Shown one piece after another: positions 1 to 64,000 of a DNA stretch of 64,000 bases (its first letter is position 1; the number at the start of each line of letters is the position of its first letter). The notes beneath the pieces were generated by a model that was given only the letters and a program-made list of their open reading frames with translations, searched no databases and was not told where the DNA came from. The translations under genes were made by a program, and so were the position numbers. Source of the stretch: a virus; the IMG/VR virus record IMGVR_UViG_3300044716_000883, positions 96,001 through 160,000 of that record; one strand, given 5' to 3'.

Positions 1-47
1 AGGGCAAAATTTTTTATTATATTTACATGTTTAATTTAATTTAATTT

Positions 48-1352
48 ATGAATAAGAAAATCGTAATTGTAGGAGCAGGTGTAGCAGGTATTAATGCCGC
101 TACCAAATTAGTAGATAATGGCTATCCTGGTGAGCTAATCACTATTATAGACAAAGGTAATGACCCAATTAACCGCTTACCTGAAGAGGTAATGACGGGG
201 ATGCTTGGTGCTGGTGGATGGAGTGATGGAAAATTAACATACCATACCTCAATTGGTGGCCAGCTAGCTAAGTACTGTGGTGAAGAAAAAGCCATGGAGT
301 TAATGAAACAAGTAGTAGATAACTTTACTCGTTTCCACCCCACCCCAGAAGAAATATTCATGTCTGATCCTCAAGAGGAACCTGAATTTATTAAACCATA
401 CTTTGGTTTGAGAATGTTTCCTGTATGGCATATTGGATCTAATTTCTTGCATGAAATTGCTAAAAACTGGTATCAATATTTAGTTGATAAAGGTGTTGAT
501 TTCAAATGGAATTTTGAGGTTTATAGTATTGATTTTGAAAATAATAGTATAAATGCTATTAAACGTAGCGAAGAAGCAGATCCATTAGAAGCATTCATTT
601 CATATGATGAACTAATATTTGCAGTAGGTAAATCGGGTATTAACTTTGCTCAATCATTATCAGACAAATATGAATTTCCAACTGAACCCAAATCAGTACA
701 AATTGGAGTTCGATTTGAAGCACCACAGAAGTACTTCCAAAAATTAATAGATGTATCGTACGACTTTAAACTATACCAGAAATTTGATAACGTATCTTTA
801 CGTTCGTTCTGTACTAATAATAATGCAGCTTATGTTGCTGTGGAAGAGACTTATGGGGATGTAAGTTACAATGGTCACGCTAAAAAAGGTGAAGAATTTA
901 GAAACGATATGACTAACTTTGGTATTCTGATGGAAATTAAGGGTATTGAAGATCCATTTGCTTGGAGTAGAGATGTAGTACAAAAACTACAAATTGACAA
1001 TACAGGATTATATTACTCACCATCTCGTAAACCAGCTCTTACATCTGAAGGAGTAACAGTAAGTGCTACCCAAATTGACTCATTAGAATTATTTAAGGAA
1101 GTAATGGGTGAATATGCTGATTATGTTATTAATTTTATTGATGATATGAATAAAGTGTTTGAATTTAATGATGATTGGGGAATGTATATTCCTGAAGTAA
1201 AATACTTATCACCTGAACCCTTAGTAAACTACGAAGATTTATCATTAACAGGATACTCAAATGCACACTTTGCTGGTGATGCTCTATCAGCTAGAGGTAT
1301 TACAGTATCAGGTGCACACGGAATTTATATTGCAGAAAATTTAATAAAATAA
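48..1352 (+). CDS. FAD/NAD(P)-dependent oxidoreductase (COG2509/HI0933-like)
   Basis: N-terminal Rossmann motif IVIVGAGVAG, GAGGWSDGKL segment, C-terminal FAGDALSARGITVSG FAD-binding motif. Confidence 0.8.
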   Translation: MNKKIVIVGAGVAGINAATKLVDNGYPGELITIIDKGNDPINRLPEEVMTGMLGAGGWSDGKLTYHTSIGGQLAKYCGEEKAMELMKQVVDNFTRFHPTPEEIFMSDPQEEPEFIKPYFGLRMFPVWHIGSNFLHEIAKNWYQYLVDKGVDFKWNFEVYSIDFENNSINAIKRSEEADPLEAFISYDELIFAVGKSGINFAQSLSDKYEFPTEPKSVQIGVRFEAPQKYFQKLIDVSYDFKLYQKFDNVSLRSFCTNNNAAYVAVEETYGDVSYNGHAKKGEEFRNDMTNFGILMEIKGIEDPFAWSRDVVQKLQIDNTGLYYSPSRKPALTSEGVTVSATQIDSLELFKEVMGEYADYVINFIDDMNKVFEFNDDWGMYIPEVKYLSPEPLVNYEDLSLTGYSNAHFAGDALSARGITVSGAHGIYIAENLIK

Positions 1353-1353
1353 T

Positions 1354-1590
1354 ATGTCAGAAACAAAAAAATTAAAAACACAAGACGGATCAATAGTATA
1401 TTATTGGGAAGGTAAAATGCATAATTGGGATGGACCAGCATATATCCCCCAGGGTAACAAACGTGCATCTGAATATTGGTTATTCGGAATAAAATATTCT
1501 AAAGACCAATGGGAAGATAGAAAGAAAGATGTTAATGGACAACCATTTTACAAAACAGCAGCTGGTAAAGCAGCAGGTGCTAGAGTTTAA
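1354..1590 (+). CDS. hypothetical protein with HxxDGPA (MORN-variant-like) motif
   Basis: KMHNWDGPAYI...EYWLFG resembles the HRxDGPA beta-hairpin repeats seen in phage proteins. Confidence 0.55.
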   Translation: MSETKKLKTQDGSIVYYWEGKMHNWDGPAYIPQGNKRASEYWLFGIKYSKDQWEDRKKDVNGQPFYKTAAGKAAGARV

Positions 1591-1617
1591 GCAAAATAAA
1601 GGTTATAAATTCAATAC

Positions 1618-1863
1618 ATGAGTAGAGGAAGACCAGCAGTAATAGAAACAGTAGAGCCACCACGTAAATATACTCGTGTATTTGAAGATGAATTTACCGT
1701 TGAAACATGGACATACGATTTAAATAAATTTCATGGTCCTATTAACGTTGATATTAAATATAAGGCGGGTGCTGAAAAGGCTATTAAACAACAAATAAAG
1801 CAAGCTAAGCAGGAGAAAAAGACAGCACGTCAAATGAAAAAAATAAACGAACGAAACAAATGA
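1618..1863 (+). CDS. hypothetical basic protein
   Basis: 81-aa ORF, ATGA overlap with the next gene. Confidence 0.6.
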   Translation: MSRGRPAVIETVEPPRKYTRVFEDEFTVETWTYDLNKFHGPINVDIKYKAGAEKAIKQQIKQAKQEKKTARQMKKINERNK

Positions 1864-2378
1864 GAATAGGATTAGCAGGTACAATGTCTGTAGGTAAAAC
1901 TACATTAGCAAAAGCATTAGGTGAATTAGATCAATTTAAAGATCATAATGTACAAACTGAGCGTAGTAAATACTTACGTGATTTAGGCATTCCATTAAAT
2001 ACAGATTCTACATTAAATGGTCAATTTGTATTTTTAGCAGAACGTGCTACTGAATTATTATATCCAAATATAATTACAGACAGAACAATATGGGATGTTT
2101 GTGCATTTACATTCTCAGCTAAATCAATTGATTGGTTTGCTAAACGTTCATTTGTTGAAGCTGCTATGATGCTTCGTGAACAATATGATGTAGTATTTTA
2201 TGTATCGCCTGAAGGCGTACCTATTGAAGATAATGGTGTACGTACTATTGATGCTGAATATCGTAATAAAATCGATTGGGCTATTCGTGAGTCATTAGAA
2301 GAATATAAACCTAATAAATTAGTATATATCAAAGGTACAACAGAGGAACGTATTGCTACAATTTTACAAAACCTATAA
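1860..2378 (+). CDS. P-loop nucleotide kinase (AAA_28/NadR-type or dNMP kinase-like)
   Basis: Walker A GTMSVGKT, ITDRT motif, YDVVFYV, DNGVR lid. Confidence 0.75.
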   Translation: MRIGLAGTMSVGKTTLAKALGELDQFKDHNVQTERSKYLRDLGIPLNTDSTLNGQFVFLAERATELLYPNIITDRTIWDVCAFTFSAKSIDWFAKRSFVEAAMMLREQYDVVFYVSPEGVPIEDNGVRTIDAEYRNKIDWAIRESLEEYKPNKLVYIKGTTEERIATILQNL

Positions 2379-2403
2379 TATTTATATGCACAACAATAAC
2401 AAA

Positions 2404-3441
2404 ATGAAAGTAACAGAACTACAAGAAATTATTCGTAACGTTATTAAAGAGGCGTTAAATGAAGATCAAGCTGCTGACAAAGCAGCACAGGACGCTGAAA
2501 AAGCATCTGTACAGAAGCAAATAGCTGCCCTTAATAAAAAGAAATCAGAACTAAATACAAACAAACCATCTGCAGAAGATAAACCAGCGCACGATGCTGA
2601 AAGACTTGCTGTGGATAAAAAACTTCAAGCTTTAAATAAAAAAACACAAAAATTAAATAAACCAGGCATTTCAGCACTTGAATTAGATGAAATGGCAAAC
2701 GTATCAGTACGTTATCAATTAGCTGGTGATATTAATGCTGATGATTTTAAAGGTAAGAAAAATAGAATTATTACTGCTATGAAAGCCACAGGCGAACCTA
2801 TGGCAAAAATCGACGTAGCTGGTGAATTAGGATACGACAAACAAAATCCAATCAACTCTGATTTCATGGAACTTGTAGCTTCAGGTGTTATTGAACCAGC
2901 AGGTGAACAAAAAGCTCCACGTTTAACTCGTCCTGCATCTGATAAACCAAAGGGTGGTGAAGGTGAAGAAGATTTTGTTACTGGTGATTTAAGCGATGAA
3001 GAAGTAGATGCTATGTTTGCTAAAGCAAAAGCATCAGGTGATGATGAACCAGAAATTGGTGATATTGAAAAAGCAGATGTATCTGCTGCTAAAATGTCAG
3101 ATGCTGATTACGAAGCATTTATGAAAGTTTCTGATTTAGAAAATCGTTTAGCTTCTACAAAATCAAACATTTTAAAGTTAAAGAAAAGTAAAGGTGCTGC
3201 TGGTGATATTAGTGATAAACCATCAACTGAATTAGTACGTTTACGTGATTTAAAAGCATCATTAGAAAAACGTATTGATGATTTAGTAGCTGGATCTGAA
3301 TATTTACAAAAACGTCAAACCAAACTTACTGGTAAAGAATATACAAAACAACCACCAGAAGAAATTAACATTGCAGACGAAGAACCATTAGACGAGTGGA
3401 CTATGAATAGAATGCAATACTATGCAGGTATTAAAAAATAA
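2404..3441 (+). CDS. acidic coiled-coil protein with possible winged-helix domain; putative internal head protein
   Basis: Start moved to ATG 2404, downstream of ATATTTAT at 2378-2385; C-terminal RMQYYAGIKK motif shared with the scaffold. Confidence 0.6.
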   Translation: MKVTELQEIIRNVIKEALNEDQAADKAAQDAEKASVQKQIAALNKKKSELNTNKPSAEDKPAHDAERLAVDKKLQALNKKTQKLNKPGISALELDEMANVSVRYQLAGDINADDFKGKKNRIITAMKATGEPMAKIDVAGELGYDKQNPINSDFMELVASGVIEPAGEQKAPRLTRPASDKPKGGEGEEDFVTGDLSDEEVDAMFAKAKASGDDEPEIGDIEKADVSAAKMSDADYEAFMKVSDLENRLASTKSNILKLKKSKGAAGDISDKPSTELVRLRDLKASLEKRIDDLVAGSEYLQKRQTKLTGKEYTKQPPEEINIADEEPLDEWTMNRMQYYAGIKK

Positions 3442-3445
3442 AAAT

Positions 3446-4138
3446 ATGTCAAAATTAAAAAAAGCATTACCTATTATTTTATTTGCTGTAATAGCAATAT
3501 TAATCGGTAGTGTATTATTTGAAAAGTGTAATAACAATGTTGAGCATAAAGCATTTTTATCTCAAATGGATAGTCTACACAAGGTAAATGATTCATTATT
3601 TGCTGAAATTGCTAAAGATGATGCTGAAATTGATTCTTTAGATTTAGTAGCTGTTGAATTACAATATAAAGTAGATCATCAAAAAGCTAAAGTTAAAACT
3701 ATTGTTGAGTATATTGAAGTAGAAAAAAACAACATTGATGGTTTTTCTAATCCTGAACTAGTAAGCTCATTTAACAATCGTTACCCAGCAGATACAATTA
3801 CTAACCCATTATTAGTAGCACAACCAGTATTAGTTAGCGCTGCTAAGGATTTAGTAGAATTAGATGGTGCTAAACAAATCATTGTACTTAAAGATAGCTC
3901 TATCAATACACTGGAAGCAAAAGTAACTGTTAAAGATAGTGTTATTGGAAAATATGCTAATAAAGAACTTAACTACAAAAATATTATCCTGAATAAAGAT
4001 AAAGAAATTACAGGATGGGAAGGACAATATCAAAAACTAGAATTACAATACAACAAGTTAAAAGTAAAATCTAAATTCCAACGCATAGGAAGCTATGTAG
4101 TAATTGGTGGATTAGCTTACTTGATGTTAGTAAAATAA
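3446..4138 (+). CDS. membrane-anchored coiled-coil protein (spanin-like, inferred)
   Basis: N-terminal hydrophobic helix (LPIILFAVIAILIGSVLF), long heptad region, hydrophobic C-terminus; start moved to ATG 3446. Confidence 0.5.
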   Translation: MSKLKKALPIILFAVIAILIGSVLFEKCNNNVEHKAFLSQMDSLHKVNDSLFAEIAKDDAEIDSLDLVAVELQYKVDHQKAKVKTIVEYIEVEKNNIDGFSNPELVSSFNNRYPADTITNPLLVAQPVLVSAAKDLVELDGAKQIIVLKDSSINTLEAKVTVKDSVIGKYANKELNYKNIILNKDKEITGWEGQYQKLELQYNKLKVKSKFQRIGSYVVIGGLAYLMLVK

Positions 4139-4161
4139 CGACCCCACGCCCCCACATAATT

Positions 4162-4190
4162 AGGCCTATTCGCAAGAATGGGCCTTCTTT
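4162..4190 (+). terminator. intrinsic terminator (GCAA tetraloop hairpin + T tract)
   Basis: ggcctattc-GCAA-gaatgggcc followed by ttcttt. Confidence 0.8.
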
Positions 4191-4204
4191 ATATATTTAT
4201 TATC

Positions 4205-4498
4205 ATGAAACAGCAAATCAACGAAACTACAAGAATGCAGCAATTAGCTGGTATTCTTACTGAAGCGGCACCAGCAATGCCACCAGTACCTGGCCAAAAA
4301 CCTCAAATGCCTCCTGTTCCTGGTAAGTCATCCTCTGCCCCTTTAGATGATAAAAGAAAAGAAAAAGCAGCAGAAGCCTTTTTCCAAGCTAACGTAGAAT
4401 TGACAACATTAAAAAATAATAAACTTCTTAGTGATAGTGAAATTAAAACCTTAGAAGATCTTCTAGGTAAAGCTATAAATGCAATAAATAGTAAATAA
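4205..4498 (+). CDS. small protein with RMQQLAGI motif and Pro-rich linker; putative head-associated protein
   Basis: Start moved to ATG 4205, after terminator and ATATTTAT; MPPVPG twice. Confidence 0.6.
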   Translation: MKQQINETTRMQQLAGILTEAAPAMPPVPGQKPQMPPVPGKSSSAPLDDKRKEKAAEAFFQANVELTTLKNNKLLSDSEIKTLEDLLGKAINAINSK

Positions 4499-4521
4499 AT
4501 CTTCACTACCCATACATAACT

Positions 4522-4550
4522 AGGCCTGTCCGCAAGGACGGGCCTTTTTT
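4522..4550 (+). terminator. intrinsic terminator (GCAA tetraloop hairpin + T tract)
   Basis: ggcctgtcc-GCAA-ggacgggcc followed by tttttt; paralogous to 4162-4190. Confidence 0.85.
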
Positions 4551-4564
4551 ATATATTTATATAC

Positions 4565-6148
4565 ATGAGTCAAGCGAATATTAAAGAAATAATCAAACAG
4601 GAATACATTAAATGTGCCACAGATCCTGTCCATTTTTTCCGCAAATACTGCTACATTACTCACCCAATCAAAGGTAGAGTTCTATTTCATCTATATCCAT
4701 TCCAAGAGGATGTTTTAAATGATTTTAGAAGTAACAGGTTTTGTATTATCAATAAATCAAGACAGTTAGGTATCTCAACACTATCAGCTGGATTTGCTTT
4801 ATGGACAATGCTATTTAATAAGGATAAAACCGTGTTATGTATTGCAACAAAGCAAGAAACAGCTAAAGGAATGGTGGATAAGGTACAATTTATGTACAAC
4901 AACTTACCTTCTTGGTTAAGAGGTAATCAAAAACCACTATCTGATAACAAATTATCACTAAAATTAGCCAATAACTCTCAGATTGTTGCTACATCAGCCG
5001 CATCAGATGCAGGTAGATCTTACGCAGTTTCGTTACTGCTTATAGATGAGGCCGCGTTCATTGAAGGAATTGATAAAATCTATACGAGTATCAAACCTAC
5101 TATTGCAACAGGTGGAGGAATCATTTCATTATCATCTCCAAATGGTGTTGGTAACTGGTTTCACAAAATGTATACTGAAGCTGAAATAGGAAGAAATGAT
5201 TTCAAAGCAATCAAACTAAAATGGGATTTACACCCTGATAGAACTGGTGATTGGGAAGCAACAGAAAGAACAAACATGTCACCTCGTGAGTTTGCTCAAG
5301 AGTATGACTGTGACTTCTTAGGTTCTGGTAATTCAGTAATTGAACCTGATTTATTATCATTTTATGAAGAAACTTTTATACAAGAGCCTGTTGAACGCCG
5401 TTTTATGGGTGGTGATTTTTGGATCTGGGCTTACCCTGATTATACTAAGCAGTATTTGGTCTGTGCCGACGTTGCTCGTGGGGATGGTTCGGACTACTCG
5501 GCGTTCCATATCATCGATGCTACAACGTGTGAACAAGTGGCAGAATACAAATCCCAAGTTGATACTCGTACTTTTGGGAACATGCTTGTGTCTGTTGCTA
5601 CTGAGTATAATAATGCTCTACTTGTGGTTGAAAATGCTAATATCGGTTGGGATGTCGTTAATACGATTATAGAAAAAGGATATCCTAAATTATATTACTC
5701 ACCTCGTGCTTATGGTGAAATGCAGATGGATAAATGGATGGATAAAATGGATAAAGATCAAACCGTCCCTGGATTCACCACATCAGCAAAAACAAGACCA
5801 CTTGTTATCTCAAAGATGGAGTCGTATATTCGAGAGAAAGTATTCATCTTTCACTCAAAACGTTTACTAGAAGAGCTACGTGTGTTTATATGGCAACATG
5901 GTAAAGCACAAGCTCAAAACGGATATAATGATGACTTGGTAATGGCATTAGGAATGGGATTATTTACTCGTGATACTGCAATGAAATTCTATGAACAGGG
6001 AATGGATTTGAATAGAGCAATGGTTTCAAACATTACCAGAACAACATATGGTTATACAGGACCTGTACTACCTGGTGGCACTCAAAACCCATATATGGTT
6101 GATAATGGTCATGGACAATTCGAAGATATAACATGGGTGTTAGGTTGA
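4565..6148 (+). CDS. terL: terminase large subunit (T4 gp17-like)
   Basis: KSRQLGIST Walker A, LLIDEAAF Walker B, SSPNG coupling motif, nuclease ADVARGDGSDYS and DDLVMAL. Confidence 0.95.
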   Translation: MSQANIKEIIKQEYIKCATDPVHFFRKYCYITHPIKGRVLFHLYPFQEDVLNDFRSNRFCIINKSRQLGISTLSAGFALWTMLFNKDKTVLCIATKQETAKGMVDKVQFMYNNLPSWLRGNQKPLSDNKLSLKLANNSQIVATSAASDAGRSYAVSLLLIDEAAFIEGIDKIYTSIKPTIATGGGIISLSSPNGVGNWFHKMYTEAEIGRNDFKAIKLKWDLHPDRTGDWEATERTNMSPREFAQEYDCDFLGSGNSVIEPDLLSFYEETFIQEPVERRFMGGDFWIWAYPDYTKQYLVCADVARGDGSDYSAFHIIDATTCEQVAEYKSQVDTRTFGNMLVSVATEYNNALLVVENANIGWDVVNTIIEKGYPKLYYSPRAYGEMQMDKWMDKMDKDQTVPGFTTSAKTRPLVISKMESYIREKVFIFHSKRLLEELRVFIWQHGKAQAQNGYNDDLVMALGMGLFTRDTAMKFYEQGMDLNRAMVSNITRTTYGYTGPVLPGGTQNPYMVDNGHGQFEDITWVLG

Positions 6149-6179
6149 TAAATATTTATTGATACAATAAAACAAAATA

Positions 6180-8054
6180 ATGGCAGAACAACAACCAGGT
6201 TTGTTTGGTAGGCTTACACGTTTATTCAGTACAGATGTCATCATCAGAAATGTTGGTGGTAATCAATTAAAAACTATAGACGTTGATAGAATCCAAGCCT
6301 ACGGTAACGTAAAGACAAACGCATTAATAGATAGATTTACTAAGTTGCATAGATACGGAGCTAACATGCCGTACAACCCAACAATGAACTATCAAACATT
6401 GCGTATTCAGTTATATACTGACTACGAAGCAATGGATACAGAATCAATTATCGCTTCAGCATTAGATATTATTGCTGATGAATCTACATTAAAAAATGAG
6501 GCTGGAGAGGTATTACAAATTAGAAGCGCTGACGAAAACGTTCAACGTATTCTTTATAATTTATTTTACGACGTATTAAATATTGAATTTAATTTATGGT
6601 TGTGGATTAGAAATATGTGTAAATATGGTGATTTTTATTTACATATGGAAGTAGCTGAAAAATTTGGTATTTACAATGTAACACCACTTTCAGTTTACGA
6701 TATGGTTCGCGAAGAAGGACAAGATCCTGAAAACCCATCTTACGTATGCTTCCGAATTGATCCAATGGTGATCGCGGCTGGGGGTATGAATAGTCGTGTT
6801 AAAGATAGAGATGGTAAGATCAAATTTGAAAACTATGAAATAGCGCATTTTAGGCTATTAACTGATGCTAACTATCTTCCTTACGGACGCTCGTTTATTG
6901 AGCCTGCCCGCAAAACTTACAAACAATATGTGCTGATGAAGGATGCAATGTTATTGCACCGCATCACACGCGCCCCCGAAAAACGCGTATTCACTGTAAA
7001 TGTTGGTAACATCCCACCTGCTGAAGTTGATAACTACATGCAGAAGATCATGCAAAAGATGAAGAAAACACCTTTTGTTGATCAACAAACAGGCGATTAC
7101 AATTTAAGATTTAACTTACAAAACATGATGGAGGATTTCTATCTTCCAACTCGTGGTAATGATACAGCAACTAAGATTGATACAATCAAAGGTTTAGAAT
7201 ACAACGCGATTGATGACGTGAATTTCTTAAGAGATGAAATGTTAGCTGCGCTTAAGGTACCTAAAGCATTCTTCGGATTTGAAAAAGATTTACAAGGTAA
7301 AGCTACATTAGCTGCTGAAGATATTCGCTTCGCTCGCACAGTTGAACGCATCCAACGTATTATCCTATCTGAGCTATACAAAATGGCATTAGTACATTTA
7401 TATGTACAAGGCTATGATGGTGAAGCATTATCAAATTTTGAATTATCACTTACTACCCCATCAGTAATCTACGAACAAGAAAAAGTAGCATTATGGAAGG
7501 AAAAGATTGATTTAGCTAAATCTATTCAAGATACAAATTTAATACCTTCAGATTGGATTTACGATTATATATTCCAGTTTAGTGAAGATCAATTTGATGA
7601 AATGCGTGATTTAGTACTTGAAGATAAAAAACGTGTCTTCAGATTAGCTCAAGTAGAGAACGAAGGTAACGACCCAGCTAAAACTGGTAAATCATTTGGT
7701 ACACCACACGATTTAGCATCAATGTATGGTAAAGGTAGATCAGGAATGAATGTAGATGGCACTGTACCTCCAGGCTATGACGAGAAACGTCCAGTTGGTC
7801 GTCCTCAAGAAAAAGCATCTATGATCAATACACAAAATGATCCATTAGGTAAAGATAGATTAGGTAGAAAAGATAACAACACCTTGTATACCGCTAATAT
7901 ACCTTCTGAAGAGGGTACACCAAAAGCTATGTTTGAATTTAAAAAGAACAAAAGCTTACTTGAAGGTATCAATATAGCTCGTAAAGAACTAGTAGTAGGA
8001 CCTGATCAGGAACCATCATTACTAGATGAAAAAAATATCAAGGACATACAATAA
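6180..8054 (+). CDS. gp20: portal protein (T4 gp20-like)
   Basis: YGRSFIEPARK, LHRITRAPEKRVF, EDFYLPTRG, ALKVPKAF motifs; follows terminase. Confidence 0.93.
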   Translation: MAEQQPGLFGRLTRLFSTDVIIRNVGGNQLKTIDVDRIQAYGNVKTNALIDRFTKLHRYGANMPYNPTMNYQTLRIQLYTDYEAMDTESIIASALDIIADESTLKNEAGEVLQIRSADENVQRILYNLFYDVLNIEFNLWLWIRNMCKYGDFYLHMEVAEKFGIYNVTPLSVYDMVREEGQDPENPSYVCFRIDPMVIAAGGMNSRVKDRDGKIKFENYEIAHFRLLTDANYLPYGRSFIEPARKTYKQYVLMKDAMLLHRITRAPEKRVFTVNVGNIPPAEVDNYMQKIMQKMKKTPFVDQQTGDYNLRFNLQNMMEDFYLPTRGNDTATKIDTIKGLEYNAIDDVNFLRDEMLAALKVPKAFFGFEKDLQGKATLAAEDIRFARTVERIQRIILSELYKMALVHLYVQGYDGEALSNFELSLTTPSVIYEQEKVALWKEKIDLAKSIQDTNLIPSDWIYDYIFQFSEDQFDEMRDLVLEDKKRVFRLAQVENEGNDPAKTGKSFGTPHDLASMYGKGRSGMNVDGTVPPGYDEKRPVGRPQEKASMINTQNDPLGKDRLGRKDNNTLYTANIPSEEGTPKAMFEFKKNKSLLEGINIARKELVVGPDQEPSLLDEKNIKDIQ

Positions 8055-8087
8055 TCACATATTTATAGGTAGTGCACACTATTCATT

Positions 8088-8942
8088 ATGAAAATTAAAC
8101 ACAGCAAATTCAAAAATACAGGAATATTATTCGAGCTATTGGTACGCCAAATTGCATCGGACACTGTATCTAATAAAGATTCAGCTGCTATTGGATTAGT
8201 TAAAAAATATTTTAGCAAATCAGAATTAGCTAAAGAATATAAATTGTATCAAGCGTTAATTACGCCGAAAAACTTAAGTGAAGCTAAAGCCGAGACGTTT
8301 ATCAACGCAACGCTTGAAGCTTCTTCTCGTTTAAACAAAACGAATTTACGTAAGGAAAAATACAATATTATTAAAGAAATTCGTGAATCTTATGATTTAG
8401 AAGAATTCTTTAAAGCAAAAATTAGCCATTACAAGCAATACGCTGCTGCATTCAATTTAATTGAAGCACATAATTCTCAAGAATTCACTGCTCCTCAGCA
8501 AATTATCGATAACAAAATTACATTACTTGAACATATCACTCGTAAAGAAGTTGATAAAGAAGGTGTTAAAGACCGTGTAATGGAAGAATATGGTGGTATG
8601 GACAAAGGTACTCGTATCTTAGCTTACCGTATGTTATTAGAAAAATTCAATAGCAAATACGCTACATTATCTGATACTCAGAAAACTGTATTAAAAGAAT
8701 TCATCAACAATATCACTAACACAACTAAATTACGTGATTTTGTTAATAAGAACTTTACAACTATTGCTGAAGAACTTACTCAAATCATTCCTACTGTAAC
8801 AGATAAAACAACTCAAATTAAATTATCTGAAGTAGTTACTTTATTGAAACCTTTAGACAAGACTCAAAACGTAAAAGACGAAAATATTATTTCGTTATTA
8901 CAATATCATCAATTAATTGAAGAATTAAAAGCTGTCAAATAA
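8088..8942 (+). CDS. conserved head-module hypothetical protein
   Basis: Long ORF between portal and protease, helical, structural-gene codon usage. Confidence 0.7.
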   Translation: MKIKHSKFKNTGILFELLVRQIASDTVSNKDSAAIGLVKKYFSKSELAKEYKLYQALITPKNLSEAKAETFINATLEASSRLNKTNLRKEKYNIIKEIRESYDLEEFFKAKISHYKQYAAAFNLIEAHNSQEFTAPQQIIDNKITLLEHITRKEVDKEGVKDRVMEEYGGMDKGTRILAYRMLLEKFNSKYATLSDTQKTVLKEFINNITNTTKLRDFVNKNFTTIAEELTQIIPTVTDKTTQIKLSEVVTLLKPLDKTQNVKDENIISLLQYHQLIEELKAVK

Positions 8943-9535
8943 TGGATCTACAGGAGTATATCAAACAGTTAGTACAGCAAGAATTAGACGAAATGTCTGT
9001 TTCTGGTGATGCTGGTGGTTATTTAGCTCCAAACGCATTTTCTAAAAAAGGCCAAGGTAAAAATGCAGCGACTAAATATGCTGAAAAAATGGGCTTTAAA
9101 TTAGTTAAAAATCCTTCAATGAATAATGAAAGTAACTACGATAAAGCTTCTCAAAAAGGTCAAGCAAGTGGTTATACAGCAGCTAGTCCTTATACCGCTG
9201 GTGGAATTAAAGGAGATGATTATTATAAAAAAGAAAGTATGAAAGAATCATTAATAGACATTATTGAGCAAGAATTACTTAACGAAGTAACATACGGTAA
9301 ATTTAAAAAAGATGTTAAGTTCAGAACTAAATCTGAACAATTACATAAGGCTATTCGTGAAGTAAAACGCAAATTACAAGAAATTGATCGTATTGTTGAA
9401 TATACGTCTCGCATGAAGCAAGAATTAAGTGAAGAAGGTGGTGTTAATTATTGGAAAGCAACACAAAAGAATGTTGCTACTATCTCAGAAATGGTAAATC
9501 AACTTAACAATAAAATTAAAAACTTGAACCAATAA
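8942..9535 (+). CDS. head-module hypothetical protein
   Basis: TAATG-coupled ORF; ELDE and LLNE possible protease sites. Confidence 0.65.
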   Translation: MDLQEYIKQLVQQELDEMSVSGDAGGYLAPNAFSKKGQGKNAATKYAEKMGFKLVKNPSMNNESNYDKASQKGQASGYTAASPYTAGGIKGDDYYKKESMKESLIDIIEQELLNEVTYGKFKKDVKFRTKSEQLHKAIREVKRKLQEIDRIVEYTSRMKQELSEEGGVNYWKATQKNVATISEMVNQLNNKIKNLNQ

Positions 9536-9657
9536 TGGCAAAAGCGGTAGGCAACAGCAACAAATTATCATTTGGTAAACGCAAAAACGGATCAGCAAAA
9601 AAATCATATAACAAACATACACCACGTCCAAAATCATATAGAGGTCAAGGTAGATAA
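9535..9657 (+). CDS. 40-aa very basic peptide ending YRGQGR (not in ORF track)
   Basis: TAATG coupling to the upstream gene; MAKAVGNSNKLSFGKRKNGSAKKSYNKHTPRPKSYRGQGR. Confidence 0.65.
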   Translation: MAKAVGNSNKLSFGKRKNGSAKKSYNKHTPRPKSYRGQGR

Positions 9658-9668
9658 AACATATATAA

Positions 9669-11429
9669 ATGAAAAGTATAGCAAATCAATATCGTGATTT
9701 AACAGAAGGTAAAATGTCACAACAAAATTTCATGAGAAATTTACGTATGACTATGCCTCAATATGTAACTAACGTAACATCATTTGGTGATGCAGTTAAA
9801 ATACTTAAAAACAAAAGTATTATTGTTGAATCAGCAATTAAAGAAAATTTTGACTTTAATAAAGCAGCTATTGAATCTGCTACTGGCGATAAAATTAGTC
9901 ACACAGAAGAAGACGATTATGGTCAACCTATTTACTGGAGTACAAAAAATCCTAACGTAAATTACTATATTGGTAGTGACGAACAGATCATAAAATACGA
10001 TGGCGAAACTGGTGAAAGATATATAATTGGTGATTTAAGAAATTATGATGAACCATCAAATGATGATTACGAACCAGATACTGATGCTGATTACGAAGAA
10101 CCAAGAGATGATTTCGATATGGCTGGTGGTTATAACGACGGTGAATTTTGGGAAGGTCAAGGTGAAGGTGATGAAGATGCTATGTATGATGAAATGATCA
10201 AGAAAATTGAAGATGAATTAGCAGCAAGAGAAGCAGCTAATGCTCAATACGATTTAGGCGAAGAATTAAACGAAGCTGTTGGTAATTTTGAACTTAAAAA
10301 ATTAGCAAGAGAATTATATAGTGTTGCTAAAAGAGTAAATGGAGTAACAAGTGTAAAAATAGTTACATCTGATGTTAAAAATGCTGCCAGTGCTTTCCAA
10401 GCTGCCTCAAAGAAAGGAAATACTTATGCTGAAGATGCTGTGATGGTTGAATTATTTGTAAATGAAGCAGATTCATTTATTAGTATTATACTTAGTGGTT
10501 CAGCAAGATTTTTAAATCCTGTAGCTGGTGAAGTAAATAAACAAATACAAGCATTTATAAATAAAGACTACGCTAATCAATTAGAAACTCAATATGTTAA
10601 ACCTCCTAAAGACAATACTATGTTAGGAATTAACATTAGATTTATTAATAAGCCTTCAGGTGATGTAAAAGAAAGTGAAGAATTAAATGAAGCTAAAAAA
10701 CCAAATGTAGAAAAAATTGAAGATGAAAATCTTGAAGAAGTAACATTAGGTATCTTCATGGAACATGCTTGTTTCCCTGAAAAATCATACGAAGAAATTG
10801 AAAAAATCGTAAAGAAAAATGTTAAGAAAAATCCTAACTACTATACTAACTACAAGTTAACTGGTATTAGAGATTACGAATTAGAAACCATGGATTCTTC
10901 TAAGCCTGAAGATCATCAAATGAAGTTCTATACAGAAAAGACTGCAGTTGATACAGCTAGAGGAATGCAGAAAGTTAAAATGCCTAAAAAAGACGAAAAA
11001 AAAAAGTTAAAAGAAGCTAGATTTAATGTATTTGGTGAACCAAATGAGGTTGCTAAACAAGTAATGCAATTTGTAGATGGTAACGCTACATTAAAAGCTT
11101 TATCTGATGATATTCAAATTCAACAAACTAGTGACCCAAATGAAGCTCTTTTAAGATTTCAATATTGGGATGCCTTACCTGGTGAAGCAATTGAAAAATT
11201 AAAACTTCAATTTAATGTACAGCCAGATAATGATTTTGATGAAGATACTGGTGAAATTATATTTTATCGTTTAACACCATTACGTAGAGACTATGGTAAT
11301 AAAGATTTAGGTGCTTCATTTGAAAAAATGAAAAAAGAATTAGAAGAAATAGTGAATGAAGTAATAAATGAATATTACGATGGACGTGACAATTTAATTG
11401 ACCCATTAGCAGCAGAAGAAAATAACTAA
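9669..11429 (+). CDS. large acidic head-module protein (putative internal/core protein)
   Basis: 586-aa D/E-rich ORF directly before the prohead protease; many (I/L)xE sites. Confidence 0.6.
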   Translation: MKSIANQYRDLTEGKMSQQNFMRNLRMTMPQYVTNVTSFGDAVKILKNKSIIVESAIKENFDFNKAAIESATGDKISHTEEDDYGQPIYWSTKNPNVNYYIGSDEQIIKYDGETGERYIIGDLRNYDEPSNDDYEPDTDADYEEPRDDFDMAGGYNDGEFWEGQGEGDEDAMYDEMIKKIEDELAAREAANAQYDLGEELNEAVGNFELKKLARELYSVAKRVNGVTSVKIVTSDVKNAASAFQAASKKGNTYAEDAVMVELFVNEADSFISIILSGSARFLNPVAGEVNKQIQAFINKDYANQLETQYVKPPKDNTMLGINIRFINKPSGDVKESEELNEAKKPNVEKIEDENLEEVTLGIFMEHACFPEKSYEEIEKIVKKNVKKNPNYYTNYKLTGIRDYELETMDSSKPEDHQMKFYTEKTAVDTARGMQKVKMPKKDEKKKLKEARFNVFGEPNEVAKQVMQFVDGNATLKALSDDIQIQQTSDPNEALLRFQYWDALPGEAIEKLKLQFNVQPDNDFDEDTGEIIFYRLTPLRRDYGNKDLGASFEKMKKELEEIVNEVINEYYDGRDNLIDPLAAEENN

Positions 11430-11430
11430 T

Positions 11431-12039
11431 ATGAAAGCATTATTAATAGACCACACACCATTCCATATAGCTAAATTAACGCTATCAGAAGGTAAAAATG
11501 TACCTGGTGGAAGAATGCGTGTTAAAGGCAAATTACAAGAATCTGAAGTTAAAAATGGTAATGGTCGTGTTTATCCTAAAGAAGTATTACAACGTGAAGT
11601 TGAAAAATACATGGAAGGACCAATCAAAACCAATACTGCATTAGGTGAATTAGACCACCCAGAATCTACAATCGTTAACTTAAATAACGTATCACACAAC
11701 ATTAAAAAAGTTTGGTGGGAAGGTAATGATTTAATGGGTGAATTAGAATTATTAAATACACCAGCAGGTAAAATTGCACAAGAAATTATATCAGCAGGTA
11801 TTCCATTAGGTATTTCATCTCGTGGTATGGGTTCAGTACGTCAAATTGGCGAAACTGTAGAAGTACAAGACGATTTTGAATTATTATGTTGGGATCTTGT
11901 ATCAGTACCATCAACTCCTGGCGCTTATATGTCATTAGCTGAAGGTAAAAAAGCACAATCTGGTAAAGATTATAGTAAAGTAAATGGTTTAATTACCGAA
12001 ATTATCTGTAACGCAACAGGAGTTTGTCCTCTTTGCTAG
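11431..12039 (+). CDS. gp21: prohead core protease (T4 gp21-like)
   Basis: NGNGRVYP, GELDHP (catalytic His), GISSRGMGS (catalytic Ser), WDLVSVPSTPGA. Confidence 0.93.
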   Translation: MKALLIDHTPFHIAKLTLSEGKNVPGGRMRVKGKLQESEVKNGNGRVYPKEVLQREVEKYMEGPIKTNTALGELDHPESTIVNLNNVSHNIKKVWWEGNDLMGELELLNTPAGKIAQEIISAGIPLGISSRGMGSVRQIGETVEVQDDFELLCWDLVSVPSTPGAYMSLAEGKKAQSGKDYSKVNGLITEIICNATGVCPLC

Positions 12040-12184
12040 CAGTTCACGGTTTTCAATATCTACATATATTTATGGGTAACCTAGAATGGGTTGCCCATCT
12101 TTTTGCAACTCGGGTATTACTAAACCCCACATTAAGATTCCTAATAATCTTATTTCCGTAATCAAATTTAAGGAGAAAAAACAA

Positions 12185-13291
12185 ATGAGTAACAAAGACT
12201 TATTCAAAGAGGCTATCGCCGACGCTAAAGCCGTTCGCGAAGCAGCGTTAGCAAACGCAAAGGTCGCTCTTGAAGAAGCTTTAGCTCCAAAACTTCAATC
12301 TATGTTAGCTGCAAAGTTACAAGAAATGGAGTCTGAAGAAGCTGAAGATCTTGACGAAGTAGACCACAGCTCTGACAGTCACTCAACAGATGACATCTGG
12401 CATACCCGCGCTCACGCTGCAGGTCAAGCTGATGCAATTGGTGAAGCTGAAGATGCTGAGTTAGAAGAAGATTTCGATTTATCTGAAATCTTAGCTGAAT
12501 TAAGTGATGAAAAAGAACTTGACGAAGCAAAAGATGAAGATGAAATGAATGAAGCTAAAGACGAAGAAAAAATGGATGAAGCTAAAGAAGAATCTGAAGA
12601 AGAAGAAGAAGACGAAGAGTCTGAAGAAGAATCTGAAGAAGAAGAAGCTGAAGGCGACAAAATCACTGACTTAACTGTTGATGAACTAAAAGACATTATC
12701 AAAGACATCATCTCTGCTGAATTAGAAGCTGAAGAAATGGAAACACCAGAAGACGAAGCTGGCGAAGAAGGTGGCGAAGAAATGGATATGGGCATGGACA
12801 TGGGCGGTGAAGAAGTTGATGGTGAAGAAGAAATCGCTATTGACGAAGAAATCGATTTAGAAGAATTATTAGCTGAATTAGATTCTTTAGAAGAAGCTGA
12901 CGACGACAAAGACGACATGTATGAAGCTAAAGAAGACAAAGAAGAAATGGAAGAAGCATTAGCTACTATCCAAACTCTAAGAAACGAGTTAAACGAAGTA
13001 AACTTATTAAACGCTAAGTTACTTTATGTTAACAAAGTATTCAAAGCTAAAAACTTAACTGAATCACAAAAATTAAAAGTAATTGCTCAATTCGATAAAG
13101 CAACTACTGCACAAGAAGCAAAAACTATTTTTGAATCAATGAATAATGCTATTGCACAATCTGCAAAGAAAAGCACAATCAAAGAATCATTAGGATTCGC
13201 TTCAAAAGCTGCTGGTATGGCTCCACAAAAACAAATCGTACAAGTTGACGAAACTGTTTCTAGATGGCAAATGTTAGCAGGTATTAAATAA
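12185..13291 (+). CDS. gp22: prohead scaffolding protein (T4 gp22-like)
   Basis: Highly acidic, coiled-coil C-terminus (ELNEVNLLNAKLLY), between protease and capsid gene; start moved to ATG 12185 (AGGAG 9 nt upstream). Confidence 0.85.
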   Translation: MSNKDLFKEAIADAKAVREAALANAKVALEEALAPKLQSMLAAKLQEMESEEAEDLDEVDHSSDSHSTDDIWHTRAHAAGQADAIGEAEDAELEEDFDLSEILAELSDEKELDEAKDEDEMNEAKDEEKMDEAKEESEEEEEDEESEEESEEEEAEGDKITDLTVDELKDIIKDIISAELEAEEMETPEDEAGEEGGEEMDMGMDMGGEEVDGEEEIAIDEEIDLEELLAELDSLEEADDDKDDMYEAKEDKEEMEEALATIQTLRNELNEVNLLNAKLLYVNKVFKAKNLTESQKLKVIAQFDKATTAQEAKTIFESMNNAIAQSAKKSTIKESLGFASKAAGMAPQKQIVQVDETVSRWQMLAGIK

Positions 13292-13325
13292 ACAAATATT
13301 TTTTAAAAACAAATCTCGTTTAAAA

Positions 13326-14912
13326 ATGAACGTACAACAATTATTAGAGAGCTCTAACCAATACAAGAGTATTATGGAAGACTCTAAAAAATTGTCTGCT
13401 AAGTGGGAAAAATCAGGCCTTTTAGAAGGTATGAAATCTACTTCAGACAAGAACACAATGGCTATGCTATTGGAAAACCAAGCTAAGCAGTTAGTAACTG
13501 AAGCTTCTCAAACTGGTACTCAATCAGCTGGTGCTGGTGCATATTCTGGTGAAAGCTGGAATGGTGTTGCATTACCATTAGTTCGCCGCGTATTCGGTGA
13601 AATCGCTGCTAAAGAATTCGTTAGCGTACAACCAATGAACTTACCTTCAGGTCTTGTATTCTATCTTGATTTCAAATACGGTACAACTAACCAACCTTTA
13701 ACTGCTGGTGGTTCTTTATATGGTGCTAATGCATCTTCAAACGTAACTGATATTGCTTCAGCTTCATTATATGGTGCTGGTAAGTTCGGTTACTCAATCA
13801 ACCAATACACTGCATCTGTTACTGCAACTACATCTTCAGCTACTTGGGCTGACTTTAACTTAGATTCAGCTTACTCAGCTTCTGCTGCTGCTGGTCAGTT
13901 CGTTAAAGTAAACGTTGCTTTACCTAGTAACCATGATTCTAAAGGTGTTCGCGCTTTCGTTATCACTTCAGGTTCATTCATTACTGTAGGTAACAACTTA
14001 CAAGCTTTCACAACTGTATCTAACAATACAGCTTCTTTCGTAATTACAGGTTCATCTGTAGGTGTTGCTGCTCCAGCTGTAACATTATTCTACGATGTAC
14101 AACCTACAGATATCTCTCGTGGTGATTTCGAAGACGGCTCTACTAAAGTAGGTGCTCCTACAACTATCGCTATCCCAGAAATTAACGTACAGTTAAAATC
14201 TGAAGCAATCGTTGCTAAGACTCGTAAGTTAAAAGCACAATGGACTCCAGAATTCGCTCAAGATTTAAACGCTTACCATAGTGTTGATGCTGAAGCTGAA
14301 TTAACTGGTATCTTATCTCAGTACATTTCTATGGAAATTGATCTTGAGATCTTAGATATGTTAATCCAAAACGCTTTCACAGTTGACCAATGGTCAGCAG
14401 TTAACAACCAAGCTTTATCAGCTGCAGGTGTTGCTACTAACTTAGGTTACTACAATACTCAAGGTGGTTGGTTCCAAACTTTAGGTACAAAATTACAAAA
14501 AGTATCTAACACAATCCATCAGTTAACTTTAAGAGGTGGTGCTAATTTCTTAGTTACTTCTCCTACAGTTGCTACTATCTTAGAATCTATCCCTGGATTC
14601 GCTGCAGATGGTGATGGTGAGAAAATGGAATTCAACTTTGGTATCCAAAAGGTTGGTTCTTTAAACAGTCGTTATAAGGTTTACAAAAACCCTTACATGA
14701 CTGAGAACGTAATCTTAATGGGTTACAAAGGTGCTCAATTCTTAGAATGTGGTGCTGTATTTGCTCCTTACGTTCCATTGATCATGACTCCATTATTATA
14801 CGATCCGGCTACATTTACTCCACGTAAAGGTCTTATGACTCGTTACGCGAAGAAAATGATCCGTCCTGACTACTATGGTAAGATCAATGTTGCTGGTTTA
14901 AATACTCTTTAA
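13326..14912 (+). CDS. gp23: major capsid protein (T4 gp23-like)
   Basis: LPLVRRVF, VQPMNLPSGLVFYLDF, AKTRKLKAQWTPEFAQDLNAYH, FAPYVPL, PRKGLMTRY; strong high-expression codon bias. Confidence 0.96.
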   Translation: MNVQQLLESSNQYKSIMEDSKKLSAKWEKSGLLEGMKSTSDKNTMAMLLENQAKQLVTEASQTGTQSAGAGAYSGESWNGVALPLVRRVFGEIAAKEFVSVQPMNLPSGLVFYLDFKYGTTNQPLTAGGSLYGANASSNVTDIASASLYGAGKFGYSINQYTASVTATTSSATWADFNLDSAYSASAAAGQFVKVNVALPSNHDSKGVRAFVITSGSFITVGNNLQAFTTVSNNTASFVITGSSVGVAAPAVTLFYDVQPTDISRGDFEDGSTKVGAPTTIAIPEINVQLKSEAIVAKTRKLKAQWTPEFAQDLNAYHSVDAEAELTGILSQYISMEIDLEILDMLIQNAFTVDQWSAVNNQALSAAGVATNLGYYNTQGGWFQTLGTKLQKVSNTIHQLTLRGGANFLVTSPTVATILESIPGFAADGDGEKMEFNFGIQKVGSLNSRYKVYKNPYMTENVILMGYKGAQFLECGAVFAPYVPLIMTPLLYDPATFTPRKGLMTRYAKKMIRPDYYGKINVAGLNTL

Positions 14913-14953
14913 TCCAATAACTTCCCCCCTATAGTCTCAGTATTATAGGTCTG

Positions 14954-14985
14954 GTGCCTAACCCCGTAAGGTTAGGCACTTTTTT
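14954..14985 (+). terminator. intrinsic terminator after the capsid gene
   Basis: gtgcctaacc-ccgtaa-ggttaggcac, perfect 10-bp stem + tttttt. Confidence 0.9.
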
Positions 14986-15052
14986 GCATATGTATACACG
15001 GTACCAACCAAATGCGCGTTTTGCATTTTTTCACCAAAACCCCATTTGAAAC

Positions 15053-15160
15053 ATGGAGCATTTAGCATTCATGCTACACTGGCACTTTTTGTTAGGCGTA
15101 GTAGTTGGTGTAGTGGCAGGCCCACACATCAAAAAATTGGTTTCTAAATTTAAAAAATAA
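15053..15160 (+). CDS. 35-aa single-pass membrane peptide (not in ORF track)
   Basis: MEHLAFMLHWHFLLGVVVGVVAGPHIKKLVSKFKK; hydrophobic core with basic tail; followed by its own terminator. Confidence 0.6.
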   Translation: MEHLAFMLHWHFLLGVVVGVVAGPHIKKLVSKFKK

Positions 15161-15167
15161 ACCAAAT

Positions 15168-15195
15168 GGCCCTCAAGAAATTGAGGGTCTTTTTG
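15168..15195 (+). terminator. intrinsic terminator (GAAA loop)
   Basis: ggccctcaa-GAAA-ttgagggtc + tttttg. Confidence 0.85.
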
Positions 15196-15225
15196 TTATA
15201 TTTATATATAACCAAATATAGTTAC

Positions 15226-15894
15226 ATGAAGGAGCCTAATCGCGAGAGAAAAACTGAAATTAAGTCTATAAACGCTCTACAATTAAACGAAGAGCAAAAA
15301 GAGGCAAAAAGATTAATAATTGAAAACCAAGTAGTGGTTATAACGGGTAGAGCAGGAAGTGGTAAGTCATTAGTATGTGCTCAAGCAGCCCTAGATTTTC
15401 TTAAGAAAAAACAAGTTGAGTGTATTTACAATACACGTGCCGCTGTGGAAGTTGGTAAGTCATTAGGATTCTTACCTGGTGATATCAATGGTAAATTTGA
15501 CCCATACATGGAGGCATTACTAGAAAACCTAAACAAATGCTGCTCAGATAAAAAAGAAGTAACTAAACTAGTAGAGGATGGTAAAGTAAAAGCACTACCA
15601 GTCCAGTTCATCCGTGGTAAAACAATTGACGATATTCTGATAGTCGAGGAGGCACAAAACCTAACTAAAGGTGAGATGCTAGCCATATTGACCCGTCTGG
15701 GGAAAACTGGTAAGATTGTTATTAACGGCGACAATGAACAAACCGATATCAACTCCAAAACAGGCGAAATCAACGGCTTAAGTTACGTTATCGAATTATC
15801 CAAAAAACTTGAGGAAATCAAGTGGATTAAGCTGAAGGAGAACCACCGTTCCGATTTAGTAGGTAAGATACTCGAATTTGAATATGGAAAGTAA
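15226..15894 (+). CDS. phoH: PhoH-like ATPase
   Basis: GRAGSGKS Walker A, RAAVEVG, LGFLPGD, FIRGKT, EEAQN, GDNEQTD; start moved to ATG 15226, past the terminator. Confidence 0.92.
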   Translation: MKEPNRERKTEIKSINALQLNEEQKEAKRLIIENQVVVITGRAGSGKSLVCAQAALDFLKKKQVECIYNTRAAVEVGKSLGFLPGDINGKFDPYMEALLENLNKCCSDKKEVTKLVEDGKVKALPVQFIRGKTIDDILIVEEAQNLTKGEMLAILTRLGKTGKIVINGDNEQTDINSKTGEINGLSYVIELSKKLEEIKWIKLKENHRSDLVGKILEFEYGK

Positions 15895-15951
15895 TAACTA
15901 GCCAATATTTATACGTGTTAAATACTACTTAAACAATAAGGAACTCACAAT

Positions 15952-17946
15952 ATGGCAAAAATTGCTCAAAACATTAAAAATCTATATGACGTATATAGTG
16001 GTGATTCTTTTAGATTTTTACCAATCATTGCTGGCAACACTCCATTTGGATATTACGACAATGATACAGAATTTGTAAGAGATGCCAGAAGTGTATGTGG
16101 TTTTGTTGCTATCCATTTAGGAATTGGTGGATTAAAAAAAACACCTATAAACGCTGTCAGTGACATGACAGTACTTGCTACTTTTGAAGAAGCAGTTACC
16201 ACTTATGGTAACATGGTTTACCAATACAAAATTAGAGATAACTATATTAATATGGAAGGTGGTGATACATTACCTTTCATGAATAATACTACCACATTTG
16301 TTGTTAGTGATGATATTAATTCTCCTGTAAGTTGGTCTGCAGCTAGAAATGCAACCTGGAAAGAAATTGAATATGATGTTGCATATTCTCAATCAATTGT
16401 AGATAGTGAAATTTTTGTTATATCATCATCAGTATCTGATTACATTGCTCCTGATTTTGATTATATTAAATCATTTGGTTTTACATCTCCTTATTCTAGT
16501 TCATTATATGGTTTTTTAGATTTAAACCAATATAATAATAACCAATTTAATAGAATTGGTGGACCAACTGTCAGAACTCCTTATTATAATGTTAATAGTG
16601 GATCTTATGATTTTAGTAGCTACACAGCTGCTAATAGTGTGTTTTCAATCACAGGTAGTAATACAGTTAAAATACAATTTAAAATAACAGCATCAACTGA
16701 AACAGATACTGCAACTATATTTTATATTCCAACGGGTAGTACATCAGCTCTTACAGCACAAAATATTGCTAATAAAATAACAAATGTTTCTCTTGGAACT
16801 TTTGGTACAGCAGTAGCAGTAACAACCGGATCTACACCTACAACATTATCATTTACTTCATCCTTATCTCTTAATTACAATATTGCTAATTATAAAGTAA
16901 ATAATACAACAATATTTTCAAATGTAACATCAGGGTCTAATTTTGAAATAACAGAAGGTAATACCTATGTTTATTATTTTCCAACCGATCCTTTAATACA
17001 AGGTGGATCTAATGTATTTGGCACTGACCCAATCCCTACAACATACATCCAATCAAACCTAAACCCAGCATTAAACGATAAAATAATAAGTAATAACTTT
17101 ACTACTATAACATCCGTTATTGCTGATGGTTATGGTGCTGAAGCTGAAGTTGGTGGTAGTTATGATGTTAAAAAAGGGAAATTAGATGTAAAAGCTGGTA
17201 CTCAAGATTATGATTTAAATGCTTGGGCTGCTGTTTCTGCATCATTAAGCGGAAGTGGAGATAGAATTGAAATTAGAAGAATATTTCACGAACAATCACC
17301 TGCAATTGCTCGTTATTTTGATCCATATGCGGGTACAGGTACTGGTATTCAATCATTACTTGAAACATTTGGGTTTGGTCAATTTTCTCCTGGTATTAAT
17401 TTCTTACTAATGCCTATATCGTTTGATGCTATGAAGCTTCAAGCAATTGAATTAAATGATCAAATCAGAAAATCAGGATATTCATTTGATTTAGTAAATA
17501 ATCAATTAAAAATATTCCCTATCCCCGATAGAGATATGAATTATTACTTTGAATATGTTACTATAAGTCAAAAGAATGAAATCATTAGAGACACCAGACC
17601 TAATATTATTGCTGATGTAATGAGTGTTCCTTATAGAAATCCAATCTATATGAACATTAATACTGTTGGTAGAATGTGGATTTTTAAATACACAGCTGCA
17701 TTATGCAAAGAAATAGAAGGTGAATCAGTTTCAAAAATTGATGCTGGTACACCACCACAAACACCTTACTATAAAGGTGGTGAACTAATAGCATCTGCTA
17801 GAACAGAAAAAGAAAATCTAATTAACGAATTAAAGGAAATGTTGAATGAAACATCTCGTAGAAATCAACTAGAAAGAAAACAACTAGAATCACAATATCT
17901 ACGTGATACATTACAACAAGTACCTTTACCAATCTATATATTGTAA
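15952..17946 (+). CDS. neck/head-completion protein (T4 gp13-like) with large S/T-rich insertion
   Basis: Position after the capsid gene; C-terminal EIRRIFH...RYFDPY...LKIFPIP...KYTAALCKE and final helix resemble gp13-like adaptors. Confidence 0.65.
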   Translation: MAKIAQNIKNLYDVYSGDSFRFLPIIAGNTPFGYYDNDTEFVRDARSVCGFVAIHLGIGGLKKTPINAVSDMTVLATFEEAVTTYGNMVYQYKIRDNYINMEGGDTLPFMNNTTTFVVSDDINSPVSWSAARNATWKEIEYDVAYSQSIVDSEIFVISSSVSDYIAPDFDYIKSFGFTSPYSSSLYGFLDLNQYNNNQFNRIGGPTVRTPYYNVNSGSYDFSSYTAANSVFSITGSNTVKIQFKITASTETDTATIFYIPTGSTSALTAQNIANKITNVSLGTFGTAVAVTTGSTPTTLSFTSSLSLNYNIANYKVNNTTIFSNVTSGSNFEITEGNTYVYYFPTDPLIQGGSNVFGTDPIPTTYIQSNLNPALNDKIISNNFTTITSVIADGYGAEAEVGGSYDVKKGKLDVKAGTQDYDLNAWAAVSASLSGSGDRIEIRRIFHEQSPAIARYFDPYAGTGTGIQSLLETFGFGQFSPGINFLLMPISFDAMKLQAIELNDQIRKSGYSFDLVNNQLKIFPIPDRDMNYYFEYVTISQKNEIIRDTRPNIIADVMSVPYRNPIYMNINTVGRMWIFKYTAALCKEIEGESVSKIDAGTPPQTPYYKGGELIASARTEKENLINELKEMLNETSRRNQLERKQLESQYLRDTLQQVPLPIYIL

Positions 17947-18572
17947 TGAGATTATCATATTACCCTATATTACAATATGGACCTAATGATAAAAGGAAAA
18001 TTGGTCAAGGCCAAACCACAAAAATAGATGATGATATTGTTTTAGATCCCCCAGATCTGGGAGGAACTGGAACCGGAGCCCTAGACCCACCAATTTTATC
18101 CTCATCCTATGACCCAGGCCCTGGAAGTTCAGGCACTGTGCCTACACCACAAGCTGATAGAATATTACTTGGAGTAGTTCAGTATTATAAAATTGATTTG
18201 TATAACACTAAATCAAATCTTTATGGTGAATCAACTGAAAAGTGGTATTACCCCCCATATACTATAAACTGTAACATTGAAAGAAGTGATATTACTTTTA
18301 CAGACACTGAATATGGAGTTGATGAAAATCAAACAATAAATGTATTTGTTACAACAGATGAACTATATAAAAATAACATTACACCAGAAGTTGGAGATAT
18401 ATTTGTAGATGCAGGAAGATACTTTGAAGTAAATGGAGTAAATAAAATACTTACTCCTGATCAGCTTGGAGGATTCCAAACAAACGGATCACCAGTATAT
18501 GTTATAGACTATGTTATAACTGGATATTTAACAAGAACAAGCAAATTAAACTTAGTAAAATATAGCTCATAA
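17946..18572 (+). CDS. neck protein (T4 gp14-like head completion)
   Basis: YYKIDLYNTKSNLYGE, PEVGDI, YFEV motifs; coupled to the gp13-like gene. Confidence 0.65.
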   Translation: MRLSYYPILQYGPNDKRKIGQGQTTKIDDDIVLDPPDLGGTGTGALDPPILSSSYDPGPGSSGTVPTPQADRILLGVVQYYKIDLYNTKSNLYGESTEKWYYPPYTINCNIERSDITFTDTEYGVDENQTINVFVTTDELYKNNITPEVGDIFVDAGRYFEVNGVNKILTPDQLGGFQTNGSPVYVIDYVITGYLTRTSKLNLVKYSS

Positions 18573-18913
18573 TGGGATTATTAGGTAAAATATTATTAAA
18601 CGAAGGTATAACCATTTTTAAATGTGATATTCTTGTAAAAACAGCTGCCGATCAAAACAAGGTAGAAATTTACAATGAAATTAGAGCATTAGAAAATGTT
18701 GTGGTTGTTACTATTGAGCAAAGTGATTTCTTAAATAGAAAAGCAACTCCACAACACGAATATTCTTTATTAAAATTAAAGTATATTGGTAGAGGTGATG
18801 CTAAAACATCAATTAAACAAATTGGTATTGATGCTGTAACTAAAAATAGAATACCGGGATTATTGCAATTTATTCCTCGTTATGACACAATTGTTAAAGT
18901 AGGATCTTATTAA
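18572..18913 (+). CDS. hypothetical virion protein
   Basis: TAATG-coupled; N-terminal ILLNE. Confidence 0.55.
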   Translation: MGLLGKILLNEGITIFKCDILVKTAADQNKVEIYNEIRALENVVVVTIEQSDFLNRKATPQHEYSLLKLKYIGRGDAKTSIKQIGIDAVTKNRIPGLLQFIPRYDTIVKVGSY

Positions 18914-18922
18914 AAATAGTAA

Positions 18923-20176
18923 ATGAGAGATAGAAAACCCATACCTAAAAACCAATCTGAAATCACTCAGGCTGCCTTAAATGATGCTTATCTTACTTCA
19001 CGAGGTAAACCAACTATTGACTCTGCTACTCAAAGACACGAGAATAGAGCGTTACAAACTACTCGTAAAACTGATAAGGTAAAAGATATTTCTATTGGTT
19101 TAAAGGATATTGATTACGCTATCAAGTATTATTTTGATAATATCATTAAACCAACAGTAGTACAGGACGGACAAAAAATGGATGTTCCCATTAAATATGC
19201 TTCTCCTGAACGTTGGAAATCAGTACAACAAGATGGATACTATAGAGATACTAATGGTAAATTAGTACTGCCCATTATTATATATAAAAGAGATAATGTT
19301 GAAAAAAACCGTAGTTTAGGTAATAAAATAGATGGTAATGCCGCATCACTATTTCAAGTATTTGAAACTAGATACAACCAAAGAAACCAATACGATAAAT
19401 TTTCTATTTTAAATAATAGAATTCCATCAAAACAATACTATGTTTCTGTTGTACCTGATTATGTAACAATTACTTATTCTGTTTCTATATTTACAAACTA
19501 TGTAGAACAAAACAATAAAATTATTGAAGCAATAGAATTTGCTTCTGATTCATATTGGGGTGATGAAAATAAATGGCATTTTAGAACAACATTAGATAGT
19601 TTCTCTACTACAAACATTATTAACAGCGGTGAAGATAAAGCAGCAGTAACTACTGTTACTTTAAAAGTAAACGGATATTTAATTGCTGATAGTGTTAATA
19701 GTGCTTTAGCAAATACTAATATGCATTATTCACCAGCTCAAGTTGTATTTGGTTTAGAAACTACCCCAGATCTAAAGACTATTTCTCCTAAAACTCAAAT
19801 GCCTGAGAGTAATAGTGCTAGATCAACTTCATTTATTGGAGATGGAGTTAGTATAAGAAATACTATTGTTACTGGTGCCGCTCTTGCTGACTTAACATAT
19901 CTTAACACTAATAAAGCATTACTAGCTACATCAATTACGGCCCCTAATATTATTAATATCGCTGGAGCTAGTATCCTAGACCCCGCTCTTTCATCATCAT
20001 TACCAGCAACAACCATAAATAATTTTATTATTTACGCAAACGGAGTATTAATACCTTCTAGTTTAGCAACACTTGTTCCTTATAGTGGTGGTGTATCTAT
20101 TCAAATCAATATAGCAGCATTAGGATATCCACTACAACCTGATTATCAAGTAATAGTAATAGGTAAATTTCAATAA
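18923..20176 (+). CDS. tail terminator/sheath stabiliser (T4 gp15-like) with C-terminal beta domain
   Basis: VPIKYASPERWKSVQ, LPII, VPDYVTITYSVSIFTNYVEQNNKIIE; position after the neck genes. Confidence 0.7.
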   Translation: MRDRKPIPKNQSEITQAALNDAYLTSRGKPTIDSATQRHENRALQTTRKTDKVKDISIGLKDIDYAIKYYFDNIIKPTVVQDGQKMDVPIKYASPERWKSVQQDGYYRDTNGKLVLPIIIYKRDNVEKNRSLGNKIDGNAASLFQVFETRYNQRNQYDKFSILNNRIPSKQYYVSVVPDYVTITYSVSIFTNYVEQNNKIIEAIEFASDSYWGDENKWHFRTTLDSFSTTNIINSGEDKAAVTTVTLKVNGYLIADSVNSALANTNMHYSPAQVVFGLETTPDLKTISPKTQMPESNSARSTSFIGDGVSIRNTIVTGAALADLTYLNTNKALLATSITAPNIINIAGASILDPALSSSLPATTINNFIIYANGVLIPSSLATLVPYSGGVSIQINIAALGYPLQPDYQVIVIGKFQ

Positions 20177-20177
20177 A

Positions 20178-20507
20178 ATGGTAAGTAATAATGTATTAAA
20201 TTTTAATAGCTTCTTTGATACTGATATTCTTTCTTATGTGAATACTAACATAACTAAGACAGCAGATATTGTAACAGCACCAAACAAAGCTATTTTTACT
20301 GGCGCTAGTATACTTTTAGCACCTTCTATTTTACCACCAACATCTATTAGCAATTTTAATTTTTTTATTAACACTCAACATATTCCTTCATCCCAAGTTA
20401 CATTAGCATCTTATGTAGATCGTATAGAAATTACATTTGATACAAATCAAGTAGGTTTTACATTACTACCTAGCGATGAAGTAATAGCAATTGGTAAATT
20501 TCAATAA
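20178..20507 (+). CDS. stand-alone paralog of the gp15-like C-terminal domain
   Basis: LSYVNTN...TAPN...GASIL...IPSS...IGKFQ aligns with the last ~95 aa of 18923-20176. Confidence 0.65.
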   Translation: MVSNNVLNFNSFFDTDILSYVNTNITKTADIVTAPNKAIFTGASILLAPSILPPTSISNFNFFINTQHIPSSQVTLASYVDRIEITFDTNQVGFTLLPSDEVIAIGKFQ

Positions 20508-20509
20508 CA

Positions 20510-20713
20510 ATGGCATTAATTAGATTAGAACAAATATTATTACCTTTGCGCTACGATAGTGGAAGTGGTGTACTAGAACTTAAAGCGGATGCTGCTAAAA
20601 CTGCTAGCTTTACTGAATTTAGAGTAAGCGGCTCCATTGTATCTTCAGGCTCAGTTTATATTGTACAATCAGGCTCACTAGAAGGTAATCCAGTGGACGG
20701 GGGGTCATTCTAG
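20510..20713 (+). CDS. small virion protein ending DGGSF
   Basis: 67-aa ORF; DGGxF terminus is typical of fibre/baseplate-associated phage proteins. Confidence 0.5.
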   Translation: MALIRLEQILLPLRYDSGSGVLELKADAAKTASFTEFRVSGSIVSSGSVYIVQSGSLEGNPVDGGSF

Positions 20714-20782
20714 GTCATATTTATATGCGACTTATATAAGTCGTAGAATCCCGGTATATACCATTAAATAGGATCCATAGAT

Positions 20783-23700
20783 ATGGCAGTAAACATTAAA
20801 TTAAAACGCAGTGCCGTTCCTGGCAACGTTCCTGACACCTCTCAGTTAGAGTTAGGTGAAATAGCTCTTAATACCCACGACGGTAAAGCTTTCTTTAAAC
20901 AAGACGTTAATGGACTACAATCCATTGTAGAATTAGCTTCTTTTACTAGTGGCTCATCAGTCGCTTCAGCATCTTACGCTGCTTACGCTGATTATGCTGC
21001 TAATGCGGGGACCGCCAATACTGCTTCTTATGTTAATAACGCCATATCTTCTTCATTTGCCACAACAGCATCGTATGCTCCTGGATCAGATACAGCCACA
21101 AGTGCTTCTTATGCTGCAACAGCATCATCTGCTAACAATTTTTTAGTAAGAGGTACATTAACTGCTCAAACTATTGTTGCTCAATACATTACCTCTTCAA
21201 CAAGTTTTATTACAGGTTCTACTAAGTTTGGATCAATAATTTCAAATACTCATGAATTTACGGGTAGCATTAGTGTTAGTGGATCATTAGGAATAAATGG
21301 GATTGATTACGGAACAACATCAGCCTCTTTTGATACTCGTATTAATAATAATAGTTCAAGTATAGCAATACTTAGTGCTTCTCTTTTAGGAGAAACCGCA
21401 GCTATTTTTACTATTCTTTCTGGTCAAAGTAGTAGCATAAGTTCTTTAAGTTCTTCATTTTTAGCTTTTAGCAGTTCATATAATACAGGATCATTTAGTG
21501 GTTCCTTTAGTGGTTCCTTGTTTGGAAGTGCTAGTTGGGCTCTAGATGCTGTTGATACTATAAATGCTCCTAGATATACTTTAACATCTTCATTTCAAAA
21601 CTTTACACAATCTTATTATAGTGACAGTGCTTCTGTTAGTACAAGAGTAACAAATTTAGAACAATTTAGCTCTAGCTTAGATGCAACATTCGCAACGGAT
21701 GCTCAATTAAACGATGCTACTGCTTCATTAAGTGGATCTATATCATATCTAAGCGCTAGTTTCTTAATTGATAGTGCCTCATTCAATACTCGTATTAATA
21801 ATAACAGTTCAAGCATTGATTTATTAAGTGGAAGCTATTTGGCTTCAAGTTCATCGTTTGACACTCGCATTATCAATAATAGTTCAAGCATTGGTTTGTT
21901 GAGCGGTAGTTACTTAGCATCCTCCTCTTCATTTGACACTCGCATTATCAACAATAGCTCAAGTATTGCTTTATTAAGTGGTAGTTATTTAGCTGATTCT
22001 TCGTCATTTGATACCCGTATCTTAAACAATAGTTCAAGCATCGGTTTACTAAGCGGAAGTTACTTAGCTTCAAGTGCATCGTTTGACACTCGTATTATTA
22101 ATAACAGTTCTAGCATCGGTTTATTGAGTGGTAGCTATTTGGCTTCAAGTGCATCATTTGACACTCGTATTATTAATAATAGTTCAAGCATTGCTTTATT
22201 AAGTGGCTCTTACTTATCAGATAGTGCCTCTTTCAACACTCGTATTAACAATAATAGCTCTAGTATTGGGTTGTTAAGCGGTAGCTATTTAGCTTCAAGT
22301 GCTTCATTCGATACAAGAATACTTAACAACAGCAGCTCCATTGGATCTCTATCAGGCAGTTTCTTAAGTGTTAGTTCTTCTAACTCAACTAGAATATCTA
22401 ATCTAGAACAATTTAGCTCATCATTAGATACAATATTTGCTACTGATGCTGATTTAAATGCCTTAAGTTCTAGTTTCAATACATTCTCTAGCTCAATTAA
22501 TAGTTGGACTGGTTCTTCAACTTCACAATTTGGAGGTACAGCATCTTATTCTAACACTTCTATAAGTGCTTCTTATGCTGCAACAGCATCCTCAGCAGAT
22601 AACTTTTTAGTAAGAGGAACTCTTACAGCACAAACAATTATAGCCCAATATATTACTTCATCAGTTGAATTTGTAACTGGATCTACACATTTTGGAACAA
22701 CAATTGATAACACACATCAATTTACAGGTAGTGTTAGTATTAGTGGTTCATTAGGAATAAATGGTATTGACTATGCTTCAACATCAGCTTCATTTGATAC
22801 AAGAATATTAAACAATAGTAGTTCTATTGGTTTACTAAGCGGAAGCTACTTGGCTTCTTCTTCATCATTCGATACTCGTATTATCAATAATAGTAGCAGT
22901 ATCGGTCTTTTAAGTGGTAGTTATTTGGCTAGTTCTGCGTCATTTGACACTAGAATTTTAAATAACAGCTCTAGCATTGGTTTGCTAAGCGGCAGTTACT
23001 TAGCTTCAAGCGCATCCTTTGACACTCGTATCTTGAACAATAGTTCAAGTATTGGTTTGCTAAGCGGCAGTTACTTAGCTGATAGTGCTTCATTCGATAC
23101 AAGAATACTTAATAATAGTTCAAGTATAGGGTCTCTATCAGGTAGTTTCTTAAGCGTTAGTTCTTCTAACTCAATAAGAATAACAGACTTAGAAGCATTT
23201 AGTTCATCATTAGATGCAACGTATGCAACTGATGCTCAATTAAATGCAGCTACTGCTTCATTAAGTAGCTCAATAGCAATATTATCTTCTTCATATACTT
23301 CTTTTAGCAGTTCATTCTCTACAGGTTCCTTTACTGGTTCTTTCAATGGAGATTTTACAGGATCATTAAATAATCTACAAGGTACAGCTAGACATATTCC
23401 ATTCTTTAGTTCATCTCAAGTATTGGATGATAGTTCAATATATCAAGTTGGTAATGAAAGTGTTGCTATTAATCAAAATGCTGTTACGTCAGCAGCTCCT
23501 GAAGCATTATATGTTTGGCAACCAAATACATCTTCATTCAATGTAATTAGTGGTAAAGGTAATCTAGATAACTACCTACAATTAAACATCCAGAATACCA
23601 ATCAAGGATCTACAGCATCATCTGACATTGTAGCTACAGCAAATAACGGTAACGAATTTAGTAACTACATTAATATGGGTATCAACAGTGAAAACTTTAG

Positions 23701-26700
23701 TGGTTTTCTTGGTGGGCCTAATGATGCTTATTTATTTTCTACTGGTAGTGAGTTTCATATTGGTAATATCACCCCAGGTAAACACTTAGGTTTCTTTGTA
23801 GGTGGTGGAGATGTAGATACAGGTAATAAATTTGCTTTATATCCTACAAACCAACACCAAATGACTGGTTCATTAGATGTAAGTGGTAGTGTAAAAGCAT
23901 TTTCATTTACTGGTTCTTTATTTGGAACTGCTAGTTGGGCTAATAATGCTATAACAGCATCTTATGCTTTAAATGCTATAAGTGCTTCATTTGCATCAAG
24001 TGGTTTAGGAGTATTTAGTGGATCATTTAGTGGATCATTCTTCGGTAATGGAGGTGGTTTAACAAATATACCTGCTTCAAGCGTTGTAGGATTAAATTTA
24101 TCTCAAATTTCTTCTGGTAGTGTAACTGCTTCTGTAGACCCAGCTTATGGATTTAAAGTAAACAGCAACACAACTATTTCAGGTTCAACCCAAATAACTG
24201 GATCTTTAGGTGTAACAGGATCTGTTAGTATAGCAGGAACAGGTACAGTATTATCCGCTAATGTAGATACAATCGTATTTACAGGTTCATTTGCTCAATC
24301 AGGATCAGTAACAGTAAACGGTAATATTACTTCTACTGGTACTATTACAGCTCAAACATTAAATGTTCAAACTATAACATCATCTGTTAGTTTTATAACA
24401 GGATCATCTAAGTTTGGATCAATAATTTCAAATACACATCAATTTACGGGTAGTATTTTAGTGAGTGGATCTTTAGCTGTTAATGATTCTAACGTTATTT
24501 TAACTAACCAGACATCATCAATGTCTGTGCTAAGTGCTTCATTTGCATCAACCGCATCATATGTTACTTTAGCTCAAACTGCATCATATATTACTTTAGC
24601 TCAAACATCATCTTATGTAACATTAGCTCAAACAGCTTCATACGTAGCAAATGCTCAAACTGCATCTTATGTATTAAATGCTGTAAGTGCTTCATATGCA
24701 TCAAATGCAGATTTACTAGATGGTAAAGACAGTACTATATTTGCAACTACAGGTTCAAATACATTTATAGGCACTCAAATAGTAACTGGAAGTTTATTTA
24801 CTAGTGGATCAAATTCATTAGTAGGAAACACTATATTAGATGGTACTATTGGAATTAACGGAAACTCAACTTTAACAGGTTCATTCCTAGTATCAGGTTC
24901 TACTACTCAAATAGGAAATAATACCCTAATAGGTAATACCTCATTAACAGGCTCATTTAAAATATCAGGTAGCGAGACTGTTACAGGATATATTCAATTT
25001 GAACCTGTAACAACAAACATTGATACATCAATATCTGCTTCATATATTTTTGTAAGTGGATCTACAAAGGACTTATATTTTAGCCAAAATAGTGCTGGAT
25101 ATAGTAATGTAACTCGTTTACGTTGGTTAGAAGGTAATTTATATACTGGTCTATTAAATGGTGGTTTAATTACTACTCAATCTTCTACTGTTTATCAAAT
25201 TGGTAGTGGTAGTGGTATTATTGTAGATTTAAACGCATCATTAAATGATAATCCATACCCAACAATCCAATACTTAAGTTGGGGAAATCTATCAGCTAGT
25301 ATTGCTCCTTTAACAGCATCATATCAACAAGCATTTGTTGGTATTGATTCATCAAACAACATTTACGCTCAAGGAATACCTTTTAGTAATGGTCAGTTTG
25401 ATACTATAATAAACATTGGTAACGTATTATTCCAAAACCAATCTACAATTAATGGTGTTAAAACTCAACCTTCTGTAGCTTATGGTTTTGAACAACAACA
25501 AAATGTATTTAATAGAGCATTCGGACCATTAAAATTATCAGGATATACTTTAGCACCTAGTGGATCTAGTACACGCGGTTTATTAGTAGGAAGTGGTACA
25601 GCTTATTCTCCAGGATCTAACTACGTTATAGATCCAAATGAACCTTATTACACAACTGATTCTGGTACTAGTGTATCAAAAATATTTAGATATTACCAAT
25701 CAGGATCTAGTTGGGTTTATTTAACAAACGCAGGTGCTGGATATACAGCAATTGATCCAACTCAATATTCTAATAATGGTACTTTATCAGGTGTAGCTAA
25801 TGGTGAATGGTCAATCCAACGTGTATTTTGGTTCCCTAACTCCGTTACAAAAGCTATAGTAGTTTATTATGGTAATACAGTATTTGCAACTGAAGCAGAA
25901 GCTATTGCTAATATCAACATAGAATCATTTGTTGAAGCACCTAATACCGCAGCTAACGCTATATATTTAGGTAGTATTGTAATTAAAGGAAATGGTGTGT
26001 TTACTGCACCTACCGAATTTACAATAGTACCTGGAGGCTTATTTAGACAAGTAGGAGGAACTGGTGGTGGTGGTTCGGTAATCACACAAACTCTATCAGG
26101 TTTATCTGATGTATTAATATCAGGCCCTACAAGTGGTCAAGCTTTAGTGTATGATTCTACAGCGGCTAAATGGGAAAATAAATCATTTATTAGTGCTTCT
26201 ATCTCAGGAAATGCTGCAACCGCAACAACTGCATCATACGCAGCAAACGTTCCTGAAACAGCATCTTATGCACTATCTGCCAACTCAGCTTCATACGCTA
26301 TAACGGCTTCATATGTTAGTCCTTACACCGAGATACTTTCAGCATCGTTTGCAACAACAGCGTCATATGTTAGTCCTTATACGACGATAATTTCATCTTC
26401 GTTTGCAACAACAGCATCATTTGCTTCAACTGTTAATTACGATAACCTTATAAGATCAGCTTCATTTGCTGAAACCGCTTCATACGTTAGTCCGTATACA
26501 ACAATAATTTCATCGTCATTCGCAACTACCGCCTCATACGTTAGTCCGTATACAGAAATATTTTCAGCATCGTTTGCAACAACAGCATCATATGCTTCAA
26601 CTGTTAACTATGACAATCTTATAAGATCGGCTTCGTTTGCTGAAACAGCGTCATATGTTAGTCCTTATACAATAATACTATCATCTTCGTTTGCTGAAAC

Positions 26701-27892
26701 AGCGTCATATGTTAGTCCTTACACAGAAATAATATCGTCATCATTTGCTACTACAGCATCATATGCTTCAAATATCAATTATGATAATCTTATAAGATCG
26801 GCTTCATTTGCTGAAACAGCTTCATTTGCCTCAACATCTTCATATTCAAATAATATAGTAGGCGCTGCAAATTACATTCCTAAATTTACTGGAGGTAATA
26901 CTTTAAGTAGCAGTATAATGTATGAAAATGCTAGTGGTATTGGTATTAATAATATTTCTCCATCCCATAAATTACAAGTAAGTGGAGATGCTGCTGTAGC
27001 CAACACCAACAGTACTTTAAATACAACTAAATATGCTTTATTATCTGGACTTCAATTAACATCCACGGGTACAGAATCAAACCAATATGCTAATGTTGGT
27101 GTGTATGGAGCATTAGGATTTTCAGCAACATCATCAACTTTTACTCCATCAGATAAATCGTTTACAAGTGCAGTCTTAGGTCAATTTGGTAAAAGTGGAA
27201 ATGGAAATATTTCTGGTAAAGTATCTTCATTTGCTTCTGCATTTGATCTTGCAGGTGGTGGTAACGTAACAACAATGGCTGGATTTAGAGCTTATGCTCC
27301 TCTTCAATCATTTGCTTTACCATCATTTACAGGTACTATAACAAACTACATTGGTTTATTAGTAGATGATATTACAGGAACTACGGATGTAGATTCTCAA
27401 ATCACTAACAAATATGGTATTTTCCAATCAGGATCTCTTGATAAAAACTACTTTGCAGGTTCAACAACATTCGCAGGTGGTGTTACCGGATCTTTACTTG
27501 GAACTGCAACCACTGCTTCATACGCAGCAACTGCATCATTTTCACAAAACCTAACAGTAGGAAGTTCATTAACTATTGATCAAACATTAACTGATTATGC
27601 TACAGTAGCATCATCAACTGTTGGATCAAATAACCTATTTACTCAAACTGTTGGTTCTTATACATCAGCATTCTTTAAATACACCGTATCAAATGGTGGT
27701 AACACAAGAGCTGGTGAAGTAATAGCAGCTTGGAATGGTACTACAGCAGAATTTACAGATTTCTCAACAGTAGATATAGGTAATACTACAGCAGTAACTG
27801 CTTCAATATCAATAGTATCAGGACAAGTACAATTCAACGTTCAAACTAACAGTTCAGGATGGAGAATTAAATCATTAGCAACATTCATGTAA
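20783..27892 (+). CDS. giant Ser/Thr-rich tail fibre/adhesin (2369 aa)
   Basis: N-terminal IKLKRSAVPG...LELGEIALNTHDGKAF fibre-attachment-type domain (Mtd_N-like); several tandem repeat arrays. Confidence 0.8.
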   Translation: MAVNIKLKRSAVPGNVPDTSQLELGEIALNTHDGKAFFKQDVNGLQSIVELASFTSGSSVASASYAAYADYAANAGTANTASYVNNAISSSFATTASYAPGSDTATSASYAATASSANNFLVRGTLTAQTIVAQYITSSTSFITGSTKFGSIISNTHEFTGSISVSGSLGINGIDYGTTSASFDTRINNNSSSIAILSASLLGETAAIFTILSGQSSSISSLSSSFLAFSSSYNTGSFSGSFSGSLFGSASWALDAVDTINAPRYTLTSSFQNFTQSYYSDSASVSTRVTNLEQFSSSLDATFATDAQLNDATASLSGSISYLSASFLIDSASFNTRINNNSSSIDLLSGSYLASSSSFDTRIINNSSSIGLLSGSYLASSSSFDTRIINNSSSIALLSGSYLADSSSFDTRILNNSSSIGLLSGSYLASSASFDTRIINNSSSIGLLSGSYLASSASFDTRIINNSSSIALLSGSYLSDSASFNTRINNNSSSIGLLSGSYLASSASFDTRILNNSSSIGSLSGSFLSVSSSNSTRISNLEQFSSSLDTIFATDADLNALSSSFNTFSSSINSWTGSSTSQFGGTASYSNTSISASYAATASSADNFLVRGTLTAQTIIAQYITSSVEFVTGSTHFGTTIDNTHQFTGSVSISGSLGINGIDYASTSASFDTRILNNSSSIGLLSGSYLASSSSFDTRIINNSSSIGLLSGSYLASSASFDTRILNNSSSIGLLSGSYLASSASFDTRILNNSSSIGLLSGSYLADSASFDTRILNNSSSIGSLSGSFLSVSSSNSIRITDLEAFSSSLDATYATDAQLNAATASLSSSIAILSSSYTSFSSSFSTGSFTGSFNGDFTGSLNNLQGTARHIPFFSSSQVLDDSSIYQVGNESVAINQNAVTSAAPEALYVWQPNTSSFNVISGKGNLDNYLQLNIQNTNQGSTASSDIVATANNGNEFSNYINMGINSENFSGFLGGPNDAYLFSTGSEFHIGNITPGKHLGFFVGGGDVDTGNKFALYPTNQHQMTGSLDVSGSVKAFSFTGSLFGTASWANNAITASYALNAISASFASSGLGVFSGSFSGSFFGNGGGLTNIPASSVVGLNLSQISSGSVTASVDPAYGFKVNSNTTISGSTQITGSLGVTGSVSIAGTGTVLSANVDTIVFTGSFAQSGSVTVNGNITSTGTITAQTLNVQTITSSVSFITGSSKFGSIISNTHQFTGSILVSGSLAVNDSNVILTNQTSSMSVLSASFASTASYVTLAQTASYITLAQTSSYVTLAQTASYVANAQTASYVLNAVSASYASNADLLDGKDSTIFATTGSNTFIGTQIVTGSLFTSGSNSLVGNTILDGTIGINGNSTLTGSFLVSGSTTQIGNNTLIGNTSLTGSFKISGSETVTGYIQFEPVTTNIDTSISASYIFVSGSTKDLYFSQNSAGYSNVTRLRWLEGNLYTGLLNGGLITTQSSTVYQIGSGSGIIVDLNASLNDNPYPTIQYLSWGNLSASIAPLTASYQQAFVGIDSSNNIYAQGIPFSNGQFDTIINIGNVLFQNQSTINGVKTQPSVAYGFEQQQNVFNRAFGPLKLSGYTLAPSGSSTRGLLVGSGTAYSPGSNYVIDPNEPYYTTDSGTSVSKIFRYYQSGSSWVYLTNAGAGYTAIDPTQYSNNGTLSGVANGEWSIQRVFWFPNSVTKAIVVYYGNTVFATEAEAIANINIESFVEAPNTAANAIYLGSIVIKGNGVFTAPTEFTIVPGGLFRQVGGTGGGGSVITQTLSGLSDVLISGPTSGQALVYDSTAAKWENKSFISASISGNAATATTASYAANVPETASYALSANSASYAITASYVSPYTEILSASFATTASYVSPYTTIISSSFATTASFASTVNYDNLIRSASFAETASYVSPYTTIISSSFATTASYVSPYTEIFSASFATTASYASTVNYDNLIRSASFAETASYVSPYTIILSSSFAETASYVSPYTEIISSSFATTASYASNINYDNLIRSASFAETASFASTSSYSNNIVGAANYIPKFTGGNTLSSSIMYENASGIGINNISPSHKLQVSGDAAVANTNSTLNTTKYALLSGLQLTSTGTESNQYANVGVYGALGFSATSSTFTPSDKSFTSAVLGQFGKSGNGNISGKVSSFASAFDLAGGGNVTTMAGFRAYAPLQSFALPSFTGTITNYIGLLVDDITGTTDVDSQITNKYGIFQSGSLDKNYFAGSTTFAGGVTGSLLGTATTASYAATASFSQNLTVGSSLTIDQTLTDYATVASSTVGSNNLFTQTVGSYTSAFFKYTVSNGGNTRAGEVIAAWNGTTAEFTDFSTVDIGNTTAVTASISIVSGQVQFNVQTNSSGWRIKSLATFM
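21785..22384 (+). repeat. coding tandem repeat, 8 x 75 bp (25 aa DTRIINNSSSIGLLSGSYLASSASF)
   Basis: Counted from the translation; synonymous sites differ between units. Confidence 0.9.
22796..23170 (+). repeat. coding tandem repeat, 5 x 75 bp (same 25-aa unit)
   Basis: Counted from the translation. Confidence 0.9.
24554..24688 (+). repeat. coding tandem repeat, ~5 x 27 bp (ASYVTLAQT)
   Basis: ASYVTLAQT ASYITLAQT SSYVTLAQT ASYVANAQT ASYVLNAVS. Confidence 0.8.
26306..26818 (+). repeat. higher-order coding repeat, 3 x 171 bp (18+18+21 aa)
   Basis: [ASYVSPYTxIxSxSFAxT]x2 + ASxASxxNYDNLIRSASFAET, repeated three times. Confidence 0.88.
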
Positions 27893-27906
27893 TAAAAATA
27901 AAAATT

Positions 27907-28083
27907 ATGTATATAGTACAAATGCAATTCATCCCAGGAAACGATCAAATTTGGGTAGAAAAATTAAACCCAACTGATCCTATCTATCAGTATGATAATG
28001 AAGCTGAAGCACAAGCTAAAGCAACTGAATTACAAAATGCGGATGAAACTGGTAGAAAATATCGTGTTGTCCAATTAAACTAA
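27907..28083 (+). CDS. 58-aa protein after the giant fibre, possible fibre assembly factor (not in ORF track)
   Basis: MYIVQMQFIPGNDQIWVEKLNPTDPIYQYDNEAEAQAKATELQNADETGRKYRVVQLN fills the gap exactly. Confidence 0.65.
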   Translation: MYIVQMQFIPGNDQIWVEKLNPTDPIYQYDNEAEAQAKATELQNADETGRKYRVVQLN

Positions 28084-28095
28084 ATTAATTAAGTT

Positions 28096-29760
28096 ATGGC
28101 TCAAAAACACAGTCCTAGTATTGTTAAAGATGGTTTAATATTAAACCTAGATGCCGCTGACATATCATCATACAACGTTCCTTCTTTTGTTGAAGTATTA
28201 GTTGTAGCTGGTGGTGGTGGGGGAGGTATGGATATGGGAGGTGGTGGAGGTGGTGGTGGTGTTGTCTACACCCCCAAATATAATGTATCTAGAGGTGACT
28301 CAATCTCAGTAACAGTAGGAGCTGGAGGTTGGGGTGCTCCTGCGGGTGGAACAAATAGAGGAGATGGGGTCGGACCACAACCTGGTAGCCACCAATTTAC
28401 AGTCCCTGCAACTAATGGAGGTAACTCTGTTTTTGGAAATATAACAGCTGTTGGAGGTGGATATGGAGCAAGCTCTTATTATGGGTATCTTCCTGATTAT
28501 GGCTATGGAGCTTCTGGAGGATCAGGAGGTGGATGCTCAGCATATACCCACGGAGGCGAACGATACGTAGATACTAATGGAACACCAGGACAAGGATATC
28601 CTGGAGGTAATTCAGGTAATCCTTCTTCGGGAGGTGATGATCACTACTCTGGTGGTGGTGGTGGTGCTGGTGGTAGAGGAACTAGTGGTCCTAACCACTC
28701 CGGACCTAATGGCACTAGAGCAGATGGTGGGCCTGGGATAAGATATCCTCAAATGAGCCCTTTTTACTTTGCTGGTGGTGGTGGTGGATCCGGTTACTCT
28801 AGTACTCAAGGAGGTAATGGAGGTTTAGGTGGTGGTGGTGGTGGAGCTGCTGGTGGAAATGGCAACACTGTAGGGGCTGGGGATACTAACGGCATAAACG
28901 CAGGAGTTAATGGAGGTTTAGGTAATAACCAGCCAGGTGGAAATGCAGGTGCTAATACTGGAGGTGGAGGTGGTGGTGGATCACATTACAATTCAGGTAA
29001 TAAGGGTGGAAATGGAGGATCAGGTATAGTAATAGTACGTTATCCCGGAATTCAAGCCGCTACTGGTGGTACTATTGAAACTAAAGGTGGATATACTTAC
29101 CATACTTTTACAAGTAGTGGAACTTTTGCTGTTGTAGCAGGTGGCACTACTTGGACTAATATTAATAATCCATCATTAAATGCTTCTTTAGCTAATGGAA
29201 CTTCTTATAATTCTTCTAATAAAGGTAATATAATATTAGACGGAACAGATGACACTATATTAGCACCATCAATTAATTCTTTAGGAGCTATACCTAACCA
29301 TGCTTGGGAAATATGGGTAAAAAGTTCTGGTTTAGGTTCAGGCAAAAGTATTGGAGGTTTAATATGCCCTGATTACGGAATGATATCATACATTTCTGGA
29401 GATGGAAATGTAGCTTATTATTTATATAATACAGATGGCACATTTGGTTACCTAATGAGTTTAGGAACATCCGGAGTAAACTGTTTTGACAACAACTGGC
29501 ACCATATAGTATGTACAAGAAACATTAGTACAGCAGCAATTTATGTTGATGGTACCCTTAGAAATTCTACCTCAGGAGGAGGAACTTGGTCTGGATCAAC
29601 AGTTTGGAGTGGTATGAATACTCAAATAGGAAACAACCCAAACGATGCTTATTACAATCTAAAAGGAAATATTGGTTTAGCAAGAATATATAATAGATAT
29701 TTTACAGCACAAGACGTATTACAAAATTTTAACGCAAACAAAAAAAGATTCGGATTATAA
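28096..29760 (+). CDS. glycine-rich + LamG/ConA-like lectin domain virion protein
   Basis: GLILNLDAAD start; VEVLVVAGGGGGG...GSGIVIVRY Gly-rich domain; LDGTDD...WHHIV...IYVDG...IYNR LamG motifs. Confidence 0.8.
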   Translation: MAQKHSPSIVKDGLILNLDAADISSYNVPSFVEVLVVAGGGGGGMDMGGGGGGGGVVYTPKYNVSRGDSISVTVGAGGWGAPAGGTNRGDGVGPQPGSHQFTVPATNGGNSVFGNITAVGGGYGASSYYGYLPDYGYGASGGSGGGCSAYTHGGERYVDTNGTPGQGYPGGNSGNPSSGGDDHYSGGGGGAGGRGTSGPNHSGPNGTRADGGPGIRYPQMSPFYFAGGGGGSGYSSTQGGNGGLGGGGGGAAGGNGNTVGAGDTNGINAGVNGGLGNNQPGGNAGANTGGGGGGGSHYNSGNKGGNGGSGIVIVRYPGIQAATGGTIETKGGYTYHTFTSSGTFAVVAGGTTWTNINNPSLNASLANGTSYNSSNKGNIILDGTDDTILAPSINSLGAIPNHAWEIWVKSSGLGSGKSIGGLICPDYGMISYISGDGNVAYYLYNTDGTFGYLMSLGTSGVNCFDNNWHHIVCTRNISTAAIYVDGTLRNSTSGGGTWSGSTVWSGMNTQIGNNPNDAYYNLKGNIGLARIYNRYFTAQDVLQNFNANKKRFGL

Positions 29761-29761
29761 C

Positions 29762-31027
29762 ATGCCATCATCATCAGGATTTAGAAATACAGCTAAAGAT
29801 TCATTAGTATATGCAATGGATACTTACGATACTGGTAACTGTGTCACTCCATTAGGATGTGGAGGATTTAATAACAGTACCCAAGGTATTAAAAACATAT
29901 TAACAGGAGTTACAGCATTATTTCAAAATGGATTAAAAATATCAAATAGAACCTTCTACACCGCTTTTGGAATATCATACCCTGAAGGATCTTATGGTGG
30001 TGATGCTGCTAATAGAAACGGACTAACAGAAGGATTTAATGTACGAAGTGGTGGAAAAACATACGATGCCTCACGTTCACTTCATATGTGGGTTTGGAAT
30101 AATGATACCAATGCTTGGGTTCCTGATTCATATTTTAGAGGATTAAGATTGAATGGTCATTGTTATGATAACTACGGAGGTTATGGAGAATGGCAAAATG
30201 AATTAAATTATTTTAATGGTGATTATAATATTATAAAAAATGCATTTCCAAATTGTACTTTTATAATAGTTGGATCTCATGCTTGTTCAAATTTTGATTC
30301 TACTACTATTGCAAATTTAACAAGCTTAGGAGCACCAAATTCTACAATTAGTGGATGGACAAATAATGCTGAATGGCGCGAATTTGTTCTTGTAGGCAAA
30401 CCAGGATTAGGAAGTGGAAATGCATATGGGTGGGCGTATGAAAACTATTCTACCAACCCAGGCCAAGTAGCACATATGAATTTAAGTGTAAATCCAAAAT
30501 CATTAGGTATTATATCTTTTGATGGTACTGATGATTATTTTGATCTACCTACATCATCAATACCTACAGGCTACTTAATAACAATTGAATTAGTAACTAA
30601 AGGAATTAATTCATACCCAAATTCTTCTATAATAGCAGGTGGAACAGGAGGAAATCAGGATTTAAACATTCATTTACCTTGGGGTGATGGAAATTTATAT
30701 TGGGATGTTGGTAGACCTTTTAATAGAATTTATAAAGCAGTATCAGCTTCAGAACTTACTGGAGTTCATCATTGGGTATTTACTAAAAATGCCTCAACCG
30801 GTATCATGAATATTTATTTAGATGGAAGCTTATGGCATACTGGGGGTGGACAAACATCAACTATTCCAGCAATGGGTGTAGTAAATTTAGGAAGATATAA
30901 TATTGGTAACGGTGGATTATATTATTATAATGCATCTTTATCTGTATTAAATATATATAATAAGGATTTATCACCTTCAGAAATTCTTAGAAACTATAAT
31001 AGTTATAAAAGACGAAACTTAGTATAA
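29762..31027 (+). CDS. LamG/ConA-like domain virion protein
   Basis: FDGTDDYF, HHWVFT, IYLDG, IYNKDLSPSEILRNY. Confidence 0.78.
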   Translation: MPSSSGFRNTAKDSLVYAMDTYDTGNCVTPLGCGGFNNSTQGIKNILTGVTALFQNGLKISNRTFYTAFGISYPEGSYGGDAANRNGLTEGFNVRSGGKTYDASRSLHMWVWNNDTNAWVPDSYFRGLRLNGHCYDNYGGYGEWQNELNYFNGDYNIIKNAFPNCTFIIVGSHACSNFDSTTIANLTSLGAPNSTISGWTNNAEWREFVLVGKPGLGSGNAYGWAYENYSTNPGQVAHMNLSVNPKSLGIISFDGTDDYFDLPTSSIPTGYLITIELVTKGINSYPNSSIIAGGTGGNQDLNIHLPWGDGNLYWDVGRPFNRIYKAVSASELTGVHHWVFTKNASTGIMNIYLDGSLWHTGGGQTSTIPAMGVVNLGRYNIGNGGLYYYNASLSVLNIYNKDLSPSEILRNYNSYKRRNLV

Positions 31028-32772
31028 TGGCAATAGAACAAGGATATAGTAAAATAGTAACACAAGGACTAAAATTCTCCTACGACACAGGTGATACTAG
31101 AAACTCATATACAGGACGCCCAACAGCCAATATATCAGCTGGTATTGGTATGAGTACATATAATAACGTTCCTGGTAGTGTATCATCTACTTTAACCGGT
31201 ACTGGAACCTATTATAGAGGTGCTGAAATAATAAGACAAGACCTAACAGCATTAGATGGAAGTGGAGCTAGTTGGTTAAGTGGAGGTAACAACCCAGGAA
31301 TTGGTGTTGTAACTGGTGGTGGTGGGGGTATTGGAGGTAGATATACAGGACATAGTATATTTTTTAAACCAACAGTTCCAACAACAAGTTGTCCTGTTTA
31401 TACCCATTATTCAAATATTGGAGGTTGGCAGTCAACCTGTGACTACGATGATATGGGAGACGGGTGGTTTAGAGCAAGAGTAATTTGGTACGCTGGATCA
31501 ACAGCATCAGATGGAAAATATTGGGCTATTAATCCTTTATCAACACCAACAGGCGCTACTGTAACAATATATTGGGCTGGACCTTTTAAAGAAGATTTAA
31601 ATGTAACTAACGTTTCCCAATATATTAATGGTACTAGATCATCAACACAAGGATTATTAGATGTAAGTGGAAAAGGAAATACCATGAGTCTATCAGATGT
31701 GTCTTTTGATAGTAGTGCCTTTCCACAAATAACATTTGATGGAACTAATGATTATATTGATATTAGTTCCTTTGCTCCTGGTAGTAATTCTACAGGTACT
31801 ATTTCTGCTATGGTATACCCACTACAAAACTCAGCAGATTCATATGTAATGGGAGTTGGTGGTAATACTACTTACGGCGCCAGTAGAGCTATTAGAGTAA
31901 ATGGTGGTTATTGGTCTACTGTATCTTATGGTAGCGGTACTGAAGACTTTAATAGTATTGTTGCTGCTCCTTTAAATACATGGCAACATGTAGCTTTTGT
32001 GTGGAATGGAACAACAGTTAATTTTTATCATAATGGAATATTATACACCACAACTAAAAGTGGAATGGTAAATTTTGCTGGGGATAAACTATCTATAGGA
32101 AGACCCCCATGGGGTCCTGGTTCTTATTGGCAAGGAAGGATAAATAATGCTCAAGTATATGATCGTGCCCTACCAGAAAGTGAAATATTACAAAATTATA
32201 ATCATTACAGAACACGCTTTAATCTACCTGGTATAGTATACAATTACAATGAAAGTACTAGAGCCGACCTTTATACTGGTTATTGGAATAATTCAACAAC
32301 ATACACAATGGCTGATTTTGGTGGAATGCCAAATGTAACAGCCCATGGTTGGTCTACAGGCCCAGCAACATATACTTTAACTTTAGGTAGTTTACCAACA
32401 CATACTAAGGTTAGATATAAAGTATACTGGCATTTAGTTGATTCATTAGATAATGAAACTAACCAACTATTTATAATGAATTCATCTGGTACAGAAAGTG
32501 AAATATTAAGATTTACTAAACAGTACAACCTAGTACCCAACATTAGTGTAGCCGCATCTCCAGGTACATATACATGGTCCGGACCTAAAACATATACTTA
32601 TAGGCCATGGGGTAGTGGTACCTATGGACAGGATGGATATATTATAGTAGACAGTGGGTGGGTTGATCACACAGCTTCATCATTCACTGCTAGACATGTA
32701 ATGGGAGCAGATCAAGGCCAATCAGACGAAGCAGAATATTTATCACACGTTGAAGTACAACTATTTGGTTAA
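31027..32772 (+). CDS. LamG/ConA-like domain virion protein with extra C-terminal domain
   Basis: FDGTNDYI, WQHVAFVWNG, VYDRALPESEILQNY. Confidence 0.78.
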   Translation: MAIEQGYSKIVTQGLKFSYDTGDTRNSYTGRPTANISAGIGMSTYNNVPGSVSSTLTGTGTYYRGAEIIRQDLTALDGSGASWLSGGNNPGIGVVTGGGGGIGGRYTGHSIFFKPTVPTTSCPVYTHYSNIGGWQSTCDYDDMGDGWFRARVIWYAGSTASDGKYWAINPLSTPTGATVTIYWAGPFKEDLNVTNVSQYINGTRSSTQGLLDVSGKGNTMSLSDVSFDSSAFPQITFDGTNDYIDISSFAPGSNSTGTISAMVYPLQNSADSYVMGVGGNTTYGASRAIRVNGGYWSTVSYGSGTEDFNSIVAAPLNTWQHVAFVWNGTTVNFYHNGILYTTTKSGMVNFAGDKLSIGRPPWGPGSYWQGRINNAQVYDRALPESEILQNYNHYRTRFNLPGIVYNYNESTRADLYTGYWNNSTTYTMADFGGMPNVTAHGWSTGPATYTLTLGSLPTHTKVRYKVYWHLVDSLDNETNQLFIMNSSGTESEILRFTKQYNLVPNISVAASPGTYTWSGPKTYTYRPWGSGTYGQDGYIIVDSGWVDHTASSFTARHVMGADQGQSDEAEYLSHVEVQLFG

Positions 32773-32795
32773 TAAAAAATAAAATATTTATACAT

Positions 32796-33137
32796 ATGGA
32801 AACACAATTCTCAAATCGCCGTTGGTTAGTAATACCAACAACAATAACAGGCTCGATTGAATTCAATCAAGTATTACAAGATTCAACCGGATCTCTACGT
32901 TTAAGTGTAGACGGTACTCAAACATTCGTTAAATACGAAATAACAGAGGTAACAGAAAGTTACACATTATCTCATGTAGTAGCTGAAACTGGTGTTGAAA
33001 CAACACATACTGTTGAAGCAGGCATTTATGGCCGCCCATCAATATACTCACCAGAATATCCTGAGTACAATCATGAAGAAATATTAGCCCTACTATCAAC
33101 CGAAGTATGGACTAAACCAATCGTTATAGACCCTTAA
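32796..33137 (+). CDS. hypothetical protein (fibre-associated)
   Basis: 113-aa ORF after ATATTTAT, within the fibre block. Confidence 0.55.
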   Translation: METQFSNRRWLVIPTTITGSIEFNQVLQDSTGSLRLSVDGTQTFVKYEITEVTESYTLSHVVAETGVETTHTVEAGIYGRPSIYSPEYPEYNHEEILALLSTEVWTKPIVIDP

Positions 33138-33185
33138 TATTTATACGAAACCCCCACCTTAGGGAAAGTGATCTAAGGACGTAAT

Positions 33186-35069
33186 ATGGCAAATGAATTT
33201 GTAGCCCGCAATGGCCTCATTGCACTTGATAATTCCACTATAAGTGGTTCTTTAAATGTAATTAATAATATTACTGGTTCTAACGCTTTGTTCACCGGTA
33301 CTATTACGGCACAAACATTATTAGTCCAAGATATTACTTCCTCAAGAGACTTTGTAACTGGATCTACCAAATTTGGTACTGTCCCTGCAAATACCCATCA
33401 ATTTACTGGTTCAGTAAGTATAAGTGGAAGCCTTGCTTTTCCAACAATAGCAATAGGTACAACAGAAACTAATATAGTTGTAGCTGATGCTAGTGGTAAT
33501 CTTAGATTTAGATCAAATTTAAGTTTACAGGGGACCACAGGTGCAACAGGCGCTCAAGGAACTACAGGTGCCACTGGTGCACAAGGTATACAAGGTACTA
33601 TAGGTGCTCAAGGTGTTCAAGGTGTTCAAGGTGTTATGGGTGATACGGGCGCGCAAGGCGCTATAGGTACTGGTACACAAGGTGCTATAGGTGCTACTGG
33701 TGCACAAGGTACACAAGGTGCCATAGGTACAACTGGTGCACAAGGTGCTATAGGCACAACTGGTGCGCAAGGCGCTATAGGAGCAACAGGTGCTCAGGGT
33801 GTTCAAGGTGTACAAGGAACTACAGGCGCTACAGGTGCCCAAGGTACTATAGGTACAACTGGCGCTCAGGGTGCCACAGGTGCAACAGGCGCTCAGGGTG
33901 TTCAAGGTGTACAAGGTATTCAAGGTGTACAAGGTCTTCAAGGTATTCAAGGTACTATTGGTACTACAGGCGCTCAAGGAACCACAGGCGCTATCGGTGC
34001 TCAAGGTGTTCAAGGTGTTCAAGGTACTATAGGTACAACCGGTGCTCAAGGAACAATCGGTACAACAGGTGCACAAGGAACAATTGGTACAACCGGTGCA
34101 CAAGGATCAACAGGTGCTACCGGTGCACAGGGGGCAACAGGCGCTACGGGTGCACAAGGCGCAACAGGCGCTACTGGTGCACAAGGTACAATCGGTACAA
34201 CGGGAGCACAAGGTACAACCGGTACAACAGGCGCTCAAGGAACCACGGGTACAACGGGAGCACAAGGTACTATTGGTACCACAGGTGCTCAAGGTACTGT
34301 TGGTACTACAGGCGCTCAAGGAACTACAGGTGCAACAGGAGCAAGTGCAGGAATAACTTCATATACAAACGTAGCAGATAATAGAGTAATAACATCCGTT
34401 AACTCATCTACTATCAATGCAGAAACAAATTTAACATTTGACGGATCTACTTTAACAGTATCTGGAAATACTGCAAATAAGGTATCTGTTGTAGGTTCAG
34501 GCAGTGCAGCAAACTATACTCTATTCTCAATAGATGGAGCAAACGGACGTCTATTTGAAGTAACAGATGACTTATCAGACTCATTATTTTCAGTAAATAC
34601 AGTTGCCGGTTTACCTGTAATTGAAGCATTTGCAAATAGTACAGTTAGAATGGGTCAATTTGGTCAACAAGCATTATTTGTATCAGCTACTTCAGTTGGT
34701 ATGGGTAATGAAGCCCCAGCCTATAAACTTGACGTTACAGGTACTATTCGTGCCTCAGCAGACGTTATTGCATATTCAGATGCTCGTGTCAAAACAGATG
34801 TTATTACAATTGAAAATGCACTTGATAAAGTAAAAGCATTACGTGGTGTAACATATATTCGTGTAGATACAGAAGATAAGTCTCGTAAAATGGGTGTAAT
34901 TGCTCAAGAAACTGAAAAAGTATTACCTGAAGTAGTACAACAAGATGAGAAGGGTAGATATAGCGTTGCGTATGGTAACATAGTTGGTGTATTAATTGAA
35001 GCAATAAAAGAACAACAATCACAGATTGATGAATTAAAAATATTAGTAAATCAATTATTAAATAAATAA
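33186..35069 (+). CDS. collagen-like tail fibre with C-terminal peptidase S74 intramolecular chaperone
   Basis: About 90 Gly-X-Y triplets; YSDARVKTD...GVIAQE...LPEVV...[15 protein letters not shown]74 signature. Confidence 0.9.
33530..34345 (+). repeat. collagen-like GXY repeat ([15 protein letters not shown])
   Basis: Direct translation; no proline in the array; one G-T-G interruption. Confidence 0.9.
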
Positions 35070-35072
35070 GTT

Positions 35073-35600
35073 ATGGGATTTATAATCAAGCAACCCATTG
35101 AAACTAATCAAGGGTTGTTAACAGAAGCGTATGCTAGGATTGAAATGTATAGAGTAGATATGTTCTATGGTTTATTACATGCTACTGTAGCTATGTACCC
35201 TAGTAGACAGATTGCAAAAGATACTTTTCCTGTATATTTTGGAGAAATCAATACTCATCCTTCTCAAATTGTAGGAGTAAGTATAGTGTATAATGGAGAA
35301 GAAATAGAGTACCCAACCTATTTTGAGCTTCCTATGGTAGATCCTGTTGAAGTTGAAATACCTATACATGAGGATGTTGTTGGAAGTAAAACAAGTACAT
35401 ACTACGATTTTGATGATAATGGAGAAATTGTAGAAAAAACAAGAGAAGAAGAAACAAAATCAACAATCCAAACAGGAACACAAAATATAACTAAACAAAA
35501 AATAAACATAAATAAAGAAAATGTTTATTCTTTTGCTTATGAAGAAGTTAAAAAAGAATTTGGTAAGATATTTGGTGAAGAAAATATAATAGACGAATAA
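35073..35600 (+). CDS. hypothetical protein (possible fibre chaperone)
   Basis: 175-aa acidic ORF directly after the fibre. Confidence 0.55.
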   Translation: MGFIIKQPIETNQGLLTEAYARIEMYRVDMFYGLLHATVAMYPSRQIAKDTFPVYFGEINTHPSQIVGVSIVYNGEEIEYPTYFELPMVDPVEVEIPIHEDVVGSKTSTYYDFDDNGEIVEKTREEETKSTIQTGTQNITKQKININKENVYSFAYEEVKKEFGKIFGEENIIDE

Positions 35601-36091
35601 TGGGTATAAGTACACAAGGCTCTACTAACGTTTCTCTCAACACAGCTGCTACATATGTTGGGGCTTCGCCAAAGTCTATGCGTACTGTTGGAGGTAAAAC
35701 TTTCCCTAGATATGATACCTCAAGTGCTTCTATGGATACAATGCTTAGAAGTACAAGTCTATTTCAGGTTATTGTTTATAGTAGTAATACATCACAAGGA
35801 ACAGTAAGTATTACTTACCCATTCAGTGTAAGTGGAGATGGTGCTGGGTCTAATCACTTTGTAATCTCTAAAGTATATTCTTACATTACTATTGTAGCAA
35901 CATCAATCTATCCTTATTACTTTAGACGTTGGGCTACAACATCCGGAGGTACATCTCCAATTTTAACAGGTGGTACAACATCTGGTGATAACCAACCTTA
36001 TGGCACTGCTGGTTCACCAATCGTTTATTCATATAACTTTAACGTTACAGATGCGGCTAGTTATACCACAATTTATGCAGTATTTTCATAA
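35600..36091 (+). CDS. S/T/G-rich hypothetical virion protein
   Basis: TAATG-coupled, beta-rich composition. Confidence 0.55.
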   Translation: MGISTQGSTNVSLNTAATYVGASPKSMRTVGGKTFPRYDTSSASMDTMLRSTSLFQVIVYSSNTSQGTVSITYPFSVSGDGAGSNHFVISKVYSYITIVATSIYPYYFRRWATTSGGTSPILTGGTTSGDNQPYGTAGSPIVYSYNFNVTDAASYTTIYAVFS

Positions 36092-36111
36092 TATTTATTG
36101 CAAAATAAGTT

Positions 36112-36984
36112 ATGAATGTTGTATGGTGTGCTGAGCACATTCAATTTTATTCCAATCTCGAAAAAGCATTTTTGTATACTTCCATCCTAACATGGAAGCA
36201 TTTTTATCCTCATCACACCACTAATTTATACTGTGATAGTCATAGTGAAGCTGTTATTAGAGATATGGGTATTATTGATCTGTGGGACAATATTAATACA
36301 GAAGTATTAAATAAAAAGCAATATACATTTAATGAAAATGCATTTTGGGCTTCATCAAAATTAAAGGTTATAAATGAACTTACAGCTCCGTTTGTTGTAG
36401 TAGATTTAGATTTATTTATCAAACAAAAATTTATTCCTGAAGATTATTGGCGGCAAGATATTATTGGTAACTTTATGGAAATAACTTCTCATCATTACCC
36501 AGAACCATATAAAATTAAAAAATACATGGATCTACCTGAATATGATTGGGATGATAAAGCTATTAATGTTGCATTTTTATATATCAATAATGAAAAGTTA
36601 AGGGCGGAATATGCTCAAACTGCTCTAGAGTGGATGACTACTATGACAGAAAAAGGAGGCGATATTAACGGCCTTAATATGGTTTTTTGTGAACAAAAAT
36701 TATTATGGCAATTAGTAAAACAACATAATCTAAACCATAAATTTTTATTTAATGAAACATTAGTATGTTGGAAAGATCAATGGGTCGAAAATAATTTAGG
36801 TATATTCAATAACAAAAATCAATATAACTACGCTGTTCATTTTGGTCCTGGTAAAAGAACAACATTTGATAAAAGCAACCCACATTGGGAATTGTGTACT
36901 CAAAATATATTAGAAACATTTTTTAAGTATTTTCCTCATTTAAGTATAAACGTATCAAATCTATTAGAAAAAGGCCATGTTTAA
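36112..36984 (+). CDS. putative nucleotide-sugar transferase (DxD, DUF6734-like)
   Basis: WASSKLKVI...FVVVDLDLF DxD motif, INVAFLYI, CEQKLL. Confidence 0.55.
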   Translation: MNVVWCAEHIQFYSNLEKAFLYTSILTWKHFYPHHTTNLYCDSHSEAVIRDMGIIDLWDNINTEVLNKKQYTFNENAFWASSKLKVINELTAPFVVVDLDLFIKQKFIPEDYWRQDIIGNFMEITSHHYPEPYKIKKYMDLPEYDWDDKAINVAFLYINNEKLRAEYAQTALEWMTTMTEKGGDINGLNMVFCEQKLLWQLVKQHNLNHKFLFNETLVCWKDQWVENNLGIFNNKNQYNYAVHFGPGKRTTFDKSNPHWELCTQNILETFFKYFPHLSINVSNLLEKGHV

Positions 36985-37699
36985 TAAAAAATATATAAAA
37001 TCCCACTTAACCAATAATGCAACCACACCAGTACCTTACAGATGGACACATGGTGCTACTGATCTTCATTTAGGAGACGGATTAATAGTTTACTCTATTA
37101 TACAACACATGAGAGCCAAAAACTGTGTTTGTATTGGATCAGGAGGGGGATACATTCCTAGATTGATGACCCAAGCTAGAAGAGATCTATATGATCAAGG
37201 TATATTTGAAGGAAACAATGAATATAATTGGGGAGATATAGGAGCAACCTATGTAGTTGATGCTTGTAACGGAATAGGAGGACCAACTGATTTAGAAAAT
37301 GAACAATCTTTCTATAGAACTAATTTCTACCCTCGACTTATCAAATCAACCTCAGAAAAAGCATACTATGACTTTTTTGTACTACAAGATATTAAAATAG
37401 ATGTTTTATTTATTGATGGTGATCATTCATATGAAGGTGTTAAGTTAGATTTTGAATTATACTCTAAAATATTATCACCTAGAGGTATCATACTAATACA
37501 TGACACTGATGGTGAGTATGAAGAATCATTAATTGTTTCAGAAGATGCTAAAAAAGATCATCATCGTTTTGATGGTCCTTCCCGTTTAGTTAAAGAACTT
37601 CAACAAAATCCTGAATGGAATTTGGTAAATTTATTTAATTTTCGTATATTGAGTGATAAACCATCATCAAGCGGTATAACTATAGTTAATAGAAAATGA
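36977..37699 (+). CDS. class I SAM-dependent methyltransferase (Methyltransf_24-like)
   Basis: CIGSGGG, IDVLFIDGDHSYEGVKLDF, GIILIHDT. Confidence 0.85.
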   Translation: MFNKKYIKSHLTNNATTPVPYRWTHGATDLHLGDGLIVYSIIQHMRAKNCVCIGSGGGYIPRLMTQARRDLYDQGIFEGNNEYNWGDIGATYVVDACNGIGGPTDLENEQSFYRTNFYPRLIKSTSEKAYYDFFVLQDIKIDVLFIDGDHSYEGVKLDFELYSKILSPRGIILIHDTDGEYEESLIVSEDAKKDHHRFDGPSRLVKELQQNPEWNLVNLFNFRILSDKPSSSGITIVNRK

Positions 37700-38535
37700 T
37701 AAGATTAGTTACAGTAACAGGTTCTCGTACCAATACACTTTGGCATATGCTAAGTTATTATAAAGACTTAGTTGATGAAATATACGTTGTTGTATATGAA
37801 TGGGAAGGATTTAGTACATACGATGATGTATTATCTATTACAAAACAATTCCCAAACGTTCGTATTGTAGATAGAGTAGTAGCAGAAAAATACAATTGGG
37901 AAACCGTTACTGCCTTATACAATAAAACAAAAATGCTACACCCTAATGATTGGTGGGTCGTTTCAGACGATGATGAATTTCATGTATATTCAAAAGATTT
38001 AAGAGAAATTATAGCAGATTGTGATACAAATGGGTGGGATGTAGTACGGGGTGGGTTTATTGATAGAATAGGCAAAAACGGAACATTTCCTGAAATAACC
38101 AATGACGAAGATATATTTAAACAATTCCCTTTAGCTGGATTTTTTAGATACCCCTTAAGCGGTGCTTGTCCAAATAAAGTTTGTATATTGAAGGGTTATA
38201 TAGAAATAACACCAGGACAACACTATGCAAAAATAGATGGACATACAACATGGAAATGGCAAGGATGGAATCATCCATTAATTGCTCCTGTTCGTGGGTA
38301 TAATGTTCAAGTTCATCATTTTAAATGGGATAATACATGTGTAGAAAGAATAAAAGCAGTAGCTAATATCAAACAATTATACTCATATTCAGATGAATAT
38401 AAAAAAATGTATCAGGCATTAAGAAGTAATAACTTTGAAATTGATATTACGGATAGTAGATTTATGATTGAAGAAGTTGGTATTTGGGGATATAATCAAT
38501 GGGACAAATTATTTAATATAATATTATCAATATGA
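37696..38535 (+). CDS. GT-A fold glycosyltransferase (GT2/GT92-like)
   Basis: WWVVSDDDEFH, NKVCIL, GQH, VHHFKW. Confidence 0.7.
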   Translation: MIRLVTVTGSRTNTLWHMLSYYKDLVDEIYVVVYEWEGFSTYDDVLSITKQFPNVRIVDRVVAEKYNWETVTALYNKTKMLHPNDWWVVSDDDEFHVYSKDLREIIADCDTNGWDVVRGGFIDRIGKNGTFPEITNDEDIFKQFPLAGFFRYPLSGACPNKVCILKGYIEITPGQHYAKIDGHTTWKWQGWNHPLIAPVRGYNVQVHHFKWDNTCVERIKAVANIKQLYSYSDEYKKMYQALRSNNFEIDITDSRFMIEEVGIWGYNQWDKLFNIILSI

Positions 38536-38729
38536 CACAAGAAGAAAAAGAAAAAGAACAATTAGTTCTTGAACAACGTAAAGTTAAAGCATTAGAAAAA
38601 ATTGCCACTACGTTAGACGCACTTACATGTTGGTTTGAAGAAATTGACAAAGATGAGTGGAGTGATAGGATTCAATTCTACCTATCAGAATTTCATGAAG
38701 CCTCTGTAAAGAAGGAAGATAGTGAATAA
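38532..38729 (+). CDS. small hypothetical protein
   Basis: 65 aa, overlaps both neighbours in an operon-like way. Confidence 0.5.
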   Translation: MTQEEKEKEQLVLEQRKVKALEKIATTLDALTCWFEEIDKDEWSDRIQFYLSEFHEASVKKEDSE

Positions 38730-40017
38730 ACTGGGTGTAATAGTACCTTATAGGAATAGATATGAACAATTAACTGCGTTCAAAGAATCTATTACAAAGT
38801 ATCTTGAATCCAAAAACATAAACTTTGAATTAATTATAGTTGAGCAAGATAATGCTAAACTTTTTAATAGAGGTATGTTACTTAACATTGGATTTAAGTA
38901 TGCTAAGAAACTTAAATGCAATTATGTTGTACTCCATGATGTGGATATGCTACCAATTGGTGTAGACTATTCTTATTCAGATACACCTATACACTTAGCT
39001 ACCGATAATATTCCATTTGAATCCTATTTCGGTGGTATTACATTATTCCCATCAGAATTATTTGAAAAAATAAATGGATTTTCTAATTTATATTGGGGTT
39101 GGGGATTTGAAGATGATGATTTACGATATAGATGTATAAAAAATAATATCCCATTCCAGAATATTATAGCTGATACATTTACAAACGAGAAACTACCCAT
39201 TTTTAATGGGATTGATGCCTATGCAACTATACCAAACGTTATAAATTATAATAGAAATTTTAAAATAGAATTAGATATTAATTTAGATAGAGTCATTTAT
39301 AATGTAGAAACACAATTTGATGAGTTTCCTATACTAACCATAGAGGGATATGATTTTAAGCTTTTCTATAATTCTTTTAATAGATTTTATCTACAACTTT
39401 TTGATAAAAAGGGTAACTATTATGATGCACATTCAGACATTGTAACAACATCAAATAATAAAATAAAAATAGAATATAATAAAACTGATAAAACAATTAT
39501 TTTTATAGTAAATGGTGTTCAAAATATTATTCAACTTTCAAATTATATACATAATTACTCTAACATAGATAATATAATAATTGGTTCGGATAACATAAAA
39601 GAAAACTTTTTTAAAGGAACTATAAATGAATTTTTATTGAAAGAAAATGATGATGTAAAAATACATTATAAAAACTATAATATCACTAAATATAAATTTA
39701 CTGACATTTCAGATAATAAAACTGATGGTAAATTTTTTAAAGTTTATTTAGATTATTTTAAACCATTTGTAAATCACTATTCATATATACCATTTAGACG
39801 AAGTAGTAAACTTTTAAAATTGGAACATGAAGATTGTGGATTTAACAATGGTAGATGGCAGGATGATAACAGTAGGTGGAATCAATTGAGATATAACAAT
39901 GAAGTACAATTAGGACATCACGATGGTATTGATGATGGGTTAACTACTTGTGTAGATTATAAAGTGTATAGCAAAATAAAAGATAATAAAATAACTCATT
40001 TAAATGTAGGAATATGA
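38722..40017 (+). CDS. GT7 beta-1,4-galactosyltransferase-like protein with inserted LamG-like domain
   Basis: VPYRNR, FNRGMLLNIG, HDVD, YFGG, NGFSNLYWGWGFEDDD. Confidence 0.85.
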   Translation: MNKLGVIVPYRNRYEQLTAFKESITKYLESKNINFELIIVEQDNAKLFNRGMLLNIGFKYAKKLKCNYVVLHDVDMLPIGVDYSYSDTPIHLATDNIPFESYFGGITLFPSELFEKINGFSNLYWGWGFEDDDLRYRCIKNNIPFQNIIADTFTNEKLPIFNGIDAYATIPNVINYNRNFKIELDINLDRVIYNVETQFDEFPILTIEGYDFKLFYNSFNRFYLQLFDKKGNYYDAHSDIVTTSNNKIKIEYNKTDKTIIFIVNGVQNIIQLSNYIHNYSNIDNIIIGSDNIKENFFKGTINEFLLKENDDVKIHYKNYNITKYKFTDISDNKTDGKFFKVYLDYFKPFVNHYSYIPFRRSSKLLKLEHEDCGFNNGRWQDDNSRWNQLRYNNEVQLGHHDGIDDGLTTCVDYKVYSKIKDNKITHLNVGI

Positions 40018-41450
40018 AACTAGGAGTATGTGTGCCTTATAGAAATAGAGAAGCACATTTAAAAGAATTTGTACCTCGCGTAGGAAAATTTTTAGAAGAA
40101 AGAGGCATTGACTACTGCATGTATTTTGGCCATCAGGTAGATGACAAATTATTTAACAGAGGTGCTATGAAAAACATAGCAGCTAAACATGCTTTTGAGG
40201 ATGGATGTGATTATATTGTATGGCACGATATTGATATGATCCCTGTAGATGATCATTGTGATTATTCTTTCCCTAAAGACAATCCACGACATATAGCAGT
40301 TAATATTTCTAAACACAATTACCATTTAAAGTATGAAGATTACTTTGGTGGTGCTGTTATATTCTCAAAAGAACAAGTAGAAAAAACCAATGGTTATTCT
40401 AATGATTATTGGGATTGGGGTATGGAGGATGATGATTTGTTTTGGAGGTGCATATATGAAGGATATGCTAACATTAGTTATCTAGATTATAAAGATAAAA
40501 CTAATACTTATTTAAGATTTAATGGGTATGATTCTCATGTTAAAGTCCCATCAAGTCCTACTTTAAAAGACCTAACACATCGATCCCACACCATATCAAT
40601 ATTAGTTAGAGCCTTCCAGCAACAAGATAAAATGTCTATTTACTTGATAGGATCTGATAATAAACAATTTGTTGAATACCCTATATTAAGAAGACCAGGA
40701 TATGACTATAGTATTTCTTATAATAATTCTAGAGCATATACTTCAATGTTATGGAATACATTTAATAAACCTTACTATCAATGGATGAAACGCTTTGAAA
40801 ACCAATGGAGTTGGGTAACAATAGCTACCGATGCTTATGAGAAAAAAATTCATGTCTATATGAATGGAGTTGAATCACAATCATCATCAGGCACAGGTAC
40901 TGATTCTCCAGCTATCTATGAAGGTAATTTAAAACGTTACATGGATATGGATTATTATTTAGGTACATCCCCCTTTTTGGGAGATGATAATCCTGGAAAA
41001 TATTTTAAAGGAGACATGTCTAAACTAATGATGTGGGATAGGTGTTTGAGCGAAGAAGAAATATTATCTTCATTTAATAATACGATAGATGGTTTAGTAC
41101 TTGACTATGATTTTAGTCATGACAAACTATTAAAGGATCAAACAGGAAATAATAATAATGGCTTAGTAACAAGCTGCTTTAAACTAGAAGAAGAAATAAA
41201 AGTACCAAACACAGTTGTCCCTTATAGAACACCGGGCCGTATGGATTGTTTAGAACATCCTGATGAAGGATTTCATGAAGGATCTTGGATAAAAGGTAAA
41301 ACAACGGCTCGTAATGAGGAAAGATTTATAATGCAAATGCAACAAGGTACAATTGATTATAAAAATGATGGTATGAATACTTTAAAATATACACTAGTAA
41401 ATGTTGAAGAAATAACACCAAAAGCTAAATTAATTAACGTAGTGTTGTAA
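40014..41450 (+). CDS. GT7 beta-1,4-galactosyltransferase-like protein with inserted LamG-like domain
   Basis: VPYRNR, FNRGAMKN, HDID, YFGG, NGYSNDYWDWGMEDDD; FNGYDSHV...WSWVTI...WDRCLSEEEI LamG. Confidence 0.87.
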   Translation: MKLGVCVPYRNREAHLKEFVPRVGKFLEERGIDYCMYFGHQVDDKLFNRGAMKNIAAKHAFEDGCDYIVWHDIDMIPVDDHCDYSFPKDNPRHIAVNISKHNYHLKYEDYFGGAVIFSKEQVEKTNGYSNDYWDWGMEDDDLFWRCIYEGYANISYLDYKDKTNTYLRFNGYDSHVKVPSSPTLKDLTHRSHTISILVRAFQQQDKMSIYLIGSDNKQFVEYPILRRPGYDYSISYNNSRAYTSMLWNTFNKPYYQWMKRFENQWSWVTIATDAYEKKIHVYMNGVESQSSSGTGTDSPAIYEGNLKRYMDMDYYLGTSPFLGDDNPGKYFKGDMSKLMMWDRCLSEEEILSSFNNTIDGLVLDYDFSHDKLLKDQTGNNNNGLVTSCFKLEEEIKVPNTVVPYRTPGRMDCLEHPDEGFHEGSWIKGKTTARNEERFIMQMQQGTIDYKNDGMNTLKYTLVNVEEITPKAKLINVVL

Positions 41451-41476
41451 TATTTATTACAAGTAAACAAACAAAT

Positions 41477-42955
41477 ATGTCAGAAGAATTAAGGTTATGG
41501 AGGGATAAAAATCTCAACAAAGTTAGTAAAAGCTTTTGTGCCGCCAAATGGTTAAATGCTAGTTTGCACCTAGGCCATGGATTTACAAATTCATGCCATT
41601 TACCTCTACCCCACCCTGTTGATTTAGAAGAAATCAAGAAAAATCCATCAGCACTTCATAATACTCAGCATAAGAAAGAAATGAGAAAAATGATGCTAAA
41701 AGGTGAACGTCCCGCTGAATGTTCATATTGTTGGAAAATTGAGGACATAGGTAGAGATAATATTTCGGATCGTGTTTATAAGAGTAAAATTTATTCTAAA
41801 GAAGATCTTAATCGTATTGCAAAAACTCCATTCCATGAGGATGTGAATTTAAAAACTGTAGAAATTAGCTTTGACAGAACATGTACATTTGCTTGTTCTT
41901 ATTGTAATGCTGGTTATAGTACAACATGGGGTAAGGAAATTAATAAATTTGGACCCTATCAGAAATTTAAAACAGTTTCAGCAGAAGCATACCAAAATGA
42001 TGGGTCATGGGCCGACAAGTATGGTAAACATAGTCAGTTTAATCCTTATGTTGAAGCATTTTTAGCTTGGTGGCCTGAGTTATCTAAAGAGTTACAAGAA
42101 GTAAGAATTACAGGTGGTGAACCAAGTGCTAGTCATAATTTTTGGAACTTTATTGAAACTCTAAAGCAATATCCCGCTGAAAATATGGCGTTGGCTGTTA
42201 ACTCTAATCTAGGAATGGATCAGAAAACTCTAGAGAGAATGATCCAAATGACTAAAGATATTAAAATTAAAGAATTTGACTTATATACAAGCAATGAAGC
42301 TGTAGGAGCTCATGCTGAATATATTCGTGATGGATTAAAATATGATGTATGGAGACAAAATCTGGTAACATTTATTGAAAATGCCAAATTTAGATCCGTT
42401 ACTATAATGATGACTATTAATAGCCTATGCCTATTCAGTATAGATGAATTTTTAGATGACATGTTAGTGCTGAAAGAAAAATACGGACCTAACAGACCAA
42501 ATGTAGATTTAAATATTTTACGTTGGCCTGGATTTATGTCTCCTTTAGCTTTACCTGATGATATTAAAAAATCACTTCATACTAGATTAAAAAGATGGTA
42601 CAATAAAAATAAAAAGAATCCATTATTTAGTACAGGGGAAAAAGCTCAAATTGAACGTTTAATAGATTATATTGAAGTAGTTCAAAAAGGACATAACTAT
42701 ACTGAAGATGATAAAAGTTTATTATTGCATGATTTTAAATCATTTTATAAACAATATGATTTTAGACGTGGTAAAGACTTTAAAATGACATTCCCTGAAT
42801 TAGCTGAATGGTATGATACTTTGGTTGTAGACCAAGACATACCATCAGTTGAAATGAAAGATGGATCTATAACTCACTTTGAAAAAGGTGTCTATATACC
42901 ACCCCCAGGAACAATACCACCCCCAGAATTAAAACTACCACCCAAATTAATATAA
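41477..42955 (+). CDS. radical SAM protein with N-terminal twitch/SPASM-like domain
   Basis: CTFACSYC (CxxxCxxC), ITGGEP, FCAAKW...SCHLP...ECSYCW. Confidence 0.88.
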   Translation: MSEELRLWRDKNLNKVSKSFCAAKWLNASLHLGHGFTNSCHLPLPHPVDLEEIKKNPSALHNTQHKKEMRKMMLKGERPAECSYCWKIEDIGRDNISDRVYKSKIYSKEDLNRIAKTPFHEDVNLKTVEISFDRTCTFACSYCNAGYSTTWGKEINKFGPYQKFKTVSAEAYQNDGSWADKYGKHSQFNPYVEAFLAWWPELSKELQEVRITGGEPSASHNFWNFIETLKQYPAENMALAVNSNLGMDQKTLERMIQMTKDIKIKEFDLYTSNEAVGAHAEYIRDGLKYDVWRQNLVTFIENAKFRSVTIMMTINSLCLFSIDEFLDDMLVLKEKYGPNRPNVDLNILRWPGFMSPLALPDDIKKSLHTRLKRWYNKNKKNPLFSTGEKAQIERLIDYIEVVQKGHNYTEDDKSLLLHDFKSFYKQYDFRRGKDFKMTFPELAEWYDTLVVDQDIPSVEMKDGSITHFEKGVYIPPPGTIPPPELKLPPKLI

Positions 42956-43945
42956 ATGAAAATACTAATAACAGGGGTAGCAGGATTGTTAGGATCAAGA
43001 CTAGCCAACTGGATTATTCTAAACCACCCAGAAGCTGAAGTTGTTGGTATAGATGACTTAAGCGGAGGGTATAGAGAAAACATTCCATCTAAAGTAAATT
43101 TTTGGCAAATGAACTTAGTGGATCATCCAATTGAAAATTGCTTTGAAAATCATAAGTTTGATTATGTTTTTCATTTTGCGGCTTATGCTGCTGAGGGATT
43201 ATCTCCTTTTATTAGAAAATTTAACTATGAAAATAATTTAGTAGCTACTTCTAGAATAGTAAGTAATTGTATAAAATACAATGTAAAAAGATTAGTATTT
43301 ACTTCTAGCATGGCTGTATATGGTCACGGTAATAGAGAAAGATTTGATGAAAATCAAACACCGAAACCTATTGATCCTTATGGCATAGCAAAATATGCTT
43401 GTGAAATGGATATACAGGTAGCTGGTGAACAACATAGTTTAGATTGGTGTATAATTAGACCACATAATGTATACGGTATTAATCAAAATATTTGGGACAA
43501 ATATAGAAATGTATTAGGTATTTGGATGTATCAACATCTTAATAATAAACCTATGACTATATTTGGTGATGGAATGCAAACAAGAGCTTTTAGCTATATT
43601 GATGATATAGTAGAGCCATTATGGAAAGCAGCTATTGAACCAAAAGCATCTAAAGAAATTATTAATTTAGGAGGTATTATTGGATATACTATTAGTGAAG
43701 CCAATACTATAATAAAAAATATTATCGGAGGAGGTATTACTGAGTTTAAAGAAGCTAGACATGAAGTTAAACATGCTATCCCTACATACCAGAAATCTAT
43801 TAATATATTAGGATTTGAACATAAAACTGACTTACACTATGGTTTAATTAAAATGTGGGAGTGGGCTCAAGTACAACCAAAACGAGATCGTTTTATTTGG
43901 CCTAGTTACGAATTAGATAAAGGAATATATAAATTTTGGCAGTAA
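42956..43945 (+). CDS. NAD-dependent nucleotide-sugar epimerase/dehydratase
   Basis: ILITGVAGLLGS, HFAA, TSSMAVYG, YGIAK (YxxxK), RPHNVYG. Confidence 0.92.
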   Translation: MKILITGVAGLLGSRLANWIILNHPEAEVVGIDDLSGGYRENIPSKVNFWQMNLVDHPIENCFENHKFDYVFHFAAYAAEGLSPFIRKFNYENNLVATSRIVSNCIKYNVKRLVFTSSMAVYGHGNRERFDENQTPKPIDPYGIAKYACEMDIQVAGEQHSLDWCIIRPHNVYGINQNIWDKYRNVLGIWMYQHLNNKPMTIFGDGMQTRAFSYIDDIVEPLWKAAIEPKASKEIINLGGIIGYTISEANTIIKNIIGGGITEFKEARHEVKHAIPTYQKSINILGFEHKTDLHYGLIKMWEWAQVQPKRDRFIWPSYELDKGIYKFWQ

Positions 43946-45285
43946 TGATATTCATGTATGAAGATAAAAAGCATTTTTCAAATTTTACAGCATGTAATGA
44001 TGTAAATGCTTCTGGTATTAAAAGATTTGGCAGGTCTCCATTAATTGGAGCTATGACAAGTACATTAACTTGGATAGAAGGACAAACAATAACTTTTAGA
44101 TATGAAGAATCTTTTCCACAACTTGAATTATTAGATGTAAACAAACATAAAGATACAATACACTATATAATCCCCTCTGGAGTTAATCACAATCCTAAAG
44201 ATTGGGCTGGTGGTTATCCACCAAGTGAAGGTAGAAGTTTGTTTGATTATTTAAATAATAAGTATTTAAAAGATTTAAGAAATAATGAAGCCTTTTTATT
44301 GTTAGATCAAAGTTTAGAAGGATATCATGCTCCTTGGTTATGGGACTTTTTCCATTCTGAATGTGATAGAAAAGGTTTTAATCCTTTTAATATCATATAT
44401 GTAACAGGAGATATAATAGCATCTGAAACTTATAGTAAATGGGCAGATGAAAACAATATTCCTCCTACAAATAGAATGTTAGTATTAGGATACCCTCACT
44501 TTCAAATAGATGTTTTTTTAAATTCTAGTAATAAAGTTCATTTATTTAAAGATCCATTACCTAGTTTTGAGGATCATATTAAACACAAAACTGAAAATTT
44601 AAATGATATTAAAACATATGCTTGTTTAAATAAACGTTTACGAGCCCATAGAATATGGTTTTATACTTACTTATATTACAATAATCTACTAGATAAAGGA
44701 TTAGTAAGTATGAATCCATATAATTCAAATATGTTAATACAGTGGGAAGAAAAAAAGATGGAAGAAGAAAGATTTGCTGAACCTTTAAAAATACTGCCAC
44801 TAAATATTTATGGAAAGTCTAATAAAGAACTAGGTGATAATTTCTACATAACCCGATTTAACCCAGAAGTATGTTTAGATACATGGGTAAATGTAGTACC
44901 TGAAGCATCATACGGTGATTTAGATGGTAATGTTTTCTTAAGTGAAAAAATATTTAAACCTATTGCATGTAATCATCCATTTATTGTTTTAGGTAGTAAA
45001 GGAAGTCTAAAAGAATTAAGAAAATTAGGTTATAAAACATTTGATGGTTGGATAGATGAATCTTATGATGAGTTAAGTACTTGGGAGCGATTTGAAGCTA
45101 TTATAGATGCTATTAAAAAAATAGATGCTATAGAAGATAAATTAGAATGGTATAAATCTATGGAACCCATTATCAAACACAACTATGAAACTCTAAAAAG
45201 AAATGTTTTAAACGAAGCACCACCCGCATTTGATAAAATAAAAGAACGTTATTTAACTCGTTATTCAAGTAATTGCAAAAACTAA
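43945..45285 (+). CDS. putative GT-B-like glycan-modifying protein (SEK..KP..HPF family), copy 1
   Basis: LNKRLRAHR, FLSEKIFKPIACNHPFIVLG, LGYKTFDGWIDESYD; start moved to the TAATG-coupled ATG. Confidence 0.55.
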   Translation: MIFMYEDKKHFSNFTACNDVNASGIKRFGRSPLIGAMTSTLTWIEGQTITFRYEESFPQLELLDVNKHKDTIHYIIPSGVNHNPKDWAGGYPPSEGRSLFDYLNNKYLKDLRNNEAFLLLDQSLEGYHAPWLWDFFHSECDRKGFNPFNIIYVTGDIIASETYSKWADENNIPPTNRMLVLGYPHFQIDVFLNSSNKVHLFKDPLPSFEDHIKHKTENLNDIKTYACLNKRLRAHRIWFYTYLYYNNLLDKGLVSMNPYNSNMLIQWEEKKMEEERFAEPLKILPLNIYGKSNKELGDNFYITRFNPEVCLDTWVNVVPEASYGDLDGNVFLSEKIFKPIACNHPFIVLGSKGSLKELRKLGYKTFDGWIDESYDELSTWERFEAIIDAIKKIDAIEDKLEWYKSMEPIIKHNYETLKRNVLNEAPPAFDKIKERYLTRYSSNCKN

Positions 45286-45289
45286 TATA

Positions 45290-46213
45290 ATGTACAGATG
45301 GCAATATAAAGATATTAATATAACTAATGATTCTAAAATAATAATAGGATTAGGAGATAGTTTTACTCAAGGACAAGGAGCATGTGATGTCCATGTTTGG
45401 GAAAAATATAATTGGGATTTAAAAGACATGCAAAGTAAATATGAAAAAGATATATTACCTTTTGAGTATGAAGGAGCATGGGTCAATCAATTATGTAAAA
45501 ATCATATGCCTGATTGGATTCCAATTAATTTTGGAATGAGAGGATGCGGTAATAGAGCCACCACAAAACAACTCTATTTACACCCAGATTTAGGTATAGA
45601 AAAAGCAAAAGAAAAAATAGTAATATTTGCTGTTACTGGTTTTGAAAGATTTGACTTTGTAAATAAATCATTTAATGATCACCATCAATTTTTTGCTATG
45701 TGGCCAAGCCCCTGGAGTGATGGAGCTACAAATAAAAAATTATGGGAAGCCTACCATGAGGATATCTTTGATGAACGTTTTTCAATAGTTGAAGCTTTAT
45801 TAAATATATGTGAAGTTCAAACATGGTGTAAAGCAAATAATGCTAAATTTATATTATGTAGTGCCTTTAATAGTAATTTAAATAGAAAATATTTTGAAAA
45901 ATATCTAAGAAAAGATAATAATTCTAATTTAAGTTTATTAAACCTAATAGATTGGAATGATATCTTCAGACCTCAAGGATTTGAAAGTTTTACTGATATG
46001 TTAGTTCATTATGAGAATAGAGAAGATTTAAAAGGAGGTGGCTTTTACATGTGGGCCCATGAGCAAAAGAAAGGAACACCTGAGGGGTATTTTACTCCAT
46101 GTGCTCATCCGTCTTATAAAGGACATAAACTAATAGCTGAATCCATGTATGAATATATTCAAAATAATTTTAAAAATATAAACCAACCAAAACAATCAAT
46201 TAATATAATTTAA
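45290..46213 (+). CDS. SGNH/GDSL-like hydrolase or acyltransferase
   Basis: GLGDSFTQG block I, GCGN block II, HPSYKGH block V. Confidence 0.65.
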   Translation: MYRWQYKDINITNDSKIIIGLGDSFTQGQGACDVHVWEKYNWDLKDMQSKYEKDILPFEYEGAWVNQLCKNHMPDWIPINFGMRGCGNRATTKQLYLHPDLGIEKAKEKIVIFAVTGFERFDFVNKSFNDHHQFFAMWPSPWSDGATNKKLWEAYHEDIFDERFSIVEALLNICEVQTWCKANNAKFILCSAFNSNLNRKYFEKYLRKDNNSNLSLLNLIDWNDIFRPQGFESFTDMLVHYENREDLKGGGFYMWAHEQKKGTPEGYFTPCAHPSYKGHKLIAESMYEYIQNNFKNINQPKQSINII

Positions 46214-46214
46214 T

Positions 46215-47039
46215 ATGAATCAATTTCCTCATTTCCCTTGGTATTTTAATAAAAAAGAATTCTTTAAAATGAACACATCTGTTGCGCCAGAAATGGATTT
46301 TTATCCTGCTGACCATAAAGATGCTTATGAAAAAAATCTGAAAACCCAACCAGAAGACTGGCATTATAGAACTAAAAAAATTAAATATAAACTTAATTCA
46401 CTTGGGTATAGAGCCCCAGAATTTAATACTATTAAATGGAATGAATCTGTAGTTTTATTTGGTTGTTCTTGTACATTTGGAATTGGAGTAGATGAAGATG
46501 AAACTATATCTCATTACTTAAATGAAAAACTAGATAGACCTGTTATAAACATGGGATGGCCTGGTGGTTCTAATATGAATATGTTAATGAATTCTTTAGT
46601 GTTATCTCAATCAAATCAAATACCTTATGCTATAGTATTTTTATGGAGCACAACAGATAGACTTCCTTTATTTACTGATAGACAGGTTTATAATGTCGGG
46701 CCTTGGGATTCTAATGAAAATAAAAAAAATGTAGAATATAGAGATTCATATAATGATATTTCTAATGCTTTGTTTGAAAATTATAACTTTTTTATTCAAA
46801 ATGAAACTATGAATAGTTATTTTACATCTCAATTTGCTAAAGAAATATGGAAAGAAAAAACAAAATACATAACAGGTACTTTTTTCAATAACACTGCATT
46901 GTGTATGGATACACACCACGTATTTAAAATAGATAACAAAGCCAGAGATTTAGTCCATCCAGGAATAGAATCTAATAAATCAGCAGCTAGTAATTTAGCC
47001 CACTTAATAGAAAATTATGGAGTCAAAAATTTATTGTAG
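46215..47039 (+). CDS. SGNH-like protein
   Basis: FGCSCTFG, NMGWPGGS, DLVHPG. Confidence 0.6.
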   Translation: MNQFPHFPWYFNKKEFFKMNTSVAPEMDFYPADHKDAYEKNLKTQPEDWHYRTKKIKYKLNSLGYRAPEFNTIKWNESVVLFGCSCTFGIGVDEDETISHYLNEKLDRPVINMGWPGGSNMNMLMNSLVLSQSNQIPYAIVFLWSTTDRLPLFTDRQVYNVGPWDSNENKKNVEYRDSYNDISNALFENYNFFIQNETMNSYFTSQFAKEIWKEKTKYITGTFFNNTALCMDTHHVFKIDNKARDLVHPGIESNKSAASNLAHLIENYGVKNLL

Positions 47040-48309
47040 TCTAGAAGGTTACGACAGTATACTTAATTCGAATCGTCCAAACGGTTCATCTAGATCTTGG
47101 TATTTAGAAGAATTAAAAGAGATTCAATATCCTATGATGTGGGGTGATTGGAATATTTTTAAGGATTGCCAAACTAAAACCGGATTAATTCAAGGAGAAG
47201 AAGTTAGAAGTATGTCTTGTCCTCTTTATGGTTGTGAGTTTTTAGATTATAGAAATATGGATCAAATAGGAGATAATCCTCATTTATACATTATAAGTGT
47301 ATATCATCCTTTCTTTTTTGAAAATACTAGAAATATAGGCTTTTCATGCATATCACCAAAATATCTAGAAGATATTAGAAAGGGTAAATGTAAAATAGTA
47401 ATATGCTGCTACAATGAAGGATACTCAGGATCTGATGGTAATAATGATTTAGAAATAATAGAAGAATGGAGAATAAAATCCAATTTACCTTCTAAGTCAG
47501 TTTATTATGTAACAGCTAACTTAATAGCAGATAAAATAGCTAAAGAAAAAGGATTAGATTTAGAAGTTAAATGCTTAGGTACATTTGAACCTTGTGTTAA
47601 ATTTTATTATGAGGATGATAATATAATTCCTTTTAATCCAATAGATGATAAGCATTTATATCTTTCTTATAATAGACAAATAAGATTTCAACGTCAAAAA
47701 TTTGTAGGTGAATTAAGAGCAAATGAATTACTAGGTAAAGGGTTAGTAAGTTTAGGCAAAATTACTGATTATACCTTATGCAGAGATATAGATGAAGAAC
47801 TACAACAATGGTATTTACAAAACACACCATTAACCATCAGTGATGATATAACACCTAATTTGGCATGTAATATATACGCACCTGATTTTGAAAGAACATT
47901 TATGTCCGCTGTAACAGAAACTTTAACTAATAAAGGTACACTTTTTCTATCAGAAAAAACATGGAAACCCCTTCTTGTGGGTCATCCGTTTGTAACTTAT
48001 GCTAATAAAGGTACATTAGGATACTTAAGAAGTATTGGTTATAAAACATTTGGACAGTGGTTTGATGAAAGTTATGATGATGTTGAAGATGAAACAACTA
48101 GATATAAAATGGTAGTTGAACAGATTATAAAGTATAAAGACAAATCAACTGATGAACTTAAAGCTATAAGAGAAGAAATGAAAATGACTTTAATTCATAA
48201 TCAACTTCATTTTAGACAAATGTTCAAAGAAAGATATAATGTTAAAAATGAAAGTTTAGTATTAATTCAATATTTTCAAGAAATTTGGAATACAATAAAA
48301 GATAAATAA
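47017..48309 (+). CDS. putative GT-B-like glycan-modifying protein (SEK..KP..HPF family), copy 2
   Basis: YNRQIRFQR, FLSEKTWKPLLVGHPF, IGYKTFGQWFDESYD. Confidence 0.55.
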   Translation: MESKIYCSLEGYDSILNSNRPNGSSRSWYLEELKEIQYPMMWGDWNIFKDCQTKTGLIQGEEVRSMSCPLYGCEFLDYRNMDQIGDNPHLYIISVYHPFFFENTRNIGFSCISPKYLEDIRKGKCKIVICCYNEGYSGSDGNNDLEIIEEWRIKSNLPSKSVYYVTANLIADKIAKEKGLDLEVKCLGTFEPCVKFYYEDDNIIPFNPIDDKHLYLSYNRQIRFQRQKFVGELRANELLGKGLVSLGKITDYTLCRDIDEELQQWYLQNTPLTISDDITPNLACNIYAPDFERTFMSAVTETLTNKGTLFLSEKTWKPLLVGHPFVTYANKGTLGYLRSIGYKTFGQWFDESYDDVEDETTRYKMVVEQIIKYKDKSTDELKAIREEMKMTLIHNQLHFRQMFKERYNVKNESLVLIQYFQEIWNTIKDK

Positions 48310-49100
48310 TGGGAAGAGTTTTTACTTTTGGATGTAGTTTTACAGAATATAGTTGGCCAACATGGGCTGATATGATATTGTATAAACGTGAAGGTGTTAA
48401 TTATGCTATTTGTGGAGGAGGATTTGAGCAAATTATGAGTAGTTTAGTTCAATGTGATATAGACTATAAATTAACTAAGGATGATCATATTTTTATTGTC
48501 TATCCTAATTTATTAAGATGGGATGCTCCAACATATCCTAAAATGTTATGTTATGGGAATGCCATTACCTCACCATGGATGGATCATAAAGATAAATTAT
48601 GGAATGTTGAAGGTATGGTTTATAAAAATTTAAACTGGATGTACATGATTAATGAATTTTTACTTCATAAAGGTGTAACATTTAGATATGGCAGTATAAC
48701 TAAAATATTTACTTATTTAGAAAATTATTTTTTAGATTCTTATCAAATTGAAGGTGATGTATTAAAACATCTAGAATATATAAAAAGTCACATCCCATTA
48801 TTAACTGATTTTTATACACACATGTACGGAGATCAAAATGATGATAGCCAATGGAAAGCAACAAAACAATGGAAAGATCGTGGTGAATATCACCCCCGTC
48901 CTACACATCATTATGATTGGTTAAAAAATATTCTTTTGCCTACCATAAATTTGGACGTATATTTAACCCCAGATGATATATCCAATATGGAGAAAGTAAT
49001 AGATAGTACTGATGACTATAATGTTGTTGAGAACTATTTTTCCCATTCAGAATATGAAAGTAATAGAAAAGATTGGTATAAAATAAAAAAACATAATTAA
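48309..49100 (+). CDS. SGNH-like protein
   Basis: FGCSFT..SWPTWAD, AICGGG, HPRPTHH. Confidence 0.55.
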   Translation: MGRVFTFGCSFTEYSWPTWADMILYKREGVNYAICGGGFEQIMSSLVQCDIDYKLTKDDHIFIVYPNLLRWDAPTYPKMLCYGNAITSPWMDHKDKLWNVEGMVYKNLNWMYMINEFLLHKGVTFRYGSITKIFTYLENYFLDSYQIEGDVLKHLEYIKSHIPLLTDFYTHMYGDQNDDSQWKATKQWKDRGEYHPRPTHHYDWLKNILLPTINLDVYLTPDDISNMEKVIDSTDDYNVVENYFSHSEYESNRKDWYKIKKHN

Positions 49101-49105
49101 TAAAT

Positions 49106-50278
49106 ATGAAAGTAGGTTTTATTGGCGTTGGCAAATTAGGCAAAGACGCCGCTGAAGTTATGCATGAAGCAGGTCATGATGTTTTAGGGTATGATGTAAG
49201 GATAGTGCATGACACAAAGATTAGAATGACAACATCATTAAAAAATGTTTGTGAGTATGGTGATATTATTTTTATCGCGGTTCCAACCCCACACCACCCA
49301 GATTATGATGGTAGCCAACCAACATCACATTTAGAGCCAAAAGATTTTAACTATAATATTGTTAAAAACATATTAGAAGAAATTAATCAATACACAACTA
49401 AAGAACAATTAGTAGTGTTAATATCAACAGTTCTACCAGGTACTACAAGACGTGAGTTTATTCCATTAGTAAAAAATTATAGGTTTATTTATAATCCTTA
49501 TTTAATTGCTATGGGTACTGTAAAATATGATATGGTTAATCCTGAGATGGTAATAATAGGAACTGAAGACGGTACTGAAACAGGGGATGCTAAATTGTTA
49601 ACTGAATTTTATAAATCATTTGTATATAATAATATAAGATATGAAATTGGTACTTGGGACGATGCTGAAGCAATTAAAATATTCTATAACACATTTATCT
49701 CAGCCAAATTATCATTAGTTAATATGATAATGGATGTAGCTGAAATAAATGGTAATATGAATACAGATGTTGTGACAGGTGCTTTAGAAAGAAGTACAAA
49801 ACGAATTATGGGTTCTTCTTATATGAAAGCTGGTATGGGAGATGGAGGTGGGTGTCATCCTCGAGATAATATTGCTTTAAGATACATGGCTGAAAAATAT
49901 AAGTTAGGATATGATTTATTTGATTCTATTATGAAATCTAGAGAAGTTCAAGCTGAAAACATAGCTAAACGCTTAATAGAATTACACGATGTATATGAAC
50001 TACCAATTGTTATTCTAGGCGAAAGCTACAAACCAGGAGTTCCATATATAGATGGTTCTTACACTAAATTAATTGGTTATTATTTAGAAAATAAATTAGA
50101 ATATAAAGGATTACAATATGATAAAACTGATAATCAGGCTGTGTATTTATTAGGACATAGGGGTGTACATAACACTACCGATTTCCCTAAGGGTAGCATT
50201 ATTTTAGATCCTTGGAGAGAAAGACTTAAAAAAGATACAATCTATTACGGAAATAAAATAACAAGATGGATATACTAG
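49106..50278 (+). CDS. ugd: UDP-glucose/GDP-mannose dehydrogenase family protein
   Basis: GFIGVGKLG, FIAVPTP, STVLPGTT, AEAIKIFYNTF, GGGCHPRD catalytic Cys. Confidence 0.85.
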   Translation: MKVGFIGVGKLGKDAAEVMHEAGHDVLGYDVRIVHDTKIRMTTSLKNVCEYGDIIFIAVPTPHHPDYDGSQPTSHLEPKDFNYNIVKNILEEINQYTTKEQLVVLISTVLPGTTRREFIPLVKNYRFIYNPYLIAMGTVKYDMVNPEMVIIGTEDGTETGDAKLLTEFYKSFVYNNIRYEIGTWDDAEAIKIFYNTFISAKLSLVNMIMDVAEINGNMNTDVVTGALERSTKRIMGSSYMKAGMGDGGGCHPRDNIALRYMAEKYKLGYDLFDSIMKSREVQAENIAKRLIELHDVYELPIVILGESYKPGVPYIDGSYTKLIGYYLENKLEYKGLQYDKTDNQAVYLLGHRGVHNTTDFPKGSIILDPWRERLKKDTIYYGNKITRWIY

Positions 50279-51837
50279 GAATATCAGCATATTACCATGA
50301 CTCAGCAGCTTGCTTATTTAGAGACGGCAAATTGATATATGCTTGTGAAGAAGAAAAATTTACAGGTATTAAACATGATTCTTCATTTCCTGTTAATTCA
50401 ATAAAGTATATTTTTGATCATTTTACTGATAAAGTAGATCTTGTATGCTATTATGAAAAACCTTCTTTAAAAATAAAAAGAGCATTTAAACATAATCTTA
50501 AATCTGTTCCTCGTATATTGTGGACTAGTATTAAATTATGGTTTCAATTAGGGCAATTTAATGCTCCTGTACATTATTCTTCTCACCATAATTCTCATTT
50601 AGCATATGCTTATTATACCTCACCTTTTGATAAAGCAACAGTAATTAGCATAGATGGCGTTGGTGAGGAAGATACAATATGTGTTGCTAAAGCTGAGTAT
50701 GGAAGAATAACACCAATAAAAACAACTAAATATCCACATTCATTAGGATTATTTTATTCTGCTATAACAGCATTTTTAGGATTTAAACCAAATGAAGGTG
50801 AATATAAAGTAATGGGTTTAGCATCATATGGTGACCCCTCAGTGTATTCTGGTGCTTTCAATAAATTAATTTCTCATAGAGATGGTATTAAAACAAACAT
50901 GAAATACTTTACTTGGGATAAAAGTAATGATACTATGTTTAATCATCACTTAATAGAATTATTAGGTGATAATAGATTACCTAATGAACCAATAACCCAA
51001 CGTCATAAAGATATTGCTGCTGCTTTACAACAACAATATGAGAGTATGTTTTTCTATTTATTAAATCAACATCCTGGAGAAAATTTATGTTTAGGGGGTG
51101 GTTGTGCTTATAATGGAACCGCAAATGGCAAAATTAAAGTATACACCGATTATAAAAACATTTATATACCACAAGCACCATCAGATGCTGGATCGTGTAT
51201 TGGTGCGTGTTTAAATTATTTAGGGTACCATCGTGAAGTAGACAAATATTTAGGGCCACATTTTGATACACAAATTCAAGGTGCTAGACTTTTAAATTTA
51301 TGGCTACTTGCTGAAGAATTATATAAAGGTAAAGTTATAGGTTGGTATGAAGGTAAAATTGAATTTGGAGCTCGCGCATTGGGTCACCGCAGTATATTAG
51401 CAAGCCCAACATACCCTGGTATGCAAGACCGTATCAATAAGCTCATTAAAAAACGAGAAATGTTCAGGCCTTTTGCTCCAATGGTAACTTATAATACCCA
51501 AAATAAGTATTTTTATTCCGATGATTACGTGCCTTATATGAACCAAGTAGTTAAGGTTAGAGAAGAATATAGAGATAAACTAACCGCAATTACACATGTT
51601 GATGGTACTGCTCGTATACAATCTGTAAAATTAGAAGATAATGATAGAATATATAGATTATTAAATCTTTTTGGTGAGCATAGTGGATTTCCTATATTAT
51701 TGAATACATCATTCAATATAAAAGATAAAACAATGGTGCTATACCCAGAAGATGCTTTACAAACGTTCTGGGATACCGACATAGACATATTAGTTATTAA
51801 CAATCAAATGATATTTAAAAATGATAAAATTAATTAA
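50266..51837 (+). CDS. O-carbamoyltransferase (NodU/CmcH/TobZ family)
   Basis: YHDSAA, EEEKF, HHNSH, DGVGE, GGCAYN, EFGARALGHRSILA, FRPFAP, HVDGTARIQ, LNTSFN. Confidence 0.93.
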   Translation: MDILGISAYYHDSAACLFRDGKLIYACEEEKFTGIKHDSSFPVNSIKYIFDHFTDKVDLVCYYEKPSLKIKRAFKHNLKSVPRILWTSIKLWFQLGQFNAPVHYSSHHNSHLAYAYYTSPFDKATVISIDGVGEEDTICVAKAEYGRITPIKTTKYPHSLGLFYSAITAFLGFKPNEGEYKVMGLASYGDPSVYSGAFNKLISHRDGIKTNMKYFTWDKSNDTMFNHHLIELLGDNRLPNEPITQRHKDIAAALQQQYESMFFYLLNQHPGENLCLGGGCAYNGTANGKIKVYTDYKNIYIPQAPSDAGSCIGACLNYLGYHREVDKYLGPHFDTQIQGARLLNLWLLAEELYKGKVIGWYEGKIEFGARALGHRSILASPTYPGMQDRINKLIKKREMFRPFAPMVTYNTQNKYFYSDDYVPYMNQVVKVREEYRDKLTAITHVDGTARIQSVKLEDNDRIYRLLNLFGEHSGFPILLNTSFNIKDKTMVLYPEDALQTFWDTDIDILVINNQMIFKNDKIN

Positions 51838-51928
51838 ACGCTGGATTGATAAATGGAAACACAAGCGTAAAATGAAAAAAAGAATTGAACAACTAAAGAA
51901 AAACGATCCATTCATCTATAAACATTAA
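51821..51928 (+). CDS. 35-aa basic peptide ending DPFIYKH (not in ORF track)
   Basis: MIKLIKRWIDKWKHKRKMKKRIEQLKKNDPFIYKH bridges the carbamoyltransferase and the kinase. Confidence 0.55.
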   Translation: MIKLIKRWIDKWKHKRKMKKRIEQLKKNDPFIYKH

Positions 51929-51929
51929 T

Positions 51930-52349
51930 ATGATAACAGTATTATTTGGACAACCACACTCAGGTAAAACAACATTAGCTGATAAACTAGAAGCGGATTA
52001 TTATATAGATGGAGACCATCTAAGAACTATGTTTCAAAACAAAGATTATAGTAGGCAAGGTAGAATTAATAACTTAAATAGAGCTAGTGATATTGCTACT
52101 TATTTACATTATAACGGTGAAAACGTAGTTTTATCTTTAGTTTATCCATACCAAGAAACAAGAAATTACTTAAATGGCTTGGTACCTGGGGTTAAATGGA
52201 TTTATTTAACATATGAAATAGATAGAGGTAGAGAACAATTCCACGTAGCTGATTTTGAACACCCAGCTGATGATGAAGCTCTATACTTAAATACAGAATG
52301 GATAAGCGAAGAAGATTGTATCAAACAAATTAAAGAATATGTGGGATAA
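51930..52349 (+). CDS. cysC: adenylylsulfate (APS) kinase-like protein
   Basis: FGQPHSGKTT P-loop, IDGDHLR, YSRQGRINN, VVLSLVYP. Confidence 0.8.
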   Translation: MITVLFGQPHSGKTTLADKLEADYYIDGDHLRTMFQNKDYSRQGRINNLNRASDIATYLHYNGENVVLSLVYPYQETRNYLNGLVPGVKWIYLTYEIDRGREQFHVADFEHPADDEALYLNTEWISEEDCIKQIKEYVG

Positions 52350-52737
52350 GAAAGTACATGTTAAAAGTTCAATGGAACGTAAAGATAGTCAATGGTCATT
52401 GTTTATTGGACGTTGGCAACCACTCCACACAGGCCATAAAGAATTATTTAGACAAGTAATTAGTGAAGGTGGTAAAGTGTGTGTTGGTATTAGAGATGGA
52501 GAAGTTAATGAAAAAAATCCATTTAGTCCATTTCAAGTAATGGATACTATTTTTAATGAAATGCAAGCTGAAGTAGAAGCAGGCACTCTAAAAGTAATCA
52601 TTATACCAGATATTTGCAGTGTTGAATTTGGACGCGGTGTTGGATACGATATTATAGAGCATATACCACCACCAGAAGTGGCCGAAATATCAGCGACTAA
52701 AATACGTGAACAAATGAAATCTGAAGGTAAATTATGA
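52339..52737 (+). CDS. HxGH nucleotidyltransferase (cytidylyltransferase-like; possible minimal ATP sulfurylase)
   Basis: IGRWQPLHTGH, KNPF, ISATKIR. Confidence 0.75.
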   Translation: MWDKKVHVKSSMERKDSQWSLFIGRWQPLHTGHKELFRQVISEGGKVCVGIRDGEVNEKNPFSPFQVMDTIFNEMQAEVEAGTLKVIIIPDICSVEFGRGVGYDIIEHIPPPEVAEISATKIREQMKSEGKL

Positions 52738-53081
52738 TAAAATATCCTACCTATTTTGTAGATATAGATGGTACACTAATTAAGTACAGAAAATTCAGTG
52801 AAATAAATGAAATACCACCAACACCTATACAAAGTGTTATTGATAAAGTAAATAATGAATATGACAACGGTACTCATATAGTAATTACAACTGCTCGACC
52901 TGCAGAACTTGAGTTGTTTACAAAACAAGAACTAGAAAAAATTGGCGTAAAATACCATCAATTAGTAATGGAAATTGGTAGAGGTACAAGATACATTATC
53001 AATGATAGAGACCCAGAAGCACCTGAAGTTGATAGAGCAGTTGGTATTAATTTAAATAGAAATGAAGGAATATGCATGTAA
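52734..53081 (+). CDS. HAD-superfamily phosphatase
   Basis: FVDIDGTL motif I, ITTAR motif II, INDR. Confidence 0.78.
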   Translation: MIKYPTYFVDIDGTLIKYRKFSEINEIPPTPIQSVIDKVNNEYDNGTHIVITTARPAELELFTKQELEKIGVKYHQLVMEIGRGTRYIINDRDPEAPEVDRAVGINLNRNEGICM

Positions 53082-53281
53082 GTAAAAAAAGACATATAGC
53101 CAAAACCATTAGTTATCGCGTTATTAGTACGCTGATTGGATTTGGCATTATGTGGGCTGTTACCGGCAGCATTAAAATCGGTGCTGCGTTTGGTATTGCT
53201 GAATTAGTATATAAACCAATACAGTATTACATTCATGAACGGATATGGTATAAGTGGATTAAATATGGTTTAAAAAACTAA
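53072..53281 (+). CDS. DUF2061-like small membrane protein
   Basis: RHIAKTISYRVISTL...YYIHERIWYK. Confidence 0.75.
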   Translation: MHVSKKRHIAKTISYRVISTLIGFGIMWAVTGSIKIGAAFGIAELVYKPIQYYIHERIWYKWIKYGLKN

Positions 53282-53295
53282 TATTTATATGTGTT

Positions 53296-53583
53296 ATGAA
53301 TAAAATAAAAGAAATAATGAGTGCATGGGCTGTATCATTTAACCCATCACCAGAACAAAGAGAATTAGCGGAGAAGCGATATGAGATATGTTTAGGTTGC
53401 GAACATTATGGTAAAAGTAGACCTGTAATCGGAGATGAATATTGTAAAAAATGTTTATGTTCTCTACAAAAAAAGGTATATACACCGAAATTAAACAAAA
53501 CCTGTCCTCTTAAAAAATGGGAAATTGTAGAAAAAGAATTTAAAGATAAAGAAATAAAAAAAAATAAACAAACATTAATATAA
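53296..53583 (+). CDS. Cys-rich metal-binding protein (DUF6171-like), copy 1
   Basis: RYEICLGC...CKKCLCSL..K...CPLKKW. Confidence 0.65.
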   Translation: MNKIKEIMSAWAVSFNPSPEQRELAEKRYEICLGCEHYGKSRPVIGDEYCKKCLCSLQKKVYTPKLNKTCPLKKWEIVEKEFKDKEIKKNKQTLI

Positions 53584-53587
53584 TAAT

Positions 53588-55051
53588 ATGAGAGCAGTTA
53601 TAGTCGGACTAGATTTTATATATGACTCAGTTGGCAATTTACTACCAATAGAAATGAACACAAACATTGGTTATGCCAACCAAAAAGTTGAAAAGGATTC
53701 AGATGTTTTTGATATGACTGAGTTTCAAAACTTTGTAACCACAAATGGGTTTTTAAAAGTAACATATATAGGTAAAAATACTCAAATTAAAGAACAAATT
53801 GAAAAGGTTACTACTCAACTTTCTTTAGAATTTGAGTCAATGTTGGTCTCAACATCTGCTATTACTATACCATATGTTGAAGATAGTCCAACACATTTAA
53901 TTGTAAGAACAGCTTTTGACACGACTGCAATTTTAGATGATCTTTATTGTGGAAATAAGATTAATTATTTAAACCTAATAAAAGACTCCGAATTTGGACT
54001 AGAGTTTGCATATCTTAATGAAGATGGAGAGTTAGTTAACCACATCACAAATATATTAGATAATGGAATCCACCCAAACTTCATATTAAAGGCTGTAAAA
54101 CCAGCATATGACAAAAAAATATACCCAAAATTTTATAGAGTTTCAAATCAAACAGAATTAGATATTGTATTACAAAACGTAACCTCTGATTATTTTTTAA
54201 TGCCATTCTACTTTAATGAAACAAAACTACATTCAGAAAAAATAACTAAAATAAGAAAAATTAGTATGTTTTTTCCTCCTAACTTGGAGTCTATCCATAT
54301 AGGAGCATATACTGATTTAGCAATACAAAAATTAAATAGCAATGTTGTTTTTGATCCAGATACATTTGAAATAGATAACATAAATAGGTTGGCATACTTT
54401 ACAAGAGATTTCAGGATAGAGGGTTTACCGAAATTAATGGATGATGATTATGTAATAATGGCTGATGATACAATGAAGAGCGGATTGGATTTGCAAGTTG
54501 GTGATTTAGTTAAAACAATAGATATACCCAACCCAGAAAATGCTGATGCTAAGAATATAATGGTTAATTATCAAATTGATATGGAAACCTTTTTAAGTGG
54601 TGTTACATATAGTACAAATAAAGTAACAAGCAAAAGAAGAATTGATATTGTAGTTGAAGTTATGGAAATAAATTTTAGTGATGGTACAAATTGGTTCGAT
54701 ACAGTAAACTCAAGTTATTTAGTTTACGAAAATAATGAAATTAAATTTAAAAAAATAATGGATTTTGTTGAAGGAGACATTGTGTTATTAGTTGATACAT
54801 CTGATAGCCAGAATGTACAAATACAACAAAAAATAGTACAAAGCACAACCTTAAAAGAAAAAGAATTTTCAGGTTGGACAATTTCAGTTGAGAGAGAACA
54901 TCTATTTTTAACAGTTACAACACCAAACACTACTAATGTATCTTTTGCTAATACATTTTTTGCTGCGGTGGAACATAATTATTATTCCTGTATTTATGAC
55001 ACTACATGTGGTAAAGGTTACTTTTGTCTCCGAGGCAGATGTACAACATAA
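53588..55051 (+). CDS. circularly permuted ATP-grasp-like ligase + Hint domain + 23-aa Cys-rich C-terminal peptide
   Basis: N-terminal DFIYD..GNL.PIEMNTN and ILKAVKP; Hint VIMADD...LQVGDLV, FSDG, VEREHLF, VEHN; tail YYSCIYDTTCGKGYFCLRGRCTT. Confidence 0.7.
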   Translation: MRAVIVGLDFIYDSVGNLLPIEMNTNIGYANQKVEKDSDVFDMTEFQNFVTTNGFLKVTYIGKNTQIKEQIEKVTTQLSLEFESMLVSTSAITIPYVEDSPTHLIVRTAFDTTAILDDLYCGNKINYLNLIKDSEFGLEFAYLNEDGELVNHITNILDNGIHPNFILKAVKPAYDKKIYPKFYRVSNQTELDIVLQNVTSDYFLMPFYFNETKLHSEKITKIRKISMFFPPNLESIHIGAYTDLAIQKLNSNVVFDPDTFEIDNINRLAYFTRDFRIEGLPKLMDDDYVIMADDTMKSGLDLQVGDLVKTIDIPNPENADAKNIMVNYQIDMETFLSGVTYSTNKVTSKRRIDIVVEVMEINFSDGTNWFDTVNSSYLVYENNEIKFKKIMDFVEGDIVLLVDTSDSQNVQIQQKIVQSTTLKEKEFSGWTISVEREHLFLTVTTPNTTNVSFANTFFAAVEHNYYSCIYDTTCGKGYFCLRGRCTT

Positions 55052-55098
55052 TACTAATCAACACCCCCAAATTAATTAATATTAAATTTCTATATAAA

Positions 55099-55176
55099 AT
55101 GACAAGTCAAGAAAAACAAATTACAGACAATATTGTAAATAGTATTGGTAATTTAATAGTGCAGGCTAATAGCTAA
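55099..55176 (+). CDS. 25-aa peptide (not in ORF track)
   Basis: MTSQEKQITDNIVNSIGNLIVQANS with A-rich start context in the gap after the Hint gene. Confidence 0.45.
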   Translation: MTSQEKQITDNIVNSIGNLIVQANS

Positions 55177-55202
55177 TTAAATAAGATTTTTAAATAAAGT
55201 TT

Positions 55203-55934
55203 ATGTCAATTTGTGTAAATAACGACCTTATATGGGTGGCAACCCCAAAATGTGCTAGCATGTCTATAGAATGTGCTTTTATTAATTCTAATCTGAACAT
55301 AGATCATTACAAATACGGACAAAGTAAATCTTATCCTGAACATCATCATATTAGGTTATCTGATTTGTATCAAAAATTTGGTAAAAAAGATACTGCAGTA
55401 ATTAAAAGAGATTATTTTGACAGATGGATTAGTGGATTACAGTATTTGTGGATGATGTATGAGGAAAAAAATTATGAAATAATAATAAAATGGGAAGATA
55501 TCAATAATGATTTTATATATGAGACTTTCACACCAGAATTTATCGATCAAATATACTCTTTACCATCCTCAGTAAATTCATCAGATCTATTAAGTTTTAG
55601 CGAAATAAACAAATATAAGGAAGTATTAAAACTAATTACTTCTAAATTAGTAAAACCAAAACTAAAAGACTCTAATACCCCCTTTAATCCATATTTTTTG
55701 CTAAAATCACAATCACATTGGGTAGATAATAATAAATGTACATATGAATTTAATATTAGTGAGATTGACAAATTTGAAAATTTTATTTCAAATAGATATA
55801 ATGTGAAATTTAAGGTATGTAAGTTAAATCAAAATAAATCTAGAAAAAATCAAATCATAAAAGACGAAAAACTTAAACAATGGGTATGGGATAATTTTGA
55901 GAAAAGATTTGAAAAAAGAAACTCATTAATATGA
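55203..55934 (+). CDS. sulfotransferase family protein (Sulfotransfer_2-like)
   Basis: WVATPKCASMSI (5'-PSB-like), RDYFDRWISG (3'-PB-like). Confidence 0.7.
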   Translation: MSICVNNDLIWVATPKCASMSIECAFINSNLNIDHYKYGQSKSYPEHHHIRLSDLYQKFGKKDTAVIKRDYFDRWISGLQYLWMMYEEKNYEIIIKWEDINNDFIYETFTPEFIDQIYSLPSSVNSSDLLSFSEINKYKEVLKLITSKLVKPKLKDSNTPFNPYFLLKSQSHWVDNNKCTYEFNISEIDKFENFISNRYNVKFKVCKLNQNKSRKNQIIKDEKLKQWVWDNFEKRFEKRNSLI

Positions 55935-56428
55935 TAATATCAAACAAATATTTTAATCATTCTGAATGTTTAACTATATTAGATTTTGTAAAATCCAACC
56001 AACAAAAATGGAAATTATTTAATAGAGAATATGAATCCCATGCTATAGATTATTCACTTGAAACAATGTGGTTATTTGAAAAGCTTAGTTCTTTTTTTGA
56101 AGAAAATATAAATTTAAAAATAAAAAAATTAAAACCACAAATACATTTTCATAAATTTAAAGAAGGTGATTGGTTTGGAAAACATAATGACGCCCGAGAT
56201 AATAGAGTATATGCTGTCGGTGTTTTATTAAATGACAATTTTGATGGAGGAGATTTTAAATTTTATAACCCAACAGAACAAACACTAAATAAAATAGTAG
56301 GAAATACTTACTTGTTTGATGTTAGAATTGAACATGAAATAACACCTATTATAAAAGGAGAAAGATATTCATTATTGTGGTTTTTACAAAACGAACATAT
56401 CAAATTTCAAACAAATAAATTAATATAA
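55931..56428 (+). CDS. 2OG-Fe(II) oxygenase (prolyl-hydroxylase-like)
   Basis: FKEGDWFGKHND (HxD), LLNDNFDGGDF, HEITPIIKGERYSL. Confidence 0.88.
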   Translation: MIISNKYFNHSECLTILDFVKSNQQKWKLFNREYESHAIDYSLETMWLFEKLSSFFEENINLKIKKLKPQIHFHKFKEGDWFGKHNDARDNRVYAVGVLLNDNFDGGDFKFYNPTEQTLNKIVGNTYLFDVRIEHEITPIIKGERYSLLWFLQNEHIKFQTNKLI

Positions 56429-57045
56429 TGAAAGGTACAGAAGAACTTATAATAAGTAACAATGCAATAAAATTATCAACTGATGATGAATATAGTGCCG
56501 TTATGCACATTGCCGAAAAATCTATAATGAATAAACTTGCAGAAATTGTTACTAAAAATGGAGGTGATATACTAGAAATTGGATTTGGTATGAACCTATC
56601 TGCCGATGCTATACAATCAAATCCAAATGTAACGTCTCATACTATAATTGAAATCCATCCTATACAATACCAAAGAGCATTAGAATGGGCAAAATTGCAA
56701 AAAAAGAAAACTACAATTTTACTAGGAGATTGGATTGATTTACTTCCACTTTCTGATGTAAAATTCGATGGTATTTTACATGATACACATTTAGACTCAA
56801 ATATACATAAATTTTTAGACTATGTTGTAGATAATTGTAAAAAAAATACGATTGTTGGTTTTTTTGGATTTCCTAAATTTGACTTACGTTTAAATGGAGT
56901 TAGATGTTCAATTGATAGTGAAATATATGAAACACTCCCTTATAAGGATAATATACATTTTAAACATAATCAATTTGAATTAAAATATACTATATTTGAT
57001 GGAACACAATTTAAATCAGACAATAAAACAATATCTTTACTATAA
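56428..57045 (+). CDS. class I SAM methyltransferase, GAMT/Rmt2-like
   Basis: VMHIAEKSIM..LAEIV...GGDILEIGFGMNLSADAIQ...HTIIEIHP; FDGILHDT. Confidence 0.78.
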   Translation: MKGTEELIISNNAIKLSTDDEYSAVMHIAEKSIMNKLAEIVTKNGGDILEIGFGMNLSADAIQSNPNVTSHTIIEIHPIQYQRALEWAKLQKKKTTILLGDWIDLLPLSDVKFDGILHDTHLDSNIHKFLDYVVDNCKKNTIVGFFGFPKFDLRLNGVRCSIDSEIYETLPYKDNIHFKHNQFELKYTIFDGTQFKSDNKTISLL

Positions 57046-57060
57046 GAAATCTGACTTAAA

Positions 57061-57498
57061 ATGATAAAATTCGAATTAGATATTAACGATTATAATTTAA
57101 TTAAAGATTTAAATGTATTGCAATATAAGGATGATTTGCAATCCGATGATATAAAAAAATTAATAACATATTTTAATTCTGAATATACATGGGATAAGAT
57201 GTTTAATTTTAATGATGTTACGGATAGAATTAAAAATGGCCATTTATTATTTATTTTATATTATGAAAATAAATCTATTGGATATGTATTTTTCAAACCA
57301 ATAACCAATTCCGAATTTTATCTTTATAATTTATATGTTACAAACAAAATATATCGTCCTTTCTATGCACCTCAGTGGTTTGTAAATAGATGTATAGGTT
57401 TATTACCAAAATCAATTTTAAAAATATTGTGTGAATGCGAAGACTGGCATGCATCAGCACAAAATGTGTTTATTTCAAACGGATTTATAAAAATTTAA
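57061..57498 (+). CDS. GNAT-fold acetyltransferase-like protein
   Basis: IGYVFF, FYLYNLYV, WHASAQNVFISNGF. Confidence 0.6.
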   Translation: MIKFELDINDYNLIKDLNVLQYKDDLQSDDIKKLITYFNSEYTWDKMFNFNDVTDRIKNGHLLFILYYENKSIGYVFFKPITNSEFYLYNLYVTNKIYRPFYAPQWFVNRCIGLLPKSILKILCECEDWHASAQNVFISNGFIKI

Positions 57499-57512
57499 TT
57501 ATATAAAATAAA

Positions 57513-57545
57513 TTTGGTGGTCTCCATTCTCTTGTATATATTTAT
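57513..57545 (+). promoter_or_regulatory. Bacteroidota-type promoter candidate TTTG-N20-TATATTTA
   Basis: TTTG 57513-57516, 20-nt spacer, TATATTTA from 57537, upstream of ATG 57567. Confidence 0.55.
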
Positions 57546-57566
57546 ATCAAACAAATAAAATTTATT

Positions 57567-57803
57567 ATGACAGTATTAGTAATCCTAATCATCGTTGCCG
57601 TAGCGGTATTCGTTGCTATGAAAACCGGTAAGGTTAAAGATGCAAACAACAACAACATTCCTGACGCTATTGAAAAGCCACTTGAAGAAGTAAAAGAAGT
57701 AGTTAAAGCAACTGTTGCAAAAGTAAAAGCTACTAAAGCACCACAAGCTCCTAAAGCAACAAAAAAACCAGTAGCAAAAACTAGTGCTAAAAAGCAAAAG
57801 TAA
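57567..57803 (+). CDS. small membrane-anchored protein with Lys/Ala/Pro-rich tail
   Basis: N-terminal TM helix, DANNNNIPD loop, KAPQAPKATKKP tail. Confidence 0.65.
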   Translation: MTVLVILIIVAVAVFVAMKTGKVKDANNNNIPDAIEKPLEEVKEVVKATVAKVKATKAPQAPKATKKPVAKTSAKKQK

Positions 57804-58036
57804 TGCTAAAACTAGCAGAAATAGCTAAGGCATGGATAGCAGCAGCTAATCCAACACCTGGGCAAAAAATTATAGCAGAGCATAGGGCGAGTGTTTGTGA
57901 CACTTGCCCAAGCAAAGCTTATAATAAAATAATGGATTTCTATTTTTGCAGTGAATGTGGATGTCCACTAAACAAAAAAATTTTCAGTCCTGTTGAGGGA
58001 CCTAAAGCTTGCCCGTTAGCTAAATGGGAAAAATAA
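57803..58036 (+). CDS. Cys-rich metal-binding protein (DUF6171-like), copy 2
   Basis: RASVCDTC...CSECGCPLNKK...CPLAKW. Confidence 0.68.
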   Translation: MLKLAEIAKAWIAAANPTPGQKIIAEHRASVCDTCPSKAYNKIMDFYFCSECGCPLNKKIFSPVEGPKACPLAKWEK

Positions 58037-58040
58037 CGTT

Positions 58041-58310
58041 ATGGCACAATTAACACCAGAAGAATTACAATCAGTTAAAGACTTACAGTCTAAGTACAAT
58101 CAAACCATATTTGAAATCGGTGCGTCTGAAGCGCAAATGATCGCATTTCAACAGGGCATTGAGAAATTACAAAAAGCTAAAGAAGGCTTAATATCTGATC
58201 TATCAACAATTGAACAGAAAGAATCGGAACTAATTAAATCTTTGCAAGAAAAGTACGAACAAGGCAGTATAGATCTAGAAACAGGAAAAATAACATTGGA
58301 TCAACAATAA
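58041..58310 (+). CDS. small coiled-coil protein
   Basis: Heptad pattern, C-terminal YEQGSIDLETG. Confidence 0.6.
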   Translation: MAQLTPEELQSVKDLQSKYNQTIFEIGASEAQMIAFQQGIEKLQKAKEGLISDLSTIEQKESELIKSLQEKYEQGSIDLETGKITLDQQ

Positions 58311-58385
58311 CCTGCGGTTTATAGCTGTTTTTGGATATTTATTATTAGGTCAATCCTATTAAATTTTCAAAAACAATTATAAAAA

Positions 58386-60554
58386 ATGGGCGAAAAAATT
58401 TTATCTCCTGGCGTATTCCAAAATGAATCTGACCAATCGTTAGTTCAAAGAGGTATCCAAGGTACAGCAACTGCTATCGTTGGTCCAACCGTGTTGGGTC
58501 AACCATTAGTTCCTACCTATGTTACTTCATACACTGAATTCCAACAAAAATTCGGAGAAACATTTAAGAGTGGTAGTTACTACTACGAATATTTTACATC
58601 ATTAGCTGCTAGAGATTTCTTTAGCAACGGTGGTCAAACATTATTAGTTACTAGAGTTATTAGTGGTAGCAATAATGTAAATACTTATGCACAAGCAGAT
58701 GTACCAAACTCTTTAACAGCAACTGCTGGTACTGTATCTTCTGCTTCATTTGTATTAAATTCATTTGATACCGGTAGTACTCCATATATGGCACTTGGTA
58801 TTCCTAATGAAAATACTTATCTTATAAATGTAAACCAAAATACATCCTGGCTGCCAGCAGGATCAACATATGCTGATACAGTTTCAGAAATACTTCATGT
58901 TTTTGTTGGGGCAAGCCCAACCATTGATCAGGTAGGTAACTATATTACAGCCTCTCTTAATGCAAGTGCTAGTCTCTTTAGAAATAAGTTTACAGCATCT
59001 TTTGATACTGCTACTGATACTTTAACTTTTACCACAGTTGTTACAGCTAACCAAAATAGTGTTCCTAACAACAATTGGTTTGTAAGCCGTTCATTGTATG
59101 GCCCTAGTATTACACTTAAAAGCCCTAATAGTACTGGACAGTTTTTTGATAATGGTGCTGATGGTACTGTAAATAATACATTTACTCTTGAAACTATAGC
59201 TTGGGGTAACCAAATGAACAATACATCAAGTATATCAGCTGGTGCTCTAGCAAGTGGTAGTGCAGCTAACGTTCGTTGGGAAGTTACAAATGTAAACACA
59301 GGAAGCGGTACATTTAACTTAGCAATTCGTGCAGGTAATGATAATACTGCTCAACCTAACTATCTAGAAACATATACTAACTTATCATTAGATCCAGCTT
59401 TACCTAACTATATCTCTCGTGTAATTGGTGACAATAAGCCAGTTTACAAAGTGGATGGTGATGGTGTTCCATTTATTGATTACACTGGTTCTTATGCTAA
59501 TGCTTCTCCATATGTTCGTGTTAAGTCTGTAGATTACCCACAAATTGATTCAATTGATAATAATGGTAATTATAAGTCTGCTTCTTTAGCATCTAGCTTA
59601 CCACTATTAGGTAGTGGTTCAAAGGGTGGTTCATTTGCTGGTGGTGTTGCTGCAACAAACGCACCTCAATTAATGAACGAAGCAATTACATCTACAAACG
59701 TACAAGGATTCTTTTCTAATGATTACATCAATGCATTCAATTTATTAACAAATAAAGATGAATACCAATTTAATGTATTATTAGCACCAGGTATTACTTT
59801 AGATAATAGTGCTGCTGCTTACATGATCGCTACTTGTGAAGGTAGAGGTGATGCTATTGCAATGGTAGATTGTAAAACATATGGTTCAACTGTAACAGGT
59901 GCTACACAAGCAGCTGCTGGTCAATCTAGCAACTACGCTGCTGCTTATTGGCCTTGGGTTCAATTACGCTCAACTGGATTAGGCAAAGCAGTATGGGCCC
60001 CAGCTTCAACTATAATGGGTGGTGTTTTAGCATTCAACGACCAAGTTGGTGCTGAATGGTTCGCTCCAGCAGGTTTAAACAGAGGTGGTGTTAATGCATT
60101 AAAAGCTGAAAGAAAATTATCTCAAGCAGATCGTGATGCCTTATATGAAGGTAATGTTAACCCATTAGCTACATTCCCTGGAAATGGTGTTGTAGTATTT
60201 GGTCAAAAGACATTACAGAAGAAAGCTACAGCTTTAGATAGAGTAAACGTTCGTCGTTTATTGATTAGATTAAAAGATTTCATCGGTGATGTTGCAAACA
60301 ACTTAGTATTCGAACAAAATACAACAATAACTCGTAATAGATTCTTATCTCAAGTAAACCCTTATTTAGATTCAGTAGTACAACAACAAGGTTTATATGC
60401 TTACCAAGTGGTGATGGATGATTCAAACAACACACCTGATGTAATCGATAGAAACCAATTAGTAGGTCAGATTTATATCCAACCAACTAAGACAGCTGAA
60501 TTTATCATATTAAATTTCAACGTATTACCAACTGGCGCTACATTCCCTGCATAA
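58386..60554 (+). CDS. gp18: tail sheath protein (T4 gp18-like)
   Basis: SPGVFQNESD, AIVGPT, YWPWV, WFAPAGLNRG, VFGQKTLQ, DRVNVRRLLI, IYIQPTKTAEFI. Confidence 0.95.
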   Translation: MGEKILSPGVFQNESDQSLVQRGIQGTATAIVGPTVLGQPLVPTYVTSYTEFQQKFGETFKSGSYYYEYFTSLAARDFFSNGGQTLLVTRVISGSNNVNTYAQADVPNSLTATAGTVSSASFVLNSFDTGSTPYMALGIPNENTYLINVNQNTSWLPAGSTYADTVSEILHVFVGASPTIDQVGNYITASLNASASLFRNKFTASFDTATDTLTFTTVVTANQNSVPNNNWFVSRSLYGPSITLKSPNSTGQFFDNGADGTVNNTFTLETIAWGNQMNNTSSISAGALASGSAANVRWEVTNVNTGSGTFNLAIRAGNDNTAQPNYLETYTNLSLDPALPNYISRVIGDNKPVYKVDGDGVPFIDYTGSYANASPYVRVKSVDYPQIDSIDNNGNYKSASLASSLPLLGSGSKGGSFAGGVAATNAPQLMNEAITSTNVQGFFSNDYINAFNLLTNKDEYQFNVLLAPGITLDNSAAAYMIATCEGRGDAIAMVDCKTYGSTVTGATQAAAGQSSNYAAAYWPWVQLRSTGLGKAVWAPASTIMGGVLAFNDQVGAEWFAPAGLNRGGVNALKAERKLSQADRDALYEGNVNPLATFPGNGVVVFGQKTLQKKATALDRVNVRRLLIRLKDFIGDVANNLVFEQNTTITRNRFLSQVNPYLDSVVQQQGLYAYQVVMDDSNNTPDVIDRNQLVGQIYIQPTKTAEFIILNFNVLPTGATFPA

Positions 60555-60604
60555 GGGGGTGTAGTTGCTAATATTTATTAATAGCAATATAAACACAACA
60601 TAAA

Positions 60605-61090
60605 ATGGCTGTATTATCACCAAACGAAATAATGTTCACAGCGTTTGAACCTAAAGTTCAGAATCGTTTTATCATGTACATCGATGGTATTCCTGCGTAC
60701 TTGATTAAAAAGGCATCTGCTCCTGGATTTGAAGCTGGTGAAATTATTTTAGATCATATCAACGTTTACCGTAAAGTTAAAGGTAAAGTTCGTTGGAATG
60801 ACATGACTTTAGAATTATATGATCCTGTAACTCCATCAGGTGCACAATCAGTAATGGAATGGGCTCGTTTAGCACACGAATCAGTAACAGGCCGCGATGG
60901 TTACTCAGATTTCTACAAAAAGAGCATCACATTAGACATCTTAGGTCCAGTAGGTGATGTAGTAGGTGAGTGGATTATCAACGGTGCTTACGTTAAAACT
61001 GCAACTTTCGGTGAATACGATTGGAGCGCAGACGCAGCAGTTAGCTTATCAGTAGTGATAGCTATGGATTATTGCGTATTGAACTTCTAA
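60605..61090 (+). CDS. gp19: tail tube protein (T4 gp19-like)
   Basis: FEPKVQNRF, WNDMTLELYDP, FYKKSITLDILGP, EWIINGAY; follows the sheath. Confidence 0.92.
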   Translation: MAVLSPNEIMFTAFEPKVQNRFIMYIDGIPAYLIKKASAPGFEAGEIILDHINVYRKVKGKVRWNDMTLELYDPVTPSGAQSVMEWARLAHESVTGRDGYSDFYKKSITLDILGPVGDVVGEWIINGAYVKTATFGEYDWSADAAVSLSVVIAMDYCVLNF

Positions 61091-61114
61091 TTATATTTCA
61101 ATATCTTTTTATAT

Positions 61115-61146
61115 AAGGCGTCTGCTTTTAGCAGACGTCTTTTTTT
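61115..61146 (+). terminator. intrinsic terminator after the tube gene
   Basis: aaggcgtctgct-ttt-agcagacgtctt + T tract. Confidence 0.85.
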
Positions 61147-61163
61147 GTTTTATATTTATATCC

Positions 61164-61658
61164 ATGGAATTATTAAAGTCGTTTGATAAAACAAAACTAG
61201 ATTTAGAAAATCCTTCACCATCGGGTTTTAATAGACTTGATACTATTACTGATTACAACGCTAATAGCACAGGTACCCCAACTAGTAAAGCAAATCCTGG
61301 TGCACCATCTCGTTTCTTTCAAAAATTTGTTCCACAAGAAACATATTTACAATACGTTAAGAATTTATCTGGCAAAAGTAATTTATTAAATTTAAGTGGC
61401 CTTAATAGTAGTATTGATCTTTCTACCAACACTAACTATACAATATTTGACGCTACTGACCTTGACATTGAAAAACCAGGAGTTAATGGTGGTATTCCAT
61501 ACAAACAAGAAAAAGACCCAACAGTATACCCAGTAACAGCACAAAGAGTAACACCATCAAGGGGGGCATTCCCAGTACAGGGAGAGGGTGCTAAAAAATA
61601 TACCCAACCTTTTTCCCCAACTAAAACATACTCAGAGTTTATAAAGAAGTTTATTTAA
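61164..61658 (+). CDS. hypothetical protein with internal duplication
   Basis: FDKTKLDLENP...YLQYVK and FDATDLDIEKP...YSEFIK. Confidence 0.55.
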   Translation: MELLKSFDKTKLDLENPSPSGFNRLDTITDYNANSTGTPTSKANPGAPSRFFQKFVPQETYLQYVKNLSGKSNLLNLSGLNSSIDLSTNTNYTIFDATDLDIEKPGVNGGIPYKQEKDPTVYPVTAQRVTPSRGAFPVQGEGAKKYTQPFSPTKTYSEFIKKFI

Positions 61659-61665
61659 TACTTAC

Positions 61666-61697
61666 TTGGTAAATGCCTTTTTTCTTCGTATATTTAT
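61666..61697 (+). promoter_or_regulatory. Bacteroidota-type promoter candidate TTG-N20-TATATTTA
   Basis: TTG 61666-61668, 20-nt spacer, TATATTTA from 61689, upstream of ATG 61722. Confidence 0.5.
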
Positions 61698-61721
61698 ATA
61701 TATAATAAATAAAATAAGTTT

Positions 61722-62465
61722 ATGGCTGAATTAAAAATTCCAACAGAAATCGTTTCGTTACCCTCAAAAGGTTTATTGTACCCCGAGACATCCCCACTAT
61801 CTAAAGGCGAAGTTGAGATGAAATATATGACGGCAAAAGAAGAAGATATTCTTACCAATACCAACTTTATTCGTCAAGGTACCGTTATTGATAAATTATT
61901 ACAAGCACTAATTGTAACACCAATTGATTACAATGAATTACTAATTGGTGATAAAAATGCAATATTAGTTGCTGCTCGTGTTTTAGGTTATGGTAAAGAT
62001 TATTCTTTTACATACAATAGTAAAGAAGTATCTGTTGATTTATCTACATTAGAAGATAAAGTAGTTGACGAATCACTATTTACCCGTGGCTCAAATGAAT
62101 TTAATTTCACATTACCACACTCAGGTAACAACGTTACATTTAAATTATTAACACACGGTGACGAACAAAAAATCGAAGCTGAGATTAAAGGTTTATTAAA
62201 AGCAAACCCAAATGTGTCTACAGATGTTACTACACGTTTAAAACATATGATCACTTCAATTGAAGGTAAACGTGATCAAAAAGATATCCGTGATTTTGTT
62301 GATAATTACTTAATTGCTAAAGACGCTAGAGCATTACGTGAGTATTACGCTAAAATCCAACCAGATATTAATTTGCTATATAAACCAGAAGATGGTAATT
62401 ATACAGGGGAGGGTATAGCTATTCCGATTTCACTTAACTTTTTTTGGCCTGACTCAGGACTATAG
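61722..62465 (+). CDS. baseplate hub/tail assembly chaperone (T4 gp26-like)
   Basis: LPSKGLLYP, MKYMTAKEEDILT, GDKNAILVAAR; ends NFFWPDSGL; lies between tube and tape measure. Confidence 0.75.
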   Translation: MAELKIPTEIVSLPSKGLLYPETSPLSKGEVEMKYMTAKEEDILTNTNFIRQGTVIDKLLQALIVTPIDYNELLIGDKNAILVAARVLGYGKDYSFTYNSKEVSVDLSTLEDKVVDESLFTRGSNEFNFTLPHSGNNVTFKLLTHGDEQKIEAEIKGLLKANPNVSTDVTTRLKHMITSIEGKRDQKDIRDFVDNYLIAKDARALREYYAKIQPDINLLYKPEDGNYTGEGIAIPISLNFFWPDSGL

Positions 62466-62718
62466 ATTAGTATTATTTAATCAAATCCACGAAATTGTAT
62501 TTCACGGAAATGGTGGTTACGATTGGGACACTGTTTATAATATGCCTATTTGGTTACGTTTATTTACGTACAATAAAATGAAAGAACATTATGCTAAACA
62601 GAATGAGGAAAACGAAAAAATAAATAATCAATTACAAAATAAAGTTGCAAATATTGCAAAACCAAACATAAATCAACCACCCCCACCAACATACAAAGTA
62701 AAGGCGCCTAAGAAATAG
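62440..62718 (+). CDS. frameshift-accessed extension of the tail assembly chaperone (GT-like/gp51-like; not in ORF track)
   Basis: +1 frame opens at 62419 with no start codon until 62542; reads FFGLTQDYRLVLFNQIHEIVFHGNGGYDWDTVYNMPIWLR...KAPKK. Confidence 0.65.
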   Translation, partial: FFGLTQDYRLVLFNQIHEIVFHGNGGYDWDTVYNMPIWLRLFTYNKMKEHYAKQNEENEKINNQLQNKVANIAKPNINQPPPPTYKVKAPKK

Positions 62719-62726
62719 GCGCTTTT
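62701..62726 (+). terminator. hairpin/terminator before the tape measure gene
   Basis: aaggcgccta-agaaa-taggcgcttt + t. Confidence 0.65.
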
Positions 62727-62739
62727 AATATTTATATCC

Positions 62740-64000
62740 ATGCGCATAGATTTTACACCACGTTTATTTATGAATCCCCAAGCGGATCTTAAAGCAGCCC
62801 AGGAATTAGCTGAGGTTGTTGAGGTTCTTAAAGATTCCTTTAAGAGCTTAGGGGTTATTATTAAACAGGAAATTGGGGATAATATTAAAGATGCTGATAA
62901 GTTTACAAAAGCTTATGGTAAAACATTAGCATCTGATCTTACAAGATCATTCAATAGTTTAGGTAAAAAAAGCGAAGAACTTCTTAAAAACCAAGAAGCA
63001 TTAAAAAATGGTCAAGCTAAGAGTAAAGATATTCTAAAGCAAATTGAACAAATAGAGCAAAAAAGAAAAAATGTTTCTATTGATCTAAAAAATGCTCTTA
63101 AAGCAGGAGTAATAGACCAACAACAATACACAAATCTACTATCAGAATCCCTTCAAAAACACGAAGAAACAATTGAAGCTCTAAAAACCCAATCAGAGCA
63201 TGCTATGCGTACTGAGAATGCAATGGGTAATTTAGGAAGTATTGTCAAGGGTTTAAATAAAATTCCTATATTAGGTAGTTTAATTAATAGTGAAAAGGTT
63301 TTAGAAAAAATGCAGCAAACTGCTGCTAAAACAGGAAGTTCTCTTGCTGTAATGGGAACCGGTATTCTTGAATTAGGTAAAAGTATTGGTAAAGGCTTTA
63401 CTGATCCCCTTACAGTACTAACATTTTTTCTTAATGCTGGATTAAAAGCAGATAAACAAACTACTGAATTAGCTAAGTCTTTAGGTATAGGAAAAGATCA
63501 AGCAAGTGGTTTACGCCAAAACTTTGTTAGATATGCTGCCGCAACAGGAGATGCTTTTATCACTACTGATAAATTAGTAGAAGCCCAAGGTGAGTTAACT
63601 AATGAATTAGGAATAGCAGCCCAATATTCAGGCAAACAAACAGAAGATTTTACCCGTTTAACCAAATTAATGGGATTATCAGCGAATGAAGCTGGTAAAT
63701 TGGCTCGTTTATCTGTTGTAAATGGTGCTTCAATAGAAGATACTACTAAATCAATTATTAAAGGATCAGCAGCTTCTCAAAGATCAAATAAGATTTCTGT
63801 TGATCAAAGAACAATATTAAAAGATGTAGCTAATCTAAGTGCAGGAATACTTGTTAAATTTCAAGGTAATCCAGAAGCATTAGGAGCAGCAGTCGTACAA
63901 GCAAGAGCATTAGGTTTAAATTTAGAAGAAGTAGATAAAATTGGTGAATCGCTTTTAAACTGGGAATCATCAATCGAAAATGAACTTAAAGCTGAACTAA
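62740..64000 (+). CDS. tape measure protein, 5' part (runs off window; not in ORF track)
   Basis: Open frame from ATG 62740 (alternative 62770) to the window end; helical A/L/K-rich, ...LLNWESSIENELKAEL; follows the chaperone. Confidence 0.8.
   Translation, partial: MRIDFTPRLFMNPQADLKAAQELAEVVEVLKDSFKSLGVIIKQEIGDNIKDADKFTKAYGKTLASDLTRSFNSLGKKSEELLKNQEALKNGQAKSKDILKQIEQIEQKRKNVSIDLKNALKAGVIDQQQYTNLLSESLQKHEETIEALKTQSEHAMRTENAMGNLGSIVKGLNKIPILGSLINSEKVLEKMQQTAAKTGSSLAVMGTGILELGKSIGKGFTDPLTVLTFFLNAGLKADKQTTELAKSLGIGKDQASGLRQNFVRYAAATGDAFITTDKLVEAQGELTNELGIAAQYSGKQTEDFTRLTKLMGLSANEAGKLARLSVVNGASIEDTTKSIIKGSAASQRSNKISVDQRTILKDVANLSAGILVKFQGNPEALGAAVVQARALGLNLEEVDKIGESLLNWESSIENELKAEL

Follow-up and report, generated by a model that had tools for sequence, protein, structure and literature searches.

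The segment at positions 53296-57498 of the window (the whole 64,000-nucleotide stretch of viral DNA analysed here) may be one copy of a phage cassette with a wide distribution, in which docked, tagged enzymes tailor a cysteine-rich cargo peptide. We put the probability of this reading at about 0.45. It builds on observed protein folds, invariant residues, synteny, the restriction of a short C-terminal tail to loci with a Hint gene, and the polymorphism of the cargo. From these we infer cleavage, docking and the cargo as enzyme substrate. Such a cassette would have three parts. The first is a protein that we call the launcher, whose Hint domain with a C-terminal His-Asn would cut off a 23-aa Cys-rich peptide by Asn cyclisation. 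The second would be a small tailed partner protein with six cysteines, and the third a set of interchangeable tailed modifying enzymes, here a sulfotransferase, a 2OG oxygenase and a guanidino-methyltransferase. The tail might be a docking tag by which these enzymes bind a common reader, the likeliest candidate being the launcher; once docked, they would tailor the cargo before or during its release. PAPS would be supplied by the neighbouring APS-kinase module.

The segment is a single co-oriented unit with a ATATTTAT motif at either end, and its genes cluster far above chance. The initial annotation had described a co-oriented run after this motif, and all seven of its ORFs are indeed present on the + strand with unchanged coordinates. 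One copy of the promoter-like motif opens the unit (53281-53288, + strand) and the next closes it (57538-57545); between 53288 and 57538 there are zero copies. Hence the run is bracketed. Of the 25 copies in the window, 23 are on the + strand. Most precede an ORF start by 10-50 nt; in raw number the motif is not enriched (25 versus 19.6 +/- 4.4 expected). Judged by Pfam, PDB profiles, an AF2 model and relatives, the earlier gene calls were largely correct, the GNAT call being weak.

The launcher gene (53588-55051, + strand) encodes a permuted ATP-grasp domain, a Hint domain and the 23-aa peptide, an architecture proposed earlier and borne out by the AF2 model (pLDDT 81; ATP-grasp half Z 9.2, Hint half Z 13.9). 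Residues 281-464 (54428..54979, + strand) make up the Hint domain, ending with His463-Asn464. By VIA it matches the NpuDnaB intein (Z 13.9, rmsd 2.6 A, 139 aa) and also BIL2, Hedgehog and KlbA; its profile finds the KlbA intein in the PDB at 2.1e-5. There is no N-terminal nucleophile, intein residue 1 being aligned to P281/K282. H463 and N464 are invariant across launcher relatives, down to 22% identity. Going by the modelled fold, the domain should release the downstream segment via Asn cyclisation.

The same fold (Z 12.6-13.6) is found in BIL domains, Tetrahymena BUBL BIL2 (22% identity), Hedgehog Hint and class-2 inteins such as KlbA. The BIL and intein group shares the C-terminal His-Asn, and KlbA likewise has no Cys1. 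BIL domains are known to process themselves without splicing. The launcher Hint differs in its Pro/Lys at residue 1, its variable +1 residue and its fusion to a ligase, and it is predicted to be capable of C-terminal cleavage alone. Polymorphic toxins with Pretoxin-HINT (PF07591), which extra domains of launcher relatives match, also carry Hint directly before a highly polymorphic C-terminal cargo, whose release is attributed to it. However, the phage-encoded launcher has an ATP-grasp ligase instead of an Rhs, CdiA or secretion-type N-terminus, and in place of an enzyme toxin it mostly carries a Cys-rich peptide of 20-60 aa. No immunity gene was recognised beside it.

The first 280 residues (53588..54427, + strand) are predicted to form a circularly permuted ATP-grasp ligase domain of the GspS/glutathione-synthetase type. 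VIA gives glutathionylspermidine synthetase at Z 9.2 (207 aa aligned), YgiC at Z 8.8 and glutathione synthetases at Z 6-7.7, with TTLL and LysX/ArgX ranking lower, and Foldseek concurs. Pfam and NCBIfam searches give no sequence-level family match for this domain. E22, N24, R107, K168 and R223 are invariant among subfamilies at 22-26% identity. The domain has the fold and the conserved Glu-x-Asn of glutathione, glutathionylspermidine and trypanothione synthetases, TTL/TTLL and LysX/ArgX, and its permutation is that of eukaryotic glutathione synthetase. To our knowledge, an ATP-grasp ligase fused to a Hint domain has not been described. The tailoring model gives this domain no role, which speaks against that model.

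A role for the ligase can be imagined if the tail is a substrate handle. The ATP-grasp domain would then join a C-terminal carboxylate, donated by the tailed proteins, the cargo itself or a virion protein, to the cargo alpha-amine exposed by Hint. This might give protein-peptide conjugates, cyclise the peptide or decorate the virion covalently. All the nearest ATP-grasp structures (glutathionylspermidine, glutathione and trypanothione synthetases, TTLLs, LysX/ArgX) couple an amine to the C-terminal or gamma-carboxylate of a peptide or protein. The ligase residues stay invariant whatever the cargo class, the tail is a disordered chain-ending extension, and in some relatives a Cys-initiated second Hint after the cargo would give a C-terminal thioester and with it ligation or cyclisation chemistry. 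The cargo types (Cys-rich knots, BACON, S74-processed segments) also look extracellular or virion-surface. Nevertheless, we regard such conjugation as quite improbable: there is no apparent reason for appending a peptide to oxygenases or sulfotransferases, we know of no conjugate or cyclic product for such a system, and the ATP-grasp match is at the level of fold only, with Z about 9.

The cargo (54980..55051 including the stop codon, + strand) is a Cys-rich peptide of 23 aa with four cysteines. The 198 proteins of relatives carry 168 different cargos. These range from 14 to 62 aa and mostly have 6 or 8 Cys; Cys makes up 18.6% of the residues and Gly 12.5%. Among 529 cluster representatives many unrelated segments stand in place of the cargo. 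After the Cys-rich segment some relatives have a self-cleaving chaperone, Peptidase_S74, and others a second canonical Hint domain with a Cys start; either would free or activate the far end of the cargo. Because of these unrelated replacements and second autoprotease domains, the launcher cargo seems meant for excision. A cytoplasmic peptide with 4-8 Cys would lack disulfides until its release, a point against the peptide-tailoring reading.

The earlier pairing of individual enzymes with Tyr-Tyr, Arg and Asp/Lys of the released peptide is not supported. The peptide is hypervariable, with 16 different amino acids occurring right after His-Asn, and these residues are not conserved; therefore no fixed target site is visible. 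There are two weak hints: Arg lies close to the last cargo Cys in 4/4 methyltransferase loci, and cargo Pro is enriched where one oxygenase family occurs, both associations being underpowered after phylogenetic pairing. The lack of a fixed target site and this want of power in the cargo-enzyme correlations count against peptide tailoring.

Gene neighbourhoods of ligase-Hint homologs, whose comparison the initial annotation had suggested, are non-random across ~120 viral loci. Neighbours were counted in 45 dereplicated lineages, and the frequencies below refer to those with enough flank. A Cys protein, sulfotransferases, 2OG oxygenases and radical SAM enzymes recur right beside the Hint gene. 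The Cys protein, here Zn1 (53296..53583, + strand), is a universal partner, adjoining the Hint gene in 79/80 loci by tblastn. It is a zinc-ribbon-like protein of 95 aa with six conserved cysteines (C32, C35, C50, C53, C55, C70) and the tail KNKQTLI. Zn1 matches phrog_13558; its AF2 model (pLDDT 82) has a disordered tail at residues 93-95 and finds no fold match among PDB structures (top Z 4.1). A paralog without the tail, Zn2 (57803..58036, + strand), is part of a conserved arrangement of Zn2, coiled-coil, sheath and tube genes. The 26 Hint-less loci have Zn2 forms immediately 5' of homologs of 58041-58310, sheath and tube.

A sulfotransferase lies 3' of the Hint gene in 32/40 lineages. The product here (55203..55934, + strand; tail KRNSLI) gives no match in its own Pfam search; it is Sulfotransfer_2-like by Atlas (TM 0.57 to a bona fide member), and one of 32 relatives matches PF03567 (5.5e-5). 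2OG oxygenases occur in 31/40 lineages, frequently as several paralogs. The local one (55931..56428, + strand; tail QTNKLI) is a prolyl-4-hydroxylase-like 2OG-Fe(II) oxygenase that matches PF13640 at 34.2 bits (cut-off 27) and also phrog_61. Radical SAM enzymes of one family are found in 21/40 lineages, with the tail in 97% of members. Relatives also have a second sulfotransferase type and further oxygenases, and a SET-domain protein is counted among the enzyme classes of the cassette. Other genes that had been assigned to the tailoring cluster prove to be accessory. The guanidinoacetate-N-methyltransferase-like methyltransferase (56428..57045, + strand; tail NKTISLL) matches GAMT structures in the PDB at 3.6e-14 and occurs in 4/40 lineages; a tailed homolog with a PF27704 match adjoins a tandem-Hint relative. 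The GNAT-like protein (57061..57498, + strand), which reaches GNAT acetyltransferases in the PDB at 1.7e-3 only, occurs in 9/40 lineages and the tail in 0/11 members of its family. Its membership of the system is doubtful. The 25-aa micro-ORF (55099..55176, + strand) is not conserved, only the three closest loci having the frame. Taken together, these data support the view that the genes of the unit work as a cassette centred on the Hint gene.

One tail, K-x-x-K-[ST]-L-[IL]-COOH, is common to the C-terminal ends of the Cys protein, the sulfotransferase, the oxygenase and the methyltransferase, and of radical SAM enzymes at other loci. It is encoded by synonymous variants, including both Ser codon families, which points to selection at the protein level. 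By family the tail is bimodal: 55-100% of members have it in ten enzyme families and Zn, and 0% in launcher, APS kinase, nucleotidyltransferase, DUF2061, carbamoyltransferase, GNAT, Hsp20 and structural families. Tailed ORFs number 188/933 in Hint loci against 0/390 in the 26 Hint-less loci, where the 2OG homologs have no tail. Over entire genomes the count is 0/167 in one that lacks Hint and 10/427 in a complete one that has it; six of these ten lie no more than 6 kb from the launcher, on its 3' side. In the present genome there are 6 among 244, four inside the unit (p 1.5e-6). The tail peaks at gene positions +1 to +4 past the launcher (35/40, 28/42, 30/41 and 21/39; background ~3-5%). Thus it occurs almost only beside the Hint gene.

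Known C-terminal address or docking tags include PTS1 -SKL, read by Pex5, the IxI of small heat-shock proteins and the MuA-type ClpX signal. These are likewise very short chain-ending motifs on unrelated proteins, but the cassette tail is confined to enzymes encoded beside one phage gene. Could a host or other phage factor read it, with only shared timing behind the linkage to the launcher? It might be a ClpX-type degron (MuA ends in RRKKAI), might mark proteins for localisation or packaging, or might serve as a dock for small heat-shock proteins. Basic in character but hydrophobic at its end, the tail shows no covariation with launcher subfamily, and this genome has an Hsp20 gene. Yet more than 130 kb separate that gene from the cassette in this genome, as also in a complete relative, and the Hint-less genome without tailed ORFs also has Hsp20. 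In addition, 2OG homologs lack the tail exactly where there is no launcher, which one would not expect of a signal read by the host. We consider an outside reader very improbable.

Upstream lies an untagged module (50266..53281, + strand; Pfam, NCBIfam), a frequent companion of the cassette, with carbamoyltransferase, APS kinase, HxGH-type nucleotidyltransferase, HAD phosphatase and DUF2061 genes. The phosphatase is seen in this phage only; the order of the other four immediately 5' of the Hint gene recurs in 14/31 lineages, and all these families lack the tail. Farther off, an N-terminal-twitch radical SAM protein ending in PPKLI (41477..42955, + strand; NF033640, 304 bits, cut-off 170) is a relative of the tailed family found beside the Hint gene elsewhere. 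The cassette borders a 17-kb sugar-synthesis island and a carbamoyltransferase. Prolyl-hydroxylase-like oxygenases, GAMT/Rmt2-type methyltransferases and SET-domain proteins are classes that include protein modifiers; Sulfotransfer_2 and NodH-like sulfotransferases are known mainly from glycans. The likeness of the sulfotransferases to the latter two, and the adjoining island and carbamoyltransferase, run counter to peptide tailoring. The tagged enzymes might instead decorate a glycan or small molecule, a product of the island, on the virion or host surface, with launcher and Zn as a hub or as a separate virion-decoration device sharing operon and tag reader. This would fit the upstream genes for UDP-sugar dehydrogenase, epimerase, carbamoyltransferase and PAPS supply. 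In one relative with a cargo of BACON, a putative carbohydrate-binding domain, the launcher lies directly between GT7/LamG glycosyltransferases and sheath. We still find glycan decoration rather unlikely. Glycosyltransferases, dehydrogenase, epimerase and carbamoyltransferase have no tail, and where launcher and sugar genes lie apart the tailed enzymes track the launcher. The BACON locus keeps a tailed Zn and lacks the enzyme array, which at this one locus ties the array to the Cys-rich cargo type.

The proposed tailoring cassette resembles RiPP clusters, in which a leader guides the tailoring of a peptide and which include Cys-rich radical-SAM classes such as SCIFF and ranthipeptides. In these, too, one precursor joins a conserved N-terminus to a hypervariable Cys-rich core at its C-terminus, oxygenase, methyltransferase, sulfotransferase and radical SAM enzymes are encoded alongside, and proteolysis frees the core, as would be the case here. 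In contrast to them, the 'leader' of the cassette is a 464-aa enzyme fusion, predicted to be self-cutting, and no RiPP recognition element was found in the cassette. Recognition seems inverted, with a common enzyme tag instead of a leader read by each enzyme. We found no published description of the tail or of a conserved arrangement of launcher and tagged enzymes. The arrangement appears to be a new route to tailored peptides.

All the ORFs that the initial annotation had named in the run 53296-57498 of the window are present, on the + strand. The window comes from a complete virus genome of 179,381 bp with terminal repeats, and the tail genes of this phage are myovirus-like, with a sheath nearest to that of Flavobacterium phage immuto (52% identity). 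The sequence ATATTTAT has 25 copies in the window versus 19.6 +/- 4.4 expected by chance, so its count is not enriched; 23 of the 25 are on the + strand, most of them just upstream of ORF starts. Since one copy lies before the run (53281), one after it (57538) and none between them, it is plausible that the run is a single transcription unit. Across positions 2378-62735 of the window, ATATTTAT stands almost solely on the + strand, 10-50 nt before the starts of structural and island genes, and it is a candidate late-promoter element.

The longest product of the run (53588-55051), which we call the launcher, consists of an ATP-grasp half, a Hint half that ends in His463-Asn464, and a 23-residue Cys-rich cargo. 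Searches of Pfam, PHROGs and NCBIfam gave no match to it. AF2 modelling with 21 homologs (pLDDT 81) gave a fold for residues 279-464 that matches those of mini-inteins, BIL2 and the Hedgehog Hint domain (VIA; best Z 13.9, rmsd 2.6 A, 139-145 residues aligned). Foldseek returned E 7e-7 for the same half, and a profile of the launcher sequence matched the KlbA intein in the PDB (2.1e-5). By its predicted fold, the C-terminal half is a member of the Hint/intein superfamily. H463 and N464 align structurally to the intein C-terminus and are invariant in two alignments, A1 (21 sequences) and A6 (10 sequences, 22-52% identity); they are kept even between launcher subfamilies at 22-26% identity. The C-terminal His-Asn used for Asn cyclisation is thus present, and autocleavage itself is predicted. 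Because intein residue 1 aligns to the invariant Pro281/Lys282, the Hint domain has no N-terminal nucleophile. The splicing arrangement, Cys, Ser or Thr at residue 1 and at +1, is not found, and just 7 of 168 cargos have Cys at +1.

For residues 1-277 the closest structures (VIA) are 2io7 (Z 9.2, 207 residues aligned), 7uka (Z 8.8) and 2wyo (Z 7.7), while Foldseek matched this half to 1m0t, 2hgs and 7uk6. These matches are glutathionylspermidine synthetase, YgiC and eukaryotic glutathione synthetases (Z 9.2-7.7), with TTLL and LysX/ArgX lower. The modelled N-terminal half is predicted to be an ATP-grasp ligase, of the branch whose members couple peptide carboxylates with amines. The candidate Mg/ATP-binding residues E22, N24, R107, K168 and R223 are invariant, also among the launcher subfamilies at 22-26% identity. 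In a profile comparison, positions 8-37 align weakly (E 0.5-0.8) to biotin-carboxylase-type domains where these have Glu-x-Asn.

A launcher profile search of 1.8 billion representatives yielded 529 clusters, from which 150 representatives were listed and 132 full-length ones read. In all 132 the ligase-Hint unit comes first, with the ATP-grasp part N-terminal, and it is the cargo that differs. The segment after His-Asn is hypervariable (168 different peptides in 198 proteins, 14-62 aa), usually has 6 or 8 Cys and may begin with any of 16 amino acids. It can be a short Cys-rich peptide, a giant BACON-domain cargo or a stub of 5-7 residues. In other relatives a Cys-rich segment has a Peptidase_S74 self-cleaving chaperone behind it, or else a second, canonical Hint domain that begins with Cys, or Hint domains in tandem (matching Pfam Hint, PT-HINT and Intein_splicing). 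Because the Cys-rich segment ends in three independent ways (stop codon, S74, second Hint), its sequence context suggests that it is a released product.

Several of these relatives have peculiarities of their own. Three (P0237, P0250, P0254) have two to four further canonical Hint domains in tandem behind the first one, with NGILVHNK at the end of each. In others a Cys-rich peptide lies between two Hint domains, which is the layout of engineered intein-mediated peptide cyclisation (SICLOPPS). One BACON-domain cargo belongs to a 1232-aa relative (P0251, L184:8001-11699) whose gene has GT7/LamG glycosyltransferases with a UDP-sugar dehydrogenase on one side and the tail sheath on the other; this is the place that the launcher gene takes in the window as well. 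In a launcher subfamily (loci L094, L096, L101, L103 and others) Met/Gln-His-Asn precedes a CWCPW-type cargo that ends in Pro-Lys-Leu/Ile, and some relatives retain only the 7-aa cargo end.

The other products of the run vary in how readily they can be named. The oxygenase (55931-56428) scores 34.2 bits against PF13640 (2OG-FeII_Oxy_3; cut-off 27) and has H-x-D, a distal H and R-x-S in its translation. The methyltransferase profile (alignment A5) matches the GAMT structures 1p1b, 1khh, 1xcj and 3orh with E 3.6e-14, over positions 25-120 only, and a tailed homolog elsewhere carries PF27704. The GNAT-like protein (57061-57498) has no match in Pfam or NCBIfam, and the best matches of its profile to GNAT structures in the PDB are weak (E 1.7e-3 and 3e-3). 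The sulfotransferase (55203-55934) has no Pfam match of its own. Its tentative Sulfotransfer_2 assignment rests on Atlas structural similarity (TM 0.57 to a cluster that is 100% PF03567), on the PF03567 match of one of 32 relatives (5.5e-5) and on a marginal PDB profile match to heparan sulfate 2-O-sulfotransferase (0.09). The Cys protein that opens the run (53296-53583) has six conserved Cys and a confident model, for which the PDB offered no convincing structural match; its Atlas matches are all hypothetical viral proteins, and 22% of one such cluster is DUF6171. The gene at 52339-52737, before the run, encodes a stand-alone nucleotidyltransferase of the HxGH type, whose nearest matches are NMN adenylyltransferases (6.6e-8). 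In 14 of 31 lineages it occurs together with APS kinase and DUF2061, and it may stand in for ATP sulfurylase.

Does this set of genes recur? We compared 80 viral loci that have a launcher and 76 that have the Cys protein; the ORFs of the former were clustered, and the latter were screened by tblastn. Dereplication at 85% identity reduced the launcher loci to 45 lineages; the downstream counts use the 40 that have 6 kb or more on that side, and the upstream counts the 31 with that much sequence upstream. The Cys protein adjoins the launcher in 79 of 80 loci. Downstream of the launcher, a sulfotransferase is found in 32/40 lineages, a 2OG oxygenase in 31/40, an N-twitch radical SAM protein in 21/40, a NodH-like second sulfotransferase in 17/40, GNAT in 9/40 and the methyltransferase in 4/40. 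Genes for carbamoyltransferase, APS kinase, the nucleotidyltransferase and DUF2061 directly precede it in 14 of 31. On these lineage counts the core is launcher, Cys protein, sulfotransferase and oxygenases, and the rest is accessory. The cluster proposed in the initial annotation is supported as a recurring cassette for these four, and the core does not extend to the methyltransferase, GNAT and the 25-aa ORF. The last occurs in three loci only, and we reject it as a component of the system because it is not conserved. Against 50,697 cultured phage records, tblastn with the launcher and with the Cys protein found nothing, and blastn with the 5.4-kb region gave one short match of 127 nt, to an uncultured phage record. 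A literature search on ATP-grasp/Hint proteins in phages, intein-like RiPPs and phage radical SAM RiPPs found no description of such a system.

Family alignments revealed that unrelated proteins of the cassette end alike, in K-x-x-K-[ST]-L-[IL]-COOH. A position matrix for this tail, trained on four families from other loci, was scored on the C-termini of the 244 ORFs of the genome. Four of the six best scores come from the unit, namely from its Cys protein, sulfotransferase, oxygenase and methyltransferase (p 1.5e-6). The very best belongs to a second sulfotransferase (L081:15048-15698, or G000:C1:91048-91698 of the whole genome; PF03567 1.3e-7, above cut-off), which ends in YKTTLI and lies about 5 kb before the window and 58 kb from the cassette. 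The only other scoring ORF outside the unit encodes a 313-aa protein of no known family (L081:3585-4526, G000:C1:79585-80526) with the tail-like end KKTCLI. Chance clustering of the cassette genes is rejected by the lineage counts and these tail statistics. Across loci, the tail is borne by 55-100% of the members of the Cys protein, several 2OG, both sulfotransferase, radical SAM and GAMT-like families, and never by the launcher, PAPS genes, carbamoyltransferase, GNAT, Hsp20 or structural gene families. We also considered that the tail might be a DNA-level signal, such as a promoter, an overlap or a recombination site. Its Thr, Leu and Ser codons are drawn from the full synonymous sets at about the frequencies of the genome (Ser from both TCN and AGY), and the stop codons and downstream sequence vary. 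This rejects a DNA-level signal and shows that selection acts on the peptide.

The tail also follows the launcher. Tailed ORFs concentrate at gene positions +1 to +4 after it. They number 188 of 933 in launcher loci versus 0 of 390 in 26 launcher-less loci with the tail-less Cys protein, although these 26 loci are interrelated and a p-value overstates their independence. Counted over whole genomes, tailed ORFs are 0/167 in a Hint-less one and 10/427 in a complete one of 336 kb that has a launcher, where six of the ten come right after the launcher gene. A BACON-cargo relative keeps a tailed Cys protein without the enzyme array, and in a tandem-Hint relative the tailed genes, which are GAMT-like, 2OG and radical SAM, lie on the opposite strand. 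No difference in tail consensus was found between launcher subfamilies. The Cys protein itself has two forms: the tailed one adjoins the launcher, and the tail-less one precedes coiled-coil, sheath and tube genes. In the window the latter (57803-58036), followed by an 89-aa coiled-coil protein (the pair spans 57803-58310), lies directly upstream of sheath and tube. This order is conserved in 26 launcher-less viral loci (including L105, L106, L111 and L122), and the pair looks like an unannotated part of the phage tail module.

The data around the launcher establish a functional module. What might read the tag? The most economical candidate is the launcher. Hsp20 is not favoured: it does not track the tail, since it is found in the tail-free Hint-less genome and far from the cassette. 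The single Hsp20 family protein of this phage (L158, G000:C1:10177-10464; PF00011, 2.1e-14) is encoded about 139 kb away. We consider it improbable that the launcher is instead a self-priming protein ligase. In that case Hint cleavage would expose the alpha-amine of the cargo, and the fused ATP-grasp domain would join it to a C-terminal carboxylate, donated by the tailed proteins, by a virion protein or by the cargo's own end, the last giving a cyclic Cys-rich peptide. If correct, this would be a phage-encoded system of post-translational tagging, cyclisation or virion decoration without known counterpart.

As to what the tagged enzymes modify, the most economical substrate is the Cys-rich cargo. 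The initial annotation had paired the enzymes with Tyr-Tyr, Arg and Asp/Lys of the released peptide, and these pairings are not conserved among the cargos. Raw associations do exist between methyltransferase and Arg (p 0.002), oxygenase families and Pro (p < 0.001), and sulfotransferase and Tyr (p 0.017). With phylogenetic pairing, too few independent contrasts remain to confirm them: Arg goes with the methyltransferase in 3/3 independent pairs and Pro with oxygenase family f11 in 2-3/5, both with p >= 0.25, and these two trends are suggestive only. Alternatively, the tagged enzymes may act on a glycan. The types of sulfotransferase point in that direction and a sugar island adjoins the cassette, but the genes of that island carry no tag. 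Even with a glycan substrate, a tag so strictly linked to the launcher would be an undescribed way of organising phage enzymes.

The system resembles a RiPP pathway in having a conserved part joined to a hypervariable core, with enzymes of tailoring classes co-located. It is like PT-HINT polymorphic toxins in that the Hint domain immediately precedes a polymorphic C-terminal segment. Unlike them, it has ATP-grasp in place of an N-terminal delivery or filament region (132 full-length representatives), and what follows the launcher is the Cys protein and enzymes rather than an immunity gene.

If the cargo is the substrate and the launcher the tag reader, large uncultured phages carry a modular system for tailoring peptides that follows two unusual principles: a precursor that excises its own product through a Hint domain capable of C-cleavage only, and a single C-terminal tag that recruits whichever enzyme bears it. 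This would be a new logic for ribosomal natural-product biosynthesis and would account for the many oxygenase, sulfotransferase and radical SAM paralogs in these phages. The tag would be a portable one for assembling enzyme sets. The hundreds of Cys-rich cargos would then be a library of unexplored mini-proteins, whose possible targets are the host surface, competitors or the virion.

Follow-up and report, generated by a model that had tools for sequence, protein, structure and literature searches.

What might a phage protein do that appears to join a ligase, a Hint domain and a short cysteine-rich peptide in one chain? Such a protein is encoded in the window analyzed here, a stretch of 64,000 nucleotides (positions 96,001 to 160,000) of the IMG/VR virus record IMGVR_UViG_3300044716_000883 (Table 1). 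The source is an uncultured myovirus of 179 kb, and its tail sheath most closely resembles the sheaths of Flavobacterium phages. The fusion family numbers hundreds of proteins, all of them from uncultured aquatic phages and every one annotated as "hypothetical protein". A search among proteins of near length returned 424 homologs at E<=1e-3, and 245 are present in the 50%-representative library. The order of ATP-grasp, Hint and tail is retained in homologs at identity as low as about 20%. Given these numbers and this retention of the layout, the three-part fusion is far beyond chance. M1 is invariant in homologs, and the preceding gene stops 4 nt before it. No homolog of the fusion protein or of the neighboring zinc-ribbon protein was found by tblastn of 50,697 cultured-phage records, no relative of the fusion in a pattern scan covering 185,579 cellular species genomes, and no match to it in PHROGs. 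A description of the ligase-Hint-Cys-peptide layout was not found in the full-text literature searched.

Table 1. Features of the fusion gene and its surroundings (window coordinates)
Feature	Coordinates	Strand	Basis or remark
Whole gene, ATP-grasp / Hint / Cys-peptide fusion, 487 aa, 55.8 kDa	53588..55051	+	Open ORF
Circularly permuted ATP-grasp ligase domain, aa 1-281	53588..54430	+	Foldseek, VIA, conservation
D9	53612-14	+	Conserved ATP-grasp residue
E22	53651-53	+	Conserved ATP-grasp residue
N24	53657-59	+	Conserved ATP-grasp residue
K168, within ILKAVKP	54089-91	+	Conserved ATP-grasp residue
Hint domain without splicing residues, aa 282-464	54431..54979	+	VIA, profile, column counts
H463-N464, predicted Asn-cyclization / C-terminal cleavage site, bond N464|Y465	54974..54979	+	Conservation
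23-aa tail YYSCIYDTTCGKGYFCLRGRCTT (aa 465-487), 2675 Da, four Cys and conserved Lys476, predicted released peptide	54980..55048	+	
Conserved 25-aa micro-ORF, end ...IGNLIVQANS, directly downstream	55099..55176	+	
95-aa zinc-ribbon-like protein, six invariant Cys, tag ...KQTLI	53296..53583	+	Weak zinc-ribbon matches
Second zinc-ribbon family copy, 77 aa, without tag	57803..58036	+	
243-aa sulfotransferase-like protein, tag ...KRNSLI	55203..55934	+	Weak match
165-aa 2OG-Fe(II) oxygenase, tag ...TNKLI	55931..56428	+	Pfam PF13640 E 5e-8
205-aa protein, no family assigned, tag ...KTISLL	56428..57045	+	
UDP-glucose dehydrogenase	49106-50278		Adjacent upstream glycan-synthesis island

A sequence-only reading of the gene had placed a circularly permuted ATP-grasp ligase in residues 1-281 and a Hint fold in residues 282-464. 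Each residue that it named (D9, E22, N24, K168, K282, H438, H463-N464 and Y465) was found at the claimed position. Foldseek and VIA bear out both folds, together with invariant or nearly invariant metal and ATP residues for the first and a profile match to the KlbA intein for the second. Foldseek matched the N-terminal domain to yeast glutathione synthetase (1m0w, E 1e-6, probability 1.0), and ATP-grasp enzymes made up almost all of its top 30 VIA matches. The best VIA match was YgiC (Z 9.0, rmsd 4.0 over 198 aa); GspS scored Z 8.5 and a GS-like structure Z 8.2, all spanning model residues 1-275. Because the permuted structures 7uka, 2io7, 5oeu, 3k1t, 3n6x and 1m0t (Z 7-9) align to residues 1-275 whereas the non-permuted LysX, RimK, Ddl, PurK and bacterial GshB (Z 5-6) cover only 55-276, the domain is circularly permuted.

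In eukaryotic GS, GspS and YgiC/YjfC, as in this domain, the strand order is permuted and the metal-binding D...E-x-N strands come first. The E-x-N strand also gives a weak profile match to the E-x-N region of biotin carboxylase. To GS, GspS and YgiC/YjfC the domain has only 9-13% identity. Unlike them, it measures about 280 aa, lacks the extra lid and substrate domains, and continues into a Hint. The Pfam search with the whole protein gave sub-threshold matches only, and GSH_synth_ATP, GSP_synth and CP_ATPgrasp_1/2 were not matched even at E<=10. At the sequence level the domain looks like a new family of the GS/GspS/CP_ATPgrasp structural group. Residue conservation in both domains was counted in 110 homolog sequences with identity down to about 20%. 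E22, N24, R107, D117, K168 and R223 are present in 110/110 and D9 in 108/110. K168 is the putative phosphate-binding Lys, assigned by position. With the fold in place and none of the metal and ATP residues lost, the domain is probably an active ligase. In the reactions of GS/GspS/YgiC-type enzymes, a short peptide is activated at its C-terminal carboxylate and an amine is then joined to it.

The Hint fold was assigned by Foldseek with probability 1.0. Its best structural match was BIL2 (6y75, VIA Z 15.2, rmsd 2.4 over 143 aa), residues 277-469 align with over 50 structures of inteins, BIL domains and hedgehog proteins (Z 12-15.2), and the family profile matches the KlbA intein 2jmz with E 6.6e-9. 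In the structural alignments K282 falls on intein residue 1 and N464 on the last intein Asn. The losses claimed earlier, a Lys at position 1, no block-B His and a Tyr at +1, are confirmed by K282, S375 and Y465. Across the 110 homologs position 282 is Lys (54), His (21), Leu (13), Ile (6) or Ser (5) and almost never a nucleophile. Block B reads T372-V-N-S375 in place of TxxH, and its His column holds Ser in 81/110 homologs, His being absent among the top residues. F:4 is occupied by T431, not Asp. The +1 residue varies over 150 homologs (Y, A, V, S, N, T, F, L and others), with Cys in 7. The position-1 nucleophile, block B Thr-x-x-His and +1 Cys/Ser/Thr of splicing inteins are thus missing from the window protein. 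With K282 at position 1, S375 in the block-B His column, and neither an Asp at F:4 nor a nucleophile at +1, the Hint domain has, judged by its residues, nothing left for splicing or N-terminal cleavage.

The residues of a C-terminal-cleaving Hint are present, namely H438 (F:13, in VEREHLF), H463 (G:6) and N464 (G:7). His F:13, His G:6 and Asn G:7 drive Asn cyclization, and C-terminal cleavage is possible off-pathway without the earlier steps (PMC4031507). Among the 110 homologs F:13 is His in 64 and Asp in 29. The terminal His-Asn are the most conserved positions of the Hint domain (H463 108/110, N464 109/110). Most likely, as this conservation and the comparative architecture suggest, Asn464 cyclizes and cuts the N464|Y465 bond. 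The 23-aa tail would then be freed with a new alpha-amino group, leaving a 53-kDa ligase-Hint body that ends in succinimide.

Several observations count against cleavage. Every N-terminal catalytic Hint residue is gone. Some inteins couple C-terminal cleavage tightly to the steps before it, and in some it is lowered by loss of His B:10 or Asp F:4 (PMC4031507); the residues at both positions are missing here. The full-length AF2 model of the 487-aa fusion (pLDDT 92.1, pTM 0.86) shows confident inter-domain packing, and many tails end in a CxxC-like pair. These points would suit a degenerate Hint serving as a spacer, with His-Asn kept for folding and the tail forming a permanent disulfide or zinc knob. 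Such a protein is unlikely. His-Asn is retained while neighboring positions drift, and six, the commonest Cys count of the tails, is not a multiple of four. Furthermore, nine homologs have a canonical second Hint, starting with Cys and above the Pfam cut-off, directly after the Cys peptide, and at least four carry a self-cleaving Peptidase_S74 domain at the same place. A second Cys1-Hint or a Peptidase_S74 after the peptide makes sense only with excision. Both forms are distant relatives, and the bracketing of the peptide by self-cutting modules is independent support for its excision.

The double-Hint homologs resemble IMPACT-TWIN and SICLOPPS, which are engineered twin-intein cassettes for peptide excision and cyclization, in their order of upstream C-cleaving Hint, peptide and downstream Cys1-Hint. 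In these homologs the upstream Hint would free the peptide N-terminus and the downstream Hint would turn the C-terminus into a thioester, suggesting natural counterparts of the engineered cassettes. The differences are that they are natural proteins, that the window protein has no second Hint, and that its first peptide residue is not Cys. Since the double-Hint forms retain the ATP-grasp domain even though a thioester would activate the peptide C-terminus, the ligase may have another substrate. Long-form relatives carry 700-1200-aa BACON cargo after His-Asn, and in some relatives only 2-8 residues separate the two Hints. The module is therefore not reserved for small Cys peptides, and the BACON relatives make the RiPP-like product or peptide tag that had been proposed one of several readings.

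The tail is set apart from the body by its composition and its rate of change. In 150 homolog tails the Cys content is 18.6%, as against 0.4% in the body, and the Cys count is even (4, 6 or 8) in 143/150. Cys is often the second residue of the peptide, and a C-x-K motif is present in 110/150 tails. A C-C-CC-C-C framework occurs in 24/150; the window tail is C-C-C-C (C468, C474, C480, C485). Outside the cysteines the tails are 14-23% identical where the bodies share 47-73%. In near-identical gene pairs the tail has 10-16 mismatches per 60 nt and the body 0-1, and one near-identical allele went from 4 to 6 Cys, two being acquired at once. The expectation that homologs would carry tails beyond His-Asn that are hypervariable yet Cys-patterned holds for the 150 tails, and no full-length homolog ends at His-Asn. 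The C-x2-D-x2-C-x2-G-x2-C-x2-G-x-C module described for the window tail is correct in its spacing, but no Cys-rich Pfam family scored above threshold. With ten isolated tails the best Pfam match was Dickkopf_N (E 0.0085, 16.8 bits, cut-off 25) and the remainder was noise.

Sharp nucleotide divergence limited to the tail could be the work of a diversity-generating retroelement, or the tail could be non-coding read-through. The chance of either is negligible. The retroelement is ruled out by the missing reverse transcriptase (no RVT_1 in the complete genome) and the missing template-repeat copy of the tail. Furthermore, tail substitutions are of all types, not adenine-specific, and Cys codons and a P/G-K motif are retained. 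Read-through is opposed by a reading frame and Cys pattern kept across all of about 240 homologs.

In their conserved body, hypervariable mature region and retention of a Cys scaffold with few other residues, the fusion proteins are like conotoxin and knottin precursors. The window tail departs from them in having four Cys in place of the six-Cys knottin framework, no family match, a phage origin and no signal peptide. The four-Cys count and the missing family match weigh against the proposed disulfide peptide, as do the modeling of the tail at pLDDT 55-70, the reducing phage cytoplasm and the failure to find a DsbA-type oxidase in the phage genome. Outside the reducing cytoplasm the tail cysteines would pair as disulfides, and we infer that the freed, fast-evolving peptide would serve as a variable binding module. 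Because it evolves like a toxin or a receptor-binding loop, it probably contacts a rapidly changing target in the host or a competitor.

The evolution of the tail resembles an arms race, which would also suit a polymorphic-toxin-like effector. In such an effector the peptide freed by the Hint would be variable and aimed at the host or at competitors, and the ATP-grasp domain would be an unrelated enzymatic or trafficking head. Like PT-HINT (PF07591) and A-type BIL domains, the window Hint ends in His-Asn, has a constant part on its N-terminal side and a hypervariable module on its C-terminal side as in PT-HINT toxin precursors, and is predicted to serve autoproteolytic release, not splicing. 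PF07591 is found in 81-95% of the members of related viral Atlas clusters, and the second Hints of homologs P0229 and P0237 score 43.5 and 49 bits, above the 27.7 cut-off. One phage has two fusion paralogs (L015 and L063) with different tails. The window Hint itself, with Lys at position 1 and no block-B His, has no PF07591 match, and the first Hint of homolog P0174 reaches 21.3 bits against the gathering cut-off of 27.7 bits. Its partner is an ATP-grasp ligase, not a trafficking domain, and its cargo a 23-aa Cys peptide, not a toxin. Moreover, the family is found in phages only, no immunity gene or secretion-system link was evident, and the known cargo domains (BACON, S74) are adhesin-like. 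The catalytic residues of the ATP-grasp domain do not vary and the domain is never found unfused, both of which point to a coupled role. A toxin-like effector is for these reasons very unlikely.

With moderate confidence we propose instead a self-processing protein of ligase, C-cleaving Hint and variable peptide, whose ligase, more speculatively, would act on the peptide or on its module. The ATP-grasp domain might form an amide bond at the new N-terminus of the peptide, at Lys476 or at the C-terminal carboxylate. Alternatively its partner might be the micro-ORF peptide, the zinc-ribbon protein or the tagged enzymes encoded nearby.

The fusion gene heads a conserved module consisting of the micro-ORF, the zinc-ribbon protein and tagged tailoring-type enzymes, all of which accompany it even at 24-31% identity. 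Of 54 distinct related loci, about 50 have the micro-ORF behind the fusion gene; its pN/pS is 0.24 (233 pairs). The zinc-ribbon family is the most constant neighbor, present in 69/81 loci and usually at +1, and it also adjoins the long forms. The 2OG-Fe(II) oxygenase family is found in 70/81 loci and the sulfotransferase-like family, which weakly matches heparan-sulfate 2-O-sulfotransferase (E 0.16), in 64/81. The conserved gene order may be a matter of common ancestry in related phages, not of function. A complex prediction for the fusion and its zinc-ribbon neighbor scored 0.02, which gives no answer and bears neither way.

A C-terminal K-T/S-L-I tag is common to a dozen unrelated tailoring-type enzymes. 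Although many tags abut the next ATG, a DNA-level start signal for the next gene was rejected because Ser is encoded by TCA and AGT and Leu by four codons, because 80/411 tags have no ATG within 20 nt, and because the tag is missing from equally compact upstream genes. We tentatively favor a motif at the protein level. The sharing of one tag by so many unrelated enzymes suggests an undescribed docking or substrate code. In the LysW/LysX amino-group carrier system, an ATP-grasp ligase is encoded next to a small zinc-ribbon protein that ends in a conserved motif. The fusion gene and its zinc-ribbon neighbor present a similar arrangement, a likeness that serves as a lead only; the tag of the phage proteins is hydrophobic, not acidic, and is common to the dozen enzymes.

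The tag also enters a scheme of ATP-driven peptide ligation to which we give only a slim chance. The Hint would free the alpha-amine of the peptide, and the fused ATP-grasp domain would activate a C-terminal carboxylate and join the two. The carboxylate could be the K-T/S-L-I-COOH tag or the micro-ORF end ...ANS-COOH. It could also be the peptide's own C-terminus, giving a head-to-tail cyclic disulfide peptide. Such "extein transfer" or cyclization would be paid for by ATP, not by a thioester, and the double-Hint relatives would carry out the same chemistry via a thioester.

The upstream genes point to a different substrate. Short and long forms of the fusion sit between glycosyltransferase/sugar-nucleotide genes and the tail sheath gene, and a UDP-glucose dehydrogenase gene is adjacent. 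Some surface-polysaccharide loci are known to encode ATP-grasp amidoligases, and the predicted role of these enzymes is decoration with amino acids (PMC13419641). The ligase might then amidate a sugar carboxylate, for example that of glucuronic acid from the UDP-glucose dehydrogenase. A small molecule or the N-terminus of the released cargo would supply the amine, and in the second case a binding module would be coupled to a virion glycan. The BACON repeats of the long forms and the S74-type fiber modules of others are compatible with this role. However, the upstream genes vary by sub-clade and the constant partner is the downstream tagged module. By structure the N-terminal domain neighbors ligases of peptide carboxylates (GS, GspS, YgiC) and not the TupA-like sugar amidoligases, and no glycan acceptor is known. 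We consider a glycan role improbable and retain the self-processing protein as the more probable reading.

RiPP enzyme-core fusions such as the borosin/omphalotin protein OphMA consist of a large enzyme domain and a short variable C-terminal core peptide. The phage protein is similar in its conserved enzyme, its variable C-terminal peptide and the tailoring enzymes encoded alongside. It is different in that the enzyme is an ATP-grasp ligase, not a methyltransferase, and release is predicted to depend on the built-in Hint, not on a separate protease. The ligase-Hint-peptide layout may be a new route to make, release or attach small peptides. If so, phages make disulfide-rich peptides from a precursor that has both a protease-free release device and an ATP-dependent ligase. 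This could open to experiment the natural use of Hint domains and ligases to build or attach peptides, and could supply new tools for protein engineering.

A promoter and terminator scan around the gene found promoter-like sites to be rarer than in shuffles. One terminator-like site was located upstream of the fusion gene, within DUF2061.

The fusion gene lies between an island of sugar and glycan genes (UDP-glucose dehydrogenase, carbamoyltransferase, APS-kinase-like, cytidylyltransferase-like and DUF2061) and the phage tail genes. The window is a portion of a complete virus record of 179,381 bp with direct terminal repeats, and the nearest relative of its sheath is from Flavobacterium phage vB_FspM_immuto (51.6% identity). 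The gene encodes a protein of three parts, an ATP-grasp ligase (aa 1-281), a Hint domain (aa 282-464) and a Cys-rich tail (aa 465-487).

Features of the fusion gene region (window positions)
Feature	Position	Strand	Remarks
APS-kinase-like gene	51930-52349		upstream of fusion gene
Zinc-ribbon protein	53296-53583	+	roughly 94 aa, six invariant Cys; C-terminal linker and tag
Fusion gene	53588-55051	+	open ORF, 487 aa
Micro-ORF	55099-55176	+	25 aa, right after fusion gene
Sulfotransferase-like ORF	55203-55934	+	tag-associated
ORF	55931-56428	+	tag-associated
ORF	56428-57045	+	tag-associated
Second zinc-ribbon copy	57803-58036		77 aa, just 5' of sheath gene; no C-terminal linker or tag
Tail sheath gene	58386-60554
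Tail tube gene	60605-61090

The sequence-only reading had assigned aa 282-464 to the Hint fold, and this assignment is correct. A profile built from 110 homologs matches the M. jannaschii KlbA intein (E 6.6e-9) and several further inteins. The AlphaFold model of the fusion protein is confident (pLDDT 92.1, pTM 0.86), and Foldseek paired its Hint domain with inteins, hedgehog and bacterial intein-like (BIL) domains at probability 1.0. By VIA-align the best match is the Tetrahymena BIL2 domain (Z 15.2, rmsd 2.4 over 143 aa), and >50 inteins align with Z 12-15. K282 consistently superimposes on intein residue 1 and N464 on the terminal Asn.

Catalytic positions were counted in alignment columns over 110 family sequences. 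Position 1 (K282) is K in 54, H in 21, L in 13, I in 6 and S in 5. T372..S375 replaces the T-x-x-H of block B, with Ser in 81 sequences and His absent from the most frequent residues. F:4 (T431) and the +1 residue after the terminal His-Asn (HN) are variable. Judged by these four positions, the requirements for splicing and N-terminal cleavage are all gone, as had been claimed from the window protein. The HN itself was said to be retained, and it is: H463 (G:6) is kept in 108/110 and N464 (G:7) in 109/110. F:13 (H438) is His in 64 and Asp in 29. Within the domain, conservation is highest at the residues that drive Asn cyclisation. The roles of these residues and off-pathway C-terminal cleavage have been described, with the caution that in some inteins C-terminal cleavage relies on the preceding steps (PMC4031507).

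Modelled in isolation, the ligase domain reached pLDDT 95.2. Foldseek ranked yeast glutathione synthetase (GS) first (E 1e-6), then human, plant and nematode GS, YjfC/YgiC and GspS. The top matches in an all-against-representatives VIA search were YgiC (Z 9.0), GspS (8.5), a GS-like effector (8.2), 3k1t (8.0), T. brucei GS (7.9), 3n6x (7.2), Cp1B (7.1), which was identified as the E-64 pathway ligase (PMC12568646), and trypanothione synthetase (7.0). Every one spans model residues 1-275. In contrast, the non-permuted ATP-grasps TTLL, LysX/ArgX, RimK, Ddl, PurK and bacterial GshB align only from ~residue 55 on (Z 5-6). The domain is therefore circularly permuted, as first proposed. An invariant Met1 opens the metal-binding strands, and the preceding gene stops 4 nt before it. 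D9 is conserved in 108/110 sequences and E22, N24, R107, D117, P163, K168 and R223 in 110/110 each. On its sequence, the domain is read as an active enzyme. No curated family in Pfam or PHROGs claims it.

Tail statistics were taken from the residues past HN in 150 full-length homologs. Tails are 14-60 aa long (median 33) and contain 18.6% Cys, compared with 0.4% in the body. Six Cys are present in 75 tails, eight in 48, four in 19, five in 6, and ten and none in one each; the number is even in 143/150. Because the modal count is six, paired disulfides fit the tails better than zinc sites. Frameworks vary (C-C-C-C-C-C in 46, eight-Cys in 29, C-C-CC-C-C in 24, C-C-C-C in 19), and a C-x-K motif is preserved in 110/150. 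Identity at non-Cys positions is 14-23%, while the corresponding bodies are 47-73% identical. The tails are thus hypervariable yet Cys-patterned, as the hypothesis of a released peptide anticipated.

Three near-identical gene pairs (loci L038/L039, L052/L054 and L052/L063) have 0-1 mismatches per 60 nt in the body and 10-16 in the tail. Synonymous and non-synonymous differences are both elevated; the changes are of all substitution types and map to inter-Cys loops. The pattern is that of a conserved body bearing an old cassette that is exchangeable or diversifies strongly, and it resembles toxin or receptor-binding loops. The peptide is presumably a disulfide-stabilised, fast-evolving binding module. 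A diversity-generating retroelement was ruled out as the source of variability since there is neither a reverse transcriptase nor a template repeat. In the window protein's 90% cluster (P0001, with P0002 and P0284; bodies >92% identical, tails with 4 or 6 Cys), one allele gained two Cys simultaneously, consistent with a disulfide gained as a pair.

Among 241 full-length-like homologs, 194 carry a short tail alone and 26 carry larger cargo, BACON repeats among them. Tail-less forms that stop at HN, which would speak against a released peptide, were not seen among full-length homologs. In nine, all distant homologs, the Cys peptide (2-35 residues) runs directly into a second, canonical Hint. This Hint opens with Cys (CF.G[DT]...), its blocks F and G are normal, 2-13 non-nucleophilic residues come after its terminal HN, and it passes the Pfam cut-off for Intein_splicing, PT-HINT or Hint. 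As the second Hint has Cys1 and a terminal HN but no +1 nucleophile, the arrangement is a natural 'twin-Hint' excision cassette. At least four homologs (P0190, P0062, P0185, P0200) have the self-cleaving Peptidase_S74 past the Cys segment (25.3 bits in P0190, cut-off 22). This domain, a tail-fibre intramolecular chaperone, hints at trimeric, fibre-like cargo. A peptide flanked on either side by self-cutting modules is difficult to account for unless it is excised, and no other indirect evidence speaks more strongly for release at N464.

The twin-Hint proteins are P0184, P0217, P0229, P0237, P0249, P0173, P0213, P0260 and P0268 (also locus L085:7001-8968), and in some only 2-8 residues separate the two Hints. 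Long forms of 997-1667 aa (L082:150-5153, L084:9001-12699, L083:9001-11994) join the same ATP-grasp-Hint head to BACON-repeat or unknown cargo. Their position matches that of the short forms, with GT7/LamG glycosyltransferase genes on one side and the tail sheath gene on the other.

Cyclisation of Asn464 would release the tail, a step that, taken on its own, is probable. In double-Hint forms the peptide C-terminus would go via a thioester. What the ligase joins is more speculative. Its structural relatives activate the C-terminal carboxylates of short peptides, so candidate acyl donors are the C-terminus of the peptide itself, the micro-ORF peptide and a tag shared by neighbouring proteins. 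Candidate amines would be the new N-terminus or Lys476. Alternatively, the ligase may be a uronic-acid amidoligase that belongs to the glycan island, and surface-polysaccharide loci do contain ATP-grasp amidoligases (PMC13419641). However, the upstream genes differ among sub-clades whereas the downstream module is constant.

This module was surveyed by clustering the ORFs of 80 related IMG/VR loci. A micro-ORF of 25-30 aa lies 3' of the fusion gene in about 50/54 distinct loci; it is under purifying selection (pN/pS 0.24) and has the consensus end ...IG(N/S)LI(V/I)xxNS. The zinc-ribbon protein occurs in 69/81 loci, mostly adjoining the fusion gene, and is kept beside long forms too. Prediction of its complex with the fusion protein returned no answer. 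A double-Hint relative of about 30% identity has this module as well. Tailoring-type enzymes are encoded downstream, including sulfotransferase-like, several 2OG-Fe(II) oxygenase, radical SAM, B12-radical SAM and SGNH-like proteins. Because the tails are Tyr-rich, peptide tyrosine sulfation is conceivable, as is glycan sulfation. One or two sulfotransferase-like families with a PRSGST-type PAPS loop are found downstream (family 5 in related loci, alignment A9).

The tag [K/N]-[T/S/N/K]-[L/I/F]-[I/L]-COOH is the C-terminus shared by at least 12 unrelated families encoded downstream of the fusion gene, among them 2OG oxygenases, sulfotransferase-like, radical SAM, B12-radical SAM, SGNH-like and zinc-ribbon proteins. 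It was seen across loci L002-L081 and L083-L085. Over 59 non-redundant loci, ORFs ending in the strict motif make up 247/479 of those downstream vs 40/384 of those upstream (Fisher p 5e-40, relatedness not corrected for) and 74% of those at position +1. Genome-wide, only 5/234 ORFs of the window phage carry it, two of them flanking the fusion gene. The codons vary, which favours a protein-level signal, although many tags abut the following start codon. The motif may serve for docking, as a signal on cargo, or as the end that the ligase takes as substrate.

Homologs of near-equal length (about 480-515 aa) number 424 at E<=1e-3, all annotated as hypothetical, and 245 in a 50%-identity representative library. 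No homolog was found among 50,697 cultured phage records, nor did a pattern scan across prokaryotes, with a single genome for each species, find any relative. Atlas neighbours of the family are 96-100% viral. Full-text literature searches turned up no account of an ATP-grasp-Hint fusion, of such Cys-peptide precursors in phages or of the tag. The parts are of known kinds; as far as checked, their combination and its module are new. One phage, on the 211-kb contig IMGVR_UViG_3300042892_005961, carries two fusion paralogs (L015 and L063) with unrelated tails of eight and six Cys.
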